Of a stretch of 64,000 bases of DNA, positions 1 to 64,000 are shown in pieces. The stretch is from an uncultured Verrucomicrobiae bacterium (GTDB lineage: Bacteria; Verrucomicrobiota; Verrucomicrobiia; Palsa-1439). Numbering within the stretch: the stretch's first letter is position 1; each line of letters opens with the position of its first letter. The stretch spans positions 640,001 through 704,000 of the forward strand of contig CAWEWF010000014.1 in assembly GCA_963812605.1 (NCBI GenBank), given 5' to 3'. The notes beneath the pieces are model-generated. The model searched no databases and had not been told where the DNA came from. It saw only the letters and a program-made list of their open reading frames with translations. A program made the translations under genes and the position numbers.

Positions 1-1249
1 TTGTTTTTCCTGCTGTTCCTCCTGCTCGAGACGGGAATGTTTGGCGTTTTCACCGCGCTCAATTTCTTCCACTGGTTCATCTTCTGGGAATTGGGCCTGA
101 TCCCGATGTTCTTCCTCATCCGAATCTGGGGCGCGGAAGACCGCACCTATGCATCCTTCAAATTCTTTCTCTACACGCTGGCTGGCAGCGTGGGAATGCT
201 GCTGGCGTTTGCGTTCATCTATCTCGCGACCAATTCCCTTGATTTTATTGACCTGCGGCAGAAGGCCGCATCGGGCGAGCTGGCCGTGGCGCTGGGAAAA
301 TTTGTTGAGGGTATTAACACGCATATTGGAATGCAGGTCAATCCGACGAAATTCGCCTCGTTGCTGTTTTGGGCCACCTTTCTCGGTTTTGCGATCAAAG
401 TGCCGATCTGGCCGTTTCACACGTGGTTGCCGGACGCCCACACCCAGGCACCGACGGGCGGTTCCATGGTCCTCGCCGCGATCCTGCTGAAGATGGGCGT
501 CTATGGTTTCCTGCGGATCGTATTGCCGATTTTTCCGTATCAAGTGCAGGCGCACGTCAACGCGTTGTTATTGCTGGCCTTGGCCAGCATCGTGTTCGGC
601 GCCTATGCCGCGCTGGCGCAGACCGATTTCAAGCGGCTCGTCGCATATTCCTCCGTGAACCATATGGGCTATGCGATGCTCGGTATTTTCGTGACCGTCG
701 CCACCGCAGCCAACGTGACGGACATCGTCAATGAGAAAGCTGCCGCACTTAACGGGGCGATGTTACAGATGTTCAACCACGGCATCAGCTCGGCGGCGTT
801 GTTCTTTCTGGTCGGCGTCATCTACGAACGCACCCACACGCGCAAACTGGAAGAGTACGGCGGGCTGCGAAAGATCATGCCAATCTACGCGGGGGTGCTG
901 GGCATCTCCATGTTCTCGTCGCTGGGGCTGCCCGGGCTTGAACGGCTTTGTGGGCGAATTTCTCGTGTTCAAAGGCGCATTCCCCATCGTCCCGCTGGTC
1001 AGTTCGCTGGCAACCATCGGCTTGGTCATCACCGGCGTGTTCCTGCTCGGTATGATGCAAAAGGTTTGCTTTGGCCCGCTCAACCAGAAGTGGAAGGGGC
1101 TTTCCGACATGAACACGCGCGAGATTTGCATCATCGCCGTACTGATGTTCTTCATGTTCTGGATTGGCCTCTATCCCGGGCCGTTACTCAATGCTTCCAA
1201 TAAGGCTGTATTGCAACTGGTGGATTTGTTCCAGAACCTGGGACACTGA
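1..1249 (+). CDS. nuoM: NADH-quinone oxidoreductase subunit M, copy 1 (5'-truncated by window edge; frameshift near 940)
   Basis: Antiporter-like motifs FWELGLIPMFFLI, KVPIWPFHTWLPDAH, LLKMGVYG and AYSSVNHMG. The C-terminus (LPGLNGFVGEFL) continues in ORF 731..1249. Confidence 0.9.
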
Positions 1250-1256
1250 CGAAAAT

Positions 1257-2782
1257 ATGCAGGTTGATTGGACAATTTATCTGACGTTCCTCGGCGCGGG
1301 CCTGATCCTGCTGTTGCCGCGTGACTCGAAGAACCTTATCCGCTGGGTCGCGCTGTTGACCGGCGTGGCCGCCCTGCTTGTCGGCCTGAAGAATTACTTC
1401 GACTACAATGCGTGGGTGAACGCGGAGCTCGCCGCGCATAACGGCAAGCTGGTGGATGGTTTCCAGCAGATCGTGAATGTCTCCTGGATTCCCGCGCTGA
1501 ATGTGAACTACCACCTGGCGGTTGACGGCATCAGTTATCCCCTCGTCGTTTTGAACGGCTTCGTGTGTGTGACGGGAATCCTTTTCAGTTGGAATATCGA
1601 GAACCGGGTCAAGGAGTTCTTCGCGTTCTTCCTGACGCTGATCGCCGGCGTTTACGGCGTGTTTATGTCGATGGATTTGTTCCTGCTATTTGTGTTTTAC
1701 GAATTGGCGATCATCCCGAAATACTTTGTCATCGCGATCTGGGGCTCAACTCGCAAGGAGTACGGCGCGATGAAGCTGGTGTTGTACTCTTTCGTGGGCA
1801 GCGCGCTCGTGTTCATCGGCATTCTTGCCGTCTACTTCAGCGCCGGTGGGCAAACCTTCGACATCCTCGAACTCATCAAGCACCCGCTGGCACCGGAGGT
1901 GCAGATTTGGGTATTCCCGCTGATCTTCGTCGGTTTCGCGGTCCTGGCGGGCATGTGGCCATTGCACACGTGGGCGCCGACGGGCCACGTGGCTGCGCCG
2001 ACGGCAGCTTCCATGCTGCTGGCGGGCGTCGTGATGAAGCTTGGCTCGTATGGTTGTTTCCGCGCAGCCATGCTTTTGTTTCCGCAGGGTCTCGAAGCCT
2101 GGAAGTGGTGGATTGCGATATTGGCGGTCATTGGCATCGTCTATGGCGCGGCGGTGGCGCTGGTGCAGAAGGACTTCAAGTTCATCATCGGCTACTCCAG
2201 CGTCAGTCACATGGGCTTTGTGCTTCTGGGACTGGCGACACTCAACGTCATGGGCATGTCGGGCGCCGTCCTGCAGATGTTTTCCCACGGCATTATCGCC
2301 AGCCTGTTGTTCGCGGTGGTCGGTCGCATGGTTTACGACCGCACCCACACGCGACAGTTGGATGAACTGGGCGGACTGGCCAAGGTGATTCCTTTTGCGT
2401 GCGTCACCTTCGTGATCGGCGGCGCGGCCTCCATGGGCATGCCGGGCTTTAGTGGATTTGTCGCCGAATACCAGATTCTCGCCGGCGCTTTTCAAATGCA
2501 TCCGCTGCTGGCTCTGGCCGCCGGCCTCAGCATCCCGATCACCGTTGCGTACATTCTCAACGCAAACAACAAGGTATTCATGGATCGGGATGTGCCGGCC
2601 GGCGGACATGGACACGGTCACGGCTCTGGGAGCGGTTCGCATCCGCCACTGCCCCCGATTACGCTGCCGGAGCGCGTTGCCGCAATCATCCTGATGGCAT
2701 TGCTGGTGATCGTCGGATTGTGTCCGTCGATCATGCTCAACATGATCAAGGCCAATATCGAATTGTTTTTGCGGGGTGGGCG

Positions 2783-2786
<4 letters not shown>
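1257..2786 (+). CDS. nuoM: NADH-quinone oxidoreductase subunit M, copy 2
   Basis: Motifs FYELAIIPKYF, WPLHTWAPTGH, VMKLGSYG and GYSSVSHMG. ATG at 1257 follows the stop of copy 1. Confidence 0.88.
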
Positions 2787-4282
<1,496 letters not shown>

Positions 4283-4337
4283 TCGCCACCTGATGCAATG
4301 AGGCGCGTCCACCATAACCCGCCGCGTTTCGATTCTC

Positions 4338-5201
4338 ATGAACATTGACGGCTCAACAACGATTGTCGGGATTTTCGGCGCGCCGATCAGGCACACCGCT
4401 TCGCCCGCGATGCACAACGCCGCTTTCGCGGCGCTCGACATGAATTGGGCGTACCTGGCGTTCCACGTCGAGCCACAGAATTTGCGCTCGGCGTTGCGGG
4501 GCGCGGGCGATATGGGGATTGTCGGCATCAATTTGACGGTCCCGCACAAGATCCTCGCCCTCGACTGGATCGATGACATCGACGCCGAAGCTCGCAAGCT
4601 CGGCGCCGTCAATACCGTCTCCATGGAGAAGGGGAGACTGCGCGGGTACAATACCGACGGCTATGGGTTTCTCAAGGCGATTAAAGAGGACTTCAACCTG
4701 TCCATCAAAGGCAAACGCGTGCTGGTACTCGGCGCCGGCGGGGCAGGGCACGGGATCGCCGTAAAATGCGCGCTGGACGGGGCTGCCCGGGTGATCGTGG
4801 CCAACCGCACGCCTGCCCGGATTGAACCAATCGCGCAGGAGGTCCGCGGTACAAAAACGGAGTTTCTGGCTCTCAAACTGGCCGCGGAGCATATCCGCAA
4901 GGTCATTCACGAGGTGGATCTGGTGGTGAACGCCACATCTGTGGGATTGGAAGAGCACGATTCGCTGGGGCTTGGCGCCGATCTTTTTTCGCCGCGCCTG
5001 CATGTGTACGACACGATTTATCGTCCCGCGGAGACGGAGCTGCTGCGTGTCGCCGAGAGCGCGGGCGCGAAAGTCGCCAACGGATTGAGCATGTTGCTGC
5101 ACCAGGGCGCGAAAGCGTTTGAAATCTGGACCAAGCGCAAGGCGCCGCTGGCGGTCATGCGCCGGGCGTTGCGGGCGGCCATCTACGGGGACAAAGCGTG
5201 A
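4338..5201 (+). CDS. aroE: Shikimate dehydrogenase
   Basis: Motifs SPAMHNAAF, NLTVPHK, GAVNT, NTDGYG, GAGGAG and MLLHQG. Confidence 0.95.
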   Translation: MNIDGSTTIVGIFGAPIRHTASPAMHNAAFAALDMNWAYLAFHVEPQNLRSALRGAGDMGIVGINLTVPHKILALDWIDDIDAEARKLGAVNTVSMEKGRLRGYNTDGYGFLKAIKEDFNLSIKGKRVLVLGAGGAGHGIAVKCALDGAARVIVANRTPARIEPIAQEVRGTKTEFLALKLAAEHIRKVIHEVDLVVNATSVGLEEHDSLGLGADLFSPRLHVYDTIYRPAETELLRVAESAGAKVANGLSMLLHQGAKAFEIWTKRKAPLAVMRRALRAAIYGDKA

Positions 5202-6386
5202 CCGGGCTTCAGCTCTATATTGATTTCATCGTCTTCTCATTTGGCGCGGTCATTGGCAGCTTTCTTAATGTCTGCATCCACCGGATGCCCCTGGATCAGT
5301 CCATCGTGTTCCCGCCGTCCCACTGTCCGCACTGCAACCAGCGCATCCGCTGGGCCGACAACATTCCGCTCTTCAGTTACCTGGCGCTGGGGCGCAAGTG
5401 CCGCAACTGTGGCGCGAAAATCACTGCGCGGTATTTCCTCGTGGAACTCCTGACCGCGGTGTTGTTCCTGTTGATGTGGCTGAAACTGACGCAGTGGGCC
5501 AACCCGCCACTGCACGGCGTTTATCTGCTAAAAGCGCCGATCTATTGGATGGTCATCGCCGGCCTGATCGTGGCCACGTTTATCGACTTTGAGCATTACA
5601 TTATCCCCAACGAGATTACGTTCGGCGGAATCCTGGCGGGGTTGTTCCTGAGCGCGGTTTATCCGCCGTTGCAGCCCAACGATATGGTGACGTCCCTCGA
5701 TACTGAAGCTTATGCCAATCTCAATGCCAGCGTGGAGCGCGGGGCTGTTCCGATCCCTCTTTGGGGTACTGGTGGGTGGATTTGTGCTTCTCGCCATTGC
5801 TGAGTTTGGCAAGCTCCTGTTTGGGAGATTACGCGTGAAACTGCCGCCGGACGCGACGGTCATTATCGCTGATGGCAAGCTCAAATTGCCTGACGAAGAA
5901 GTCGATTGGCCCGATCTTTTCTTTCGGGATTCCGACAAGATACGTTTTCAGGCCACGTTCCTGAATTTTGGCGACAAGCAATTCACTGATGCGACCGTAA
6001 TCGTGCAGGAAGATTCAATCACGATAAACGACGAGCACTATCCTTTGGCGGGCACCGGAATCATCGAAGCGAAGACCAGCGAGATCGTGATCCCACGGGA
6101 AGCCATGGGATTTGGAGACGTGAAATTACTGGCGGGTATCGGCGCATTCCTGGGCTGGGAAGCGACCTTGTTTTCCCTGTTCCTTTCGTCGGCGGTAGGC
6201 GCGGTGGTGGGTCTGGCGTTGATTGTGATTGGGAAAAAGGACCTGCAAGGGAAGATCCCCTATGGGCCGTATATCGCCCTGGGCGCGCTTGTCTGGCTCT
6301 TTGCAGAAGACCAACTTCTTGCTATCATGGCCACGTATTTGGAAAATGTGAAAGACCTCCTGACATTGATATTCAGTAGAGGATAG
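5198..6386 (+). CDS. pilD: Prepilin peptidase (A24) with inserted soluble domain; frameshift near 5700
   Basis: GSFLNVCIHRMP, two CxxC pairs and FIDFEH in ORF 5198..5803; AMGFGDVKL and IPYGPYIA in ORF 5712..6386. Confidence 0.88.
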
Positions 6387-6389
6387 ATT

Positions 6390-7521
6390 ATGCCGCAACT
6401 GCGTTACTTCACCGCAGGCGAATCGCACGGCCAATGCCTGATTGGCGTAGTCGAGGGGCTGCCGGCCGGCCTGAAACTGGATCGCGCCGCCATCAATCGC
6501 GATCTCGCGCGCCGCCAGCAAGGCTACGGGCGCGGCGGTCGCATGAAGATCGAGGCGGATGAAGCGGAGATCGTCTCGGGCGTGCGCCATGACGAAACGA
6601 TTGGTTCACCCGTCACCTTGATGGTGAAAAACCGCGACTTCAAAATCAACGAACTCGCCGGCCGTCACGAAACCACGTCCCGGGCATGCCGACCTTGCGG
6701 GTGTTATCAAGTATGACCGCCAGGACGCTCGGGACATTCTCGAGCGCTCCAGCGCGCGGGAAACCACGATGCGCGTGGCCATTGGTGGTGTCTGCAAGCT
6801 GTTGCTCGCAGAGGTCGGCGTCGACATCGTCGGTCACATCGTCAGCCTTGGTACGGTGCAGGCGAAGACAGACGGGCTGACGTTTGCCCAAATCCGCGAA
6901 CGCAGCGAAGCGAGCGAAGTCCGCTGCGCCGATCCCGAAGCCGAGAAAAAAATGGTCGAGGCGATTGACGCCGCCAAGGGGCAGGGGGATACGATCGGCG
7001 GCGTGTTTGAAGTGATCGCGGTCGGCGTCCCGATTGGCCTCGGCAGCCACGTTCATTGGGACCGGAAACTCGACGCGAACCTCGCCCGCGCCTTGATGAG
7101 TATCCAGGCCATGAAAGGTGTCGAGGTTGGACTCGGATTTGAGGCCGCGCGACGCTTGGGCTCACAGGTCCACGACGAAATCCTGCCGGCGCAGGACGGC
7201 GTCTTCACCCGCGCGGGCAATAATGCCGGGGGTTTTGAAGGCGGCATGACCAATGGCCAGCCAGTCGTCGTTCGCGTCGCCATGAAACCCTTGTCCACGC
7301 TCATGAAACCGATGCGTTCGGTGGACATTCAGACGGGGCAGGAAGTAAAAGCCACCGTGGAACGCTCCGACGTCTGCGCCACGCCGGCGGCGGCGGTCAT
7401 TGGGGAAGCGGTCGTCGCGGTCGAGTTGGCGAAGGCGTTGCTGGACAAGTTCGGCGGCGACAGCGTGCGCGAGCTAAAGCGCAATGTGGAAAGTTACCGC
7501 CAAGCTTGTCAGCGGTGGTAG
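6390..7521 (+). CDS. aroC: Chorismate synthase (frameshift near 6660)
   Basis: TAGESHG and [12 protein letters not shown] in the first frame; [24 protein letters not shown] and ERSDVC in the second frame. Confidence 0.95.
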
Positions 7522-7532
7522 CGCGTCGGGAA

Positions 7533-7556
7533 CGCGCCTCACAGAGGCGCGGCTAC
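7533..7556. repeat. REP-like palindrome downstream of aroC
   Basis: CGCGCCTCACAGAGGCGCGGCTAC: a hairpin ending in CTAC (GTAG on the minus strand). Confidence 0.65.
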
Positions 7557-7964
7557 ACCGCTACCGTATCCAACTGACGAAGCACGCGGGTTGAGGCTGG
7601 TTCCGGAGCGGACGGCCTGGACGAGGATGGCAATGCTGAGGCCGCCCGGTGTTGCATGCGGCTGCTCCCGTAGGGGGATTGGCCGCAGGCGACGAGGCGC
7701 GCAATTGGCTTGACAACAGTGGCAGCCTTGTGGCACCAGAGTTGACTTGTAAGCGAGTGAATTCGGGTCATGCGGAGAGGCGAGTTAGTGCGGTTGCGAG
7801 AACCTCGATCCTGAATCACCGGCTGCACGTTTGCACGCAGGTTACGTTATCTGGGGTCGCCCTTGCTCTGGTTGTTCTTCTGCACTCACACTTTCTGTCC
7901 CCCTGCCCCGGTTTGAAATAGCGACACGTAGAGCGCCACAAGCGCAGAAGGGGATCGGCGTAAC

Positions 7965-8908
7965 ATGAGAACTCGTTCATTATTCCGTGGCGGGGAACCC
8001 ACAAAAAGAACAACGTCCAGGACGATCTGCCTCTTCGTGGGTGCCGGGCTGATGGCGAGCAGTGCCTACGGCGTTACGTTTCAGTCCGTCGGCCCCACAA
8101 ATTATGGCGACGACGCACTTAGCGCCACGGTGAATCCGTATCCAGCGATCGCGGTTAGCACCATGCGTCCCACCAGGACAGTGCACCTGGATCAACACCG
8201 TTCGGAAGAATTTTATAGCCGCGAATCGCACAATTCGAACCGGCCCCTTTCCGGTGAGTCGTGGAGTTACTCCTGGGCTGGCACTGGTACGGAGGCCAAA
8301 GTGGAGGCGGGCATCAGCATCCTCGACTACTTTCCGTACGTAATCACGAAACCGTCAGTCACAACGGGCGACGGCGACGTCTACCCGGTGGGCCCCGCTA
8401 GCGGGCTCGGCGGCGCCGTGTTCAATCTCAAGTACACGCCGCAGGCGGGCGCACCGGCGATCAATAATCTCCACTGGATTCAGGCGTATACGGGTACCAT
8501 CTATGGGACAGCATTTGGGGCCATATTGGACAACGACACCAACAATCCTTACGTGGCGCAGAGCGGCGTTTCACCCTTTTACGACACAGATTACGCTGCC
8601 GGGAACTTGACCGGTGGCGGAGGATGGTTTCTGGACAGACCACAGGTTCCTGAAAATGAATACGAGACAAATCCCGTGGTGTCCTCCCAGTTTCAGGTGG
8701 TTCTGGCAGGCGACACCCAGTGGGTCGTAGGCGGGGTGACCGACAAGCCGTCGCGTTGTATGGCGGTGAGTGGTGGGGATTTAATTTCTCGGCGGTTGAC
8801 GTGCGCGAACAGTCGGCAGGCTTGCTCGTAATGCTTGGCGGAAGCGGGCTGCTCTTCTTCCGGAGGAAGGCGAGAAGGAAGAGGACCCGCAGTTCCTCGG
8901 TTCGGTAG
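7965..8908 (+). CDS. Secreted protein with degenerate PEP-CTERM-like tail (frameshift near 8745)
   Basis: Signal-peptide-like segment (ICLFVGAGLMASSAYG). The shifted frame ends VREQSAGLLVMLGGSGLLFFRRKARRK, a TM helix plus basic cluster. Confidence 0.65.
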
Positions 8909-9021
8909 ATTTTCACGCACCTTGAAACGCGGAAGCGCACATGAAGAAAACACCGGGTGGTGCGGGGCAAATGCGCTAAAGAATTCGTCGGTCTGACGTG
9001 TCCGGCTATTTCCAGACGGTG

Positions 9022-11294
9022 TTACGGCAACAACACGCGCACGCGGTAGTACCGGTTGGTAGAGGTACACGGGATTGCCGTATTCGTCATGTTGGTGACG
9101 GTGCCGGACCCGTTCCCGCCACTGAGAATGTTCGTCTGGCCCGTGTCCTGCCAACCGCCATTCGTGTAGTTGCCGTTGGCATTGCCGGTCAGGTAATCCA
9201 ACACGTTCGTCCGTGACGCGATCCCCGGCGCATAGGTGTTGTCCCCGTTGGCGCCGAGATAGGTTACCACGACGTTGGTGTTCCCCGCCACCGACTCCAC
9301 GATGCTGATGACGTGCAGGTACGCCGCCGCGTTGGTGGGATTGAATCCCGCCAGGAACTGATTGGTGTTGCTCATGCCTTTACCCAGTGGATCCGCGCCA
9401 GGGGCCGAATTCAAGGGGCTACGGTGAAGTAATGTGTCTGCCAGGTCGTGAATGGATCACTGCCGCCGGTTACTTGCAGGATCACCGAGCGAATCGTGTT
9501 CGTATTGACGGCGTAAGACAAACTGCCGTTCGGCGTGGTGCCGATGGTCAGCGTGCCGCCAGTCAAGGTGCCGGCGTACGTGAGCAGCGTGTAGCTGGTG
9601 GCGGTGAAGCCGCCGGCATCGGCGATGTTGACCGTGCCGCCGAGGGTCAAGTTACCGGTGACGGCAATTTTTGTGGCGTTGGTGCCAACCCCGAAGTACA
9701 GCGTCGATGAACTGCCCAGCGTTAGAATGTTGCTCACCGTCAGCGTGCTGGCGGCCAACGTGAGGTATGGATTGGGGTTGTCCAAGCCGGGATCGGTGAT
9801 GGTCGCCTGCGCGTTGAAGAAGGACAACACGGTGTTGGACGGCGACCCCAATCCACCGAGCGTCATTCGATTCGCGTTGAGTGCGCTATTGGTGATGGTA
9901 ATCACGGCGTTGTAGAGGGTCAGGGTGTTGGTGCCGGAGGAGGGCGCGGTGAGATTCGAGTCGATGAATTGGATATTTCGCGCGTGATACACGGAGAAGG
10001 TCCCGTGCTGGTGCGACCCAGGATATTGACTTTGCAAAGCGTGACGTTCGAGACGGGCGACCCGGGCTTGCCATAGATGATACCGGCGATATTACCGGGG
10101 CCCTGGATACCGCTGTTTCCAACCGCCGTGAGATTGCTGATGGTAATATCTGGTAGATCGGCGTCGAACTGGTGATCGATCCTGTCGAGTCCGATGCGGC
10201 GTCCGCGGGTAATAAGGATATTGGCGGAGGGCGAGCCCAACGAGCTATAGTCCATGTAAAACGCGATCGGGAAATTCACGTTGGTCATCGTCAGATCACA
10301 ATACTTGATGTTCTGCACCGGGCAGCCGGAACCCTGGTCGATTTGATTTTGATGCCGTATTCGGTGCCGTTCCACGAACAGTTGCTAACGGTCAAGTTGT
10401 TCACCCCGCCGCCGATCTTGCTACCCATCGACACGCCGTGCCCGGTGCCGAACATGCAATTGGAGATGGCGATGTCCGTCGCCGCGGCGCCGCTGCCCCC
10501 GATCTCAACATCGTCATCACCGGTGCTGATGAAGGAGTTTCGGATCAGAACATTGGTGGAACTGATGTCAAACCCGTCGGTGTTGTGCGAATCGTGCGGC
10601 GTGTTGATCGTAATGCCCTGGACCGTGACGCTCGTGTCGCTGGACTTCATATAGATGTGGAATTCCGGCGGGTTCTGCAGCGTGACGTTCTGGATCAGCA
10701 CCCGCGTGCAACTGCCGATATCGAGGAAGAGCGGTCGCGTCGAGGCGAGTGGGAACCACCAGTTCGTCCCCTGACCATCGATGATTCCGGACCCGCTGAT
10801 CTCAATGTCGGTAAGGCCGGAAGCGCTGATGAACGACGTGCCGCTGCCGTAGTTGGGGACCCAGGTGCTCATCGGGAAAATCTGCAGTTTCGCGCCGCTG
10901 TAGTTCTGCAGATTGACGTGGCTGGCCAGGGTGATCGGGCCGGACAGGTAGTTGGTTAACGTGCCCACCGGCGGGATCTCGACGGTGCCGCCCCCATGGG
11001 CCACCGCATACGTGATGGCCGCGTTGATCGCGGCAGCGCTGTTTGATGACCCATTCCCGTACGCGCCGCCGGCAAATGTCGTGTTGGTAACGACGAACAC
11101 CTGGTTGGAAATAACGGGCAACGGCGGGTCGGCGTGCCCGGACCGGCCACGGCGAGAAACAAGATGACGGCCCCAACGGCCACCTTCCACCAAGGGGCGG
11201 CAAAAGACCCGCGGTGCGGCCGCTGATTGGTTTGCGCCCGGAGTCTCACGGCACACGCCACCGAACACCGTATTCCCGTATGCTTTTTCATCAT
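9022..11294 (-). CDS. GH28 polygalacturonase-family protein with beta-rich and C-terminal accessory domains (several frameshifts)
   Basis: GH28 motifs HNTDG, GDDD, GHG and IKIK in ORF 10291..11268. Continues through ORFs 9920..10375, 9411..10037 and 9022..9414, ending RYYRVRVLLP. Confidence 0.82.
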
Positions 11295-11705
11295 AAACCC
11301 CTGACTACGTGTTTTGTGTGTCCACGGCGTGTTGATCCCCGAGAGACGTGTTGCCATCCGTAGTTACGACGCCGGTCCTTGTGTGTATTACATCCCAGCA
11401 AACTGTTTGCCACTTCAGCGCGTTCATTTTCGTACCTCTGAGCGCGTTTATGGACCAAAGGGATAGGAGATACTTTGAATGGCGACGCAACTCAGAGTGT
11501 TGACCTGACGTACCGATATGACCTACCCCGCGACCATCGCTGACGACCCAGTCTGACGGACACTCATGCTATCACTTTTGACAAAGCGAGGAAGCCAATT
11601 CTGGGCCTCTGCCTTCGCTCCAAGAGATGGCCTCCGCATGGCCGCCCTCATCAGAGCCATCCGCGCAGGAACCGATCTCAACCTATGCTCCGTCAGCCGG
11701 ATACG

Positions 11706-13252
11706 CTACACCTGCTTCTTCAGCTCCAACTTCGCGATCTTGCCGGTGGCGGTTCTTGGCAGGGCTCCCACGATGCGGACTTCGCGCGGGATTTTGTAGT
11801 CGGCGAGCCGCTCGCGGCAGAAGCGCAGGATTTCGCTCGGCTCGAGTTTCGCTCCCTCGACCGGGCTGACGAAGGCGATGGGGACTTCGCCGCGCTTCTC
11901 GTCGAGTTTCGGCACCACAGCCGCTTCGCGGACATTCGGGAATTGGTGCAGCACTTCCTCGATTTCGCGTGGGTAGACGTTCATCCCGCGCACCAGCAAC
12001 ATCTCTTTGCGACGGTCCACAATGTAAATATAACCGTCCTCGTCCTTCTTCCCCATGTCGCCGGTGTGCAGCCAGTTGCCGCGCAACGCCGCGGCCGTTT
12101 CCTCAGGATGATTGAAATAACCCCGCATGACGTTCGGGCCGCTGACCACGATCTCTCCCACCTGGCTGGCGGGCAACTCCTGATCATGGTCGTCGAAAAT
12201 CTTCACCTGCACCTCGGGCAGCGGCAGGCCGACCGAGCCCGCCTTGCGAACGCCGCGGATGGGGTTGAAGGACACCACGGGCGACGCTTCGCTCAATCCG
12301 TAGCCTTCCAGCAGCGGGAAATGGAATTTGCGGTCGAACTTCGCCAGCGTCTCGGCGGGCAGGGGAGCGGCGCCGGAGACCGCCAGGTGCAGTTTCAGCA
12401 CCCAATGCAGCCAGAAGGGGATGCGGGCTTCCGCGAGCGCCTGGAAAAGCTGCGGGATGCCCACCAGGATCGTCGCGCGGTTGCGAATGATCTCGCGCAT
12501 CGCGGCCTTGAACGGCTGGACGGACTTGATCAGCACGATGCCCGCGCCCATCGAGAGCGGGGTGAAGATGCAGACGGTCAGCATGAAACTGTGAAACATC
12601 GGGAGCAACAGCGTGAGCCGATCGGCTGCCGTCGGTTCGAGCGCCTGGAGGCAACTACGGACGTTCGACGTGATGTTGTCGTGGGTGAGCATCGCGCCCT
12701 TGGATTTGCCCGTGGTGCCGGACGTGTAGATGATCACCGCGACGTCTGTCGGCGGTGATGGGTGGCCAGTGTGGATTGATTTTGACAGGCAGGGACGCCT
12801 GTCCCACCACTACCGGCTCGGAGGTCCGTACACGGCACGGAGGCCTGTCCCACTTCTTGGGAGAGAAGCTCCAGTCGAACGGCGGTAACGCCTTCGACCT
12901 TGGAAATCGTCTCGTCGAAATCCCCGGACGTGACCAGGCACTTGAGTTCGCAGTCGTCAACGATGTGCTGGATTTCGGGGGCTTTGAGAAAGGTGTTGAT
13001 CGGGACCACGGTCGCGCCGGACTTCAGGATGGCGTAGAGCGCATAGATGAACTCGGGGCAGTTCTTCAACAGGATGCCCACGCGGTCGCCCGGCCGCACG
13101 CTGTGGGCGGCTTGCAAGCGGGCGCCATACGCGTGGATACGGGCCGCCAATTCCGCGTTGGTGATTCGTTCCTTGCCGCAGAAAATGCAGACCCGGCGCG
13201 GCTGCGTCGCCGCCACCGTTTCGAGGCGGGCGATGACGGTTGGCTCGCTCAT
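11706..13252 (-). CDS. Long-chain fatty-acid-CoA ligase (AMP-binding family); frameshifts and REP insert in the linker
   Basis: Motifs IIYTSGTTGKSKG, EGYGLSE, WLHTGD and VDRRKE. N-terminal half is in ORF 12734..13315 from the ATG at 13252. Confidence 0.88.
12784..12853. repeat. Two REP-like palindromes inside the acyl-CoA ligase gene
   Basis: GACAGGCAGGGACGCCTGTCCCAC (12784-12807) and CACGGCACGGAGGCCTGTCCCAC (12831-12853). Related to the intergenic GACAGGCGGGACGCCTGTCC at 14641. Confidence 0.75.
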
Positions 13253-13271
13253 GCGGAAATGCGGACAGTTG

Positions 13272-13817
13272 CTACCAGAGGAACGATTTCTTTTCGGCGA
13301 CGAGTTGATCGCCATTCCAGAGCGTCACGCGCCAGGCGGACACCGTGCCGCCGCTGCGAAAATCTTCCCCGCGAACTTCAAAGAGCTTCACCATGTCGCC
13401 GTGGGGCACGTAGGTCTTCTCGAAGATGGCGGCTGGTTTCGACACCTGCCGATACTCGAATTTCACCAGGCTGATGCTCGCGGGCCTCCAGCGGACAAAG
13501 AACTCCTCGCGCTGCGCCTCGGTGGCCAAATCCTGCGGCACGTACGTGAACCGCGAGGCTTCGTCGTATCCGAAAAACTGTTTAACGTCCTCGGGATCGA
13601 GGTCCTGCAAGCGGGTGCGGCTGGTGACTTCGAGGACGCGCGGCGCGGTGGTCGAGCAGGCGATGGTGAAGAGGAGGAGGACTGAGAGGCAACAGAGCGG
13701 AAACGACGGCAGGCGGGCCGCCTGCCCTACAATGCTGCTCGGATTGTAGCCGCGAATCTCATTCGCGGCATTTTCCGACCGCGAAAATGTTTCGCGGCTA
13801 CAAAGATGGTCATTCAT
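13272..13817 (-). CDS. Hypothetical lipoprotein
   Basis: Hydrophobic stretch and lipobox-like LLLFTIA-C. ATG at 13817 overlaps the rsmI stop (ATGA). Confidence 0.65.
   Translation of the reverse strand: MNDHLCSRETFSRSENAANEIRGYNPSSIVGQAARLPSFPLCCLSVLLLFTIACSTTAPRVLEVTSRTRLQDLDPEDVKQFFGYDEASRFTYVPQDLATEAQREEFFVRWRPASISLVKFEYRQVSKPAAIFEKTYVPHGDMVKLFEVRGEDFRSGGTVSAWRVTLWNGDQLVAEKKSFLW
13708..13801. repeat. Three REP palindromes (one single, one inverted pair) in the 5' part of the lipoprotein ORF
   Basis: GGCAGGCGGGCCGCCTGCCCTAC (13708-13730), GTAGCCGCGAATCTCATTCGCGG (13746-13768) and CCGCGAAAATGTTTCGCGGCTAC (13779-13801). Confidence 0.75.
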
Positions 13818-14517
13818 TCCCGGTAACCTTCGACGATGACGGTAATTTCCCCTTTGACGGCGCGGTTCTCAAGCTTTTTCAGGATGGCGGCCAGGTCGTC
13901 GCGGAGGATCTCCTCGAATTTCTTGGTCAACTCGCGGGCGACGACGGCGCGGCGATTGCCGAGCTGGTCGTGCATGTCCTGAAGGCTCTTCACCAGGCGA
14001 TAGGGCGATTCGAAGAAGACGAGCGACCAGGGCAGGGGAGCCAGGCGGGTGAGGGCATTGCGCCGCTGCCCGGATTTGTGCGGGAGGAAACCGTAGAACA
14101 AAAAAGGTCCGCCGCCAGAGTCCGCTGGGCAAGCGGTCCCAAGCCGCTGGCAACCCAGGCAGTGGTGATGGCTGAGACGCCGGGAATGACCTCCACGGGG
14201 ATGCCAGCGTCGATAGCAGCCCGAATCAGGCGCTGTCCTGGATCGGAGACGGTAGGCATGCCCGCATCGGAGACCAGGGCGATGGTGCGGCCCTGCTGGA
14301 GGTCTTTCAGCAGTTCCGCCGTGCGTTTGGCCTCGTTGAACTCATGGTAGCTGACAAGGGGCTTCCTGATCGAATGGCGGGCCAATAGCAGCCCCGTGTG
14401 CCGGGTATCCTCGGCGGCCACCAGGCTGGCTTCCCGCAGCACCCGCAGCGCGCGCAGGGTGATGTCCTCCATGTTGCCAATGGGCGTGCCGACGATGTAG
14501 AGCCTGCCAGGAGACAT
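13814..14517 (-). CDS. rsmI: 16S rRNA (cytidine1402-2'-O)-methyltransferase (frameshift at the A-run near 14105)
   Basis: Motifs LYIVGTPIGNMEDITLRAL, AAEDTRHT, VSDAGMPTVSDPG, FFESPYR and ARELTKKFEE. Confidence 0.93.
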
Positions 14518-14523
14518 GCGCCG

Positions 14524-14552
14524 ACTCTATTGAGCGGGTGGGGAAAAGACAA
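14524..14552 (-). promoter_or_regulatory. Sigma70-type promoter of rsmI, probably leaderless
   Basis: Minus strand reads TTGTCT-17 nt-TAGAGT-6 nt-ATG. Confidence 0.6.
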
Positions 14553-14561
14553 GAGCCGGGC

Positions 14562-14663
14562 GTAGAACGGGCGTCTCGCCCGTTTATTTTGTCACGCCAC
14601 GATTTTGAACGGGCGGGACGCCCATTCTACGGGGAACATCGACAGGCGGGACGCCTGTCCAAC
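14562..14663. repeat. REP cluster (inverted pair plus single copy)
   Basis: GTAGAACGGGCGTCTCGCCCGTT, AACGGGCGGGACGCCCATTCTAC and GACAGGCGGGACGCCTGTCCAAC. Confidence 0.75.
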
Positions 14664-14686
14664 TCGGCGTGTAAGCCAGGCCGTTG

Positions 14687-14720
14687 GGGGAAAAGAAAGA
14701 GGCCAGTCTTTCGACTAGCC
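14687..14720 (-). terminator. Rho-independent terminator, copy 1
   Basis: Minus strand GGCTAGTC-GAAA-GACTGGCC followed by TCTTTCTTTT. Confidence 0.75.
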
Positions 14721-14824
14721 CCGCGGGACACGGCGCTACCGAACGGAGATGGAAGCGACCGACTCACGATAAGGCTTCCCATCACGGTACAACTGCGCGC
14801 GCGCCTCGATCTCGCCGGCCAATT

Positions 14825-16532
14825 TCAATTGCCCGTCTGCGCGCGCCAATTTCGCGGCTTCTTCAGCGGACGCAAGCGCTTCCTGAAAGCGGCCTGCCGC
14901 TGCGTACGCCGCCGCCAGCGTGTCGAGGTAGGTAGCTTGCCCGGCGATCCAGCTTCAAGGCGAGTTGAACGGCCTGCGCGTGGTCCGCCGAAGTCGACTT
15001 CTCGGCTGTCGCCAATAGCCAGGCGAGATTGTTGTACGCGTCGGCACGGTCGGGATCCAGCCGCAACACCTCTTCGTAATGGGCAATCGCTTCGCCGTTT
15101 TTGCCCTGTGAAACCAGGACAACCGCCAGGTTGAAGTGCACGGACGGTTCGTTGGGATCGGTCCGCAAGGCCTCTTGGAACTGGCTGATCGCATCGTTCT
15201 GGTTGCCCGCCTCTCCCAGGGCAACTCCCAAGTTGTCGTGCGCCGCCCAAGCCTTCGGATTCTTTGCCAGGTTGTCACGCCAGAGCGTTTGGTTATCGGC
15301 GTACACCGTACTGCGCTGCCATGTTCCCGCCGCCAGTGCCACCAGTATCCCTCCGCTGACCGCGATGGCCCAGGGACGGCCGGGTTTGCCAACGCGGCGG
15401 TAAACCCAGTCGCCGGCGGCGACTGCCAAGGCGATGACCCCACGATGGAGAAGTACTGCCAGTGATCGGCCACCAGCGAATAGTGATAGAAGCCTTGATC
15501 GAAGAATCCCAGCACCGGAAACAGCGTCACCACAAAATAGCCAAAGCCAAATAACAGAGCTCGTCCCCAAGTCTGCCGTTTCCACCAAAACACCGCGAAG
15601 CAGCCGACCAGCGCAATCCCCGGCACGCAGGAAATCCAGCGAGAGGCATCGATATCCCATTTGGGATACATGATGGTCAGGTTCAGGGGCCAGAGCGCCT
15701 TGGAGAGATAGAACCAGGGCACCCAGCCCGCCGTCATCAGGCGGGAAAGAAATCCTTCTGGGCGAGCCGTATTTCCTCCCAACGCCCGGTGATGCTGAAA
15801 CCAGATGGTCGTCAGCCCGAGGACCAGCGCAAGGACAAAGAAAGGCACACTGTTGCAGGAGGTCTTTCCACCGAACCCGACCATGCTGCCACCACACGCA
15901 CCCCAGGAGGACAAACGGCAGCATTACGACCGCCGACTTGCTCAACAGGGCCAGTAGAAACGTCGCAAGTGAAAGGACGTACGTGCGCCGCCGCCTTCTT
16001 CGTCGAATCGTAAAAAGAGCAGGATCGACGCGGCATAGAAGAGCATTGCCATTGTGCTTTTCTGTTCAATAACCCAGCAAACCGTGGCGGCGTTCACGGG
16101 ATGGATGGCAAACACGAGTCCCGCAGCCCATGCGCCGGGAATTTTGAGTCGACGCAAGACCAACCACACCAGAACAGCACTGGCAGCATGCAGCAGCACG
16201 TTGACGACGTGGTAGCCTGCCGGGTGATTGCCCCACAAATGCCACTCGAACCACAACAGGCTCCATGTCAGCGGATAATAATCCGGGGCCTCGGTCGTGA
16301 ACCAAATCCGCTGCAGCCCGTCGGGGGCTTTGAGCAACTGGTTGTGGAGAATCAGGGTGCCATCATCAAAGACAAAGCCGTCCTGCCAGGCGGGCAGATA
16401 AGTGATGACGGTTATCAGGAGGATCAAGCCGGCCATGCCGAGGAATGTCCGCGTCGGCATGTTTATCAAGCGCAACTGCTGGCCGCCTGGATCGGGTTGG
16501 CGGGCAGTTGTGTGGGCTTTTGTTTTCGTCAT
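14825..16532 (-). CDS. TMTC-like multi-TM GT-C glycosyltransferase with C-terminal TPRs, paralog 1 (frameshifts)
   Basis: Motifs GFVFDD, DYYPLTW, YHVVNVLLH, FAIHPVN, EQK, SKSAVV and ADHWQY, plus TPR repeats, spread over ORFs 15942..16580, 14863..15945, 14955..15914 and 14825..15250. Confidence 0.8.
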
Positions 16533-16595
16533 CGCGTTCCGAGTGGGCGGCATCTTAGCAACTCGAAGTGAAAACAGCAAAAACCGTCTTCCCGA

Positions 16596-17661
16596 GGCAA
16601 GCCGGCGGCTTGCCCTACAATACGCCGGCCATTGGCAAGCGGGCCGCTTGCCCTACAATACGCTGGCCAATTGTAGGGCAACGGGCCCCCGTTGCTGTTG
16701 TACAATTCATTGGCAAGCGGGCCGCTTGCCCTACAAATTCAACAACCGCCCGCCAGGATTGTAGGGCGACGGGCCCCGTTGCCGTTTATGTCCGGGATTG
16801 GCAAGCGGGCCGCTTGCCCTACAAATCGGTCTTGTCGTACAATGCGGCGGGCTGCTATAACCGCGGCATGGCGCATCCGCCACGGATTCCGGTCTGGCTG
16901 CCACTGGATAAACCGGTTGTCTACTTCGTGACGTGGTGCGTCCGCAATCGTCGGCCCGTACTGGCCAACGCCGAGGCCTTGATTGCCTTCCAAAATGCCG
17001 TGGGCCGATTGACCCGCTGGCAGGTCATCGCCGCCGTTCTGATGCCCGATCATGTGCATGCTCTGACGTGTCCGTTGGATCGCGAGGAGGCGGTCGGTGA
17101 TTTTTCCGCGCTGGTGAAACGCTGGATGCGCCAGGAGTTGACGCGCTGCCAGGATCGTAGGGCAATTTATTGGCACGCGGGCCGCGCGCCCTACAATAAT
17201 TGTAGGGCAACGGGCCCCGTTGCCGTTAAACCGAGATCGGCACGCGGGCCGCGTGCCCTACAATACGCCGGGCATTGGCAAGCCGGCGGCTCGCCCTACA
17301 AGTGGCAAGCGGGCCGCTTGCCCTACAAGCAAGCCGGCGGCTTGCCCTACAAATTGGGAATGGCAGCCGGGGTGTTTTGACCGGCTGCTGCGCTCCGATG
17401 AATCCGCTCAGCAGAAATGGGAATACATCCGAGAGAATCCCGTGCGGGCCGCGTTGGTAAGCGAATGGCAGGCCTGGCCGTATCGCGTTGGGTTCAATCC
17501 GCCGTCAGGGTTGTAGGGCAACGGGCCCCGTTGCCGTTATTCCGGAATCGGCAAGCGGGCCGCTTGCCCTACAATTCCCACAACCGCCGTCAGGATTGTA
17601 GGGCAACGGGCCCCGTTGCCATCATATAATTCATTGGCAAGCGGGACGCCCGCCCCACTAC
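16596..17661. repeat. REP/BIME-like cluster of about 16 GTAG-type palindromes around and inside the RAYT gene
   Basis: Recurrent GGCAAGCGGGCCGCTTGCCCTAC and GTAGGGCAACGGGCCCCGTTGCC units in alternating orientation, with reused linkers such as CAACCGCC...CAGGATT. Confidence 0.9.
16868..17516 (+). mobile_element. REP-associated tyrosine transposase (RAYT, Y1 HUH), interrupted by a ~200 bp REP array
   Basis: N-half has YFVTWC and VLMPDHVHAL (HUH). C-half has WQPGCFDRLLR, KWEYIRENPVRA and WPY. The REP array spans about 17148-17351. Confidence 0.88.
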
Positions 17662-17666
17662 CACGT

Positions 17667-17703
17667 GGGGAAAAGAAAGAGGCCAGTCTTTCGACTGGCC
17701 TCT
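17667..17703 (-). terminator. Rho-independent terminator, copy 2, downstream of the PEP-CTERM gene
   Basis: Minus strand AGAGGCCAGTC-GAAA-GACTGGCCTCT followed by TTCTTTT. Confidence 0.85.
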
Positions 17704-17743
17704 CCAGAAACGAACTTAAGGGTTTTTCCCTTTGAATAACTGT

Positions 17744-18470
17744 TTAGCTGCGACGACGAAGACCCAAAAGACCGAGCAAACCCGTGCCGACGAGAAGATA
17801 CGTCGAAGGCTCGGGAACGATCGGATCGAGTCTGAGTTGACCAACTGTCGTGTTTTGGTTACCGTTGGTGTTGTTATAAGCGTTCAGCCATACCGTTTTG
17901 TCCACCAGCAAACGTGCCGATGAGTGGAGTGGTCAACGCATTATCTGTGTCCGGGCTCGCGGTGCCACTGGTCATTGACGACGGATACGTCCAGTGACCG
18001 CCTGTTGCACCCTGAAGTCCCTCAAACACACCAACTTGAGTCGCGTTAGCGGTGGTATTTGAATTAAACACCAACACGTAAATGCTACCGCTGGCAAAGC
18101 CAGGGTTCGTACCACTAAAGGTAGCGGCAATCGCGCCAGAGTTTTTGTCAGCCGTTACCAGCTGAAGTTCCAGAACCAATGGCGTTACTGAAAACACCGC
18201 TCAACGGCACGAAGTCAGACAACAAGACGGCATAGCTGGCCGGAGTCAGTTGGTTCCCAGTAGCGAGCGCCGCAATCACGGCATCGCTCTGTGAGAACTG
18301 GCCCATTTCAACCAAGCTACCATCGTGCAGGTACACCCCACCCGACGTGGCGAAGAAGTTACTAGTCATCTGCACGCAAGCGCGATGTTTGCTGCGTACA
18401 CGCGGGCCGAGCCCACGCACGCAATCGCCGCTGCTACCGCTGCGAACTTAAAGATCGTTTTCCCATTCAT
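17744..18470 (-). CDS. PEP-CTERM protein (frameshifts)
   Basis: Starts MNGKTIFKFAAVAAAIAC and ends IVPEPSTYLLVGTGLLGLLGLRRRS-stop (read manually on the minus strand). Ser/Thr-rich body. Confidence 0.85.
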
Positions 18471-18539
18471 TCTATTAATCCCTTTCCCTGTGTTCGTTTT
18501 CTGACTGCCCTGATTGTTTAACAGTTTTCCTGTTTTAAG

Positions 18540-19613
18540 TCAAGTGTTTAGTACGGCGCCGGCGATTGTATAGTTAAACGGCGACGCCAAGTTGCGTTGG
18601 ATGACCATGACCGCCCCAAACGGCAACTGGTTCGTTCCGCGATCAATTGACGTGCTATTGGCATCACGCCAGCCGGGCGTGGCGCCTCGTTGTGCGGAAC
18701 CAGTACTGGGCAGACCTGTTGCGCTACGGGATCCCAAACAAGCACATTGTCCGCATTCGCCAGCGTGTTGGAACCGTTGACACCAGTGCGGGATATCGCC
18801 CGTGTACAACAGCGAGTTGCTCAGCGTATAATTGGTGGCATAAACCATTCCGAGCGTATGTCAAGCCGCTTGCAACGCCAGGAACGATGGTCGGACCGAG
18901 CTTGACCGCCGCCAACCAGTTTGGTTGACGCCGTTCCCGCGATATTTCGCTGAACCACAATGCCCTGATCAATATAAAGGAGGTTTGTTCCGCGATCAAT
19001 CGACGTGCTGTTGGCATCGCGCCAGCCTGGGGTGGCACTCGTTGTGCGGTACCAGTATTGGGCAGACGATTGAGCTCAGAGGATTCCAAACAAGCACGTT
19101 GTCCGCATTCGCCTAGTGTGTTGGAACCATTGAGGCCCGAATTGGCTGGTGGCCCAAACGCGGTGTTCAACGTCCAGTGCGGATAGATCTTGAAGGTTTC
19201 GGTCGCGGCAACCTCCGACGAATCATCGTTGGCGGTGGTGACGGACGTCGCGTCGTTGGTGACGATGTCATCCGTCAAACCCGCAAACGGGCCCGAGGTG
19301 ATTTCAATAAAGTACTGGGTCGCGCCGCCAGGCCCGATGAATTGGCCCGGTGTCAGCGTACTGTTCACCGTGAGCACGCTGACCAGCCACAGCAGTTGAC
19401 GATTCCGCGCAGCGCCGGAATCTGGGTCATCCCCAAGCTCAGATAAGAGAGCCCGTTGCCGACCGAGGTCAGCGTGATGAACCCGACCGGATCAGTGAAC
19501 ACATCGGTCGCGCGGGCTTGGAAGCCGGTCGCGGCGGTGATCAACCCGATGGTGATTACGAAAGTTAATTTCGGAAGGAAGTTCCAACCCCGTGGCTGTT
19601 GTGCTTGTTGCAT
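18540..19613 (-). CDS. TIGR02597-like Verrucomicrobia secreted protein (several frameshifts)
   Basis: Signal peptide, then VFTDPVGFITLT, YFIEITSGPFAG and FKIYPHWTLNTAFG. Two internal ~150 bp repeats. Family assigned from motif recall, not a search. Confidence 0.7.
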
Positions 19614-19718
19614 GTTCTCCTCGCCTAGCTTTTCCCAGTTGCCTCGTTCACGACTCGGTGAACTATCTAATTTCGCCTATACCCTATCTGCACTGACTCG
19701 GTGAATCTAACTGCCCGT

Positions 19719-19747
19719 AGACTACCAGCGGAGGCATTCTCTGTCAA
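19719..19747 (-). promoter_or_regulatory. Strong sigma70-type promoter for the TIGR02597-like and PEP-CTERM genes
   Basis: Minus strand TTGACA-17 nt-TAGTCT with a TGn extended -10, about 105 nt upstream of the ATG at 19613. Confidence 0.7.
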
Positions 19748-19985
19748 TAACTTATTCGCAGATTTATGGAAAATCTTGTCAGGTTTGCGTAGCATTATCA
19801 GTCATGAGAATCTCCCGGCTAAAAACAGCGATTTTACAGGGGTTTACATGTATTTTTTGGTCCCGGGAGCGATGTGACGGCGAAGTTTGATGGCCTGTAA
19901 GCCAGTATTTTGCTGGTTTTGGTGGTGTCTGACAGAAAATTCGGCGAAAAAGCGGCGGTGGAAAAATGGGAGGGGGGAGGGGAGG

Positions 19986-20152
19986 GGGCACGGCTCGCAG
20001 AGCCGTGGCTACACCGACCCGGCTCCCCCCAAGGGGAGGGGGAGATTCGCATTGAATACGAATCGATTGCACGGTGTCGTTGGGCGGCCTTCGGCGCGGT
20101 GGGCCACCGCGCCCTACCGCGATTTTGGTAGGGCGGGCTGGCCCAGCCCGCC
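19986..20152. repeat. Mixed REP-like palindromes
   Basis: CACGGCTCGCAGAGCCGTGGCTAC, CTCCCCCAAGGGGAG, GCGCGGTGGGCCACCGCGCCCTAC and GTAGGGCGGGCTGGCCCAGCCCGCC. Confidence 0.7.
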
Positions 20153-20185
20153 GTCCGCAATCATTTCCGACAGCACGCTACCGGC

Positions 20186-21976
20186 TCACCGGGCGGGTTG
20201 CAGGCGGGCGAGCGCGGTGCGCGCTTCGGAGAAATTGGGATTGAGCCGGAGCGCTTGTTGGTAGTGCTCGGTGGCTTCCCGCAAATTGCCGGCGCGCTCG
20301 AGAGCGATTCCCAGATAATAATGTGCGTCGGCGGAATTGGAATTGATCCGCAGCGCTTGCTCCCAATGTTCCATCGCTTCCGGCATGCGGCCGAGTGCGG
20401 CCAGGACGAGTCCGAGATTGACGTGCGCCTTCGCGTAATTGGGGTCGAGTCGCAAAGCTTCCTCGTACTGCGCTTTGGCTTCCGGCAGTTTTTGCAGTTG
20501 GAACAAGACGACGCCGAGATTGTTATGCGCATGGGCGTAATCGGGCGCGAGGCGCACTGCTTGTTCATAATGTTCCCGGGCTTCGTCCAATTTGCCGGCT
20601 TGTTGCCAGGCGCTGCCCAAATTGTTTTGCGCCTCGGCGAAATTGGGATGAAGCCGCAACGCCTGCTCGTAGAGTTCGATGGCTTCGGGCACATTCCCGG
20701 AAGCCTGCAAGACCAGCCCCAGATTGTTGTCCGCCATCCAGGCGTTTGGATTTTTGCGGAGGGTATCGCGCCAGAGAGTTTCCGAAGTTGCGTAAACGCC
20801 GGCCCGGGTCCACGTGGCGGTTCCCAGCGCCAGCAATACCGCCAGGGCCGCCACTTCTGCCACAGGCCGGAGTGGTTGATCGATTCGGCGTCCAATCATT
20901 GTCACCGCCGCGACCGCCAACGCGATGACGCCCACGATGGAGTAATACTGCCAGTGATCGGAAACCAACGAGTATTGATAAAAGGATTGGTCGAAGAAGC
21001 CCAGCACGGGAAAGAGCATGACGACGAAATAGCCGAGCCCAAAGAACCAGGGACGCCCCCAAGTCCGGCGGTTCCACCAGAAAAGCGCGAGACATCCCAC
21101 GAGAGCCGTTCCCGGCAACCAGGAAAGCCACTGGGAAACATCAATGTTCCACTGCGGGTAGATGGCGCTGAGGTTGAAGGGCAGAAGCGCCTTGTAAAGA
21201 TAGAACCACGGGACCCAGCCGGCGGCGGCGAGACGAAAGGGGAAACCGACGGCGCGGACCGGGTGGGCTTTCAGGAAGTGCTCATTATGGAAGTAGATCG
21301 TTACCAATCCCGAGACCAATGAAAGGCCGAAGAACGGCGCGCTGCAGAAGAGGTCTTTCAGCCGCAGGCGTCCGCGCTGCCACCAGACGCAGCCTAATAA
21401 GACCACCGGCAGCATGACCACGGCGGACTTGCTGAAAAGGGCCAGCAAGAATGCCGTCAAGGAAAGGCCCAACCAACGCCACCCGCCTTCTTCGTCGAAT
21501 TTCAAAGAGAGCAGGATCGCGGCGGCGTAGAAGAGCATCGAAAGCGTGTTTTTCTGTTCGCTGATCCAGGCGACCGTGGCCGCGTTTACCGGATGGATCG
21601 CGAACACGAGCGCCGCTAGCCATGCTCCCGGGATTTTCAAGCGCCGGAGGACCAGCCACACCAGGATGGCATTGATGGCGTGCAGCAATACATTGACGAC
21701 ATGGTACCCCGCCGCGCTGTCGCCCCAGAACCGCCACTCCGCCCACCAGAGGCTCCATGTCAGCGGATAGTAATCCGGCGCTTCCGTCGTAAACCAGAAA
21801 CGGTACAACCCGTCGCCGGCACGAAGCAGGGGATTGTGGATGATCAGGGTATCATCGAAGACAAAGCCGCCGTGCAGTGCCGGAAAGTAAACGACGAACG
21901 TGACGACCGCCAATACGAGGGCCAGGAACCAGGGTTGTTGCGCAAAGGAGATTTTTGCCGTCGGCTGGGTTGCCAT
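20186..21976 (-). CDS. TMTC-like GT-C glycosyltransferase with TPRs, paralog 2 (intact)
   Basis: Motifs GGFVFDD, DYYPLTW, FAIHPVN, WISEQKN, SKSAVV, SDHWQY and TLWRDT, then about five TPRs. Confidence 0.85.
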   Translation of the reverse strand: MATQPTAKISFAQQPWFLALVLAVVTFVVYFPALHGGFVFDDTLIIHNPLLRAGDGLYRFWFTTEAPDYYPLTWSLWWAEWRFWGDSAAGYHVVNVLLHAINAILVWLVLRRLKIPGAWLAALVFAIHPVNAATVAWISEQKNTLSMLFYAAAILLSLKFDEEGGWRWLGLSLTAFLLALFSKSAVVMLPVVLLGCVWWQRGRLRLKDLFCSAPFFGLSLVSGLVTIYFHNEHFLKAHPVRAVGFPFRLAAAGWVPWFYLYKALLPFNLSAIYPQWNIDVSQWLSWLPGTALVGCLALFWWNRRTWGRPWFFGLGYFVVMLFPVLGFFDQSFYQYSLVSDHWQYYSIVGVIALAVAAVTMIGRRIDQPLRPVAEVAALAVLLALGTATWTRAGVYATSETLWRDTLRKNPNAWMADNNLGLVLQASGNVPEAIELYEQALRLHPNFAEAQNNLGSAWQQAGKLDEAREHYEQAVRLAPDYAHAHNNLGVVLFQLQKLPEAKAQYEEALRLDPNYAKAHVNLGLVLAALGRMPEAMEHWEQALRINSNSADAHYYLGIALERAGNLREATEHYQQALRLNPNFSEARTALARLQPAR

Positions 21977-22018
21977 CGGGCCAATCATAGGGTTTTCTGC
22001 GGGGCGAGACAAGGATCG
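21977..22018 (-). promoter_or_regulatory. Duplicated sigma70 promoter cassette, copy 1 (leaderless)
   Basis: TTGTCT (22012-22007)-17 nt-TATGAT (21989-21984)-7 nt-ATG. Confidence 0.7.
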
Positions 22019-22067
22019 GTACGGTCGCCGGCGGCCATTCCCAAAGACAATGGCAACAGGACTCGGC

Positions 22068-24218
22068 TTAGCGAACGGCTGGCAGTCGTGCAAGCGCGTT
22101 TCGCGCTTGGGTGAAATCGGGCTTAAGCCGCAGGGCTTGCTGCAAATGGTCTTTCGCTTCCGGGATCCTGCCCGCCAGTCCCAAAGCGATCCCCAGGTTA
22201 CAGTGCACCTCGGGCGAATCCGGTTTAAGCCGCAGCGCCTGCTCCAAGTGCGCTATCGCTTCCGGGATCCGGCCCGTCCTCGCCAGGGCGATCCCCAGGT
22301 CGCAGTGCGCCTCGGTATAATCCGGCTTGAGACGCAGCGCCTGCTCGAAATGCTCTATCGCTTCCGGGGTCCGGCCTGATCCCATCAAGGCGATTCCCAA
22401 GCTGTGGTGCGCTTCGGCGTAATCCGGCTTGAGTCGCAGCACCCGCTCGAAATGCCCTATCGCTTCCGGGTCCGGCCCGATCCCATCAAGGCGGTCCCCA
22501 GATTGTTTTGCGCCTCGGCGTAATCCGGGTTGAGCCGCAGCGCTTGCTCATACTGCTCGATGGCCTCGCTGATCTTCCCCTCCTGCGAGAAGGCGTTTCC
22601 CAGATTGTAGTGCGCCTGGGGTAAATCGGGCTTGAGCCGCAGCGCTTGTTCATACAGGCCGATGGCATCGCTGATCTTCCCCTTCTTCGCGAAAACGTTT
22701 CCCAGATTGTAGTACGCCTCGGCGTAATCCGGTTCAATCCGCAGCGCCTGCTCGTAGTGAGTGATCGCGTCCTCAATCCTGCCATCTTGCTCCATGGCTT
22801 TCCCCAGATTGTTTTGCGCCTCGGCGTAGTCCGGTTTAATCCGCAGCGCCTGCTCGTACTGGGCGACCGCTTCCGGCATCCTCGCCGCCAGATCCAGGGA
22901 GACCCCCAGATTGTAGTGCGCTCGCGCGTTGTTCGGACGCTTTTCGACAGTGTCCCGCCAAATGGTTATTTCCGAGTTGTAATCACGATTGCGTTGAACT
23001 GTCGTGAAGGCGAGCAGAAGCACCACCGCCCCCTCCGCGACGCACCCAAGCACAATGCCTGATTGTCTGCGGAGCAGGCGTTTCCCAAGCAGAAACGCGC
23101 CGACGACAACCATGGTCACCACTGCTGCCAACGGTAAATACATTCGCCGTTCCGCTGCCGCTTCGCCGAAGCTCGGCAGAAAGCTGGACGTCGGTCCCAA
23201 AATGAGAAAAAACCAGGCGCCCAAAAACCCCCACTGTGGTTGGCGACGAAATGCCCACGCCGTTGCGCCGAGGAGGCCCACGACCACGGCACCGGGCAGA
23301 AGACAGTCTTTCAGTGACAATGAAATCGGCCAGTCAAAATAGTCAAGTACCAGCGGGTGCGGCCAAAAACAAAGCCGCAGGTAGTAAACAATCACGCCGG
23401 CCTCGGTCTTCAGATAATCCCATGGCGTCAGGCCTTTAATCCCAAACCCCGTGTAGCCATGAGGCGTCCGCGCCACCAATACTGCCAGCATCAGCCAGGT
23501 CGCGGCCAAGCCAACGTATAAGACGGCGCGGCGACGCCATAATTCGCGAAACGACGGCGCGAGAAACACGCGATCATACAGCAACACAATCAGGGGAGCG
23601 GCAACCATGACCTCCTTGCTTCCCATACCCAATGCACAGAAAATGATTGCGGCCAAACACCAAAGGCCGGCGTGTTCGGATTGGGAGCTGCGAAGCGTAC
23701 AATACAACGTCAATAGCAGGAACAGGCCCATGAGCAATTCCGTACGTTGTACAATGTAGGTCACACTTTCTGTCTGAAGCGGGTGTAGCTCCCAAATGAG
23801 TGTTATCGCCCCGGCCAACCAGACAGCAACGCCGCCGAATCGATCGCGAAGTGTCCGTCCCTGAAACGTCCTGCGCAAGATCCCAAACAGCACCAAGGAG
23901 GACAATAGATGCACTGCCAGGTTGAATGCGTGGTAGCCCCAGACATTGTATCCGCCCAATGCGTAGTTCAATGCCAACGTAAAACAAACCACGGGGCGCC
24001 CACTGACCGTAGTGCCCAAGGGCGCAGATAACGCATCGCGGATCGGCCATAAGTGACGTGTATGGGGATTCCCGGAAATGGCGGCCACGTCATCAAAGAT
24101 GAATGGGCCTGCGAAACTGTTGTGATACGCCAGCAGCCCCGCAACCATCACCAATACCAGGGCCAAAAGCCAGGGTCGATCCGCGAAAGAGATTTTTCGT
24201 CGTCGGCTGGTTTGCCAT
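22068..24218 (-). CDS. TMTC-like GT-C glycosyltransferase with long TPR array, paralog 3 (frameshifts near 24195 and 22460)
   Basis: Motifs GPFIFDD, GRPVV, YHAFNLAVH, LHPLQTESVTYIVQRTE, SKE and ERRMYLP, plus about nine TPRs including ORF 22068..22442. Confidence 0.85.
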
Positions 24219-24260
24219 CGGGCCAATCATAGGGTTTTCTGCGGGGCGAGACAAGGATCG
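24219..24260 (-). promoter_or_regulatory. Duplicated sigma70 promoter cassette, copy 2 (leaderless)
   Basis: Identical to copy 1: TTGTCT (24254-24249)-17 nt-TATGAT (24231-24226)-7 nt-ATG. Confidence 0.7.
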
Positions 24261-24374
24261 CCACGGCCGCCGGCGGCGATTCCCGGGATGAATTGCCGTC
24301 GGTGGGGGCAACGGAAAGAGAATGGCCCGGCAACACGGTGCCGGGCCAAAATGAAAGGTGAACAACCGAAACGA

Positions 24375-25220
24375 TCAGGCGCGACGACGGCGCAGGAGGC
24401 AAAGTCCGCCAAGCCCCGCGGCTACCAACATGAGAGAACTGGGTTCGGGCACAATCGAGAGATCTTTATCCTTGCTGATGAGTACCGAACCGCCCGGAGC
24501 GATATTCAGATCCCATTCGAGAGCCCAAGTTACAGCCCCGGTGGCATTTGAATTGTTGTTAAGCACGACTGGAACCGCGCCGTTATTCAACTTGGCGAGT
24601 GTCGAGAACTCATTGGCTGCTTCACTCTCGTTGGCCATTCGCGCCACAACGGTTTCACTCATGGCCAAGTTCCCAAGGTTCTGGTAGGCGCCATTGTACC
24701 CAAAGAAGGGGGCCTTACTCATTGTCACGGTTTGCCCGCCAATGGTGTTGTTCAAGTCAAAATCCGAATACTCATAGAAAATGAACGGGAGGGTATTGGT
24801 GGTATTGTTGTTAATCTGGATCTGCTCCCCAAGGTCAGATTGCCCGCTTCCCGGAGTACCGCCATTCAAGCTGTAACCGACGGACAGATTGAAAAGTGGT
24901 GACCCGTAAGATATCGTCCCCGCACTGGGGACGGTCTGTGCCAGCACGGCGGGACTGATCGTGTCGATCGAGGCTGGCGGCGTGCTGCCCCCGGGTGGTC
25001 CCAGCGCGTACCAAAACCATTCCTGATAAATTTGGTTAACGCCATCGACCTGCCAGTTGAACAGTCCGGCTTGAGAGCCGGCATTAACCTGGGCGACCGA
25101 GTTTTGGTTGGCAAGGGTAAGTATTTGCCCCGCCACCGGAGCAGACGCACACAGAATCGGCAGAACAATCGCTACGGCAGCTCCCCTCACCACTGTCATC
25201 ACAAAAGATTTGACTCGCAT
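24375..25220 (-). CDS. PEP-CTERM protein
   Basis: Signal peptide from MRVKSFV; ends IVPEPSSLMLVAAGLGGLCLLRRRRA. Confidence 0.9.
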   Translation of the reverse strand: MRVKSFVMTVVRGAAVAIVLPILCASAPVAGQILTLANQNSVAQVNAGSQAGLFNWQVDGVNQIYQEWFWYALGPPGGSTPPASIDTISPAVLAQTVPSAGTISYGSPLFNLSVGYSLNGGTPGSGQSDLGEQIQINNNTTNTLPFIFYEYSDFDLNNTIGGQTVTMSKAPFFGYNGAYQNLGNLAMSETVVARMANESEAANEFSTLAKLNNGAVPVVLNNNSNATGAVTWALEWDLNIAPGGSVLISKDKDLSIVPEPSSLMLVAAGLGGLCLLRRRRA

Positions 25221-25439
25221 ATCTCCCATTCCCCTTCCGCTCGCCTCGCTAAAAACGCGCGGATGCATTTGCCACCTACTAATGTGCTCTTTTTGGCAGG
25301 ATCTTTGCCGACTGTCAACATAATAATGCAAACGCTTACAGTCCCACTTGGATGACGGGCGGTGCGGTCGGAGGCGCATTGCAATGCGGTTGCCATCGAC
25401 ACGAGAAGAGATTCGGTCAAGTCCGAAGCCAGGTTCGCG

Positions 25440-25477
25440 CCAATCAGAGGGTTTTCTGTGGGGCGAGACGAGGATCG
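25440..25477 (-). repeat. Degenerate third copy of the TMTC promoter cassette
   Basis: CCAATCAGAGGGTTTTCTGTGGGGCGAGACGAGGATCG. The -35 reads TCGTCT, the -10 reads TCTGAT, and no ATG follows. Confidence 0.7.
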
Positions 25478-25586
25478 CTGGTCGCAAAGCAACGTTGTAT
25501 TGGGCGAAGGCGTTTTGTTAGTGTGCGGCGGTCGCACACGCGCTGGAAGGAATTAGCGGGCACGCGTCCCGCTCCTAACGAACACG

Positions 25587-27041
25587 ATGAAGATTTTTTT
25601 TGCGGCCAGTGAGATGACGCCTTACGCCAAGACGGGCGGATTGGGCGACGTGGTGGGCGCGCTGCCGGGGGCGCTCCGCCAGCTCGGGCACGAACTGACG
25701 TGCTGCCTGCCGTTCTACCGCTGTGCGCAAGAGGTGGCGCGCGACGCCAAGGCGATCGGCTTGACGCTGCAGATCCCGCTGGGGAGCCGGACGGTGACGG
25801 GCGACGTGATGGAGTTGACGCGGCCCGATGGCGTGCGGGTGCTGTTCATACGGCGCGATGAATTCTTCGATCGCTCGGAGTTGTATTACACCGGTGTCCG
25901 CGACTATGAAGACAACGCGGAACGGTTTTTATTTTTCTCGAAAGCGGTGGTCGAGTTGCTCGGGTACACCCGGTTCCAGGCCGACATCGTGCACTGCCAC
26001 GACTGGCCGGCGGCGTTTGTGCCGGTGCAGCTTCGCTATCGCCAGGACAAACTCGCACAGGCAGGGACGCCTGTGGCACCGCCGGCGAAGTCGGTGTTCA
26101 CGATCCATAACATCGCCTACCAGGGAATGTTCTGGAGCCCGGACTTTCCGCTGACGAATTTGCCCGGCGAATTCTTCACGCCCGAGTCGCTGGAGTTTTA
26201 CGGGCAGATGAACCTGATGAAGGGGGGAATCCTTTTTTCCGACGCGGTCACCACCGTGAGCCGGAAGTACGCCCAGGAAATCCAGACAGCGGAGGGCGGG
26301 TTCGGGCTCGACACGGTCCTCGCCACGCGACCCGACGGCGTGCAGGGGATCGTCAATGGTGTGGACTACACGCGGTGGAACCCCGCCACGGACCTGCAGT
26401 TGCGACAGCGTTATACGCCGGAGGATTTATCCGGCAAACGCGCCTGCCGGGCGGAACTGCTGGCGAAACTGGGACTGGAGGCGGACGAGACGCAGCCCGT
26501 GGCGGCTTTCGTGTCGCGGTTGACGGAACAAAAGGGGGTGGAGGTGCTGGTGGGCGCCGTGGAGGAACTGGTGAAGTCGGGGCTGCTTTTGATCGTCCTG
26601 GGAAAGGGCGAGCGAAAATATGAGGAGATCCTCGCGGGGGTGGCCGAGGAATTCCCGCGACAGGTCGCCGTGAGGATCACCCACGACGAGGAGTTGTCGC
26701 ACCAGATCCAGGGTGGGGCGGACATGCTGTTGGTGCCGTCGCATTTTGAACCGTGCGGGTTGACGCAATTGTACGCCCTGAAGTACGGTACGATTCCCGT
26801 GGTACGGGCGACGGGCGGGCTGGAGGACACGGTGCAGCAATACAATCCGCGGTCGGGGGAGGGAACTGGTTTCAAATTTGCTCCTTACACATCGGCGGCG
26901 CTGGTGGAAGCGGCGCAACAAGCGATTTTGCTCCACAAGCAGCCCAAGAAATGGCAGAAATTAATGCGGAACGCGATGGCCCGCGATTTTTCATGGCGAG
27001 CCAGCGCGCGGAAATATGAAAAACTGTACGCGGCGCTCTGA
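25587..27041 (+). CDS. glgA: Glycogen synthase (GT5)
   Basis: Motifs KTGGLGDV, HCHDW, FTIHNIAYQG and PSHFEPCGLTQLYA. Confidence 0.95.
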   Translation: MKIFFAASEMTPYAKTGGLGDVVGALPGALRQLGHELTCCLPFYRCAQEVARDAKAIGLTLQIPLGSRTVTGDVMELTRPDGVRVLFIRRDEFFDRSELYYTGVRDYEDNAERFLFFSKAVVELLGYTRFQADIVHCHDWPAAFVPVQLRYRQDKLAQAGTPVAPPAKSVFTIHNIAYQGMFWSPDFPLTNLPGEFFTPESLEFYGQMNLMKGGILFSDAVTTVSRKYAQEIQTAEGGFGLDTVLATRPDGVQGIVNGVDYTRWNPATDLQLRQRYTPEDLSGKRACRAELLAKLGLEADETQPVAAFVSRLTEQKGVEVLVGAVEELVKSGLLLIVLGKGERKYEEILAGVAEEFPRQVAVRITHDEELSHQIQGGADMLLVPSHFEPCGLTQLYALKYGTIPVVRATGGLEDTVQQYNPRSGEGTGFKFAPYTSAALVEAAQQAILLHKQPKKWQKLMRNAMARDFSWRASARKYEKLYAAL

Positions 27042-27074
27042 GGCGCGGCGGCTGAAAAGTGGGGACAGACGGTT

Positions 27075-28097
27075 ATGCCAGAACTTCGCAAGGATCCAAT
27101 TGTCGGTCGGTGGGTGATCGTGGCGACGGAACGCGGGAAGCGCCCGAGCGATTTTGCGGCGCAACCCAGCGAGGTGCTCGACCCGGCCAAGAACCCCTTC
27201 GCCGAGGGCAACGAACACATGACGCCGCCGGAGATTTTCGCCTTTCGCGACCCGAAGAGCAAGGCGAACGGCCCGAACTGGCAGGTGCGCGTGGTGCCGA
27301 ACAAATTCCCGGCGTTGCGCATCGAGGGCGACATCGACAAGGAAGGGCAGGGGATCTACGACAAGATGAACGGCATCGGCGCGCACGAGGTCATCATCGA
27401 GACGCCGAACCCGAACCTGCAACTGGAGCAACAACCGGTCGAGGCCATCGGGCGCGTCGTCGAGACCTACAAGGTCCGCATGACCGATCTGCTGCGCGAT
27501 CCGCGGTTCCGCTACATTTTAATTTTCAAGAATTTCGGACGGCAGGCCGGCGCGACAATCGGGCATCCGCACTCGCAGTTGATCGCCACGCCCGTCACGC
27601 CGAAGCGATTGAAGGAAAAACTGGTCGGCGCGATGCAGTACTACGCCTACAAGGACCGCAGCATTTTTGAGGACATCCTCAAGCAGGAAATCAAGGAGGG
27701 TTCGCGGCTGGTGTACGAGAACGCGGGTTTTGTGGCGTATTGCCCGTTCGCGTCGCGCTTCCCGTTCGAGGTCACGGTCATCCCGCGGCGGCAATCAGCA
27801 TATTTCCAGGACATTCATCCCGACGAGATCCTGTTGCTGGCCGATGCGCTGAAGGTGACGTTGCAGAAGCTGGCGAAGGCGCTGAACCAGCCGCAGTACA
27901 ATTATATCGTCAACACGGCACCGGCGCGTTACGCGCACCACGGCTTCTGGTCGACCATCGACCAGGACTTCCGCTGGCACATCGAGATTCTGCCGCGATT
28001 GACGCTGATCGCGGGCTTTGAGGTCGGCACGGGTTTTTACATCAACCCGACGACACCCGAGGAAGCCGCCAAGTATCTCCGCGAGATCCCGGTCTAA
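27075..28097 (+). CDS. galT: GalT-family nucleotidyltransferase (galactose-1-phosphate uridylyltransferase-like)
   Basis: Motifs ELRKDP, ERGKRP, VVPNKFPAL, HEVIIE, HPHSQ and AGFEVGTG. Confidence 0.85.
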   Translation: MPELRKDPIVGRWVIVATERGKRPSDFAAQPSEVLDPAKNPFAEGNEHMTPPEIFAFRDPKSKANGPNWQVRVVPNKFPALRIEGDIDKEGQGIYDKMNGIGAHEVIIETPNPNLQLEQQPVEAIGRVVETYKVRMTDLLRDPRFRYILIFKNFGRQAGATIGHPHSQLIATPVTPKRLKEKLVGAMQYYAYKDRSIFEDILKQEIKEGSRLVYENAGFVAYCPFASRFPFEVTVIPRRQSAYFQDIHPDEILLLADALKVTLQKLAKALNQPQYNYIVNTAPARYAHHGFWSTIDQDFRWHIEILPRLTLIAGFEVGTGFYINPTTPEEAAKYLREIPV

Positions 28098-28115
28098 ACG
28101 CCGCAAGGATCACTC

Positions 28116-30290
28116 ATGCCGCTCCACGTCGCCTTTCTCTGGCACATGCACCAGCCGTACTATGTCGACCCGATTCGCGGGGCGGCGCTGATGCCATGGG
28201 TGCGCCTGCATGCGACCAAGGGTTATCTCGACATGATCTGGCTGGCGGACCAGTACCCGGAGGTTCATTGCACCTTCAACCTGACACCGGTGCTCTTGCT
28301 GCAAATCCAGCAACTCGCCAACGATGAGGTGCGAGACCTTTGGCGCGAACTGGCGGCCCCGCCCCCGGAGACGCTTACCCTGGCGCAAAAGGCGAACCTG
28401 TTGGAACATTTCTTCAAGGCGAATTGGGACAACATGATCAAGCCGTTCCCGCGTTACTGGGCGCTGCTGCAAAAGCGCGGGCTCAACGCGGCGAAGATCA
28501 ACCTCGAACACGCCGTCGGCAGTTTCACCGACCAGGAATTTCGCGATCTGCAAGTGTGGTTCAACCTGACGTGGTTCGGCTACGCCGCCGATCGGCTGTA
28601 CCCCGAGATTGCCGACCTGAAACGGAAGGGTGGGGGATTCAGCGAGGAGGACAAGCAGACGGTCTTTGACCACCAGCGGGTCGTCCTGAAAACCGTGCTT
28701 GGTTACTACAAGGCCCTCGCCCAGCGCGGCCAGATCGAAATCAGCACGACGCCCTTTTTTCATCCGATCCTGCCGCTGGTGTACAACACCGAGTTCGCCC
28801 GCCGCTGCATGCCGGGCCGGGAACTGCCGCCGCCGTTGTCGCATCCCGAAGATGTCCGCGCGCAGTTGACCATGGCCCGCGACCTGCATACGCAAATCTT
28901 CGGCGCGCCGCCGCGCGGGGTGTGGCCGTCGGAAGGTTCCGTTTGTCCGGAGCTTATCCCGATCTTCGAGGAACTCGGCTACGAATGGTTCGCCACCGAT
29001 GAGGAAAATCTCTGGCGGAGCCTGGCCGTGGTGCACCCGGGCCGGAGCTTCGACCGCGGTATGTTGTTTCAGGGATACCGCGCGCAGTTTGGCGATGCGA
29101 GCGCATGCCTTGCGTTTCGCGAACGGACGTTGAGCGATTTTATCGGGTTTACAGCCTCGCGCAACGATCCGCAACGCGCCGCTGATTTCATGATCGGCCA
29201 GATCGAACAGATTGCCCGCATCGCACAGGGCGTTGACCCGTTGTGCGCGGTGATTCTCGACGGCGAAAATGCCTGGGAACATTTCCCCGACGGCGGCCAG
29301 GCGTTCCTGCGGGAACTATACCAACGATTGTCCGCGCACGAGGGAATTATCACGACGACCTTCCATGATTATTTCTCGGGGCATCCACCCAGCGCGACCC
29401 TGAGCACGCTGCACACCGGCTCGTGGATCCGCGCCGACTTTGATGTGTGGATTGGCGAGCCCGAGGAGAATCGCGGCTGGGAATTGCTCGGCCAGACCCG
29501 GGACTTTTTACAACGGAAGGCCGATCAGCGCGAGATCACGCCTGAACAGCACCGGCAGGCCATGCAGGAGATTTACGCCGCGGAGGGCAGCGACTGGTTC
29601 TGGTGGTACGGCAGCGACTTTGTGACGGACAACGACCTGATTTTCGACGAACTCTTCCGCACGCATCTGCAAAACGTCTATCGCCTTTGCGGGATGCCGG
29701 TCCCGGACGTTTTGAAGACAAACATTTGCCGCTCCGAGGTCGCCCGCGAGGTCCGCAAGCCGACCGACCTCATCACGCCGACGATCGACGGATTGATTAC
29801 GTCCTATTATGAATGGGCTGGCGCGGGTGTTTACGAAGCGGGCCGCAACATGGGCGCGATGTACCGGAGCGAGCGCTGTGTCGAGGCTGTACAGTTCGGC
29901 GCCAATCTTACCACGTTCTACCTGCGCGTTGACTTTCGCAAAGGCGTCGAGCTGCCACCCAAAATGGCTTTGCGGGTCAACTTCATCGATCCCACGCACC
30001 GGGCGCTCCTTATTATGGAGCTTAAACCCGATCTCGGTCGTGCGGAACTATGGGTCACCGATCCGGAGTCTTCGCCTAAAAAGCTGTCCGAGGTCAGTCT
30101 TATCAAATTCGACAAGATCCTCGAACTGGGCATCCCACTGGCCGACCTAGGGTGGAAGCAGAGAGAACAGGCCGCTTTCTTTATCCAACTGCTCGATCAG
30201 GACGTGGAATTGGAACGCCATCCCGACATCGGCACGCTAAGCCTGACCGTACCCGACGAACTATTCGCCGCCGAGAACTGGTGGGTCTGA
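28116..30290 (+). CDS. GH57 glycoside hydrolase (amylopullulanase-like)
   Basis: Motifs WHMHQPYY, HPILPL, WPSEGSV, ILDGENAWE and AEGSDWFWW. Confidence 0.92.
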   Translation: MPLHVAFLWHMHQPYYVDPIRGAALMPWVRLHATKGYLDMIWLADQYPEVHCTFNLTPVLLLQIQQLANDEVRDLWRELAAPPPETLTLAQKANLLEHFFKANWDNMIKPFPRYWALLQKRGLNAAKINLEHAVGSFTDQEFRDLQVWFNLTWFGYAADRLYPEIADLKRKGGGFSEEDKQTVFDHQRVVLKTVLGYYKALAQRGQIEISTTPFFHPILPLVYNTEFARRCMPGRELPPPLSHPEDVRAQLTMARDLHTQIFGAPPRGVWPSEGSVCPELIPIFEELGYEWFATDEENLWRSLAVVHPGRSFDRGMLFQGYRAQFGDASACLAFRERTLSDFIGFTASRNDPQRAADFMIGQIEQIARIAQGVDPLCAVILDGENAWEHFPDGGQAFLRELYQRLSAHEGIITTTFHDYFSGHPPSATLSTLHTGSWIRADFDVWIGEPEENRGWELLGQTRDFLQRKADQREITPEQHRQAMQEIYAAEGSDWFWWYGSDFVTDNDLIFDELFRTHLQNVYRLCGMPVPDVLKTNICRSEVAREVRKPTDLITPTIDGLITSYYEWAGAGVYEAGRNMGAMYRSERCVEAVQFGANLTTFYLRVDFRKGVELPPKMALRVNFIDPTHRALLIMELKPDLGRAELWVTDPESSPKKLSEVSLIKFDKILELGIPLADLGWKQREQAAFFIQLLDQDVELERHPDIGTLSLTVPDELFAAENWWV

Positions 30291-30399
30291 CGATCCAAAA
30301 GACGCCTACATATCCTAATTATTAGACATAATCTATATTGTGCGACGTTGGCTGTGGGCCAACGTTCTGGGGTTAAATGTCCCAGCGTGTGCTTACCTG

Positions 30400-31377
30400 C
30401 TAATCCACCCGACCGAATCGGCTGCTGAATGGCCAATACACGAACACCGCCCTGCCAACAAGATCCTCCTGCGGCACCGATCCCCAGAAGCGACCGTCCA
30501 GACTGTTCGGGCTGTTATCACCCATCGGAAACAGATGTTTCAGCGGTACCGTGTAGGTGTTTGTGGACGAGAGCAAGTATTTTGCAGGGGGAAATGCATC
30601 TGGATTGGGAAACACATACCCGTGGTATCCATTGCCCAGGGAATCGCGCCACCCATTCCCAAATGAATACATGCGCCTGAATGCCTCCCGTCCATCCAAG
30701 ACCTCGCCATTGACGAGGACGTACGGGGGCTTGATCTGGATGACATCATTCTCCAGCCCAATCAGGCGTTTGATGTAGAAATTGCCGCGGGAGGAAGCCG
30801 GGACATCCGGTATGTGGCTGGTGTCGAACACAATGACCTCACCGCGACGCGGCTTCCGAAAGTGGTAACTGATCTTATCCACAAAAATATGATCACCCCG
30901 TCGGCGAAACCCGTACATTTCGTACATGTTCCCCTGGAAGATAATCCCTGCGAGGCGCTCGAGAATGGACGGCGGACTGCCGGCATAGGGCTGCGGCGGC
31001 CGTTCGGGCGGTGGATAGACCCCGTACAGCGTGGGTTGCATCGAGCCGGTCGGGATCTTAAATGGTTGGATAAAGAATGTCCGTACCGCCATGGCCACGA
31101 TGACTGCGACGAGCAACACCTCGATGTTTTCCCGCAGGGCCGGAGATTTCTGCGATGGCAGCGCGCCCTGGATTTTCTGTTCCAGTTCGTCGGACCGCGC
31201 GGCCGCGCCCTTGACGTTTCCCGTTTTCAGCGCCTGCTCCAACTCCCCGATCTTGGTCGTGATCGCGAGCGTTTGAGCGGGCGCGAGCAGATCGCGATTG
31301 ATTCGCAACCACTTTCGCGCGCCGCGAACCATTTCCCGCGCATCCCGTAATGTCTTGCGATCTTCCGACTTGCTCAT
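30400..31377 (-). CDS. lepB: Signal peptidase I
   Basis: Motifs FKIPTGSMQPTL, YIKRLIG and MGDNSPNSLDGRFWG; directly downstream of lepA. Confidence 0.93.
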   Translation of the reverse strand: MSKSEDRKTLRDAREMVRGARKWLRINRDLLAPAQTLAITTKIGELEQALKTGNVKGAAARSDELEQKIQGALPSQKSPALRENIEVLLVAVIVAMAVRTFFIQPFKIPTGSMQPTLYGVYPPPERPPQPYAGSPPSILERLAGIIFQGNMYEMYGFRRRGDHIFVDKISYHFRKPRRGEVIVFDTSHIPDVPASSRGNFYIKRLIGLENDVIQIKPPYVLVNGEVLDGREAFRRMYSFGNGWRDSLGNGYHGYVFPNPDAFPPAKYLLSSTNTYTVPLKHLFPMGDNSPNSLDGRFWGSVPQEDLVGRAVFVYWPFSSRFGRVD

Positions 31378-31388
31378 GGCTTGTTCCC

Positions 31389-33185
31389 CTACCCCGATTT
31401 CAACACCGAGATGAACGCTTCCTGCGGAATGTTCACCTTGCCGATGGCCTTCATGCGCTTCTTGCCTTCCTTCTGTTTCTCCCACAGTTTGCGTTTGCGC
31501 GAGATGTCGCCGCCATAACATTTCGCCGTGACATTCTTCGATAGTGCCTTGACCGTTTCGCGGGCAATGATTTTCCCGCCGATGGCCGCCTGGATGGCCA
31601 CCTGGAACATCTGCTGCGGGATCACTTCCTGAAGTTTCAATGCCAGCGCCCGGCCGCGGGTTTCCGCCTTGCTGCGATGCACGATGCTGGAAAACGCATC
31701 CACCGGCTCGCTATTGACGAGGATGTCGAGCTTCACCAGGTCGCCCTCCCGATAGCCGTGCGGCTCGTAATCCATCGAGCCATAACCGCGCGTGATGCTT
31801 TTGATTTTGTCGTGGAAATCCACGAGGATCTCGTTCAGCGGCAGTTCGGCGGTCAACATCACGCGGCGCGTATCAATGGAATCGGTCTTCGATACCAAAC
31901 CGCGTTTTTCCATGACCAGTTGGAGCATGTCGCCGATATTTTCGTTGGGGCAAATAATGAACGCCTTCACATACGGTTCCTCGATGTGGTCGATCACCGA
32001 CGGATCGGGCAGGAAGACCGGGTTGTCGACATCGAGGATTTCGCCGTTGGTCTTGAGCACCTTGTAAATGACGCTGGGGTACGTGGCGATGATGTCCATG
32101 TCCCACTGCCGCCGTAGGCGCTCCTGGACGATTTCCATGTGCAGCAGCCCCAGGAAGCCGCAGCGAAACCCGAAGCCGAGGGCCGCCGAGCTTTCGGATT
32201 GATACTGGAACGCCGAGTCGTTGAGTTGTAGTTTTCCCAGCGCAATCTTCAGGTGTTCGAAGTCCGCCGAATCGATCGGGTACAATCCGCTGAAGACCAT
32301 CGGGTGCACTTTCTGGAATCCCGGCAACGGCTTCTTCGCGGGCTGGCGCGCATCGGTGATCGTTTCGCCGATCTTTACGTCGGCCGTGGTCTTGATATTG
32401 GCAATGACGTACCCGGTGCTGCCCGCCGACAGTTTCTTGCGCGGCTCAGGCTTCGGCGTAAAGACACCAACATCTTTTACCTCGTACTTCAGCCCCGTGC
32501 TCATAAGCTGGATCATCATTCCCGGCATGATTTCGCCCGCAAACAACCGCACATAGGTCACCACGCCACGATAGGTGTCGAACATCGAATCGAACACCAG
32601 CGCTTGCAGGGCAATGTCGGTGGGCGGTTGCGGCGGCGGAATTCGCTCGACCACGCCGCGCAAAATATCATGGATGCCGACGCCCGTTTTCGCGCTCGCG
32701 AGAATCGCCGTGTCGCCGGGAATGGCAAGGATGTCTTCGAGCTGGCGTTTTGTCTCTTCAACGTTCGCGTTCGGCAGGTCGATCTTGTTGATGATCGGGA
32801 CAATGGTGAGCTCCTGCTTTGACGCCATGTGCACATTCGCGACCGTCTGCGCCTCGACGCCCTGTGCCGCGTCCACCACCAGCAACGCCCCTTCGCACGC
32901 CGCCAGGCTGCGCGACACTTCGTAGGCGAAATCCACGTGGCCCGGCGTGTCGATCAAGTTCAACTCGTACACCTGGCCGTCCTCGGCGTGCCAGGTCATC
33001 GTCACCGGGTGCGCCTTGATCGTGATGCCGCGTTCGCGTTCGAGGTCCATCGAGTCCAGCACCTGTTCGCGCATCTCGCGTTTCTCCAGTGCTCCTGTCG
33101 TCTCCAACAACCGGTCTGACAACGTCGTCTTGCCATGGTCGATGTGCGCGATGATGCAAAAATTCCGTATATGCCCCAAATCCAT
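31389..33185 (-). CDS. lepA: Elongation factor 4
   Basis: Motifs [36 protein letters not shown] and [13 protein letters not shown]. Confidence 0.98.
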
Positions 33186-33215
33186 GAGCCGCGCAGTCTA
33201 TCAGCGATTGCCATT

Positions 33216-33273
33216 GTAGGGCAAGCGCCCCGCTTGCCAATCCCAACGGCGGCAGGCGACGCGCCTGCCCTAC
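33216..33273. repeat. Inverted REP pair (same family as the RAYT1 REPs) upstream of lepA
   Basis: GTAGGGCAAGCGCCCCGCTTGCC and GGCAGGCGACGCGCCTGCCCTAC. Confidence 0.8.
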
Positions 33274-33332
33274 AACTGCTGCGGTGGCAGTCCTCTTCCC
33301 GGATTTTGCGGCTGGCAATCAGGGAACAACCT

Positions 33333-35198
33333 TCAGCGGTTGGCGGCGGGCAATTCACCAACGGGTGCTTTCGCTGGCCCCTCGATTGGTTCAAAGCCGA
33401 AACGCAAGTCCTCATCCGGACTCCGATACCTGATTTTGCGATTGGCCAGCCCCATGGCACGCTCGTCGGCGGGCGCGCACGGCAAGTCCGTGGCCCAACA
33501 TTGCTCTTGTTGGCCGACCAACGGCACGCGAACTTTCACCAGTCCTTTTTGCCGCCAGACGAATTCATCGGCCCCCAACACGGGCAGTTTTTCCGGCAAC
33601 AAGAATCTCACAGGATGAGCGATGTAGTTTTTCGCGTTCTCAGCGCCCATCTGCAGCGGGCGCATGAATTGGAACGCAAGCAGCAGCCAAACACTTATGG
33701 CAATCGCGGATTCCTTCCACGTTGCGCGCCGTGAAAGCAAAAGCGCCAGAAAGGCTGCTCCGTACACGAGCAGGCGCAGGATATCCAGACGATTCAGGAA
33801 TTGCCACGGCATGATCAGCCGTTGGCAGAGGCACGCCGCCAGAACGGCGATAAGCCACCAATCTCCCGCGCTAATGATAGCCAGGACCGGCACGACGGTA
33901 AACGCGCCGATAAAAAAACGCGTCACGGGAACTTGTCCACACTGTACCAGTGCAAGCCCGAGCAGCAGTAGCGCAACCACCAGGGAAAGCGTGGCTCGCC
34001 GCTTCTTCAGAAGGACAAATACGGCGGTCAGATTTAGCAACGCGAATGAATAGAGCCACCAATTATCCGTCAAGAATAACCTGGCCGCCTTCTCCTTGAG
34101 GGTGAGTTTCTCCGGAGAGCCGTAACCGAAAAATGGAAATTGTCGGATGTGGTCTTGAACGGCCGCCACTTCGCCTTCTGCCATCGCCCACGACACCGGT
34201 GCGGCGACCTTGAGAGTTGGATAGAGGGGATAACCCGAGGTGATCGTGTTGATCGTCAAAACCGGCAACGCCAGCAGCAGGGCCATTGCGAAAACCAAGG
34301 TGATCTTTTTCCAGGAACCACGGTACCAATAAACAGCCCCCAGAACACCCAGTCCGAGCACGACAATTCCGTTGGCTTTGACGGAGAACGCGGCCGCGCC
34401 GAGAATAACCAGTCCGAGCGGCGCGCCAGTGGTGGAAAGGTCCGCCGGATCCACCAATGCTTCACAGAGGAGGATGTACCATACGAAGGCACAAACCAGG
34501 AGGCATTCCAGGACATCGGGCAAACTCGTCAGCGTGTAGAAGGAAAAGCATGAAACACCCAGCAAGAGGCAAAGCGGCCAGAACAATTGGTCGGGCGCAC
34601 CGCCCTTCCGTAGCCAGGCCCGCGTTTTCGTGAGACCAAAGATCACGCAGACGATGAGAGCGGATAGGTTCGGCAAGCCGACCAACCGCGCTTGCAACGG
34701 ACCCCAGTCGAAGATGCCCGCCAGGGCAAACAACGACGAGGTGAAGCCCAGCCGATGGTGGATGAGAGCCAGCCCCGGAACCGCGCCGTACTCATAGTAC
34801 CAACGCGTCAACTGATAGTGGTAAAGTCCGGTATCGTAATGCGATACCCGCCGTGAACCCGCGGCACCCAGAACGAGCAGCAGGACGACAATCAGCAACA
34901 AGAAACAGGATTTCCAATTTCCTTTTGCCCAGGACCCTGGTGCGGCCCAGCATCGGCAGAACAGCAGTGTCGTGATCGGAAACAGAATGAACAGCAAGGT
35001 TGGCGTGACTTTTTGTAGGGGCACAAAAGCAGTTATTCCCGTCAGCACCACCAGAAGAATCGCAAAGCCCAACCAGAAGCTGCAAAACAGCCGATCCGAA
35101 GTGTCTTTAACACTTAGGCGGAGGACACGAAGTACAAGGTACCCCGCGACAATCGAAAAGCAGATTAACAGTCCGGCACATATACCGAGCACCAACAT
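33333..35198 (-). CDS. Polytopic membrane protein, probable GT-C fold (LIC_10190-like)
   Basis: More than 12 hydrophobic segments; motifs YDTGLYH, PGLALIHHRLGFTSS, SGYPLYP and a terminal CWATDLPC. Family assigned from recall. Confidence 0.6.
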   Translation of the reverse strand: MLVLGICAGLLICFSIVAGYLVLRVLRLSVKDTSDRLFCSFWLGFAILLVVLTGITAFVPLQKVTPTLLFILFPITTLLFCRCWAAPGSWAKGNWKSCFLLLIVVLLLVLGAAGSRRVSHYDTGLYHYQLTRWYYEYGAVPGLALIHHRLGFTSSLFALAGIFDWGPLQARLVGLPNLSALIVCVIFGLTKTRAWLRKGGAPDQLFWPLCLLLGVSCFSFYTLTSLPDVLECLLVCAFVWYILLCEALVDPADLSTTGAPLGLVILGAAAFSVKANGIVVLGLGVLGAVYWYRGSWKKITLVFAMALLLALPVLTINTITSGYPLYPTLKVAAPVSWAMAEGEVAAVQDHIRQFPFFGYGSPEKLTLKEKAARLFLTDNWWLYSFALLNLTAVFVLLKKRRATLSLVVALLLLGLALVQCGQVPVTRFFIGAFTVVPVLAIISAGDWWLIAVLAACLCQRLIMPWQFLNRLDILRLLVYGAAFLALLLSRRATWKESAIAISVWLLLAFQFMRPLQMGAENAKNYIAHPVRFLLPEKLPVLGADEFVWRQKGLVKVRVPLVGQQEQCWATDLPCAPADERAMGLANRKIRYRSPDEDLRFGFEPIEGPAKAPVGELPAANR

Positions 35199-35463
35199 GC
35201 TAGCGTGATATTCTCCCTTCCGAGCGATGGGGTGGTAGCACGATGAACATTTAACATTGGTGTCGACCTGCTGGCAAGTCGCATTGACACCATGGGTTTT
35301 AGGGTACGCGGGCCGACACGGTTGTAGGGCGGCATGCCCCGTTCCCACGGGTGTATCCCGCCGCGCCGTTCCCATATGACACACACTTCACAACGCGGAT
35401 GGCTGGATACCTAAACGACAGGCATCCAGCCCTACAAAAAGCCGGATGAGGGGATCATCTGGA

Positions 35464-36309
35464 CTACCAAGAGTAGTTCTTGCGACCTTCTGCGCCCGGG
35501 ACTTCATGGCTGCCTTTCATGGAATAGCAGTTGCTTTCGTCACGGAGCGCAAAAACGGGGGAAACTGGCGGCGGACCTATCGAGGAGGGAGAAACACTGC
35601 CAGGAGTCCAGCCCGGGGTAATCACCCTGACGGAATTCCGTCCGCCATAAAGCGTTAGCGACTGGCCCTGGACTGCGACCTGTTGTTCCTGCGCATCCTC
35701 TCGCGCTTTCCATTGCGCAAACTTTTTCGTGGCATCCTCCAAGTATCGTCGGCCGGCTTCATCAAAGCGTGCGCAGACGGTTGTTTGTGTCGTTTGATTG
35801 GTAACCGCGAGTTGCGCGGTATAGCTCCCCGCTTCCAGAGTCCTAATGAAACCAACGAGGTGGAGCACCTGAATCACCTCCACATTTGCATTGGACTTCT
35901 GGTCCGCCCGTAGTTGTTCCGCGGCCTGCTCCCTGGCCTGTGTCTTCGCCTGTTCTGCTCGGGCTTCCTGCTGTTTGCGCGCGGCTTCCAACGTGTCCGC
36001 TTCGCGCTTTTGCCTGAGGAGTTCCTGAGCCTGGACTGCCGCCAACTGTTGCGCCCGGTAATTGGCGGCCTTCTGCGGGTCATATCCGAAGCGTGCCTGA
36101 AGTTCGGGCGGGAGTTTTTCCAAAGAGATCGATGCGACGCCTGTCTGGTGGAAGATGGATACCGTCGCCGGCGTGACGGTGCGCCAGGTGACATTTGAGT
36201 ACGTGATCCCGTCAACGGTGATCGTGCTGGGCAGCGTGTTCGTTTCCTCGGCGAAGGAGGCAACAACACCGAAAGCGAAAAGCAGGACCGTTACGCGGAA
36301 GACATTCAT
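35464..36309 (-). CDS. Secreted hypothetical protein with coiled-coil segment
   Basis: Signal peptide MNVFRVTVLLFAFGVVASFA; LPPELQARFGYDPQKA motif; Q/A/E-rich helix. Confidence 0.7.
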   Translation of the reverse strand: MNVFRVTVLLFAFGVVASFAEETNTLPSTITVDGITYSNVTWRTVTPATVSIFHQTGVASISLEKLPPELQARFGYDPQKAANYRAQQLAAVQAQELLRQKREADTLEAARKQQEARAEQAKTQAREQAAEQLRADQKSNANVEVIQVLHLVGFIRTLEAGSYTAQLAVTNQTTQTTVCARFDEAGRRYLEDATKKFAQWKAREDAQEQQVAVQGQSLTLYGGRNSVRVITPGWTPGSVSPSSIGPPPVSPVFALRDESNCYSMKGSHEVPGAEGRKNYSW

Positions 36310-36429
36310 CGCGACTGAAAAGAAGCTAGCACTCTCGTCGGCGCGCGCAAGGCCTTTTCGCCAGTCGCTTTTACCATCGGCGTCTTCTCAATTGTGCCAG
36401 GAGCATCGCTGGCGCACGAATTGTGCAGC

Positions 36430-38064
36430 TCACTTCGTTTTAACAGGCACGGAGATTGGCGCGGGGGCTTCGCGGCTCAACTCTTCGGCGAGTTGGTTGG
36501 CTTTGACGGGATCAATCTTTTTCATCTCGCGGGCGGCTTCGCCGGCTTTGTCGGTCTGGTGAAGCTGCAGGTAGGCCCGAACCAGGCCGCCCCAGGCTTC
36601 GGCGTAGTTGGGTTTCTGCTTGAGCGTTTGCGTGAAAAAAAGAACGGCTTCGTTGTGTTCGCCCTGCTGCTCGGAGACGACGCCGAGATTGAACCACGCG
36701 TCGGGAAGATCGGGCTTGTACTTCAACGCCAGGCGAAAAGCGTTGATCGCTTCCGGGTATTGACCCTGGCTGGCGTACGCCGCGCCGAGCTTAAAATGGG
36801 CGTCGGCATAATCGGGCTTCAGCTCGACCGCCTTTTCGAACGCGCCGACCGCGTCCGCTTGATGCCCCTGCCCCACGTACACGTCGCCCAGCTTGTCCCA
36901 CACCTGGGGATCGCGTGGCGACAGCCTGAGCAATTGCTGGAACACCCCGGCCGCTTCCGGTAGTTTACCCGCCTGGGTGTAGGCCCAGCCGAGGTTGTAC
37001 CACGCATCGATGTAATCCGGCTTCAGCTTGATCGCCTCGTGGAAGGCCGTCGCGGCATCCGGAAAAAAGCCCAGCTTCGCGTAGGCCTCGCCGAGGATAT
37101 ACTGGACCAGCGCGCTGTTGGGATATCGGTCCGCCAGGACCTTGGCGCTCTTGAGCAATTCCGGGTAATTCTTCGCGTCCTCCGCGGCGCCGGCCACCGC
37201 GTAATCCGGATCCGAATACACATACCCCTCCGCGCTACGGCCATATTTTCGCAGCGGTCCGCGCGCGCCAAACGGCCACTGGTCGAACCACCACACCGCG
37301 GCGCTGCACGCCAGCACCGCCAACAAAAGCGCAACGATGCGACCTACCCAGTTTGCCCGGCGAGCCGGCCTCGCCATCTCCTCGCCGCCGGTGGCAAACT
37401 CCGGAATCGCCGTGGGACCCAACTTGACGGGCGCCTCCCAACGCGCCTCCTTGGGAGGCGTGCCCAACAGATTGGTCGGCGTCGGGGTGGCCCTCAGCGC
37501 ATCAGCAAACTCCGGGAACTCCGCGAGTTGTTTCCAGTTCCGGCGCGCCTCGGCCGGCACCCAGGTTTGCTCATTGGCGTAGCCTTGCGAGATCCATTTC
37601 CGCAGTTGCGAGGCATCTACCGGCCCGTAGGTGCGTCCATCGGCGCCCACAATCCGGTATTCCATCTCTTTTGCGGGCGACGGGATCGGTCGCGCTCGCC
37701 CCAGGGGCAACACGGTCTGGCCCGCCGTCTTCCTGGGGTCGGCCACCGCCTGCCCCGGTTCTTCATACCGCATTTCCACCTCGCCAAAGAGCACCACGTC
37801 CCCATGACGCAACTCCGCCCCGGTCAGGCGTTCGCCGTTGACGAAGGTCCCGTTCGTGGAGATCAAGTCGCGAACTTTGTAATGCGTGCCGATGCGAATC
37901 AAGATGGCGTGATGAAGAGAAACCGTGATGTGGTCAAGACAGATGATATTGTCGTCGTCGCGCCCGACGTTGACGCGATCCTGCGTCAATTCGAACACCC
38001 GACCCGACATTGCACCCGAGACAAGATGAAGCTTGCCTATGGCGCTCGTCGCGGAGTCAACCAT
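36430..38064 (-). CDS. FHA + GYF_2-like + TM + TPR protein
   Basis: FHA motifs VGRD, VSLHHA and DLISTNGTFVNG; YRIVGADGRTYGP GYF_2-like domain; one TM helix; about seven TPRs. Confidence 0.85.
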   Translation of the reverse strand: MVDSATSAIGKLHLVSGAMSGRVFELTQDRVNVGRDDDNIICLDHITVSLHHAILIRIGTHYKVRDLISTNGTFVNGERLTGAELRHGDVVLFGEVEMRYEEPGQAVADPRKTAGQTVLPLGRARPIPSPAKEMEYRIVGADGRTYGPVDASQLRKWISQGYANEQTWVPAEARRNWKQLAEFPEFADALRATPTPTNLLGTPPKEARWEAPVKLGPTAIPEFATGGEEMARPARRANWVGRIVALLLAVLACSAAVWWFDQWPFGARGPLRKYGRSAEGYVYSDPDYAVAGAAEDAKNYPELLKSAKVLADRYPNSALVQYILGEAYAKLGFFPDAATAFHEAIKLKPDYIDAWYNLGWAYTQAGKLPEAAGVFQQLLRLSPRDPQVWDKLGDVYVGQGHQADAVGAFEKAVELKPDYADAHFKLGAAYASQGQYPEAINAFRLALKYKPDLPDAWFNLGVVSEQQGEHNEAVLFFTQTLKQKPNYAEAWGGLVRAYLQLHQTDKAGEAAREMKKIDPVKANQLAEELSREAPAPISVPVKTK

Positions 38065-38204
38065 TTCGGCCACCCGTTTCCACAAGGCAGTGTGACTTGA
38101 ACACCATGAATTTGCAAGCCGAGAGCACCGCGACTCGCACGAATTCTCAGCATGCCCAAACTAACGTGACATTGCCCGGCAGGTCTGGCAGGATTCCCCG
38201 CCAG

Positions 38205-39767
38205 ATGATGGAAAACAAGCCAGAGAAGCGAATCCTGGGGGTCAGTTGGAGCTTGCTCGCCATCCTCCTTTTGGGGACAACCCTGCGATTTTTGTACCTG
38301 GGACGACAAAGCGTGTGGATTGACGAAGGGTTTTCCTGGCTCGCGGAACAACTGAGTTTTCGTGGCGTAACCCGTCTGTCCTTGAACGATGTCCATCCGC
38401 CGCTCTACTACTATTTCCTGAAAGCCAGCCTGTGGGTTCTCCCCGACACGGCGGTTGGCATGCGGTTCATAAGCGTTCTTTTTTCCATCGCCACCCTGGC
38501 CGTCATGATGACTTTCGTGTACCAGCGCTGGGGACATCGCACCGCCTGCTATGTCGGATTGCTCGCCGCCTTGTCCCCATTCGACATTTATTACGCGCAA
38601 GAGGCGCGGATGTACACGCTGCTCTCCCTTCTGTTTGTGCTGGCCTTCACGGAACTCGTCAGGGCCCTGGAAGGGAAGCGGGCGCACCTCATCGGGTGGG
38701 TTGTCGCGACGACCGGACTGGCGTGGACCCATGCTTATGGTTTGCTGGCGGCTTTCCTGCAAATCGGGTTCCTAGCCGTTTATTGGGCCTGGCAACGCCT
38801 CCGTGGCCGTCCGTTTCCGTTGCAACCAAAGCCTGTGCTGGCGGCGCTGGCCGCTTCGTTACTAGGTGTCGCACCGATCGTGTTTCTTTTCTATAAAGTA
38901 CGCAACCGGTTGGCCGGCAGTGTCTCGATCCCCAAAGCAAGCTGCCTTCTCACTATCGTTCGCTGCTGGGCCACCGGCCCCCTGACCGCCTTCCCCTCTT
39001 TCAGGATCCCCGGGTGGGAACCGGCGGACAAACCCGCTGGGGAATTGGCAAACGCCTTCATGGCGTTGCGGGTCCCGCTGTGGATGTATATCGTGGCAAC
39101 GATAGTCATGGTCGCTTGCGCCGTGCTGGGAGCCCGTCAATTGTGGCGGCGCGACACGTTCCATCGATGGGTTCTGCTTTTTGTCGCCGGGCTCATCACG
39201 CTTCCGCCGATCCTGGTCTTCGCCTACTCGACTCTTTTCAAACATCCTCTTTGGGTTGATCGCGGTTTTCTTCCCAACGCGCACCTTCTCTACCTGCTTG
39301 CGGGCGTCGGGCTGGGCGCAGTCGGATCGCGGGCGCTGCGCGGCATTGCTGCCATAATTATTGGGTTTTCCGTCGTCACGGCTGAGATCTACTATTACAC
39401 CAAATTCGAGAAGACCCCTGCCGCTGCCGCCTGTCAGGCCCTGCCTCCCTCCACACCCCAACGAGTCATTCTGGTGACCCCGTCATGGATCGACTGCGAG
39501 ATCTATTACTATCTCCGCACGGAGTCCGTGCTTTGGGGCGTTCAAGAACCTCCCCGGCAATTAATGCGCATTACCCGAGCTCCCGAAGAGATGCTGCCAA
39601 TCGACGCGATGACGTGCGATGAAGCCAATCTTCAGGCCGTTTCCGATATTTACGCTTTTGGCGACGCCGACACAATCCGAACGGAACGAAAGCAATGGCC
39701 AAGCTGCCTGCTGGCAAAGAAAACCTGGGTGTTCGAACACTCGCGCTGGCTTCCCATCAACGGGTAG
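38205..39767 (+). CDS. GT39/PMT_2-like GT-C glycosyltransferase, copy A
   Basis: Motifs QSVWIDE, DVHPPLYY and YYAQEARMY; multiple TM helices. Confidence 0.85.
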   Translation: MMENKPEKRILGVSWSLLAILLLGTTLRFLYLGRQSVWIDEGFSWLAEQLSFRGVTRLSLNDVHPPLYYYFLKASLWVLPDTAVGMRFISVLFSIATLAVMMTFVYQRWGHRTACYVGLLAALSPFDIYYAQEARMYTLLSLLFVLAFTELVRALEGKRAHLIGWVVATTGLAWTHAYGLLAAFLQIGFLAVYWAWQRLRGRPFPLQPKPVLAALAASLLGVAPIVFLFYKVRNRLAGSVSIPKASCLLTIVRCWATGPLTAFPSFRIPGWEPADKPAGELANAFMALRVPLWMYIVATIVMVACAVLGARQLWRRDTFHRWVLLFVAGLITLPPILVFAYSTLFKHPLWVDRGFLPNAHLLYLLAGVGLGAVGSRALRGIAAIIIGFSVVTAEIYYYTKFEKTPAAAACQALPPSTPQRVILVTPSWIDCEIYYYLRTESVLWGVQEPPRQLMRITRAPEEMLPIDAMTCDEANLQAVSDIYAFGDADTIRTERKQWPSCLLAKKTWVFEHSRWLPING

Positions 39768-39871
39768 TTCGTAATCGCAACCGATGACCGCACACGGATC
39801 TAGGTGCACGTATCCGGCGATTCATCCGTCAGCCATGATGCACCTCCCTCGTGCTCGGAGGTGAGCGGGTG

Positions 39872-40003
39872 CCGGCTCCTCGTACCGTCTCTCGACCTCG
39901 CCAAACAGCAGAACGTCCCGTTGGTGGAAGATCAGGTCGCGACCCTTGTAGTGCGCGCTTGTCTATGGCGCTCGTCGCGGAGTCAACCATTTCGGCTACC
40001 GGA
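39872..40003 (-). pseudogene. Eroded remnant of the 5' end of the FHA gene
   Basis: Colinear matches to about 37755-37801, 37847-37890 and 38032-38073, with two internal deletions. Confidence 0.75.
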
Positions 40004-40140
40004 TTCCGCAAGGCAGTGTGACCCGAACGCCACGAGTTTGCAACCGAGAGCGGCGCGGCCCGCACAAATTTCCATCGCCCCCCGCTACCCCAAACCAACG
40101 TGACATTATCGGGACGATCTGGCACGATTGGCCCGAACAA

Positions 40141-41640
40141 ATGATGGAGAACAAGCCAGAGAAGCAAATCCTCGGGGTCCGTTGGAGTTTGCTCGCCATC
40201 CTCCTTCTGGGGACAGTCCTGCGATTCCTCTATCTGGGTCGGCAAAGCGTGTGGGTTGATGAAGGGTTTTCATGGCTCGCGCAACAACTGAGCTTCCGTA
40301 GCATAACCCGTCTGTCCTTAAACGATGTTCACCCGCCGCTCTACTACTACTTGCTGAAAGCCAGCCTGTGGGTTCTGCCTGACACGGAGTTTGGCATGCG
40401 GTTCGTGAGCGTTCTTTGCTCCGTCGCCACCCTGGCCGTGATGATGAACTTCGTGTACCGGCGTTGGGGGCATCGCGCCGCCTGCTATGTCGGATTGCTC
40501 GCCGCTTTGTCCCCGTTCGACATTTATTATGCGCAAGAGGCGCGGATGTACACACTGCTCTCCCTGCTGTTTGTGCTGGCCTTTACGGAGCTTGTCAGAG
40601 CGCTGGAAGGGAAGCCGGCGCACCTGATCGGGTGGGCGGCCGCCACGACCGGGCTGGCGTGGACCCACGCGTATGGTTTGCTGGCGGCGTTCCTGCAGAT
40701 CGGGTTTTTCGCGGTCTATTGGACCTGGCAGCGCCTCCGTGGCCGTCCGTTTCCGCTGCAACCAAAACCGGCGCTGGCGGCGCTGGCCGGTGCGTTACTC
40801 GGCGTCGGACCGATTGTGCTTCTTTTCTACATGATTCGCCACCAACACGCCGGCAGTGTCTCGGTTCCCAAGGTGAACTATTTCTTCGCCCTTGTTCGCT
40901 GTTGGGCCACCGGACCGATGTCTGCCTTCCCGGCTTTCGGAATCCCGTGGCGGGCGCACGATGTATCGACGGCGGTCATGGTCGCTTGCGCCGTGCTGGG
41001 AGCCCGTCAACTGTGGCGGCGCGGTGAATTCTATCACTGGGTCCTGTATTTTGCCGTGGCGCTCATCGCGCTTCCGCCGGCCCTGGTCTTCGCCTACTCG
41101 ACCCTTACGAAACATGCCCTCTGGGTCGACCGCGGTTTTCTTCCCAACGCGCACATTCTCTACCTGCTCGCGGGTATCGGGTTGAGCGCTGTCGGATCGC
41201 GTGCGCTTCGTGGGATTGCCGCCGTAGCCATTGGCGTTTCCATCGTCCCAGGCGGGCTCTACTATTACACCAGATTTGAGAAGAGCCTTGCCGCCTCAGC
41301 CTTCCATTCCCTGCCTCCTATCACGCCGCAATGCGTCGTGCTGGTGTGTCCACCATACCGGGACAACGAGGCCTATTACTACCTCCGCGGGCAGACCACG
41401 CTTTGGGCCGTGGAACAGAACTCTCCGTGGCACTTGCTGCACCTCGTGCGGCGTACCGGAGGGGACCACGGGGTAACCGCAGCCACGTGCGACGAAGCGG
41501 AACTCCAGGCCGCTTCCGATATTTACGCTTTTGGCGATGGCGCCGCAATCCGAACGGAACGAAAGCAATGGCCAAGCTGCCTGCTGGCAAAGAAAACCTG
41601 GGTGTTCGAACACTCGCGCTGGCTTCCCATCAACGGGTAG
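40141..41640 (+). CDS. GT39/PMT_2-like GT-C glycosyltransferase, copy B
   Basis: Paralog of copy A with QSVWVDE, DVHPPLYY and YYAQEARMY; identical C-terminus. Confidence 0.85.
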   Translation: MMENKPEKQILGVRWSLLAILLLGTVLRFLYLGRQSVWVDEGFSWLAQQLSFRSITRLSLNDVHPPLYYYLLKASLWVLPDTEFGMRFVSVLCSVATLAVMMNFVYRRWGHRAACYVGLLAALSPFDIYYAQEARMYTLLSLLFVLAFTELVRALEGKPAHLIGWAAATTGLAWTHAYGLLAAFLQIGFFAVYWTWQRLRGRPFPLQPKPALAALAGALLGVGPIVLLFYMIRHQHAGSVSVPKVNYFFALVRCWATGPMSAFPAFGIPWRAHDVSTAVMVACAVLGARQLWRRGEFYHWVLYFAVALIALPPALVFAYSTLTKHALWVDRGFLPNAHILYLLAGIGLSAVGSRALRGIAAVAIGVSIVPGGLYYYTRFEKSLAASAFHSLPPITPQCVVLVCPPYRDNEAYYYLRGQTTLWAVEQNSPWHLLHLVRRTGGDHGVTAATCDEAELQAASDIYAFGDGAAIRTERKQWPSCLLAKKTWVFEHSRWLPING

Positions 41641-41676
41641 TTCGTAATCGCAACCGATGACCACGCGCGGATCCGG

Positions 41677-42526
41677 CTATTTGGGCGTCAGCGAGGAAGC
41701 ATCTCCCCCGTACTCCGAGGGAAGCGGCGGAGCGCGGAGCACCTTGCGGTAAATCCATTTTGCCACGGGATGCAGCGGCCTCAGCCACGGGTAGAAGGGC
41801 GAATAAATGACGCGCAAGCGCACCACCGACAGGAGCATCGCGAGCGACAACCGGAACAATGACCCTGTGACCTTCGACCCCAACTTGTCGGTCCATTCCG
41901 TCGGCGTCTCCAGAATCGTATAACCCTCCCGCTTCAAGCACACGAGCAGGTTCACATCGAAAGCGAGGTCCGCGATGCAGAGTGAAGGACGGACGTGCTC
42001 CACGGCCGCGCGTCGGAGCAATTTGCAGGGGCATTGGGTGTCCTGGATATTCATCCAGAACAACGACTGCACGACCAGGTAAAACACCCGGCTCGTGAAC
42101 CGGCGCAACAGCGGTTGGCTTTGGTGCAGCACGGCCCCCGGCAGCCAACGGGATGCAATCACGCAATCCGCCTGCGGTGAGAGTTCAATCAACCGGCGAA
42201 AGGCCTGTGGCGGGCTGGCGCCATCGGCGTCCACGTACCCAATCAAGTCGGCTTCGGGAGCCAATCGCAGGCCTTCAATCAGGGCCCCACCCTTTCCGAT
42301 GGGCGCCGGGAAATTCAAGGCGCGCACTTCGGGGTACTCGACGGCGACGCGTTGCACGACCGTCAGCGTGTTGTCCTTGCAGCCATTGAGGACCACGACA
42401 ATGCGAAATGCTCCTGCGTACTCCTGGCGGAAGAAGCGCACGTAGTCGCGCAGCATCGGTTCGATCCGCTGTTCCTCATTGTACGCCCGGCACGAGCAGT
42501 AGCACGCTGGGTGTTGGAGAATTCAT
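41677..42526 (-). CDS. GT2, polyprenol/dolichyl-phosphate sugar synthase-like (frameshift near 42487)
   Basis: Motifs AYNEEQRI, GKGGAL, YVDADG, DTQCPCKL and FDVNLL. Confidence 0.82.
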
Positions 42527-42570
42527 ATGCGATTACGAGCGGTAGCAGCCGGCCTGAAGAAAGGGCCGGC

Positions 42571-44001
42571 CTAGGACCTCACCATCTTCATTGCGAGGCT
42601 CTTGCCGTGTTCAAGCAACTTCTTCACACGCGTGCTCGTGGCGGCTTCGCTGTAGATGCGAATGATCGGCTCGGTGCCGGAGGTGCGGAACATCAACCAG
42701 GAATCGTCCTTCGCAAGGTACTTCACGCCATCGAGGTCCTTCATCTGGACCAGCGGCACCCCGAGTAATTCCTTCGGCGGTTGGGTGCGCAGGGCCTCGA
42801 TGAAGCTTTCGCGCTTCTCCAGCGGAAACTTCATGTCGATGCGATCGTAGCAACTGGCGCCAAATTCCTTCTGCAGTTCGCGCGCAATCTCGGTGAGGCG
42901 TTTGCCGGTCATCGTCAACATCTCCAGCAGCATCAAATTGGCCAGCATGCCGTCACGCTCGGGAATATGACCCTGAAACCCGATGCCGCCGCTTTCTTCG
43001 CCGCCGATCAGCACATCCGTTTCGCGCATCTGTTCGCAGATGTATTTGAATCCCACCGGCACCTCCGCCATTCTCAAGCCGTTCGCGCGGCAAATGCGAT
43101 CGATGAGCACGGTGCTGTTGGCGGATTTCACCACCAAGCCGGTCTTCTGTCCGCGGTTGCGAATCAAATGCAGCAACAGCATGGCGAACACAAGCTGGAT
43201 CGACTCGTACTGGCCCTTGTCGTTCACGATGCCGAGCCGGTCCGCATCCCCGTCGGTCGCCAACCCAATTTGCGCGCGCGTCTTCTTTACCGCTTCGCAC
43301 AACGCGCCAAGGTTCTTGCCAATGGGCTCGGGGTTGATGCCGCCAAACAGCGGGTCGCGATTTGCCCGGATCGTCTCCACCCGACAGGCCGACTTCGCGA
43401 GAATCGTCTCCAACTGCGTGCCACCACAACCATACATCGAGTCCACGACAATCCGCAGCTTGTTCCCACGAATCTTTCTGAGATCGATGATCTTCTTCAC
43501 GGCCGCGACGTGCGCCGCGCGGGGATCGTAAATCGCAATCGACCCGCTCTTCACCGCTTCGTCGAAGCCGATCATACGGACGGGTGACCGGTCCACGCGC
43601 GCTTCCACTTGCGCGCAAATCTCGGGATCCGCCGGCCCGGCGTAATGCGCCTTGAGTTTGTAACCATTGAACTGGGGAGGATTGTGGCTGGCGGTGATCA
43701 TGACCGCTCCCGCAAGCGCCCGGTCGCGCACGGCGAACGTCACGGCCGGCGTCGGCACCGCCAGTGGCGGATAATAAGCCTTGATCCCATTGGCGGCGAG
43801 GACCTCGCACACCAGTTTCGCGTACGTCTCCGATAGAAAGCGATTATCGTAACCGACAATCGCTGCTTTCTGTGTGCCGACCAGGGAATTCCAATAATCC
43901 GCGGTCGCCTGGGCCACGCGACGCACGTTTTCAAACGTAAAATCCTCGGCGATCACTCCCCGCCAGCCGTCCGTCCCGAATTTAATCCTGGTTGGTTGCA
44001 T
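42571..44001 (-). CDS. Phosphoglucomutase/phosphomannomutase
   Basis: Motifs FGTDGWRG, TASHNP, DGDADR, GEESGG and RTSGTEP. Confidence 0.93.
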   Translation of the reverse strand: MQPTRIKFGTDGWRGVIAEDFTFENVRRVAQATADYWNSLVGTQKAAIVGYDNRFLSETYAKLVCEVLAANGIKAYYPPLAVPTPAVTFAVRDRALAGAVMITASHNPPQFNGYKLKAHYAGPADPEICAQVEARVDRSPVRMIGFDEAVKSGSIAIYDPRAAHVAAVKKIIDLRKIRGNKLRIVVDSMYGCGGTQLETILAKSACRVETIRANRDPLFGGINPEPIGKNLGALCEAVKKTRAQIGLATDGDADRLGIVNDKGQYESIQLVFAMLLLHLIRNRGQKTGLVVKSANSTVLIDRICRANGLRMAEVPVGFKYICEQMRETDVLIGGEESGGIGFQGHIPERDGMLANLMLLEMLTMTGKRLTEIARELQKEFGASCYDRIDMKFPLEKRESFIEALRTQPPKELLGVPLVQMKDLDGVKYLAKDDSWLMFRTSGTEPIIRIYSEAATSTRVKKLLEHGKSLAMKMVRS

Positions 44002-44653
44002 GCTTCCTTAATTCCGCGATGGCTTCCTCCAGATTCAGCGTCTTATGCCGAAACAACGAATTTCCCGCCACCAGAATGGTCGCGCCGGCGGCGACACACT
44101 GGCGGCCTGTCTCCGGATTGATCCCCCCATCGACAATAATCGGCAAATTCGCCGCCACGGATCGCAGCGCGCGAACCTTCGGCAACATTTCCGGAAGGAA
44201 TGCCTGGCCGCCGAAGCCCGGATGCACCGTCATCACCAGCAGTTCATCGATTTGGCCGAGAAACGGCAACGCGCTCTCCGCCGTCGTGGTGGGGTTGATC
44301 GCCAGGCCCGCAGCCTTCCCGTGAGCGCGAATCTGCGCCAGTGTCTTCGCGACATCATGCGGCGCTTCGAGATGGACGATCAGGTGGCTTGCGCCAGCCG
44401 CGACGAATTGGTCAATGTATTGATCGGGGCGTTCGATCATCAGGTGCACATCCAGCGGCAGCTTCGTTGCCTTGCGGAAGGCGGCGATTGTATCGGGACC
44501 GAACGTGATATTTGGCACAAAATGGCCATCCATCACATCGCAATGCAGCCAATCTCCCCCACCCTGCTCCGTCCGTTGCGCATCCCGCGCGAAATGGCCA
44601 AAATCGCCGGCAAGAATCGAAGGGGCGACGACGATGTTTCGCGGTGCGGTCAC
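43982..44653 (-). CDS. rpe: Ribulose-phosphate 3-epimerase
   Basis: Motifs APSIL, HCDVMDGHFVPNITFG, MTVHPGFGGQ and VDGGIN. Confidence 0.96.
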   Translation of the reverse strand: MTAPRNIVVAPSILAGDFGHFARDAQRTEQGGGDWLHCDVMDGHFVPNITFGPDTIAAFRKATKLPLDVHLMIERPDQYIDQFVAAGASHLIVHLEAPHDVAKTLAQIRAHGKAAGLAINPTTTAESALPFLGQIDELLVMTVHPGFGGQAFLPEMLPKVRALRSVAANLPIIVDGGINPETGRQCVAAGATILVAGNSLFRHKTLNLEEAIAELRKHATNQD

Positions 44654-45039
44654 TTCCCTGGCCGTTGGATAAGTTCGATTTCGTAGCCTTCCGGCGCGTC
44701 AATAAAGGCGAAAATCGTGCCCGGCGCCGATCCCACCGGTCCGTCGGACAATTTCACGCCCTTCTTCTCGAGCTGCTTCGCGAAAGCTGCTAGATCGTCC
44801 ACCTCGAACGCGAGGTGCGTGAGATCCGGCGGCACGTGGACGGGGCCGCTCGCCGGGTAGCAGCAGAGCTCGATCTCCTCTGCGCTTTCGGGGGCCTTCA
44901 TAAAAACCAATTCCGAGCCGCGCGGTGATTTGTGCCGGCCGGTTTCCTCGAGACCCAGCACGTCCCGATAGAACGCAACCGTCTTCTCCAAGTCGTTCAC
45001 ACGAAAGCGGGTATGGAGCAATTTGCGGATCTTCGCCAT
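44650..45039 (-). CDS. VOC/lactoylglutathione lyase-like protein
   Basis: Motifs LLHTRFRV, FYRDVLG, HLAFEVDD and DAPEGYEIEL. Confidence 0.85.
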   Translation of the reverse strand: MAKIRKLLHTRFRVNDLEKTVAFYRDVLGLEETGRHKSPRGSELVFMKAPESAEEIELCCYPASGPVHVPPDLTHLAFEVDDLAAFAKQLEKKGVKLSDGPVGSAPGTIFAFIDAPEGYEIELIQRPGK

Positions 45040-45250
45040 ATTCTCCTCAGTGGCCATGTTGGTTCGGAAACGGCCCTTCCGAGCCGTACTTCTGGACATA
45101 CCAGTAGTCCGCCGCCATCAGTAGCAGGATAACGGCCAAAAACAGCGCAATCGCAACCAGTACTTTCCTCATCGCGTTTGACTGTAATGGAAACCTGCCC
45201 GCGGGACAAGCCGCGAGCAGGATCACGCGCCAGCGAATGTTCCGCCGCCG

Positions 45251-48200
45251 CTATTTGAAGAGATCGATGGTGATCTTCTCGGCGGCTGTATCCGTGCCCT
45301 TCAACTTTAGCGCAGCAGGACTGGTAGCGCTGAAGGTACCCGAGAAGTTGATCGACTTGCTATCGAACGTAACGTAGCCAACAACCTTGTCGTGGGACGT
45401 CACCAGCAATTGCCCCACCACCGTGCCCGGAGCAGCGCTCGTGGCAATGTCGAATACGGCGGCATCCGTGGCGTTGGAACTGATTATGTAGTTCACCGCA
45501 GCCGCTGTCTTGACCACCGTCACCGCGCCCGTCCAGGTACCGCTGACATCCGGGAAGGTCGTCGCCAGCACGCCCTTCCAGTGGAACGTGCCCGAAGCAG
45601 TCGGCACGGTCGCGCTGATACCCTTGAGACTCTTGGCTTTCAACGACAGAGTACCGGTCCAATTTGTCGTGCTGCCGGTCTCTTCGAGGAAGGGTCCCGT
45701 CACCAGTCCCTTGGCGGCGAAGCTCCAATGGCCCGACACATCATCCAATCCAAACGTCTTGAGCCGAATCCCAAAGCCGCTCGCGCTATAGTCATCCTCG
45801 AACGTCAGGAATTCGTAGCCTTTGTCGGCCCCGGCGATCTTGACCTCCCAATCGCCCAGGGGCGAGTTCTTCGCCCCGACGGTAATGGTCACCCCCGCGG
45901 AGATATTGGTCAGGCCAAATATCTCACTCGCACGCGCGCTAAGGACATGGATGCCGGGCGTGGGATGGAACACGTTTGTTCCGGGGTTCGAGGTCGTTGA
46001 CCCGAGCTCCGTGATGCCATCGAAGAATTCAATGTTACCGACGGTGCCGCCATCGTTGGCGACGGCATTGGCGACAATGGTGACCGCCAAGTTCGTGGCC
46101 GGCGGGTACAACATGCCGTTCCCAGGACGCGCGATGGTCACCGTTGGCGGCGTGCTCACGGCATTCGTTACCGTAATCAGATTCGCTCTATTGGTCGAAC
46201 TCGAACCCGCCGGACCCGAGACCGTAAGGGTAACGGAGTAGATGCCGGCGTTGGAATACGTGTGACTCGGGCTGGTCAGGGCACTGGCGCCGCCATCGCC
46301 GAACAGCCATGAGTGGTTCGTAATCGAGCCCGTCGAGGCATCGGTGAAGTTCACCAAGAGCGGCACCACGCCACTCAAGGGACTGGCGGTGAATGCCGCC
46401 ACGGGGGCGCCGACGAAATTCGTCACGGTAATGAAATTCGGGCGCGCCAGCGTGTTCGAGCCGAGCGGGCCCAAAACCGTCAAGCTGACCGAGAAAGTTC
46501 CCGCGTTCGTGTAGGGGTGACTCGGACTGGTCAGAGTGCTTGTCCCTCCATCACCGAAGGCCCACAGCCGGCCCGTCACCGTGCCGCTGGAAGCATCGGT
46601 GAAATTCACCAGCAGCGTCGCCGCGCCGTTGGTCGGGGTCCCGTTAAAGCCCGCGACCGGTGCAACTGCACCCGAACCGGTGACGGCGTTGGTCGAGACA
46701 CCGCCGTTACTGGTGAATACAACGGAACCTGTAAACGCTCCGACGGCCACCGGATTGAACGCCACGTCGACGGTCCCCGTTTGACCGCTGGCGACATTGT
46801 ACGGCGTGCCACTGATGGTAGTGAATGGACCGCTGAGGACAGTCGCTGTTCCCGACAACAGAGCCGCCCCCTCGTTGACGACGGAGAAGCTTTGTGTGCT
46901 GCTCTGACCGACAGCGAGGAGTCCATAATTGAGGCTTGCGGGCAAAACCACCTGCTGTGCAACCGTGCCGATCCCCGTCACGGTATTCGTGGCTCCGCCA
47001 CCGTTGCTGGCGAAGACTACCTGGCTGGTGAAGTTGCCCGCGGTCAGCGGCGTGAAATTAACAAATACATTCGTCGAGCCGAAGGCGGTCACGTTGAAGG
47101 GACTGCCCGAGGCGATCGCAAATGGGGCGCCGCCAACGACCGCCGTTCCGGCAAGCGTCGTTGCGCCACTGTTGGTCACTACAAAGCTGACCTGCGCGGT
47201 CGTGCCTGTAAAAACCGCTCCAAAGGACTGACTCGCGGGCGTCGCGGCAAGAGTGGCGGGTACCAAAGCACTGTCGATGTTGGTGGCGGTATTGTTCGCC
47301 AGGCTTGGGTCGGGGCTAAACGCGCTCGCTTCCGCAAGATTGGTCAACGAGGCGCTCGACGACGGATCCACGAGCAGGCTGATCGAAGCCGTGGTGCCAT
47401 TGGTCAGATCCTGGAGATTACAAATAACGCGCCCAAACACATCCGTTACGCAGGCGCCCTGGCTTGGCGTTGCGGAAATGAACACAACGCTGTCCGGCGG
47501 GGTATCCGTCACCATGGTGCCAAACGCAATGCCCGGTCCAATGTTGGTCACCGTGATTGTGTAGGTGAGATTACTGCCGACGAACACAGGACTGGATGAG
47601 GCGGATTGACTGATCGCCAGATCGGCTTCACTGCCGGCCGTGCAACAGTTGCCGCCGTCGTTGATCTCAACGCCGTCAATCAGCCAGCCATTGCCGCCGC
47701 CACTGTCAGCAGTCACACAGCGCCAGCGCAATGTGACGTTTTGGCCGGCAGCAGCGGCCGGCAGGTTCACCAAGGTGGTGATCCAACCGCCGGAATTGCC
47801 CGACCATGCCGCCAGACCGACGAGACTGCTGTTCGAGTTGCTGTTGATAATATGTGAATAGCCGCCCTGCTCGAAACTGCCGCCGGCGTCCAGGATATCG
47901 TCGAACGCGCCCGCGCCGATCGCGATTTCGAGCACGCCACCATCAAAGCCCGGCACCAAGTCGTAGTTATTGCGGAAAATCATTTGCGCATTGGAGCTGG
48001 TGATCGCAATACTCGGCGTAATAAGCTGCGCCTCGCCCAGGTCATTCGTATCGGGGCAAAAAGCCGCATTTGGCGCTGTGTCCGCATCGCTGTTGGTCGT
48101 GACCCAGCCCGACAACGCACCGCTTCCGACGGTGGACCAACCGGCCGGCAAGGCCGGCGCTGTGACGGAATCGAAATTCTGGGTGAAAACGCCGTTGGGC

Positions 48201-50036
48201 GTGCCGACCGGCAAAAGGAAACTCACGGTGCCAAGATTCACCGCCCCACTCTGCAGTTGGAGAGTTGCCAGAACGTTGCTGCCGCACGCGGCATCGACGA
48301 GGAACGAGATCACACTCGTGTTCGTCGTTCCACCCGCCAGGATTGTCCCAAAGTTGTGTGGCGCAGCGGGTGAGGTCACGCCGCCTGTGGCCTGCAAGGT
48401 TCCGACCACGTTGGTCGCATCCTGGCCACCGATATTCAGCAAGGAAAACTGGACGGCCGCGTGTTCAAAAGGATCGATAACGCCGTTGGTCGGGCTGCAA
48501 CTTCCGCTCACGACCACCGCATTGCTGGCAATGACGTGGGGACCGACCAGGACGTTGCCCCACCAGGTACCCCAAAGTGAAATACCCTCGATTGGGGTGG
48601 CGGAATACTCCTGAATCGTCCACATGTCGGTATCGTTGACAGGATCCACAATTGTCGAGGTATGGTCACCCCAACGGTCGCTACGGTCAAAAGGCGATTC
48701 GCCGGCCTTGAGCAGGGTTTCTCCCTCAAGCGTGTTCGTGGGGTCGGTCCCAGCACGGAAAGCGAAGTAAGCACTGGGGAAATTGGTTGCGCAGAACCGC
48801 ACGTACCCAATGAGGGCGTCGTTGTTTTGGTTCACGGCGATACTCGGATAACCGTAAAATAGATTGCCGGTGGGATCGTCAAGGCGGCCCCGCTGGAGGA
48901 TCGTGCCATCGGCGCGGATCTGCCACCATTGAATGGCGCTACGGGTGGCGGAACCCCCCGCGGGAAGGAAAACGGTATGGGCGGCCCAAATCGCGCCGTT
49001 GCGGTAAACGGTCTCGGACAAACGGGAATCGTCCAGCCCGATCATTTGCGCGGTTCCCAGCTGCGGCGCAAAATCATACGATGGCGAAAAATCATCCCAC
49101 GGATTCGGCGTGCTAACCTGCGGCCCGATCTGCAGGATTTCCGACCCGACGGTGCCGGTGATCGAAAGCACTCGCAACAAGCCATCGCCACCGGAGTCGC
49201 CGGTAATTTCCGTCAGCATGTATAGATTGGACAGTGTGCTGTCATATGTCGCCGCCGGGCAGTTGGATGGTGCCGAAATTGGAAATATCCGCATTGATGA
49301 ATTCGGTGTAGTGTCCCGTTCCGCCCGCGTACAGGTCGGCCTTGTCGAAAGCGTAAATCTGGGATTGCGCGAAGGCTGCGAGGGTACCCGGCCCGTTGGT
49401 AAACGCGGTCACCGAGACCACGACCCAATTGGTATTAAAACCGAAACTCGGGTAATTGACCCAATTGGCGCCGTTGGTGTCGGCAGGGACTCGATAAAGG
49501 TTCCAATTGCCGGTGGGATCGCTGGTCTGGGAGACCCCGATCAGGGTCGAGGAAGTGTTTGTGTTGTAATCCGCCACAGCGGTGGTTATCCAACGGCCTT
49601 GGTAGGGGTCGTAAAGCACCTTCGGGTCGAACGCGCCGCGCGGGTCGAGGTATGGGCCGAGCACTCCCCAAAACTGCTGCAACGTAATCATGCTGAGGAC
49701 TGTGCCGTCGCGTTTTTGGATGCGAATTGAGTTATCCAACATCGAGACCACGTGATTCGGTCCAATCGCACCGCCGGGGAATGGCGGATCCTGCGTGCCG
49801 CCATCGTCCTGCGCCTCGAACGTGATGGCCGGGGGTGACGAGGTGAGGTTTGTGCCGGGAACCGATACCGCCGGGTTCGTCACCAGGCTGCTAAAGTTAA
49901 TGACGGCCCTGGTCGCCGCTGTACCGGGTGTGCCCGTAAAGGTTTGGCCAAATGCCTGCCCCACCAGCATGACAAACGAAACGGTAAAAAGCAATGCACC
50001 GACCTGGCGATGGTCACGCGAAAACATGGTCCCCAC
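45251..50036 (-). CDS. Large secreted/surface protein with DUF11, two Ig-like (choice-of-anchor D-like), two PKD and Ig domains (frameshift near 49290)
   Basis: Signal peptide; ADLAI...LTYTITVTNIGP (DUF11); two W.FGDG...PSH.Y PKD repeats; ORFs 49242..50036 and 45251..49294. Confidence 0.8.
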
Positions 50037-50253
50037 TCCTTTTTGTTACCGACAAATCTTCCTCCTCGGCAGTTCGTACGGAACGCGAATGTATCAGGAA
50101 ACGTCATTCTGACAAGCCCAAAGTGAACATCAAACAACCAAACCCTCCTAGGAAGGCCGCCTATGGCAATTTCCAAGCTGTCAGAATCGCGTAACTTTTT
50201 TTGCGCCACTTCAACTCTTGCACTGCCGGGCAGAAACATTAGACTGCGCTCTC

Positions 50254-51033
50254 ATGCTCATCGACTACCACATGCACACGGAGTTGACCGACGGAACGGG
50301 ACGACCCGCTGATTACGCCCGTGTCGCCGTGGAGCGCGGCCTTGACGAAATTGGCTGCTCGGACCACGCGCCCCTGGCCGACCGCGAGACGGATTGGACC
50401 ATGAAGAAGTCGGACCTGGAAACCTACGTCGACTGGGTGCGCGAGGCACAGGCAAAATTCCCACAGTTGCCGATCAAACTCGGGCTCGAGGTGGATTACT
50501 TGCCGGGGTGCGAGGGCTGGGTGCGGGAGTTGGCGACGATGTACCCCTGGGATTTCTTTCTCGGTAGTGTCCATTACCTGGGCGAGTTTCCCGTCGATCG
50601 CAGCGCGAAGGACTGGGAGGCGGAAGACGTGGAGGCACGCTGGCGCGAGTATTTTGAAGTCTGGAAAAAGGCGGCGCAAACCCGCCTGTTCGACTCCCTT
50701 TCCCACCCCGACCTGCCCAAAAAATTCAACTTCCGCCCCCAGACGGATTTCAGCAGTGTTTATGACGACGCGCTGCGTGTCGTCGCGGAATCCGAGATGG
50801 CGATTGAAGTCAGCACGGCCGGATTGCGCAAACCGTGCCGGGAGATTTACCCAAGCGAATCCTTCTTGAAGATCGCGCGCCGACGGAATGTCCCGATCAC
50901 CTTGGGCAGCGACGCGCACATCCCGCAAGACGTGGGCGCGAATTACGGCAAGGCCCTGGCGCTGGCCCGCTCGTGCGGTTACGACAGGATTTGCCGCTTC
51001 ACCCTGCGGAAGCGGGAACTCGTGAAGCTGTAA
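50254..51033 (+). CDS. PHP-family histidinol-phosphatase (HisJ/HisK-type)
   Basis: Motifs DYHMHT, SDHAP, GLEVDY, GSVHY, HPDLPK and GSDAH. Confidence 0.87.
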   Translation: MLIDYHMHTELTDGTGRPADYARVAVERGLDEIGCSDHAPLADRETDWTMKKSDLETYVDWVREAQAKFPQLPIKLGLEVDYLPGCEGWVRELATMYPWDFFLGSVHYLGEFPVDRSAKDWEAEDVEARWREYFEVWKKAAQTRLFDSLSHPDLPKKFNFRPQTDFSSVYDDALRVVAESEMAIEVSTAGLRKPCREIYPSESFLKIARRRNVPITLGSDAHIPQDVGANYGKALALARSCGYDRICRFTLRKRELVKL

Positions 51034-51057
51034 GCGACCATGCGGGATCGCGCCCTG

Positions 51058-51693
51058 TCACTTCAATCGGTAGTGTCCGATGATATGAAACTGGAACAGG
51101 ACATCTTCTTCCTGGGTCCCGCCGCCGATGTTGTGGATCACCAGCGGCACGCCCTTTTGATTCCGTCGGTCGGAAACGATCCCAATATGCGTGATGCCAC
51201 CTCCCAGATCCCAGGCTACGATGTCTCCGGCGACAAAGTTCTCCACCTTCTCGTCATGGGATTGTGCATAACCCTTCCGTTGAAAATAGGTCATTAGGTT
51301 GGGAACGCGCCGGTGATCGATGCTCGGATCCGGCTTCTTCAAACCCCATTTTTGGGGGTAGGCTGCGAAATCCTGGCCCATGTCCTGATGGATTTCCTTC
51401 TGCAGATCGATCCCCTGCTCGCGCAAGGCGCGGACCACCACATCCGCACATACGCCGGTGGTTTTTGGTAGATCGCCGCCAGGATAGTCCAGCTTGCGAT
51501 AGGCAGAGTCGTACGACACCGTGACCCCAATCTGACTTCTCGCCGACGCGACCAGCTTATCCGGTCGAACCTCGGCAGAGCAAACTGCGGTCGCAACCAC
51601 TAAGAAAGCTGCAACAAACTTCAGCACATTCTTCAGGGTAACAGTTCCCCCTACGGACTGCGGCGCAAATACTCGGGCGCGCAGTCCTGCCAA
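51058..51693 (-). CDS. DUF1287 (YijF-like) exported protein; start uncertain
   Basis: Motifs YPGGD, GVCADVVVRA, IDHRRVPNL, HIGIVS and HNIGGG. Confidence 0.85.
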   Translation of the reverse strand: MAGLRARVFAPQSVGGTVTLKNVLKFVAAFLVVATAVCSAEVRPDKLVASARSQIGVTVSYDSAYRKLDYPGGDLPKTTGVCADVVVRALREQGIDLQKEIHQDMGQDFAAYPQKWGLKKPDPSIDHRRVPNLMTYFQRKGYAQSHDEKVENFVAGDIVAWDLGGGITHIGIVSDRRNQKGVPLVIHNIGGGTQEEDVLFQFHIIGHYRLK

Positions 51694-51698
51694 TCAAC

Positions 51699-52043
51699 CT
51701 ACTTCGTTGCCGCGAGTACGGCGTCAAAAGCCTTGGGATCGTTCGTCGCGAGCTCGGCGAGGATCTTGCGGTCGAGCGCGATGTTAGCTTTCTTGAGCGC
51801 GGCGATGAAGCGGCTGTAATTGATGCCTTGGGCGCGGCAGGCGGCGTTGATGCGCAAGGTCCAGAGGGTGCGATAATCCGCTTTCTTGTCCTTGCGATGG
51901 GCGAAACTGTAGGTCAGGCCGTGCCAGACCGCGTTCTTCGCGTAACGGAATTTTTTGCTGCGCCAGCCGCGATAACCGGCGGCGGCTTTGATCATCCGTT
52001 TGCGGCGGCGCTGGCTGGCGGGGGCATTAGTGGCTCTTGGCAT
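51699..52043 (-). CDS. rplT: 50S ribosomal protein L20
   Basis: Motifs [17 protein letters not shown] and [10 protein letters not shown]. Confidence 0.97.
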
Positions 52044-52092
52044 GGTGGTGAACTCCTGGGATTTTCAAATTGTCGATTTCAGCGGCTGTCAA

Positions 52093-52308
52093 TTAACCGC
52101 GATGACTGAATGGCATCACGTCCGTAATATGGTGCATATGGGTTACGCTGACCGCCTTGGTCTGGCCCAGGCGCCGCTTGTGCTTCGAGGACTTGTGTCC
52201 GTTCAGATGCCGCTTGCCTGCGCCGTAGCGCATCACTTTACCGGTCGCCGTGATCTTGAATCGCTTCGCGGCGGCTTTTTTTGTCTTGGCTGATTTCCAA
52301 CGTGGCAT
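52093..52308 (-). CDS. rpmI: 50S ribosomal protein L35
   Basis: [17 protein letters not shown] and GKRHL; lies between infC and rplT. Confidence 0.95.
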
Positions 52309-52331
52309 GTGCCGTTTCCTTCCAAAAATTT

Positions 52332-52889
52332 CTACGCTTCTTTTTCTTCTTCGTCCCGTGAGCCGTCCTGCTTCTTTCCGCCGCGCACGGGCGAGATCAT
52401 CATGGTGATGCTGCGTCCCATCAGCTTCGGCATCACCTCGGCCCGACTGCAACCCTGCAGATCCTCGATGATTTTCTGCATCAATTTATTGCCGTACTCC
52501 GGATGCGCGTTTTCGCGGCCCCGCAGCATCATGGTCACCTTTACCTTCATCCCGTCGCCGAGAAAATCCCGCATGTGATTGACCTTCGTCTCATAATCAT
52601 GCGGATCGATGTTCAACCGAATCTTGATTTCCTTCAGTTTGGTCGCGTGATGATGCTTGCGCGCTTCGCGGTCCCGCTTTTCCTGCTCGTACTTGTACTT
52701 GCCGAAATCGACGATGCGGCAAACCGGCGGCGTCGCGTTCGGCGCGACTTCCACCAAATCGTATCCTCGCTGCATGGCCGCCGCCAACGCCTGGCTGGTG
52801 GGCAGCACCCCGAGTTGCTTCCCGTCTGAGTCGATGACTCGTACTTCGCGCGCGCGAATCTTCTGGTTGACACGAACAAACTGTTGAAT
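52332..52889 (-). CDS. infC: Translation initiation factor IF-3 with ATT start
   Basis: AGGAGG-8 nt-ATT CAA CAG TTT GTT CGT GTC AAC; motifs [22 protein letters not shown] and RGRE. Confidence 0.95.
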
Positions 52890-53085
52890 TGCTCCGACCT
52901 CCTGTTGGCCCTCAGCGGGTTGGCTTGGTTAAATGACTTCGCTCACAATTCTTTATATCGTAAATGCGTCCTGCGCTCCGTCAGCGTTAGCTTCCAACCG
53001 TCGATGCAGGCACGAATAGGCTCTCCTTTTACGGCTTTTCCCCCGTCAATGCAACAGTCTTTTTGAGCCCCATCCCTCAAGACCG

Positions 53086-53784
53086 TCAGGCCTGCTCTTT
53101 CAGGCCGTTTTCAAAGCGGTAACCGATCTCGCGGATGGTATGGATAAACGTGGGACGATGCGGGTCGGGCTCGATCTTGCTTCGCAGCGTGGTCACGCAA
53201 CGATCCACGCTGCGCGCGGTAACCATGACGGTATTACCCCAGACGGCGTTCATAATGCTGTCCCGCGTGAACGCGCGCCCGGGGTGTTGGAGAAAGTATT
53301 CGAGCAGGCGAAACTCCTTGTTCGTCAGCGGCACCTCGACGCCGTCCTTGAGCAGTCGGTGGGAGACGGTGTCGAGGTCGCAGCATCCGAACTGGTAGCT
53401 GGCCGACGCGCCCGCCTGCCGTCGACGGAGAAATGCCTGCGCGCGCGCCACCAGCTCACGCACGCTGAACGGCTTGGTAATGTAATCGTCCGCGCCGAGT
53501 TCCAGGCCGCGCACGATGTCTTCCTCCTGCCCTTTGGCCGTCAGCATGAGGATTGGCATTTCCAGTTTTTCGGCGCGGACAGCCCGGCAGATTTCAAAGC
53601 CGTTGATCTTCGGCAACATGATGTCGAGGAGGATGAGATCGGGTCGGCCATTCAAGGCGGCCTCCAACCCTTCCTCGCCGTCACGCGCGATTTGGACGTG
53701 ATAGCCGCGCGTGGCAAAGTTATCTTTGATCACGCGCAGGATTGTCGGGTCATCTTCGATGATGAGGATCTTGGACGGGGTCAT
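53086..53784 (-). CDS. OmpR-family response regulator
   Basis: Motifs ILIIEDD, DLILLDIMLP, LTAK and GADDYITKPF; winged-helix tail IHTIREIGYRF. Confidence 0.93.
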   Translation of the reverse strand: MTPSKILIIEDDPTILRVIKDNFATRGYHVQIARDGEEGLEAALNGRPDLILLDIMLPKINGFEICRAVRAEKLEMPILMLTAKGQEEDIVRGLELGADDYITKPFSVRELVARAQAFLRRRQAGASASYQFGCCDLDTVSHRLLKDGVEVPLTNKEFRLLEYFLQHPGRAFTRDSIMNAVWGNTVMVTARSVDRCVTTLRSKIEPDPHRPTFIHTIREIGYRFENGLKEQA

Positions 53785-55478
53785 GGCGCGCCTTCCGTGA
53801 CGGCGGGAATCTCGATGGTGAACGTGCTGCCGCGTCCGGGTTCGCTCTCGACATGCACGGAGCCGTGGTGCGCCTCGACGATCGATTGGACAATGCTGAG
53901 GCCGAGCCCGCAACCGCTGGCCGATCGCGAGAGTCCCTGGTCCGTCTGATAAAAGCGGCGAAACACCCGCTTGCTCTCGCGGGGCGTCAGGCCGATACCG
54001 TTGTCCTCAACGGCGAAGCAGACACTGCTATTGCGCGCCTCGGTTCTCACGACAATGCGCTTTTCGTCGCCGGAATATTTCCAGGCGTTGTCCAGCAGGT
54101 TCAGCAACGCCGTCACCAGCGCGTCGACATCCCCGCGAATCGGGGGGAGATCGGCAGCGATATGCGATTCAAGGGTGCAGCCGGACGCCTGGGCCCGCTC
54201 TCCCAAGGCCGCCACGGCGCCCTCCACAATTTGTTGTGGACGGACGCGGGTGAACTCGAACGCGAATTTGTTCCTCTCCAGGCGTGAGAACGTGAGGAAA
54301 TTGTCGATCAACCGGCTCAAACGCGCATTTTCCGTGGCGAGCAACTTCAGATATTCCCGCGTCGTTTTTTCATCGAATCGCTCGGCATCGAGCAAGGTAT
54401 CCACAAGGGCGCGCATCGCGGTGAGCGGTGTTTTGAGTTCGTGCGAAACCGTGGCGACCAAATCATTCTTCAGTCGGGCCAACTGCACCTGTCGCCCAAA
54501 ACCACGCGCGATCAGGAGGCCCAGCACCGACATGGCGGCGATTACAATGCTGCCGACAACCAGATAACGGGTCACTCGTTGATCCGCCGCAGTATTGAAA
54601 AGCGCACGATCATCCAGCGACAAGGCAAGCCGCCAGCCAGGCAACTCGGGAGCCAATGACACCGTCGCGACCGTGGATTTCGTTATCACGTCATCACCCG
54701 GAGAGATCACGGCAAGGCTGACGCCTTGCGGCAAGTCCGGATTATGAATTAGATCGTTCAGTTTCTTCTGGAGGCCGGCGGTCGTGAACAATGCCAGCGT
54801 GAGCCGGTTCGACGTGCCGACTGACCACACATCGCGCAATTCGGTGATGTGCAACGTTGGCGCGAGTGCGAAAACCGGATTCGTCTCCAAATAGCGAGCG
54901 GCAAGTTCTTCCCCAGCCAGTGTCGGAAACTCCAACCCGGGATCGAACCGTCGTAGTTCATGCATAAGGAAACGGCGCTGCGCCGACGGGAGCGCGTCCG
55001 TCGTGTAGTCGTTGACCCGCTCCCGCAATCGGGCAACAGTTTCGTTGAATTGCGGACTTGTCCTGTTGGTCGATAATTCGAGCGCGAATAGTTCTGCATT
55101 GGCGGCGGCGTTGCGCTGGTCCGACAAGCGCGGATAAGCAACGCGGCCCTGCTGGTCGAAGCAGACCACGCCATCAGCCAATCTTTCACCCACACAGCGC
55201 GCAAAGCGAGCGGCATCCCCCTCCGTGCCGCCGAGCCGGCCAAGCTGTTGATTCCAGCGCTCGTTCAATTGCGCCTGAACCAGCGTCAGTTGGCCGCGAT
55301 AGGCTTCGGCCAGTTTTTCGCGCACGGCCAGCCGCTCATTGTGCATCGCCTCGCGCATGAACCACAGCACGCAGCCGATGGCGACAAGCATCACGACCAA
55401 CAGCAGCGCCAGCATGGGCCAGGCGCGAACGTCCCGGCCCATGCGGCGGTGGAACAGATGGAATCGTTGTCTACTCAC
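53781..55478 (-). CDS. Membrane sensor histidine kinase
   Basis: Two TM helices; motifs SHELKTPL, NLLDNA, DNGIG and GLGLSIV. Confidence 0.93.
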   Translation of the reverse strand: MSRQRFHLFHRRMGRDVRAWPMLALLLVVMLVAIGCVLWFMREAMHNERLAVREKLAEAYRGQLTLVQAQLNERWNQQLGRLGGTEGDAARFARCVGERLADGVVCFDQQGRVAYPRLSDQRNAAANAELFALELSTNRTSPQFNETVARLRERVNDYTTDALPSAQRRFLMHELRRFDPGLEFPTLAGEELAARYLETNPVFALAPTLHITELRDVWSVGTSNRLTLALFTTAGLQKKLNDLIHNPDLPQGVSLAVISPGDDVITKSTVATVSLAPELPGWRLALSLDDRALFNTAADQRVTRYLVVGSIVIAAMSVLGLLIARGFGRQVQLARLKNDLVATVSHELKTPLTAMRALVDTLLDAERFDEKTTREYLKLLATENARLSRLIDNFLTFSRLERNKFAFEFTRVRPQQIVEGAVAALGERAQASGCTLESHIAADLPPIRGDVDALVTALLNLLDNAWKYSGDEKRIVVRTEARNSSVCFAVEDNGIGLTPRESKRVFRRFYQTDQGLSRSASGCGLGLSIVQSIVEAHHGSVHVESEPGRGSTFTIEIPAVTEGAP

Positions 55479-56912
55479 TTCGTCCGATAGCTGGCGACGA
55501 TCGTGTCAAACTGCGCTTTGAGAGCGTCGTATTTATCCGGGGCACACGCCAGCACAAACAATTCGGAATTCTTTCCTCTCTCGACCCGTGCCAGATAGTA
55601 CACACGCCATTCGCCGCCTTGACTGTAATCCCCCACACAACTCACAGCGTGCCGACCGTCGATGGTCAACACCCTCCAGCTATCGGGACGGGCCTTGATG
55701 TCCTTCCTCTCTTGTAGAAACTCGTCCATCCAACCCCGAGCCGAATGTATCTCGGACGGGGTCTCGGTCGTGAAGAGACGCACCCCGCCGTCATCGGTAT
55801 CCGCGCCGGGATCAAGCGTGCGGATCAAAACCTGCCCCTCCGGCTGGCCGTGTCGGGCCCGGAAAATTACCCAGTCCGCCGGGGCCGTAAACGTCGCCCC
55901 GGTTTCGCTATCGTGAAACGCCACTGCTTCACCGGGTCGGCGCTGCGTGACCGACATCAACACGGCGGTGATCGGACCCGCCTCGTATTTTACGAGATAG
56001 CGGTGTATATCGTCTGAGAACCAGAAATCCTGATTCACCATGCTCAAATGGACTTTGAAGCAATCGAATTTCCCCGCCGGTACCTCCACGGTCTCTTTCC
56101 CGATTACTTCCAGCGCAATGGGAAGGGCGGCGCTGGCTCCCAACGATGCAAACACGGGTACAGTCGCCTTGTATCCAACTTGCAGCGGAAGCCGGCGCAT
56201 AACGATGCACGGCTTCCTCGTTGTCATAAACGACACCGTCCAGCGCGTTCGTATTGGTTCCCGTCCGCCCCACACGCTGAACCCGAACCTGGCCCGGTGA
56301 ATAGACCGCCGTCACCTCCCCGAGCATCGAATGTTTCCAGCGGCTGCTGATCGGACGGAAGGTTTCGCTGTCGACATCGACACTGCTGACGGATTGCGGC
56401 CCGGCCATCATGCGGCAACCGACACGCCAAATCCTGCCTCCCTTCGCCTGTTGGATGAGATCGGCGCGATACTCGCCCGTTCCAATGTCGGCGCCAGATG
56501 CCACCGCGATATTCAGTTGCATGCGCTCGCCGTCGACCCAGGGCACCGGCCCCAACGTAAGACCGCTGGGCAAATACTCGCGCGCCTGGGCGACCAAGTT
56601 CGTCTCGTTCGGAAAGTCGTGGATAAGTTTCACAAACGCCGCAGTCGCGTCGGCGGGCCGGTTTTTCTTCAGGTAGCACTGGCCGAGTCGGAGTTGCGCC
56701 TGCGCGGCCAGCCACAGGTTGCTGCTCGCCTCGGCGACCACTTGCTGGTAGATCGCAATCGCCGAATCGAAGTCGCCCTTGGTGTCCTGGTTATAAATCC
56801 CCTTCTCGAGCAACTCGGAAGGAGAGGTCGGCGCGGTCTGCGCGTACGTCGCCGTGGCCGCCGCCACGATCAAGATCCCGAACAGAATTTGCAAAGCAGT
56901 TGTAGTTTTCAT
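55475..56912 (-). CDS. Secreted TPR + DUF3108-like protein (frameshift near 56200)
   Basis: Signal peptide, N-terminal TPR (AIAIYQQV, AQLRLGQCY) and ETVEVPAGKFDCFK; overlaps the kinase start. Confidence 0.7.
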
Positions 56913-56988
56913 GCCTCCCAGCTTGCCGAAGCCATGTTACCACTTTGTTACCTGCATGTCCTTTGTTTGTCCGACCGGCGCAGGGCCG

Positions 56989-59052
56989 CTACGGTCCCAG
57001 CGTCAGATCTTTCACCAGTTCGGAGGCTTGATAAACATTTTTCAACGCTGCCAGGATCGCGGCGGAATCCACTGACGTCGCGCGCCCTTGCGCGTCGTTA
57101 AACGCAAAATCCCAGGACAGGCTTTGCAGGTTTCCATCGAAAATAATCCCGACAAATTCACCGGCGCGATTCACCACCGGACTGCCGGAGTTGCCGCCGA
57201 TAATGTCACAGGTGCTGACGAAATTGAATGGCGTCTTCGGGTCGAGGCGTGACTTGCGCTTTTCCCAGAGCGGCGGCAGATCAAAGGGCGGTTGGTCCTT
57301 CATCGTCGCAGCTTTTGTATACAGTCCGCCGACCGTGGTGAACGCGCGCACCGTCGTGCCGTTCTCCTCCCAGCCTTTTACCAACCCGAAGGCGAGACGC
57401 AGCGTGAACGTGGCATCCGGATAACCCGTCAGGCCAAACAGCGTGTTGCGAGCACGCGCTATCGCTGCGTGCGCCTGCTCCTTCGCCTCGGTTTGGGATT
57501 CGTAAACTTTGCGTAGCGCCCGGGATTCAGGATCGACGAGCCGCGCCAGTTCAATCAGCGGGTCTCGCGCCGCGGAAACGGCATTGGAACCGCCCTCGTA
57601 CAGTTGCTTGCGAAAAGCGACATCGCGAACCTTGGTGCCGTTGATCAATTCCGCGGCGCTATCGCGCGGTGATTTGCCGGCCAAGATGCCTTGGACAAGG
57701 GGATCGGTCACGCCCAATTCACTCGTGAGAAACGTCAGCGAGTCCGCCAGCGTGAGGGTCTCCAAATCCGGATAAATCGGCTTCTCCGAAAAGAGGGCTA
57801 GTTCGAGAGAGACTTTCCCCGAATCAGAGAATTCGCGGAGACGTTCCCCATTGGGCTTGGGACGTTCCTCGCCTGCGCGCAATAATGTGCGGGCGATGCG
57901 AAAACTCTCACAGTTGAAGCCCAGGACGTGCTCGAACAATTCGTAGCGGACGCTTTGCTCCGCCAGGGTTTTTGTGGCGGCGGCGATCTTGTCGTAAGCG
58001 CCGAGCGCATCGGACAGCTCCGGCTTGCCCGGCAAGTTGCGCCCGGAAATCGGTTTCTGCTTTCTCCTTGGCCGCGAGCAAAGATGGCTCCAGCAATCCC
58101 GCCAACTGACCGTCGAAAAGCTTACGCGCATTCTTGACGCCAAAAAGCATCGCCTTGGCGCGCCGTTCATTCTCTTCGCTGCGCTGGCTCCAGTTGCTCA
58201 GCAAGACTTCGCGGCCCTTGAACACATCAAGACGGAACGGCAGTTGTTGATCGCGGATGTTTTGCAATTCCGCGACTGTCAACAGCCGGCTGGTCCTGCC
58301 CGGATTACCGGAAACGAAGACCAGTTCTCCTTCGCGCGGACCGTCAGGCGAAAAGTGAAGGTAATTCTTGATCCGGGCCGGCTTGCCGTCCTCATAGGCG
58401 CGGAACAGGCAGATGTCCAAATCGTAGCGCGGGAACTCAAAATTGTCCGGCTCTCCGCCGTAAAACGCAGCCTGGTACTGGGGAGCGAACACCAATCGCA
58501 CATCGGTATAGCGCTTGTAACGGTACAGATGAAACGCGCCGCCCTGCCAAAGGGTCACTACATCCGAACGCAACCCCGTTTGGTCGAGTGATTCTTTTTC
58601 GATTTGCGCGATGATTTTGCGCCGCGCGAGAAAGGCCGCGGACGGATCAACGTCTTTCGGCACTGCCGCGTTTACACGAGCCGTCACGTCCTCGATCGAA
58701 TCGAGCACGTTGAGTTCCAAATCCAGACATTTGATTTCCTCGGCCAGCGTGCGCGCATGAAACCCGTCCTTAAGATAATCCTTTCCCTTCGTGCTGAGTT
58801 TTTGCAATGCATCGGCGCCGACATGGTGATTGGAAATCAACAGGCCGTTCTCACTGAGGAAGCTGCCGAACCGCCGGAATTGAAGCGTACCGAAGATTTT
58901 TGCAAATGCTCGAGCCACGTGTCCGTCGCATCGAACTGATAGCGCTCCAGCAAGAGTTGGCGGGGCGGCTGGTTGTAAAGCCACATCCCTTCATCGGCCC
59001 GGACAGTAAAGGTCAACGCGAACAACAGCAGGGCCGTGAAGATGAATCTCAT
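56989..59052 (-). CDS. S46 family dipeptidyl peptidase (frameshifts)
   Basis: Motifs ADEGMW, SNHHV, YPDATFTLRL, DIIGGNSGSPV and FDGN. Confidence 0.92.
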
Positions 59053-59069
59053 GGATGCGCGAAGGCTGA

Positions 59070-59525
59070 TCACTTTTTGGGTGTCAGCGGCGTGTAATAG
59101 TAGATGACCGTGTAGGTGGCCGGGACTTTGCCGGGATTGCGCAGGCGGGTGGTGGCGTGAGACGCGAAAAAGATGACCGAACCCGGCCCGACAGTTTCCG
59201 ATTGTCCATCATAGGTCGCCTCGACGGTGCCTTCCTTGACGACGACAATCTCCTCTTGCAGATGCAAGCGCGGCTCCCCGCTTTGTTGGCCGGGATTGAG
59301 GGTGGTAATGTGGCAATTGATCTTGTCGAGCGTCGCGGTGGGCCCATCAAACACGAGCCGGCGCACGCCGTTTGACACCGTCAACGGCTGCGTTTTCTCC
59401 CAATCGTAAATGGCAGAAAGCAACGCTGGCTGGTTGGAGGATGTGGAGGACACGTTCGTTGGCGTTTGCGCCAAAAGTGCCGCGCAGAGACTAATCAATG
59501 CAACTGAACAGAGAATCGTCTTCAT
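59070..59525 (-). CDS. Secreted cupin-domain protein
   Basis: Signal peptide; motifs HITTLNPG, HLQEEIVVVKEG and GPGSVIF. Confidence 0.85.
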   Translation of the reverse strand: MKTILCSVALISLCAALLAQTPTNVSSTSSNQPALLSAIYDWEKTQPLTVSNGVRRLVFDGPTATLDKINCHITTLNPGQQSGEPRLHLQEEIVVVKEGTVEATYDGQSETVGPGSVIFFASHATTRLRNPGKVPATYTVIYYYTPLTPKK

Positions 59526-59634
59526 AGTGTCCTTGCGGTTGTGCGCCTGCGTTTCCTTTATCGCGCAACGAGTCTACGCGTTTCATCCTCCGTTCGCAGC
59601 CAAAATATTCGCCATGAACACTGATGCTGTAAGA

Positions 59635-59659
59635 CGGAGGGCCACGCTCCGTCGTGGCC
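59635..59659. repeat. REP, left member of the inverted pair flanking RAYT2 (unoccupied IS110 target)
   Basis: CGGAGGGCCACGCTCCGTCGTGGCC is the exact reverse complement of 60187-60208 joined to 61412-61414. Confidence 0.9.
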
Positions 59660-59677
59660 GCGTCCGAATGCGTCTAT

Positions 59678-60156
59678 TCAATCGCGCCACTCCAACACAT
59701 TCAACTCGCCCTGATACGGCCAATCTTCAACTTTGGTGACGAACCCATACCGCACCGGATTTTGCCGGATATAGTTCCACTTGTCTTCGTAACTATCGCT
59801 TCGTCGCAGTTGAGTCTCCAAAAGGCTTTCTGCCACACGGGTTGTTCAGCCAAGCGCGGCCACTGACACGATGCACGCGATTTCCAGAATTGCACCCACT
59901 TCTCAGAGAGACGGGCTCGACGCTATCGGGTGAACAAAATAGATGAATATGGTCCGGCATCAGGACGTATCCGGCCAATTGTCCACGCGTCCGCCACTTG
60001 CCAGGTTGCCAGCAAAAGATGATGGACATCACCGCAAGCGAGAACGGGTTTGCGCTTGTCCGCACAGACCGTGAGGTAGACGATCGTTGAACGATTGTGA
60101 GAAGGCAGCGGCGGTAGATAAATCGGCCTCTTGCGTTTAGGTAGTTTCCCGCCCAT
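59678..60156 (-). mobile_element. REP-associated tyrosine transposase RAYT2 (frameshifts)
   Basis: Motifs IVYLTVC, YVLMPDHIHLF, VWQ and KWNYIRQNPVR...WPYQGE; flanked by inverted REPs. Confidence 0.88.
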
Positions 60157-60186
60157 GTCACATTGAGGCATCCGCTCTATCGCGTC

Positions 60187-60208
60187 GGCCACGACGGAGC
60201 GTGGCCCT
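60187..60208. repeat. REP, right member of the pair, split by the IS110 insertion
   Basis: GGCCACGACGGAGCGTGGCC-CT; the remaining CCG resumes at 61412. Confidence 0.9.
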
Positions 60209-60224
60209 TGTATCTAGAATTTTT

Positions 60225-60450
60225 GGTACTCTCTGGCTTGGTTTCCCACCGGTGTGGGAGCGACAGGATGGCCCTTGGGGGCATGCCCCCCAAGGGCGCG
60301 CGGAAGTGATCGTCGTGGCCCTCGGTTCGGTTCAGACCTGTCCGTTTGGAGCTGGATCCATCCGCGTTGCCTGTCGGTACGCTCGAACAGTTGCCAGAGC
60401 GGCGGTCGCGCCCATCCGCGCCACCACCAGCTCGCATTGCAAGGAGGAGT
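60225..60450 (+). ncRNA. Predicted bridge RNA (ends approximate)
   Basis: Guides CGTGGCCCT (60314-60322), TTTGGAG (60345-60351), ACAGTTGC (60387-60394) and TGCAAG (60438-60443) sit in two internal loops closed by stems. Confidence 0.85.
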
Positions 60451-60456
60451 CTAACC

Positions 60457-61398
60457 ATGTTGCCATCGATCGTCTACGTCGGAATGGATGTCGCCAAACT
60501 CACCCTGGATCTGCACGCCGCCAGCGGATCCCGCGCGCAGTTCCGTCAGTTTCCCAACCACCCTCAGGGCCACCGCGCCTTGGTGCGTTGGCTGCAAGCT
60601 CTGGGATCCGTGCACGTCATCGGCGAAGCCACAGGCGGCTATGAACGCGCCGTCGTGGCCGCCCTGCACGCGGCCGGTGTAGTGGTTTCGGTAGTCAACG
60701 CGCGTCACGTGCGCGACTTCGCCCGCGCCACCGGTCGGCTGGCCAAGACTGACCAACTGGATGCCGCCGTGCTGGCGGCTTACGGCGCCGCCGTACGCCC
60801 GGCCGGCACCGCCGCGTTGAGCGCCGCCCAGAGTCAACTGGCGGAGTTGGTCACCCGTCGCCAACAAGTCCTGGCGCTGCGCGTGGCCGAGCACAACCGC
60901 TTGGAGCATCTCACCCACCCCGACGCCCGCCGGCAGATCCAGCGCCACCTCAGCCAACTGGATCGACACCTGGAACAGCTCGCCGCGTGGATCGCCGCCT
61001 TGGTCCAAGCCGAGCCCGCGCTGGCGCAGAAAGTCGCCCGACTCTGTTCGGTGGTCGGCGTGGGACGCCTGACGGCCGTCGTGCTGTTGGCGCTGCTGCC
61101 GGAATTGGGCACGCTGAATCGGCGCCAGGCCGCGGCGCTGGCGGGTGTGGCTCCCTTCAATCGCGACAGTGGTCCGCATCGGGGACGCCGACAAATCGGC
61201 GGAGGACGGCCCGCCGCCCGGCGGGCCTTGTACATGTCGGCTCTGGTGGCGGCCTTTCGCCACCCGCAATTGCAGCCCTTCTATCAACGCTTGGTGGCCA
61301 AGGGCAAGGCCCCCAAAGTCGCCCCGGTCGCCGTCATGCGCAAACTCATCATCTTACTCAATCGCCTGCTCCAAGAACCTACTTTCCAACCCTTATGA
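60457..61398 (+). CDS. IS110-family DEDD recombinase/transposase, 313 aa, intact
   Basis: Motifs VGMDVAK, GEATGGY and AKTDQLDA (DEDD); C-terminal GVAPFNRDSG carries the catalytic-type Ser; RBS AGGAGG. Confidence 0.96.
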   Translation: MLPSIVYVGMDVAKLTLDLHAASGSRAQFRQFPNHPQGHRALVRWLQALGSVHVIGEATGGYERAVVAALHAAGVVVSVVNARHVRDFARATGRLAKTDQLDAAVLAAYGAAVRPAGTAALSAAQSQLAELVTRRQQVLALRVAEHNRLEHLTHPDARRQIQRHLSQLDRHLEQLAAWIAALVQAEPALAQKVARLCSVVGVGRLTAVVLLALLPELGTLNRRQAAALAGVAPFNRDSGPHRGRRQIGGGRPAARRALYMSALVAAFRHPQLQPFYQRLVAKGKAPKVAPVAVMRKLIILLNRLLQEPTFQPL

Positions 61399-61439
61399 AA
61401 AGACAGTTGCTCCGAAGGACAAAACGACACACGACCACT

Positions 61440-62642
61440 TCAATCCGCCTTGGGCAGTTCGCCTTTTTTATAGTAGTCGAGCGACTGCTGCAAAAATGCT
61501 TTCTCGGTGCCTTCCGCGAGATCCACTGCTTTTTCCTGCAATTCAATGGCCTTCTCTTTCTTGCCCTCCAGGAACAATACTCGGGCCAACGTGTCGAGGA
61601 TGGGGGCGTTCTTGCCCAAGGTCGCGTCGTTGGCACGCGTGGCGATGGTTTCCGCCAGGGGCAGGTCACGCTGCTCAATGGTCTTGTCGGTCGCAAGCCG
61701 CCAGGCCATATCGTTTTGCATGGCCGGATTGTCCTTGTGGGTCTCGCTTATTTGCGCGGCCAGCTTGTAGGCCTGCGGGTACTCCTTGATAAGAAGCAGG
61801 ATGTTGAGCCGCGTCATGTCCAGTTCGTCCTGCAATCTCGGGTCACCCTTGTGGGTCTCTTTCATTGTCGCAGCCAGCTTGTCTGCTCCCGCATTATCCT
61901 TCTGGCCAACCAGAATGCTGAATCGCGTTAGATCCAGCCCGGCTCGCTGGTTCTCCGGCAATACCTTTTCCTCTTCGTCGAGCGCGGCAGCCGCCTTGTC
62001 CCAATCTTTCTCCCGTATCGCCTGGCTGACGGCGGTGCGTAAGGGGCGCAACTGCGTCTCGCTGCGCTGCTTCTCCGCGAACTCCTTCGCGGCCGTTGAT
62101 ATATCGAATGTGCCGGCCAACACATCGTCGATCACTGTTTCTTGCAATGCCATCGGGTGCCCGATCCAGGCAATGACGCCGTTACCGTTCACCAGAAATG
62201 CCGTCGGGATCCCATTTTGCCCCGCGGCGGTCATCCAGGTTTCGGACATCTTGCCATTCTCACTGCCCTGCTTGTCGTCAAGCGCCACACGATAGGTCAT
62301 ATTGTCGCCCATGGTCTTGACGAACGGCGCCACCAAATTGTCGTCGCGTTCCCAGCAGTTTTGGCCGATGACCACGAGGCCTTTGCCTTTGTACTTGTTG
62401 TAAATCTCGTTCAGGTGCGGGATCGAGGCGCGGCACGGGCCGCACCAGGTGGCCCAGAATTCGACGATATAGGTCGTCCCCTTCGCGAACTCTTTCACGG
62501 GATCGCCCTGCACCCATTTGCCGTTTTGGAGCTTCGGGGCCGGATCGCCCACCTTGAGAGTTGGCTCAGCCGCCCGTGCGAGCGTGGACGTTGCGATTAG
62601 GAACAGTACCGACGAGAACCACTTCATAGTACTTCGATTCAT
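61440..62642 (-). CDS. TlpA-like thioredoxin-fold protein with C-terminal helical/TPR region
   Basis: Signal peptide; motifs VEFWATWCGPC and GIPTAFLV; C-terminal ILDTLARV. Confidence 0.88.
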   Translation of the reverse strand: MNRSTMKWFSSVLFLIATSTLARAAEPTLKVGDPAPKLQNGKWVQGDPVKEFAKGTTYIVEFWATWCGPCRASIPHLNEIYNKYKGKGLVVIGQNCWERDDNLVAPFVKTMGDNMTYRVALDDKQGSENGKMSETWMTAAGQNGIPTAFLVNGNGVIAWIGHPMALQETVIDDVLAGTFDISTAAKEFAEKQRSETQLRPLRTAVSQAIREKDWDKAAAALDEEEKVLPENQRAGLDLTRFSILVGQKDNAGADKLAATMKETHKGDPRLQDELDMTRLNILLLIKEYPQAYKLAAQISETHKDNPAMQNDMAWRLATDKTIEQRDLPLAETIATRANDATLGKNAPILDTLARVLFLEGKKEKAIELQEKAVDLAEGTEKAFLQQSLDYYKKGELPKAD

Positions 62643-62697
62643 GTTGCCGTACCTCCGTTTGTCAGGGCGAATCGGCAGCCGGTCAGCGGAAAACAAG

Positions 62698-64000
62698 CTA
62701 CCCGCGTCGCTCTTTGATTGATTGCAAAATTTCCGCTACAACTTCCGTCTTCGGCTTGGCGCCGAGATTGCCTTTGCCGTGGAGACGGACTGAGACGTTC
62801 TTGGCTTCCAGGTCGCGACCGCCGATGACGAGCATGGTGTGGACTTTTGCCTGCTCGGCGTCGGCAATCTTGCCTTTGATATTGTCGTTGCTGTAATCGC
62901 CCTCGACGCGGACCATGTTGGCGCGAAGTTCGTTGACGATGGCTTTGGCGTAGTCCACCAACGCGGCGTCTTCGCCGATGGTGAGGACGCGGACCTGCTC
63001 CGGCGCGAGCCAGAGCGGGAAATTGCCGGCGTAATGTTCGATGAGAAAGCCGATGAACCGTTCGTGCGTGCCGAGCGGCGCGCGATGGATGCAGAGCGGG
63101 GTCTTCTCGGTGTTGTCCTTGTCGCGGTAGACGAGTCCGAACTTGGCGGGCACATCGAAATCGACCTGGTTGGTGGCGAGGGTGAATTCACGGCCGATAA
63201 CGCTCCAGACTTGCACGTCAATCTTCGGACCGTAGAACGCCGCCTCGTTCGGCACTTCGACATAATCGATGCCGCTGTTTTTGAGCACATCGCGCACCAT
63301 GTTCTCGGTCTGAATCCATAGCGCCGAATTATTGACAAATTTCTTGGCCCAGCTTGGACGGGTCGTGCGTGCTGAAGCGCATCACGTGTTTCTCAATGCC
63401 GAAAATCTTGAAATACTTCAGATACATCTCGTTCACCGCGTTGAACTCAGCGGCGAATTGCTCCGGCGTGCAATAGATGTGCGCATCATTCATGTTGAGC
63501 GAGCGCACGCGCATGAGACCAAACAACTCGCCCGACTGCTCGTAGCGATAACAAGTCCCGTATTCCGCCAACCGCAACGGCAAATCCCGGTAACTCCGCG
63601 GCTCCGCCGCAAAAATGCGATGATGATGCGGACAGTTCATCGCTTTGAGGTAGTAGCTTCTCAACGAGTCCGCCGCGATCATCTCAACAACGATTCCGCG
63701 ATGCAATGTCTTCCCGTATTGCAATTCTTCGCGCAGTCGCTCCATGGAATCTTTTCCGTGTCGTCCATTCCGTCTTCGTTTCAGCTTCGATTACTTCTGA
63801 GCGTATTTTCCATGTGCATTCCAACATCGTCTTGATCGGCCTGATTCTCGCAGCTCATTCGGGTCGCCTATCCGTTCACTGCAAGCTCCATCAGCGATCA
63901 TCGGCGGAAACATCGAGTCCGCGTAAAGCACAGGCAGATGGCCGGAAGTCAGATACATCTTCTCTTTGGCGATGTGCGGGGTCTTGACGCGGACGTAGCC
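62698..64000 (-). CDS. thrS: Threonine--tRNA ligase, 3' part (frameshift near 63335; 243 nt insert at 63656-63898)
   Basis: Motifs [33 protein letters not shown] and [12 protein letters not shown]. Confidence 0.95.

Follow-up and report, generated by a model that had tools for sequence, protein, structure and literature searches.

Among the described bridge systems, IS621 of Escherichia coli combines a DEDD RuvC-like domain and a Tnp domain bearing Ser-Gly with a CT core and a left-end RNA that has target- and donor-binding internal loops, as presented in PMC11208160 and PMC11208158. The RNA was required for recombination by IS621 in the biochemical work described in PMC11208160, which also reports that thousands of IS110 bridge RNAs had already been predicted and that IS1111 elements have long right ends and 7–17-bp subterminal inverted repeats. 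The REP-targeting IS110 elements ISPpu10 and ISPpu9 of Pseudomonas putida are described as inserting next to a G+C-rich target stem-loop, and for ISPpu10 protein or structure has been reported to contribute to the choice of target (10.64898/2026.03.19.712850). Among the papers listed by a literature search for IS110 with Verrucomicrobia, none named IS110 or Verrucomicrobia in the title or the abstract.

The window analysed here is a stretch of 64,000 nucleotides from an uncultured Verrucomicrobiae bacterium (contig CAWEWF010000014.1, positions 640,001 to 704,000 of the forward strand). The region spanning 60209–61411 is very probably one copy of an IS110-group element that moves by bridge-RNA-guided recombination like IS621. 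The element begins with TGTATCT and is inserted at a CT core that adjoins a REP hairpin at its 3' foot, and its features are collected in Table 1. The CT core was present at all five left junctions and all four right junctions found in the genome, and the insertion is site- and orientation-specific. When 60209–61411 was removed, GGCCACGACGGAGCGTGGCCCTCCG was restored, with 25/25 identity to the reverse complement of 59635–59659; the first-pass annotation had read the site in this way, and every string that it named was found where it had been placed.

Table 1. Features of the element and its insertion site, in positions of the window.
Feature	Position	Strand	Basis or remark
IS110-group insertion sequence, 1203 bp	60209–61411	+	boundaries from four full copies with unrelated flanks
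Left end, 248 nt, predicted to code for the bridge RNA	60209–60456	+	folds and alignment of related left ends
Recombinase gene, 313 aa and stop	60457–61398	+	ORF, profile matches
Left donor (LD), 7 nt and CT core, ACAGTTG-CT	61403–61411	+	terminates the 13-nt right end
Left target (LT), 7 nt and CT core, CGTGGCC-CT	60200–60208	+	same in 5/5 copies
Right target (RT), CCGAA, start of right flank	61412–61416	+	sequence, comparison of copies
REP hairpin GGCCACG-ACGGAG-CGTGGCC, 3' arm being the left target	60187–60206	+	
Unoccupied inverted REP copy with intact target CGTGGCC-CT-CCG	59635–59659	-	one of 15 free 11-mer sites (C14 699646)
5' stem-loop 1	60243–60260	+	helix 1, changes on both sides in 4/6 pairs
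5' stem-loop 2, G+C-rich, invariant centre GGGGGGCATGCCCCCC	60270–60297	+	consensus fold, copy comparison
Target-binding loop module: base stem, LTG, stem-loop, RTG	60300–60365	+	helices 4 and 6, model R1
Left target guide (LTG), CGUGGCCCU (DNA CGTGGCCCT)	60314–60322	+	9/9 same-sense to LT and core
Right target guide (RTG), UUUGGAG (DNA TTTGGAG)	60345–60351	+	complement of CTCCAAA
Donor-binding loop (DBL) module: base stem CUC/GAG (3 bp), LDG, long stem-loop, RDG	60382–60446	+	helices 7 and 8
Left donor guide (LDG), ACAGUUGC (DNA ACAGTTGC)	60387–60394	+	8/8 to LD and first core base
Right donor guide (RDG), AUUGCAAG	60436–60443	+	alignment of related left ends, IS621 scheme
Shine-Dalgarno-like GGAGGAG	60443–60449	+	invariant among related left ends

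The gene product matched Pfam PF01548 (RuvC-like DEDD; 1.7e-24, 86.8 bits, cut-off 29) and PF02371 (Tnp domain; 4.6e-15, 56.2 bits, cut-off 21.3), and the whole recombinase matched NCBIfam NF033542 'IS110 family RNA-guided transposase' with 201.1 bits (cut-off 140). It was also found to match IS621 (8wt6) at E 3.9e-39, aligned over residues 5–300, and ISCro4 (9t56) at E 1.6e-38. In the alignment with IS621 all four acidic residues are kept, D11, E57, D99 and D102 being aligned to D11, E60, D102 and D105, and S238-G239 is aligned to S241-G242, the catalytic Ser followed by Gly (names of the IS621 catalytic residues as given in PMC11208158). Judged by sequence, the 313-aa protein is an IS110-family recombinase, and the earlier description of it as a DEDD plus Ser recombinase was borne out by the Pfam domains, NF033542 and the IS621 alignment.

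The RNA was compared with that of IS621 through the published description of the latter; on that description, both elements have REP targets, a left end that is long and a right end that is short, an LTG of 9 nt, an LDG of 8 nt, a discontiguous RDG (AU...G-CAAG) and a CGU linker before the LTG. The target module measures 66 nt here and 65 nt in IS621, and the donor module 65 nt and 68 nt, respectively. The two elements differ in the target (CGTGGCC-CT-CCAAA here vs ATCAGGC-CT-AC in IS621, as published), in the RTG (7 nt vs 4 nt), and in the left end, which is 248 nt with two 5' stem-loops here and 191 nt with one in the account of IS621. Likewise, the right end is 13 nt here, whereas about 107 nt (298 minus 191) can be derived for IS621, and the RDG here has one base fewer between AU and CAAG. 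The ISCro4 / IS622 bridge recombinase, as far as it is described, belongs to the same fold family by sequence and comes from a different host phylum. The insertion next to a G+C-rich target stem-loop likens the element, by description, to ISPpu10 and ISPpu9.

The genome contains four full copies of the element and one truncated copy. The left flanks of all five end in ACGGAGCGTGGCC-CT, and the right flanks of four copies begin with CCGAA, CCAGA, CCAAC and CCAAG, the first of these belonging to the window copy. On whether other copies insert at unrelated sites, a point by which the first-pass annotation had set its reading to be judged, the outcome was favourable, all five genome copies being located behind CGTGGCC-CT. 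The ends of near relatives were read by eye, because the targets themselves are repeats and ungapped copy-to-copy extension therefore overshoots the element ends. The description of the window copy as intact was not established: in stem-loop 2, a conserved hairpin, this copy and the C8 copy are missing the G at 60276 that is present in the other three. Furthermore, 1 nt is deleted from the gene of copy C4a at the position corresponding to 60807, and copy C4b breaks off after element position ~727. These are the defects expected if the bridge family is real and the window copy, or every copy in the genome, is a recently dead fossil that no longer moves. Such an account is set against the close similarity of the copies, among which only 8 alignment columns differ. 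The indels of the window copy and of C4a are either real defects or assembly errors; the additional G at 60276 is present in metagenome contigs from X1 and X2, and the neighbouring gene shows similar single-base indels in the assembly, so the single-base indels are probably assembly errors, and the G missing from the window copy is probably one of them. In addition, a 152-nt X1 contig joins the first 25 bases of the element to a flank that in the assembly is an unoccupied site; it falls one letter below the bridging threshold and hints at a recent insertion. A fossil state of the window copy or of all genome copies is thus considered improbable.

The sequencing runs listed were all of DNA and none of RNA; among the 18 DNA entries, 3 contained at least half of the sequence words. 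The X1–X4 metagenome contigs showed no empty-site form of the locus and no circle junction, a result that bears only on the parts that the contigs cover, and one X1 record resembling an empty site was identified as the other REP copy at 59635–59659. The circle junction ACAGTTGCTTGTAT gave 0 matches in the assembly, which is the outcome expected of an assembly and hence uninformative.

The left end, when folded, shows two stem-closed internal loops, each divided by a stem-loop. When 10 related left ends were folded to a consensus, 59 pairs were obtained and 97.3% of cells were paired, compared with 34–51% in slid controls; in 15 of these pairs both partners have changed. The covariation score was 0.269 vs 0.132 in shuffles and was reached by 0/500 shuffles; about four independent lineages contribute to this covariation of the stems. 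The single-sequence fold is unexceptional in energy (z -1.61, with 10/200 shuffles folding equally well), and therefore the support for the structure comes from comparison and not from energy. The helices GCGCGGA/TCCGCGT, GATC/GATC, CGG/CCG and GAGC/GCTC named in the first-pass annotation are present in both the single-sequence and the 10-sequence consensus fold, and the two-loop architecture that it expected from a fold was seen, with covarying stems. The base stem of the DBL (helix 7) is invariant and so has no covariation support, and the Shine-Dalgarno-like GGAGGAG shares bases with the RDG, at its end, and with the 3' strand of this stem.

A search of 59400–61800 against Rfam 15 at E ≤ 10 gave no match except four at chance level (SNORD2, PA5194 thermometer, SAM_alpha and Hsp70 IRES), none near the gathering score. 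A covariance model, R1, representing the target-loop and donor-loop modules, was searched against 45 of the loci L034–L088, which number 55; L064, L065, L067–L070, L072, L083, L085 and L088 were left out as further copies from genomes already represented. Full-length plus-strand matches directly 5' of the gene were obtained at E ≤ 1 in 24 of these 45 distant loci, 19 of them at E < 0.01, and across its own genome R1 found the five copies only. The RNA module is homologous across phyla.

The guides were compared with the target and the donor by scoring, for the target, the same-sense match to LT and core plus the antisense match to core and RT 18–45 nt downstream. The target guides proposed earlier were confirmed, the LTG, preceded directly by an invariant CGU, matching at 9/9 positions and the RTG, which is antisense to core and RT, pairing with the window target at 6/7 positions and one wobble. 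The RTG does pair with CTCCGAA through one wobble as had been noted; its perfect complement is CTCCAAA, and the CCGAA of the window is a variant. The TGCAAG named earlier is in place at 60438–60443 as part of the RDG, but the conserved pairing is AU-NN-CAAG, the middle two bases of which vary in relatives (TG, CG, GC, CA), and this matches the discontiguous scheme of IS621. In this pairing CAAG is matched with CTTG and AU with AT of CT-TGTAT, and a wobble of G with T is possible. In addition, the G at donor position 7 is a possible pairing partner of the C at 60352 that follows the RTG, an arrangement resembling the handshake guide described for IS621 in PMC11208158, and the G after the RDG could pair with target C7; both handshake-like positions are invariant in the clade. 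The target-guide pair scored 15/16, a value reached by 1/2000 left-end shuffles and 0/3000 random 248-mers of the same genome. The donor-guide pair scored 13/16, which was reached by 21/2000 shuffles and 50/3000 random 248-mers (1–2% of controls), and the two scores jointly were reached by none in either control.

Covariation of guides with targets and donors was observed among natural relatives, as that of the stems had been. In relatives from Verrucomicrobiae MAGs, the donor ends and donor loop are kept, the hairpin sites differ and the target-loop strings change to match. For instance, the LTG/RTG are TCCAGCCCT / TTTGTAG at the site TCCAGCC-CT-ACAAA (L009), AGTCGCCCT / TTGGTAG at AGCCGCC-CT-ACCAA (L015), and TCCCGCCCT / TTTGTAG at both TCGCGCC-CT-ACTAC (L030) and TCGCGCC-CT-ACAAT (L031). 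Over 24 insertion sites of the clade, 347 of 384 guide positions were Watson-Crick, 18 wobble and 19 mismatched. Among 22 representative elements, cognate targets scored a mean of 13.3/16 and non-cognate targets 10.85 (sd 0.99), the cognate target being ranked first in only 13/22 elements, and some relatives fit their sites poorly (3 LTG mismatches in L011, 4 in L012). The ends of distant loci were set by regular expression and not from empty sites, so that some, such as those of L045, are probably wrong; 47/80 loci were covered, 30/80 were left out for want of a TGTAT-type left end or an ACAG..GCT-type right end or because they were cut by a contig end, and L035, L055 and L061 were dropped for short flanks. 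The donor guide was also found to covary, with guides ACAGCTGCC for donor ACAGCTG (L063), ACAGTCGCT for ACAGTCG (L087) and ACAACTGCC for ACAACTG (L060). The covariation of guide and target anticipated in the first-pass annotation was therefore observed, guide and target changing together among relatives. Of the target and donor specificity that it ascribed to the element as its own, the reprogramming of the target loop stood and a private donor did not: ACAGTTG-CT / CT-TGTATCT is unchanged across the whole Verrucomicrobiae clade and in most distant relatives, and the donor is family-typical.

Because the target is itself a repeated hairpin, the guide-like strings could be thought of as non-functional relics, either captured REP fragments or by-products of repeated insertion, with the protein alone picking the REP target. 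Insertion sites were located at a hairpin foot in 26/50 cases vs 151/5000 random positions (50 of 51 sites were counted, L073 being dropped for a short flank), a perfect hairpin arm of at least 7 nt was found at 19/24 sites of the Verrucomicrobiae clade, and the component of protein or structure reported for ISPpu10 points in the same direction. However, differently targeted relatives carry the matching strings in homologous columns, one same-sense and one antisense as in the IS621 scheme, the strings sit in internal loops between covarying stems, the donor guide follows changes of the donor end, and in the published biochemistry of IS621 recombination depends on the RNA. Relic strings with a protein-only choice of target are hence very improbable. 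Placement in the IS1111 group (seekRNA type, in which the guide RNA is located 3' of the gene), which has the same two Pfam domains, is practically negligible in likelihood, since the four guides are all located 5' of the gene and the right end extends just 13 nt past the stop codon against 248 nt for the left end, leaving no room downstream of 61398 for a structured RNA that carries guides. In place of the long right end described for that group, the element has these 13 nt.

The two loops, the four guides and the covariation of stems and guides together supported the IS621-type bridge-RNA architecture recognised earlier. For an element guided by a bridge RNA, the left end would encode an RNA with two internal loops, and the guides of the target loop would together specify CGTGGCC-CT-CCAAA at the 3' foot of the REP hairpin. 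The donor loop would present ACAGUUGC and AU..CAAG and so specify the joined ends ACAGTTG-CT-TGTAT of the excised element. The 313-aa DEDD plus Ser recombinase loaded with this RNA would then exchange strands at the CT core, and the outcome would be an orientation-specific insertion with duplication limited to the core. From these features we infer that the RNA would be transcribed, that a circular intermediate would be formed and that the window copy may be active at present.

A scan of the integrated form for sigma-70-like promoters gave 0 sites. The canonical junction promoter TTGACT-17-TATCTT was found in 12/20 distant relatives; TTGACx-17-TATCTT is absent from the Verrucomicrobiae clade, including this element, and the right end contains no TTGACx box, a further point of difference from IS621. 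A conserved alternative, TTGCTT-17-TAnTnT after TGG, occurs at the joined ends with a weak score. Four features taken jointly raise the possibility that the Verrucomicrobiae elements form a distinct architectural subtype of the bridge system, which we regard as doubtful. The second 5' hairpin with its invariant GGGGGGCATGCCCCCC centre is linked to the target loop by a helix into a multi-branch domain. Only 13 nt separate the gene from the end of the element and the usual right-end -35 box has gone for this reason; if the subtype is real, the donor core junction itself would have to supply the -35 (TTGCT|T) of the promoter. The putative ribosome-binding site of the recombinase overlaps with the 3' strand of the DBL, and guide-RNA folding and enzyme translation from one transcript would then be mutually exclusive. 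Lastly, the clade represents a natural allelic series in which a single donor loop is combined with five or more target loops.

As a bridge-guided element, the locus extends the known bridge recombinases by a compact one of 313 aa, whose host is an uncultured verrucomicrobium from soil; its guide code is fully readable and its RTG is naturally long at 7 nt. The close relatives that differ almost only in the target loop amount to a natural reprogramming experiment, and the allelic series could be useful for finding which non-guide RNA positions tolerate change and for the choice of orthologues in genome-editing tests. REP targeting being already known, the element is a well-supported, ordinary addition to the bridge-recombinase family that opens no new question. 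A neighbouring RAYT-like (REP-associated tyrosine transposase) gene is present as two fragments; a Pfam scan of these returned nothing even at E ≤ 1, and the gene was recognised by NCBIfam.

The boundaries of the IS110-group element were examined in the window, and a script check found every string reported by the first-pass annotation at its position. When 60209-61411 was removed in silico, the restored site GGCCACGACGGAGCGTGGCCCTCCG was the exact reverse complement of the REP hairpin repeat at 59635-59659, as had been proposed for the target. The element's own genome (G000; 15 contigs, 4.17 Mb) contains five copies, of which four are full-length and the fifth is cut after about position 727; the copies vary at 8 alignment columns. 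The cut copy (L005) shows no difference from the element as far as this point, beyond which it continues into unrelated sequence. Insertion of other copies at unrelated sites had been named as an outcome that would count against guided targeting; the left flanks of 5/5 copies were found to end in ACGGAGCGTGGCC-CT, and the right flanks of the four full copies start with CCGAA, CCAGA, CCAAC and CCAAG. Since the outer flanks are otherwise unrelated, the element ends are well defined. The unoccupied 11-mer CGTGGCC-CT-CC occurs 15 further times in this genome; at ten of these places it belongs to the REP hairpin seen here, once in a version with an altered loop.

Coordinates of the element, its neighbourhood and related loci, with left and right target guides (LTG/RTG) and sites
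Feature	Position	LTG/RTG	Junction or site
Element (window)	60209-61411	CGTGGCCCT / TTTGGAG	CGTGGCC-CT-CCAAx
Left junction	60187-60219		...GGCCACGACGGAGCGTGGCC-CT|TGTATCTAGAA...
Right junction	61397-61418		...GAAAAGACAGTTG-CT|CCGAAGG...
Recombinase gene	60457-61398
PF01548 (DEDD_Tnp_IS110), Pfam match	recombinase residues 8-151
PF02371, Pfam match	recombinase residues 194-277
RAYT-like gene	59681-60192 (-)
REP	59635-59659
REP, inverted copy (restored)	60187-60211
L005, cut copy	G000:C4:364702-365426
L089, other-type IS110-family gene	G000:C8:247427-247861 (-)
L090, other-type IS110-family gene	G000:C4:305619-306053 (+)
L009, relative		TCCAGCCCT / TTTGTAG	TCCAGCC-CT-ACAAA
L015, relative		AGTCGCCCT / TTGGTAG	AGCCGCC-CT-ACCAA
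L030, relative		TCCCGCCCT / TTTGTAG	TCGCGCC-CT-ACTAC
L031, relative		TCCCGCCCT / TTTGTAG	TCGCGCC-CT-ACAAT

The recombinase gene is the sole long frame in the element, is preceded by GGAGGAG and stops 13 nt short of the element end. Its product scored 201 bits against NCBIfam NF033542 “IS110 family RNA-guided transposase” (cut-off 140), and the solved IS621 and ISCro4 recombinases aligned over residues 5-300 with E values of 3.9e-39 and 1.6e-38, respectively. The active site of IS621, as given in PMC11208158, consists of D11, E60, D102, D105 and S241, with G242 (numbering in the PDB chain is +2), and the alignment showed the counterparts D11, E57, D99, D102, S238 and G239 all present.

Ten left ends were aligned, that of the window element together with seven complete and two incomplete ones from relatives, and RNAalifold returned a consensus of 59 pairs. 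From 5' to 3', the predicted RNA comprises a stem-loop, a G+C-rich second stem-loop, a first module, a 16-nt linker and a second module of like plan. The first module consists of a base stem (window GCGGAAG.GATC / GATC.CATCCGC), followed by a large internal loop with a stem-loop inside it; in the second module the base stem is 3 bp long and invariant in the alignment. The four strings read earlier as guides form both sides of both internal loops, which bears out the proposed two-loop bridge-RNA architecture. The fold also covaries: 97.3% of cells are paired (89.2% after shuffling), both sides have changed in 15 pairs, and the covariation score of 0.269 (0.132 shuffled) was reached by 0/500 shuffles, while sliding the partners by 1-3 columns left 34-51% of cells pairing. 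Because these left ends stand for about four lineages, the covariation is support and not proof.

The element was also compared with published features of IS621, the E. coli bridge-RNA system. The target-binding module measures 66 nt against 65 nt in IS621 and the donor-binding module 65 nt against 68 nt; an invariant CGU ahead of the first guide, an 8-nt left donor guide and a right donor guide of the form AU...G-CAAG are common to both. The left end is longer (248 nt against 191 nt). A second 5' hairpin accounts for the added length, and the invariant centre of this hairpin is seen only within the element copies. The donor module shares bases on its 3' side with the ribosome-binding site. 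Across the joined ends of distant relatives, TTGACx, a 17-nt spacer and TATCTT/TATGTT were found in 12/20; this arrangement is absent from the Verrucomicrobiae clade, where the best conserved alternative, TTGCTT spanning the junction, a 17-nt spacer and TAnTnT after TGG, scores weakly. Every sequence-level feature that defines the IS110 group or bridge RNAs and that could be tested is present, which supports the earlier bridge-recombinase reading, and the suggestion that the element would work like IS621 is likewise supported. Bridge RNAs are already predicted for thousands of IS110 elements, and targeting of REPs is likewise known (PMC11208160).

A covariance model of both modules (R1) was built from nine clade members. 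Among distant loci from the best 80 of 150 relatives, it gave full-length plus-strand matches ending just before the gene in 24/45, 19 of them at E<0.01, including loci of Gammaproteobacteria, Chloroflexota, Gemmatimonadota, Deinococcus and others. On the element's own genome, R1 matched the five copies and nothing else; L089 and L090, whose genes match PF01548 with 105 and 101 bits, gave no match in this search.

Scanning a single genome for each species gave 150 relatives, and the best 80 were used. Those with 59-74% identity come from Verrucomicrobiae MAGs; they share the ends of the element (TGTATCT... and ...GACAGTTG-CT) but differ in the upstream hairpins. The aligned guide columns differ between relatives and each matches its own insertion site, so that the guide/target covariation called for by the first-pass annotation was observed; the one departure of the L015 guide is a U facing a bottom-strand G. 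Across 24 clade sites, 347/384 guide positions are Watson-Crick, 18 wobble and 19 mismatched. L011 and L012 fit poorly, with 3 and 4 LTG mismatches; half-matched insertion is reported for IS621. Each left end was also scored against each target in 22 representatives of the 51 elements with both ends assigned. The mean was 13.3/16 for cognate pairs and 10.85 (sd 0.99) for non-cognate ones, and the cognate target ranked first in 13/22 and second in 7/22. Some misses come from near-identical guides of sister elements, and in some the ends were probably wrongly set. The donor guide tracks donor-end changes in L060, L063 and L087. Of the target and donor specificity claimed for this element, the reprogrammed target loop stands. 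Its donor code is a shared one, and the Verrucomicrobiae relatives have the same ends; reprogramming is confined to the target loop.

Three other arrangements were seen among the relatives. In a single Verrucomicrobiae MAG, one related element is present in at least 19 copies (L015-L033), which lie behind a perfect palindromic hairpin of 9-10 bp that occurs in three variants (GGCGGCTTGG/CCAAGCCGCC, GGCGCTTTCG/CGAAAGCGCC and GGCGCGTTCG/CGAACGCGCC). L044, of a Dehalococcoidia MAG, has AT at the left junction and CT at the right, and its LTG ATAGGACAT matches 9/9 including AT, a pattern expected if the left junction retains the core of the target and the guide is adapted to a target core other than CT. 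L083, of a betaproteobacterial MAG, carries a 36-nt copy of its own left tip directly before the full copy (joint ...GTGAA-CT-TGTATC), which looks like insertion into, or recombination with, the left end of another copy.

Contigs from four soil-metagenome runs of one study (X1-X4), one of which may be the source sample of the genome, were compared with 59700-61900. In one X1 contig, 152 nt long, 60204-60233 adjoins 122 letters of a flank. This flank belongs to an empty site elsewhere on the same assembly contig as the window (G000:C14, minus strand near 117308; CGCAGCC-CT-CCAGG), whose departures from the guides are 4/4 wobble-compatible. The element side has 30 letters, one below the bridging-record threshold, 5 being common to the empty site and 25 the element start; we take this as a hint of insertion polymorphism and not as a finding. 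In the window and C8 copies, the G-run of stem-loop 2 at 60276 counts 5 G facing 6 C; the three other genome copies have 6 G there, as do X1 and X2 contigs. Two more single-base insertions in the metagenome contigs, a C following 59817 and a G following 59904, lie in the neighbouring REP-associated tyrosine transposase (RAYT)-like gene. These extra bases make the single-base indels of the window look like assembly errors; the missing G is probably a homopolymer error, and the frameshifts that spread the RAYT-like gene over three frames are probably assembly errors too. Pfam gave no match to the pieces of this gene, and NCBIfam NF047646 matched its C-terminal piece (E 2.2e-09) and its HUH piece (0.056). 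Inverted REP copies lie on either side of the gene, and the element is inserted into one of the two.
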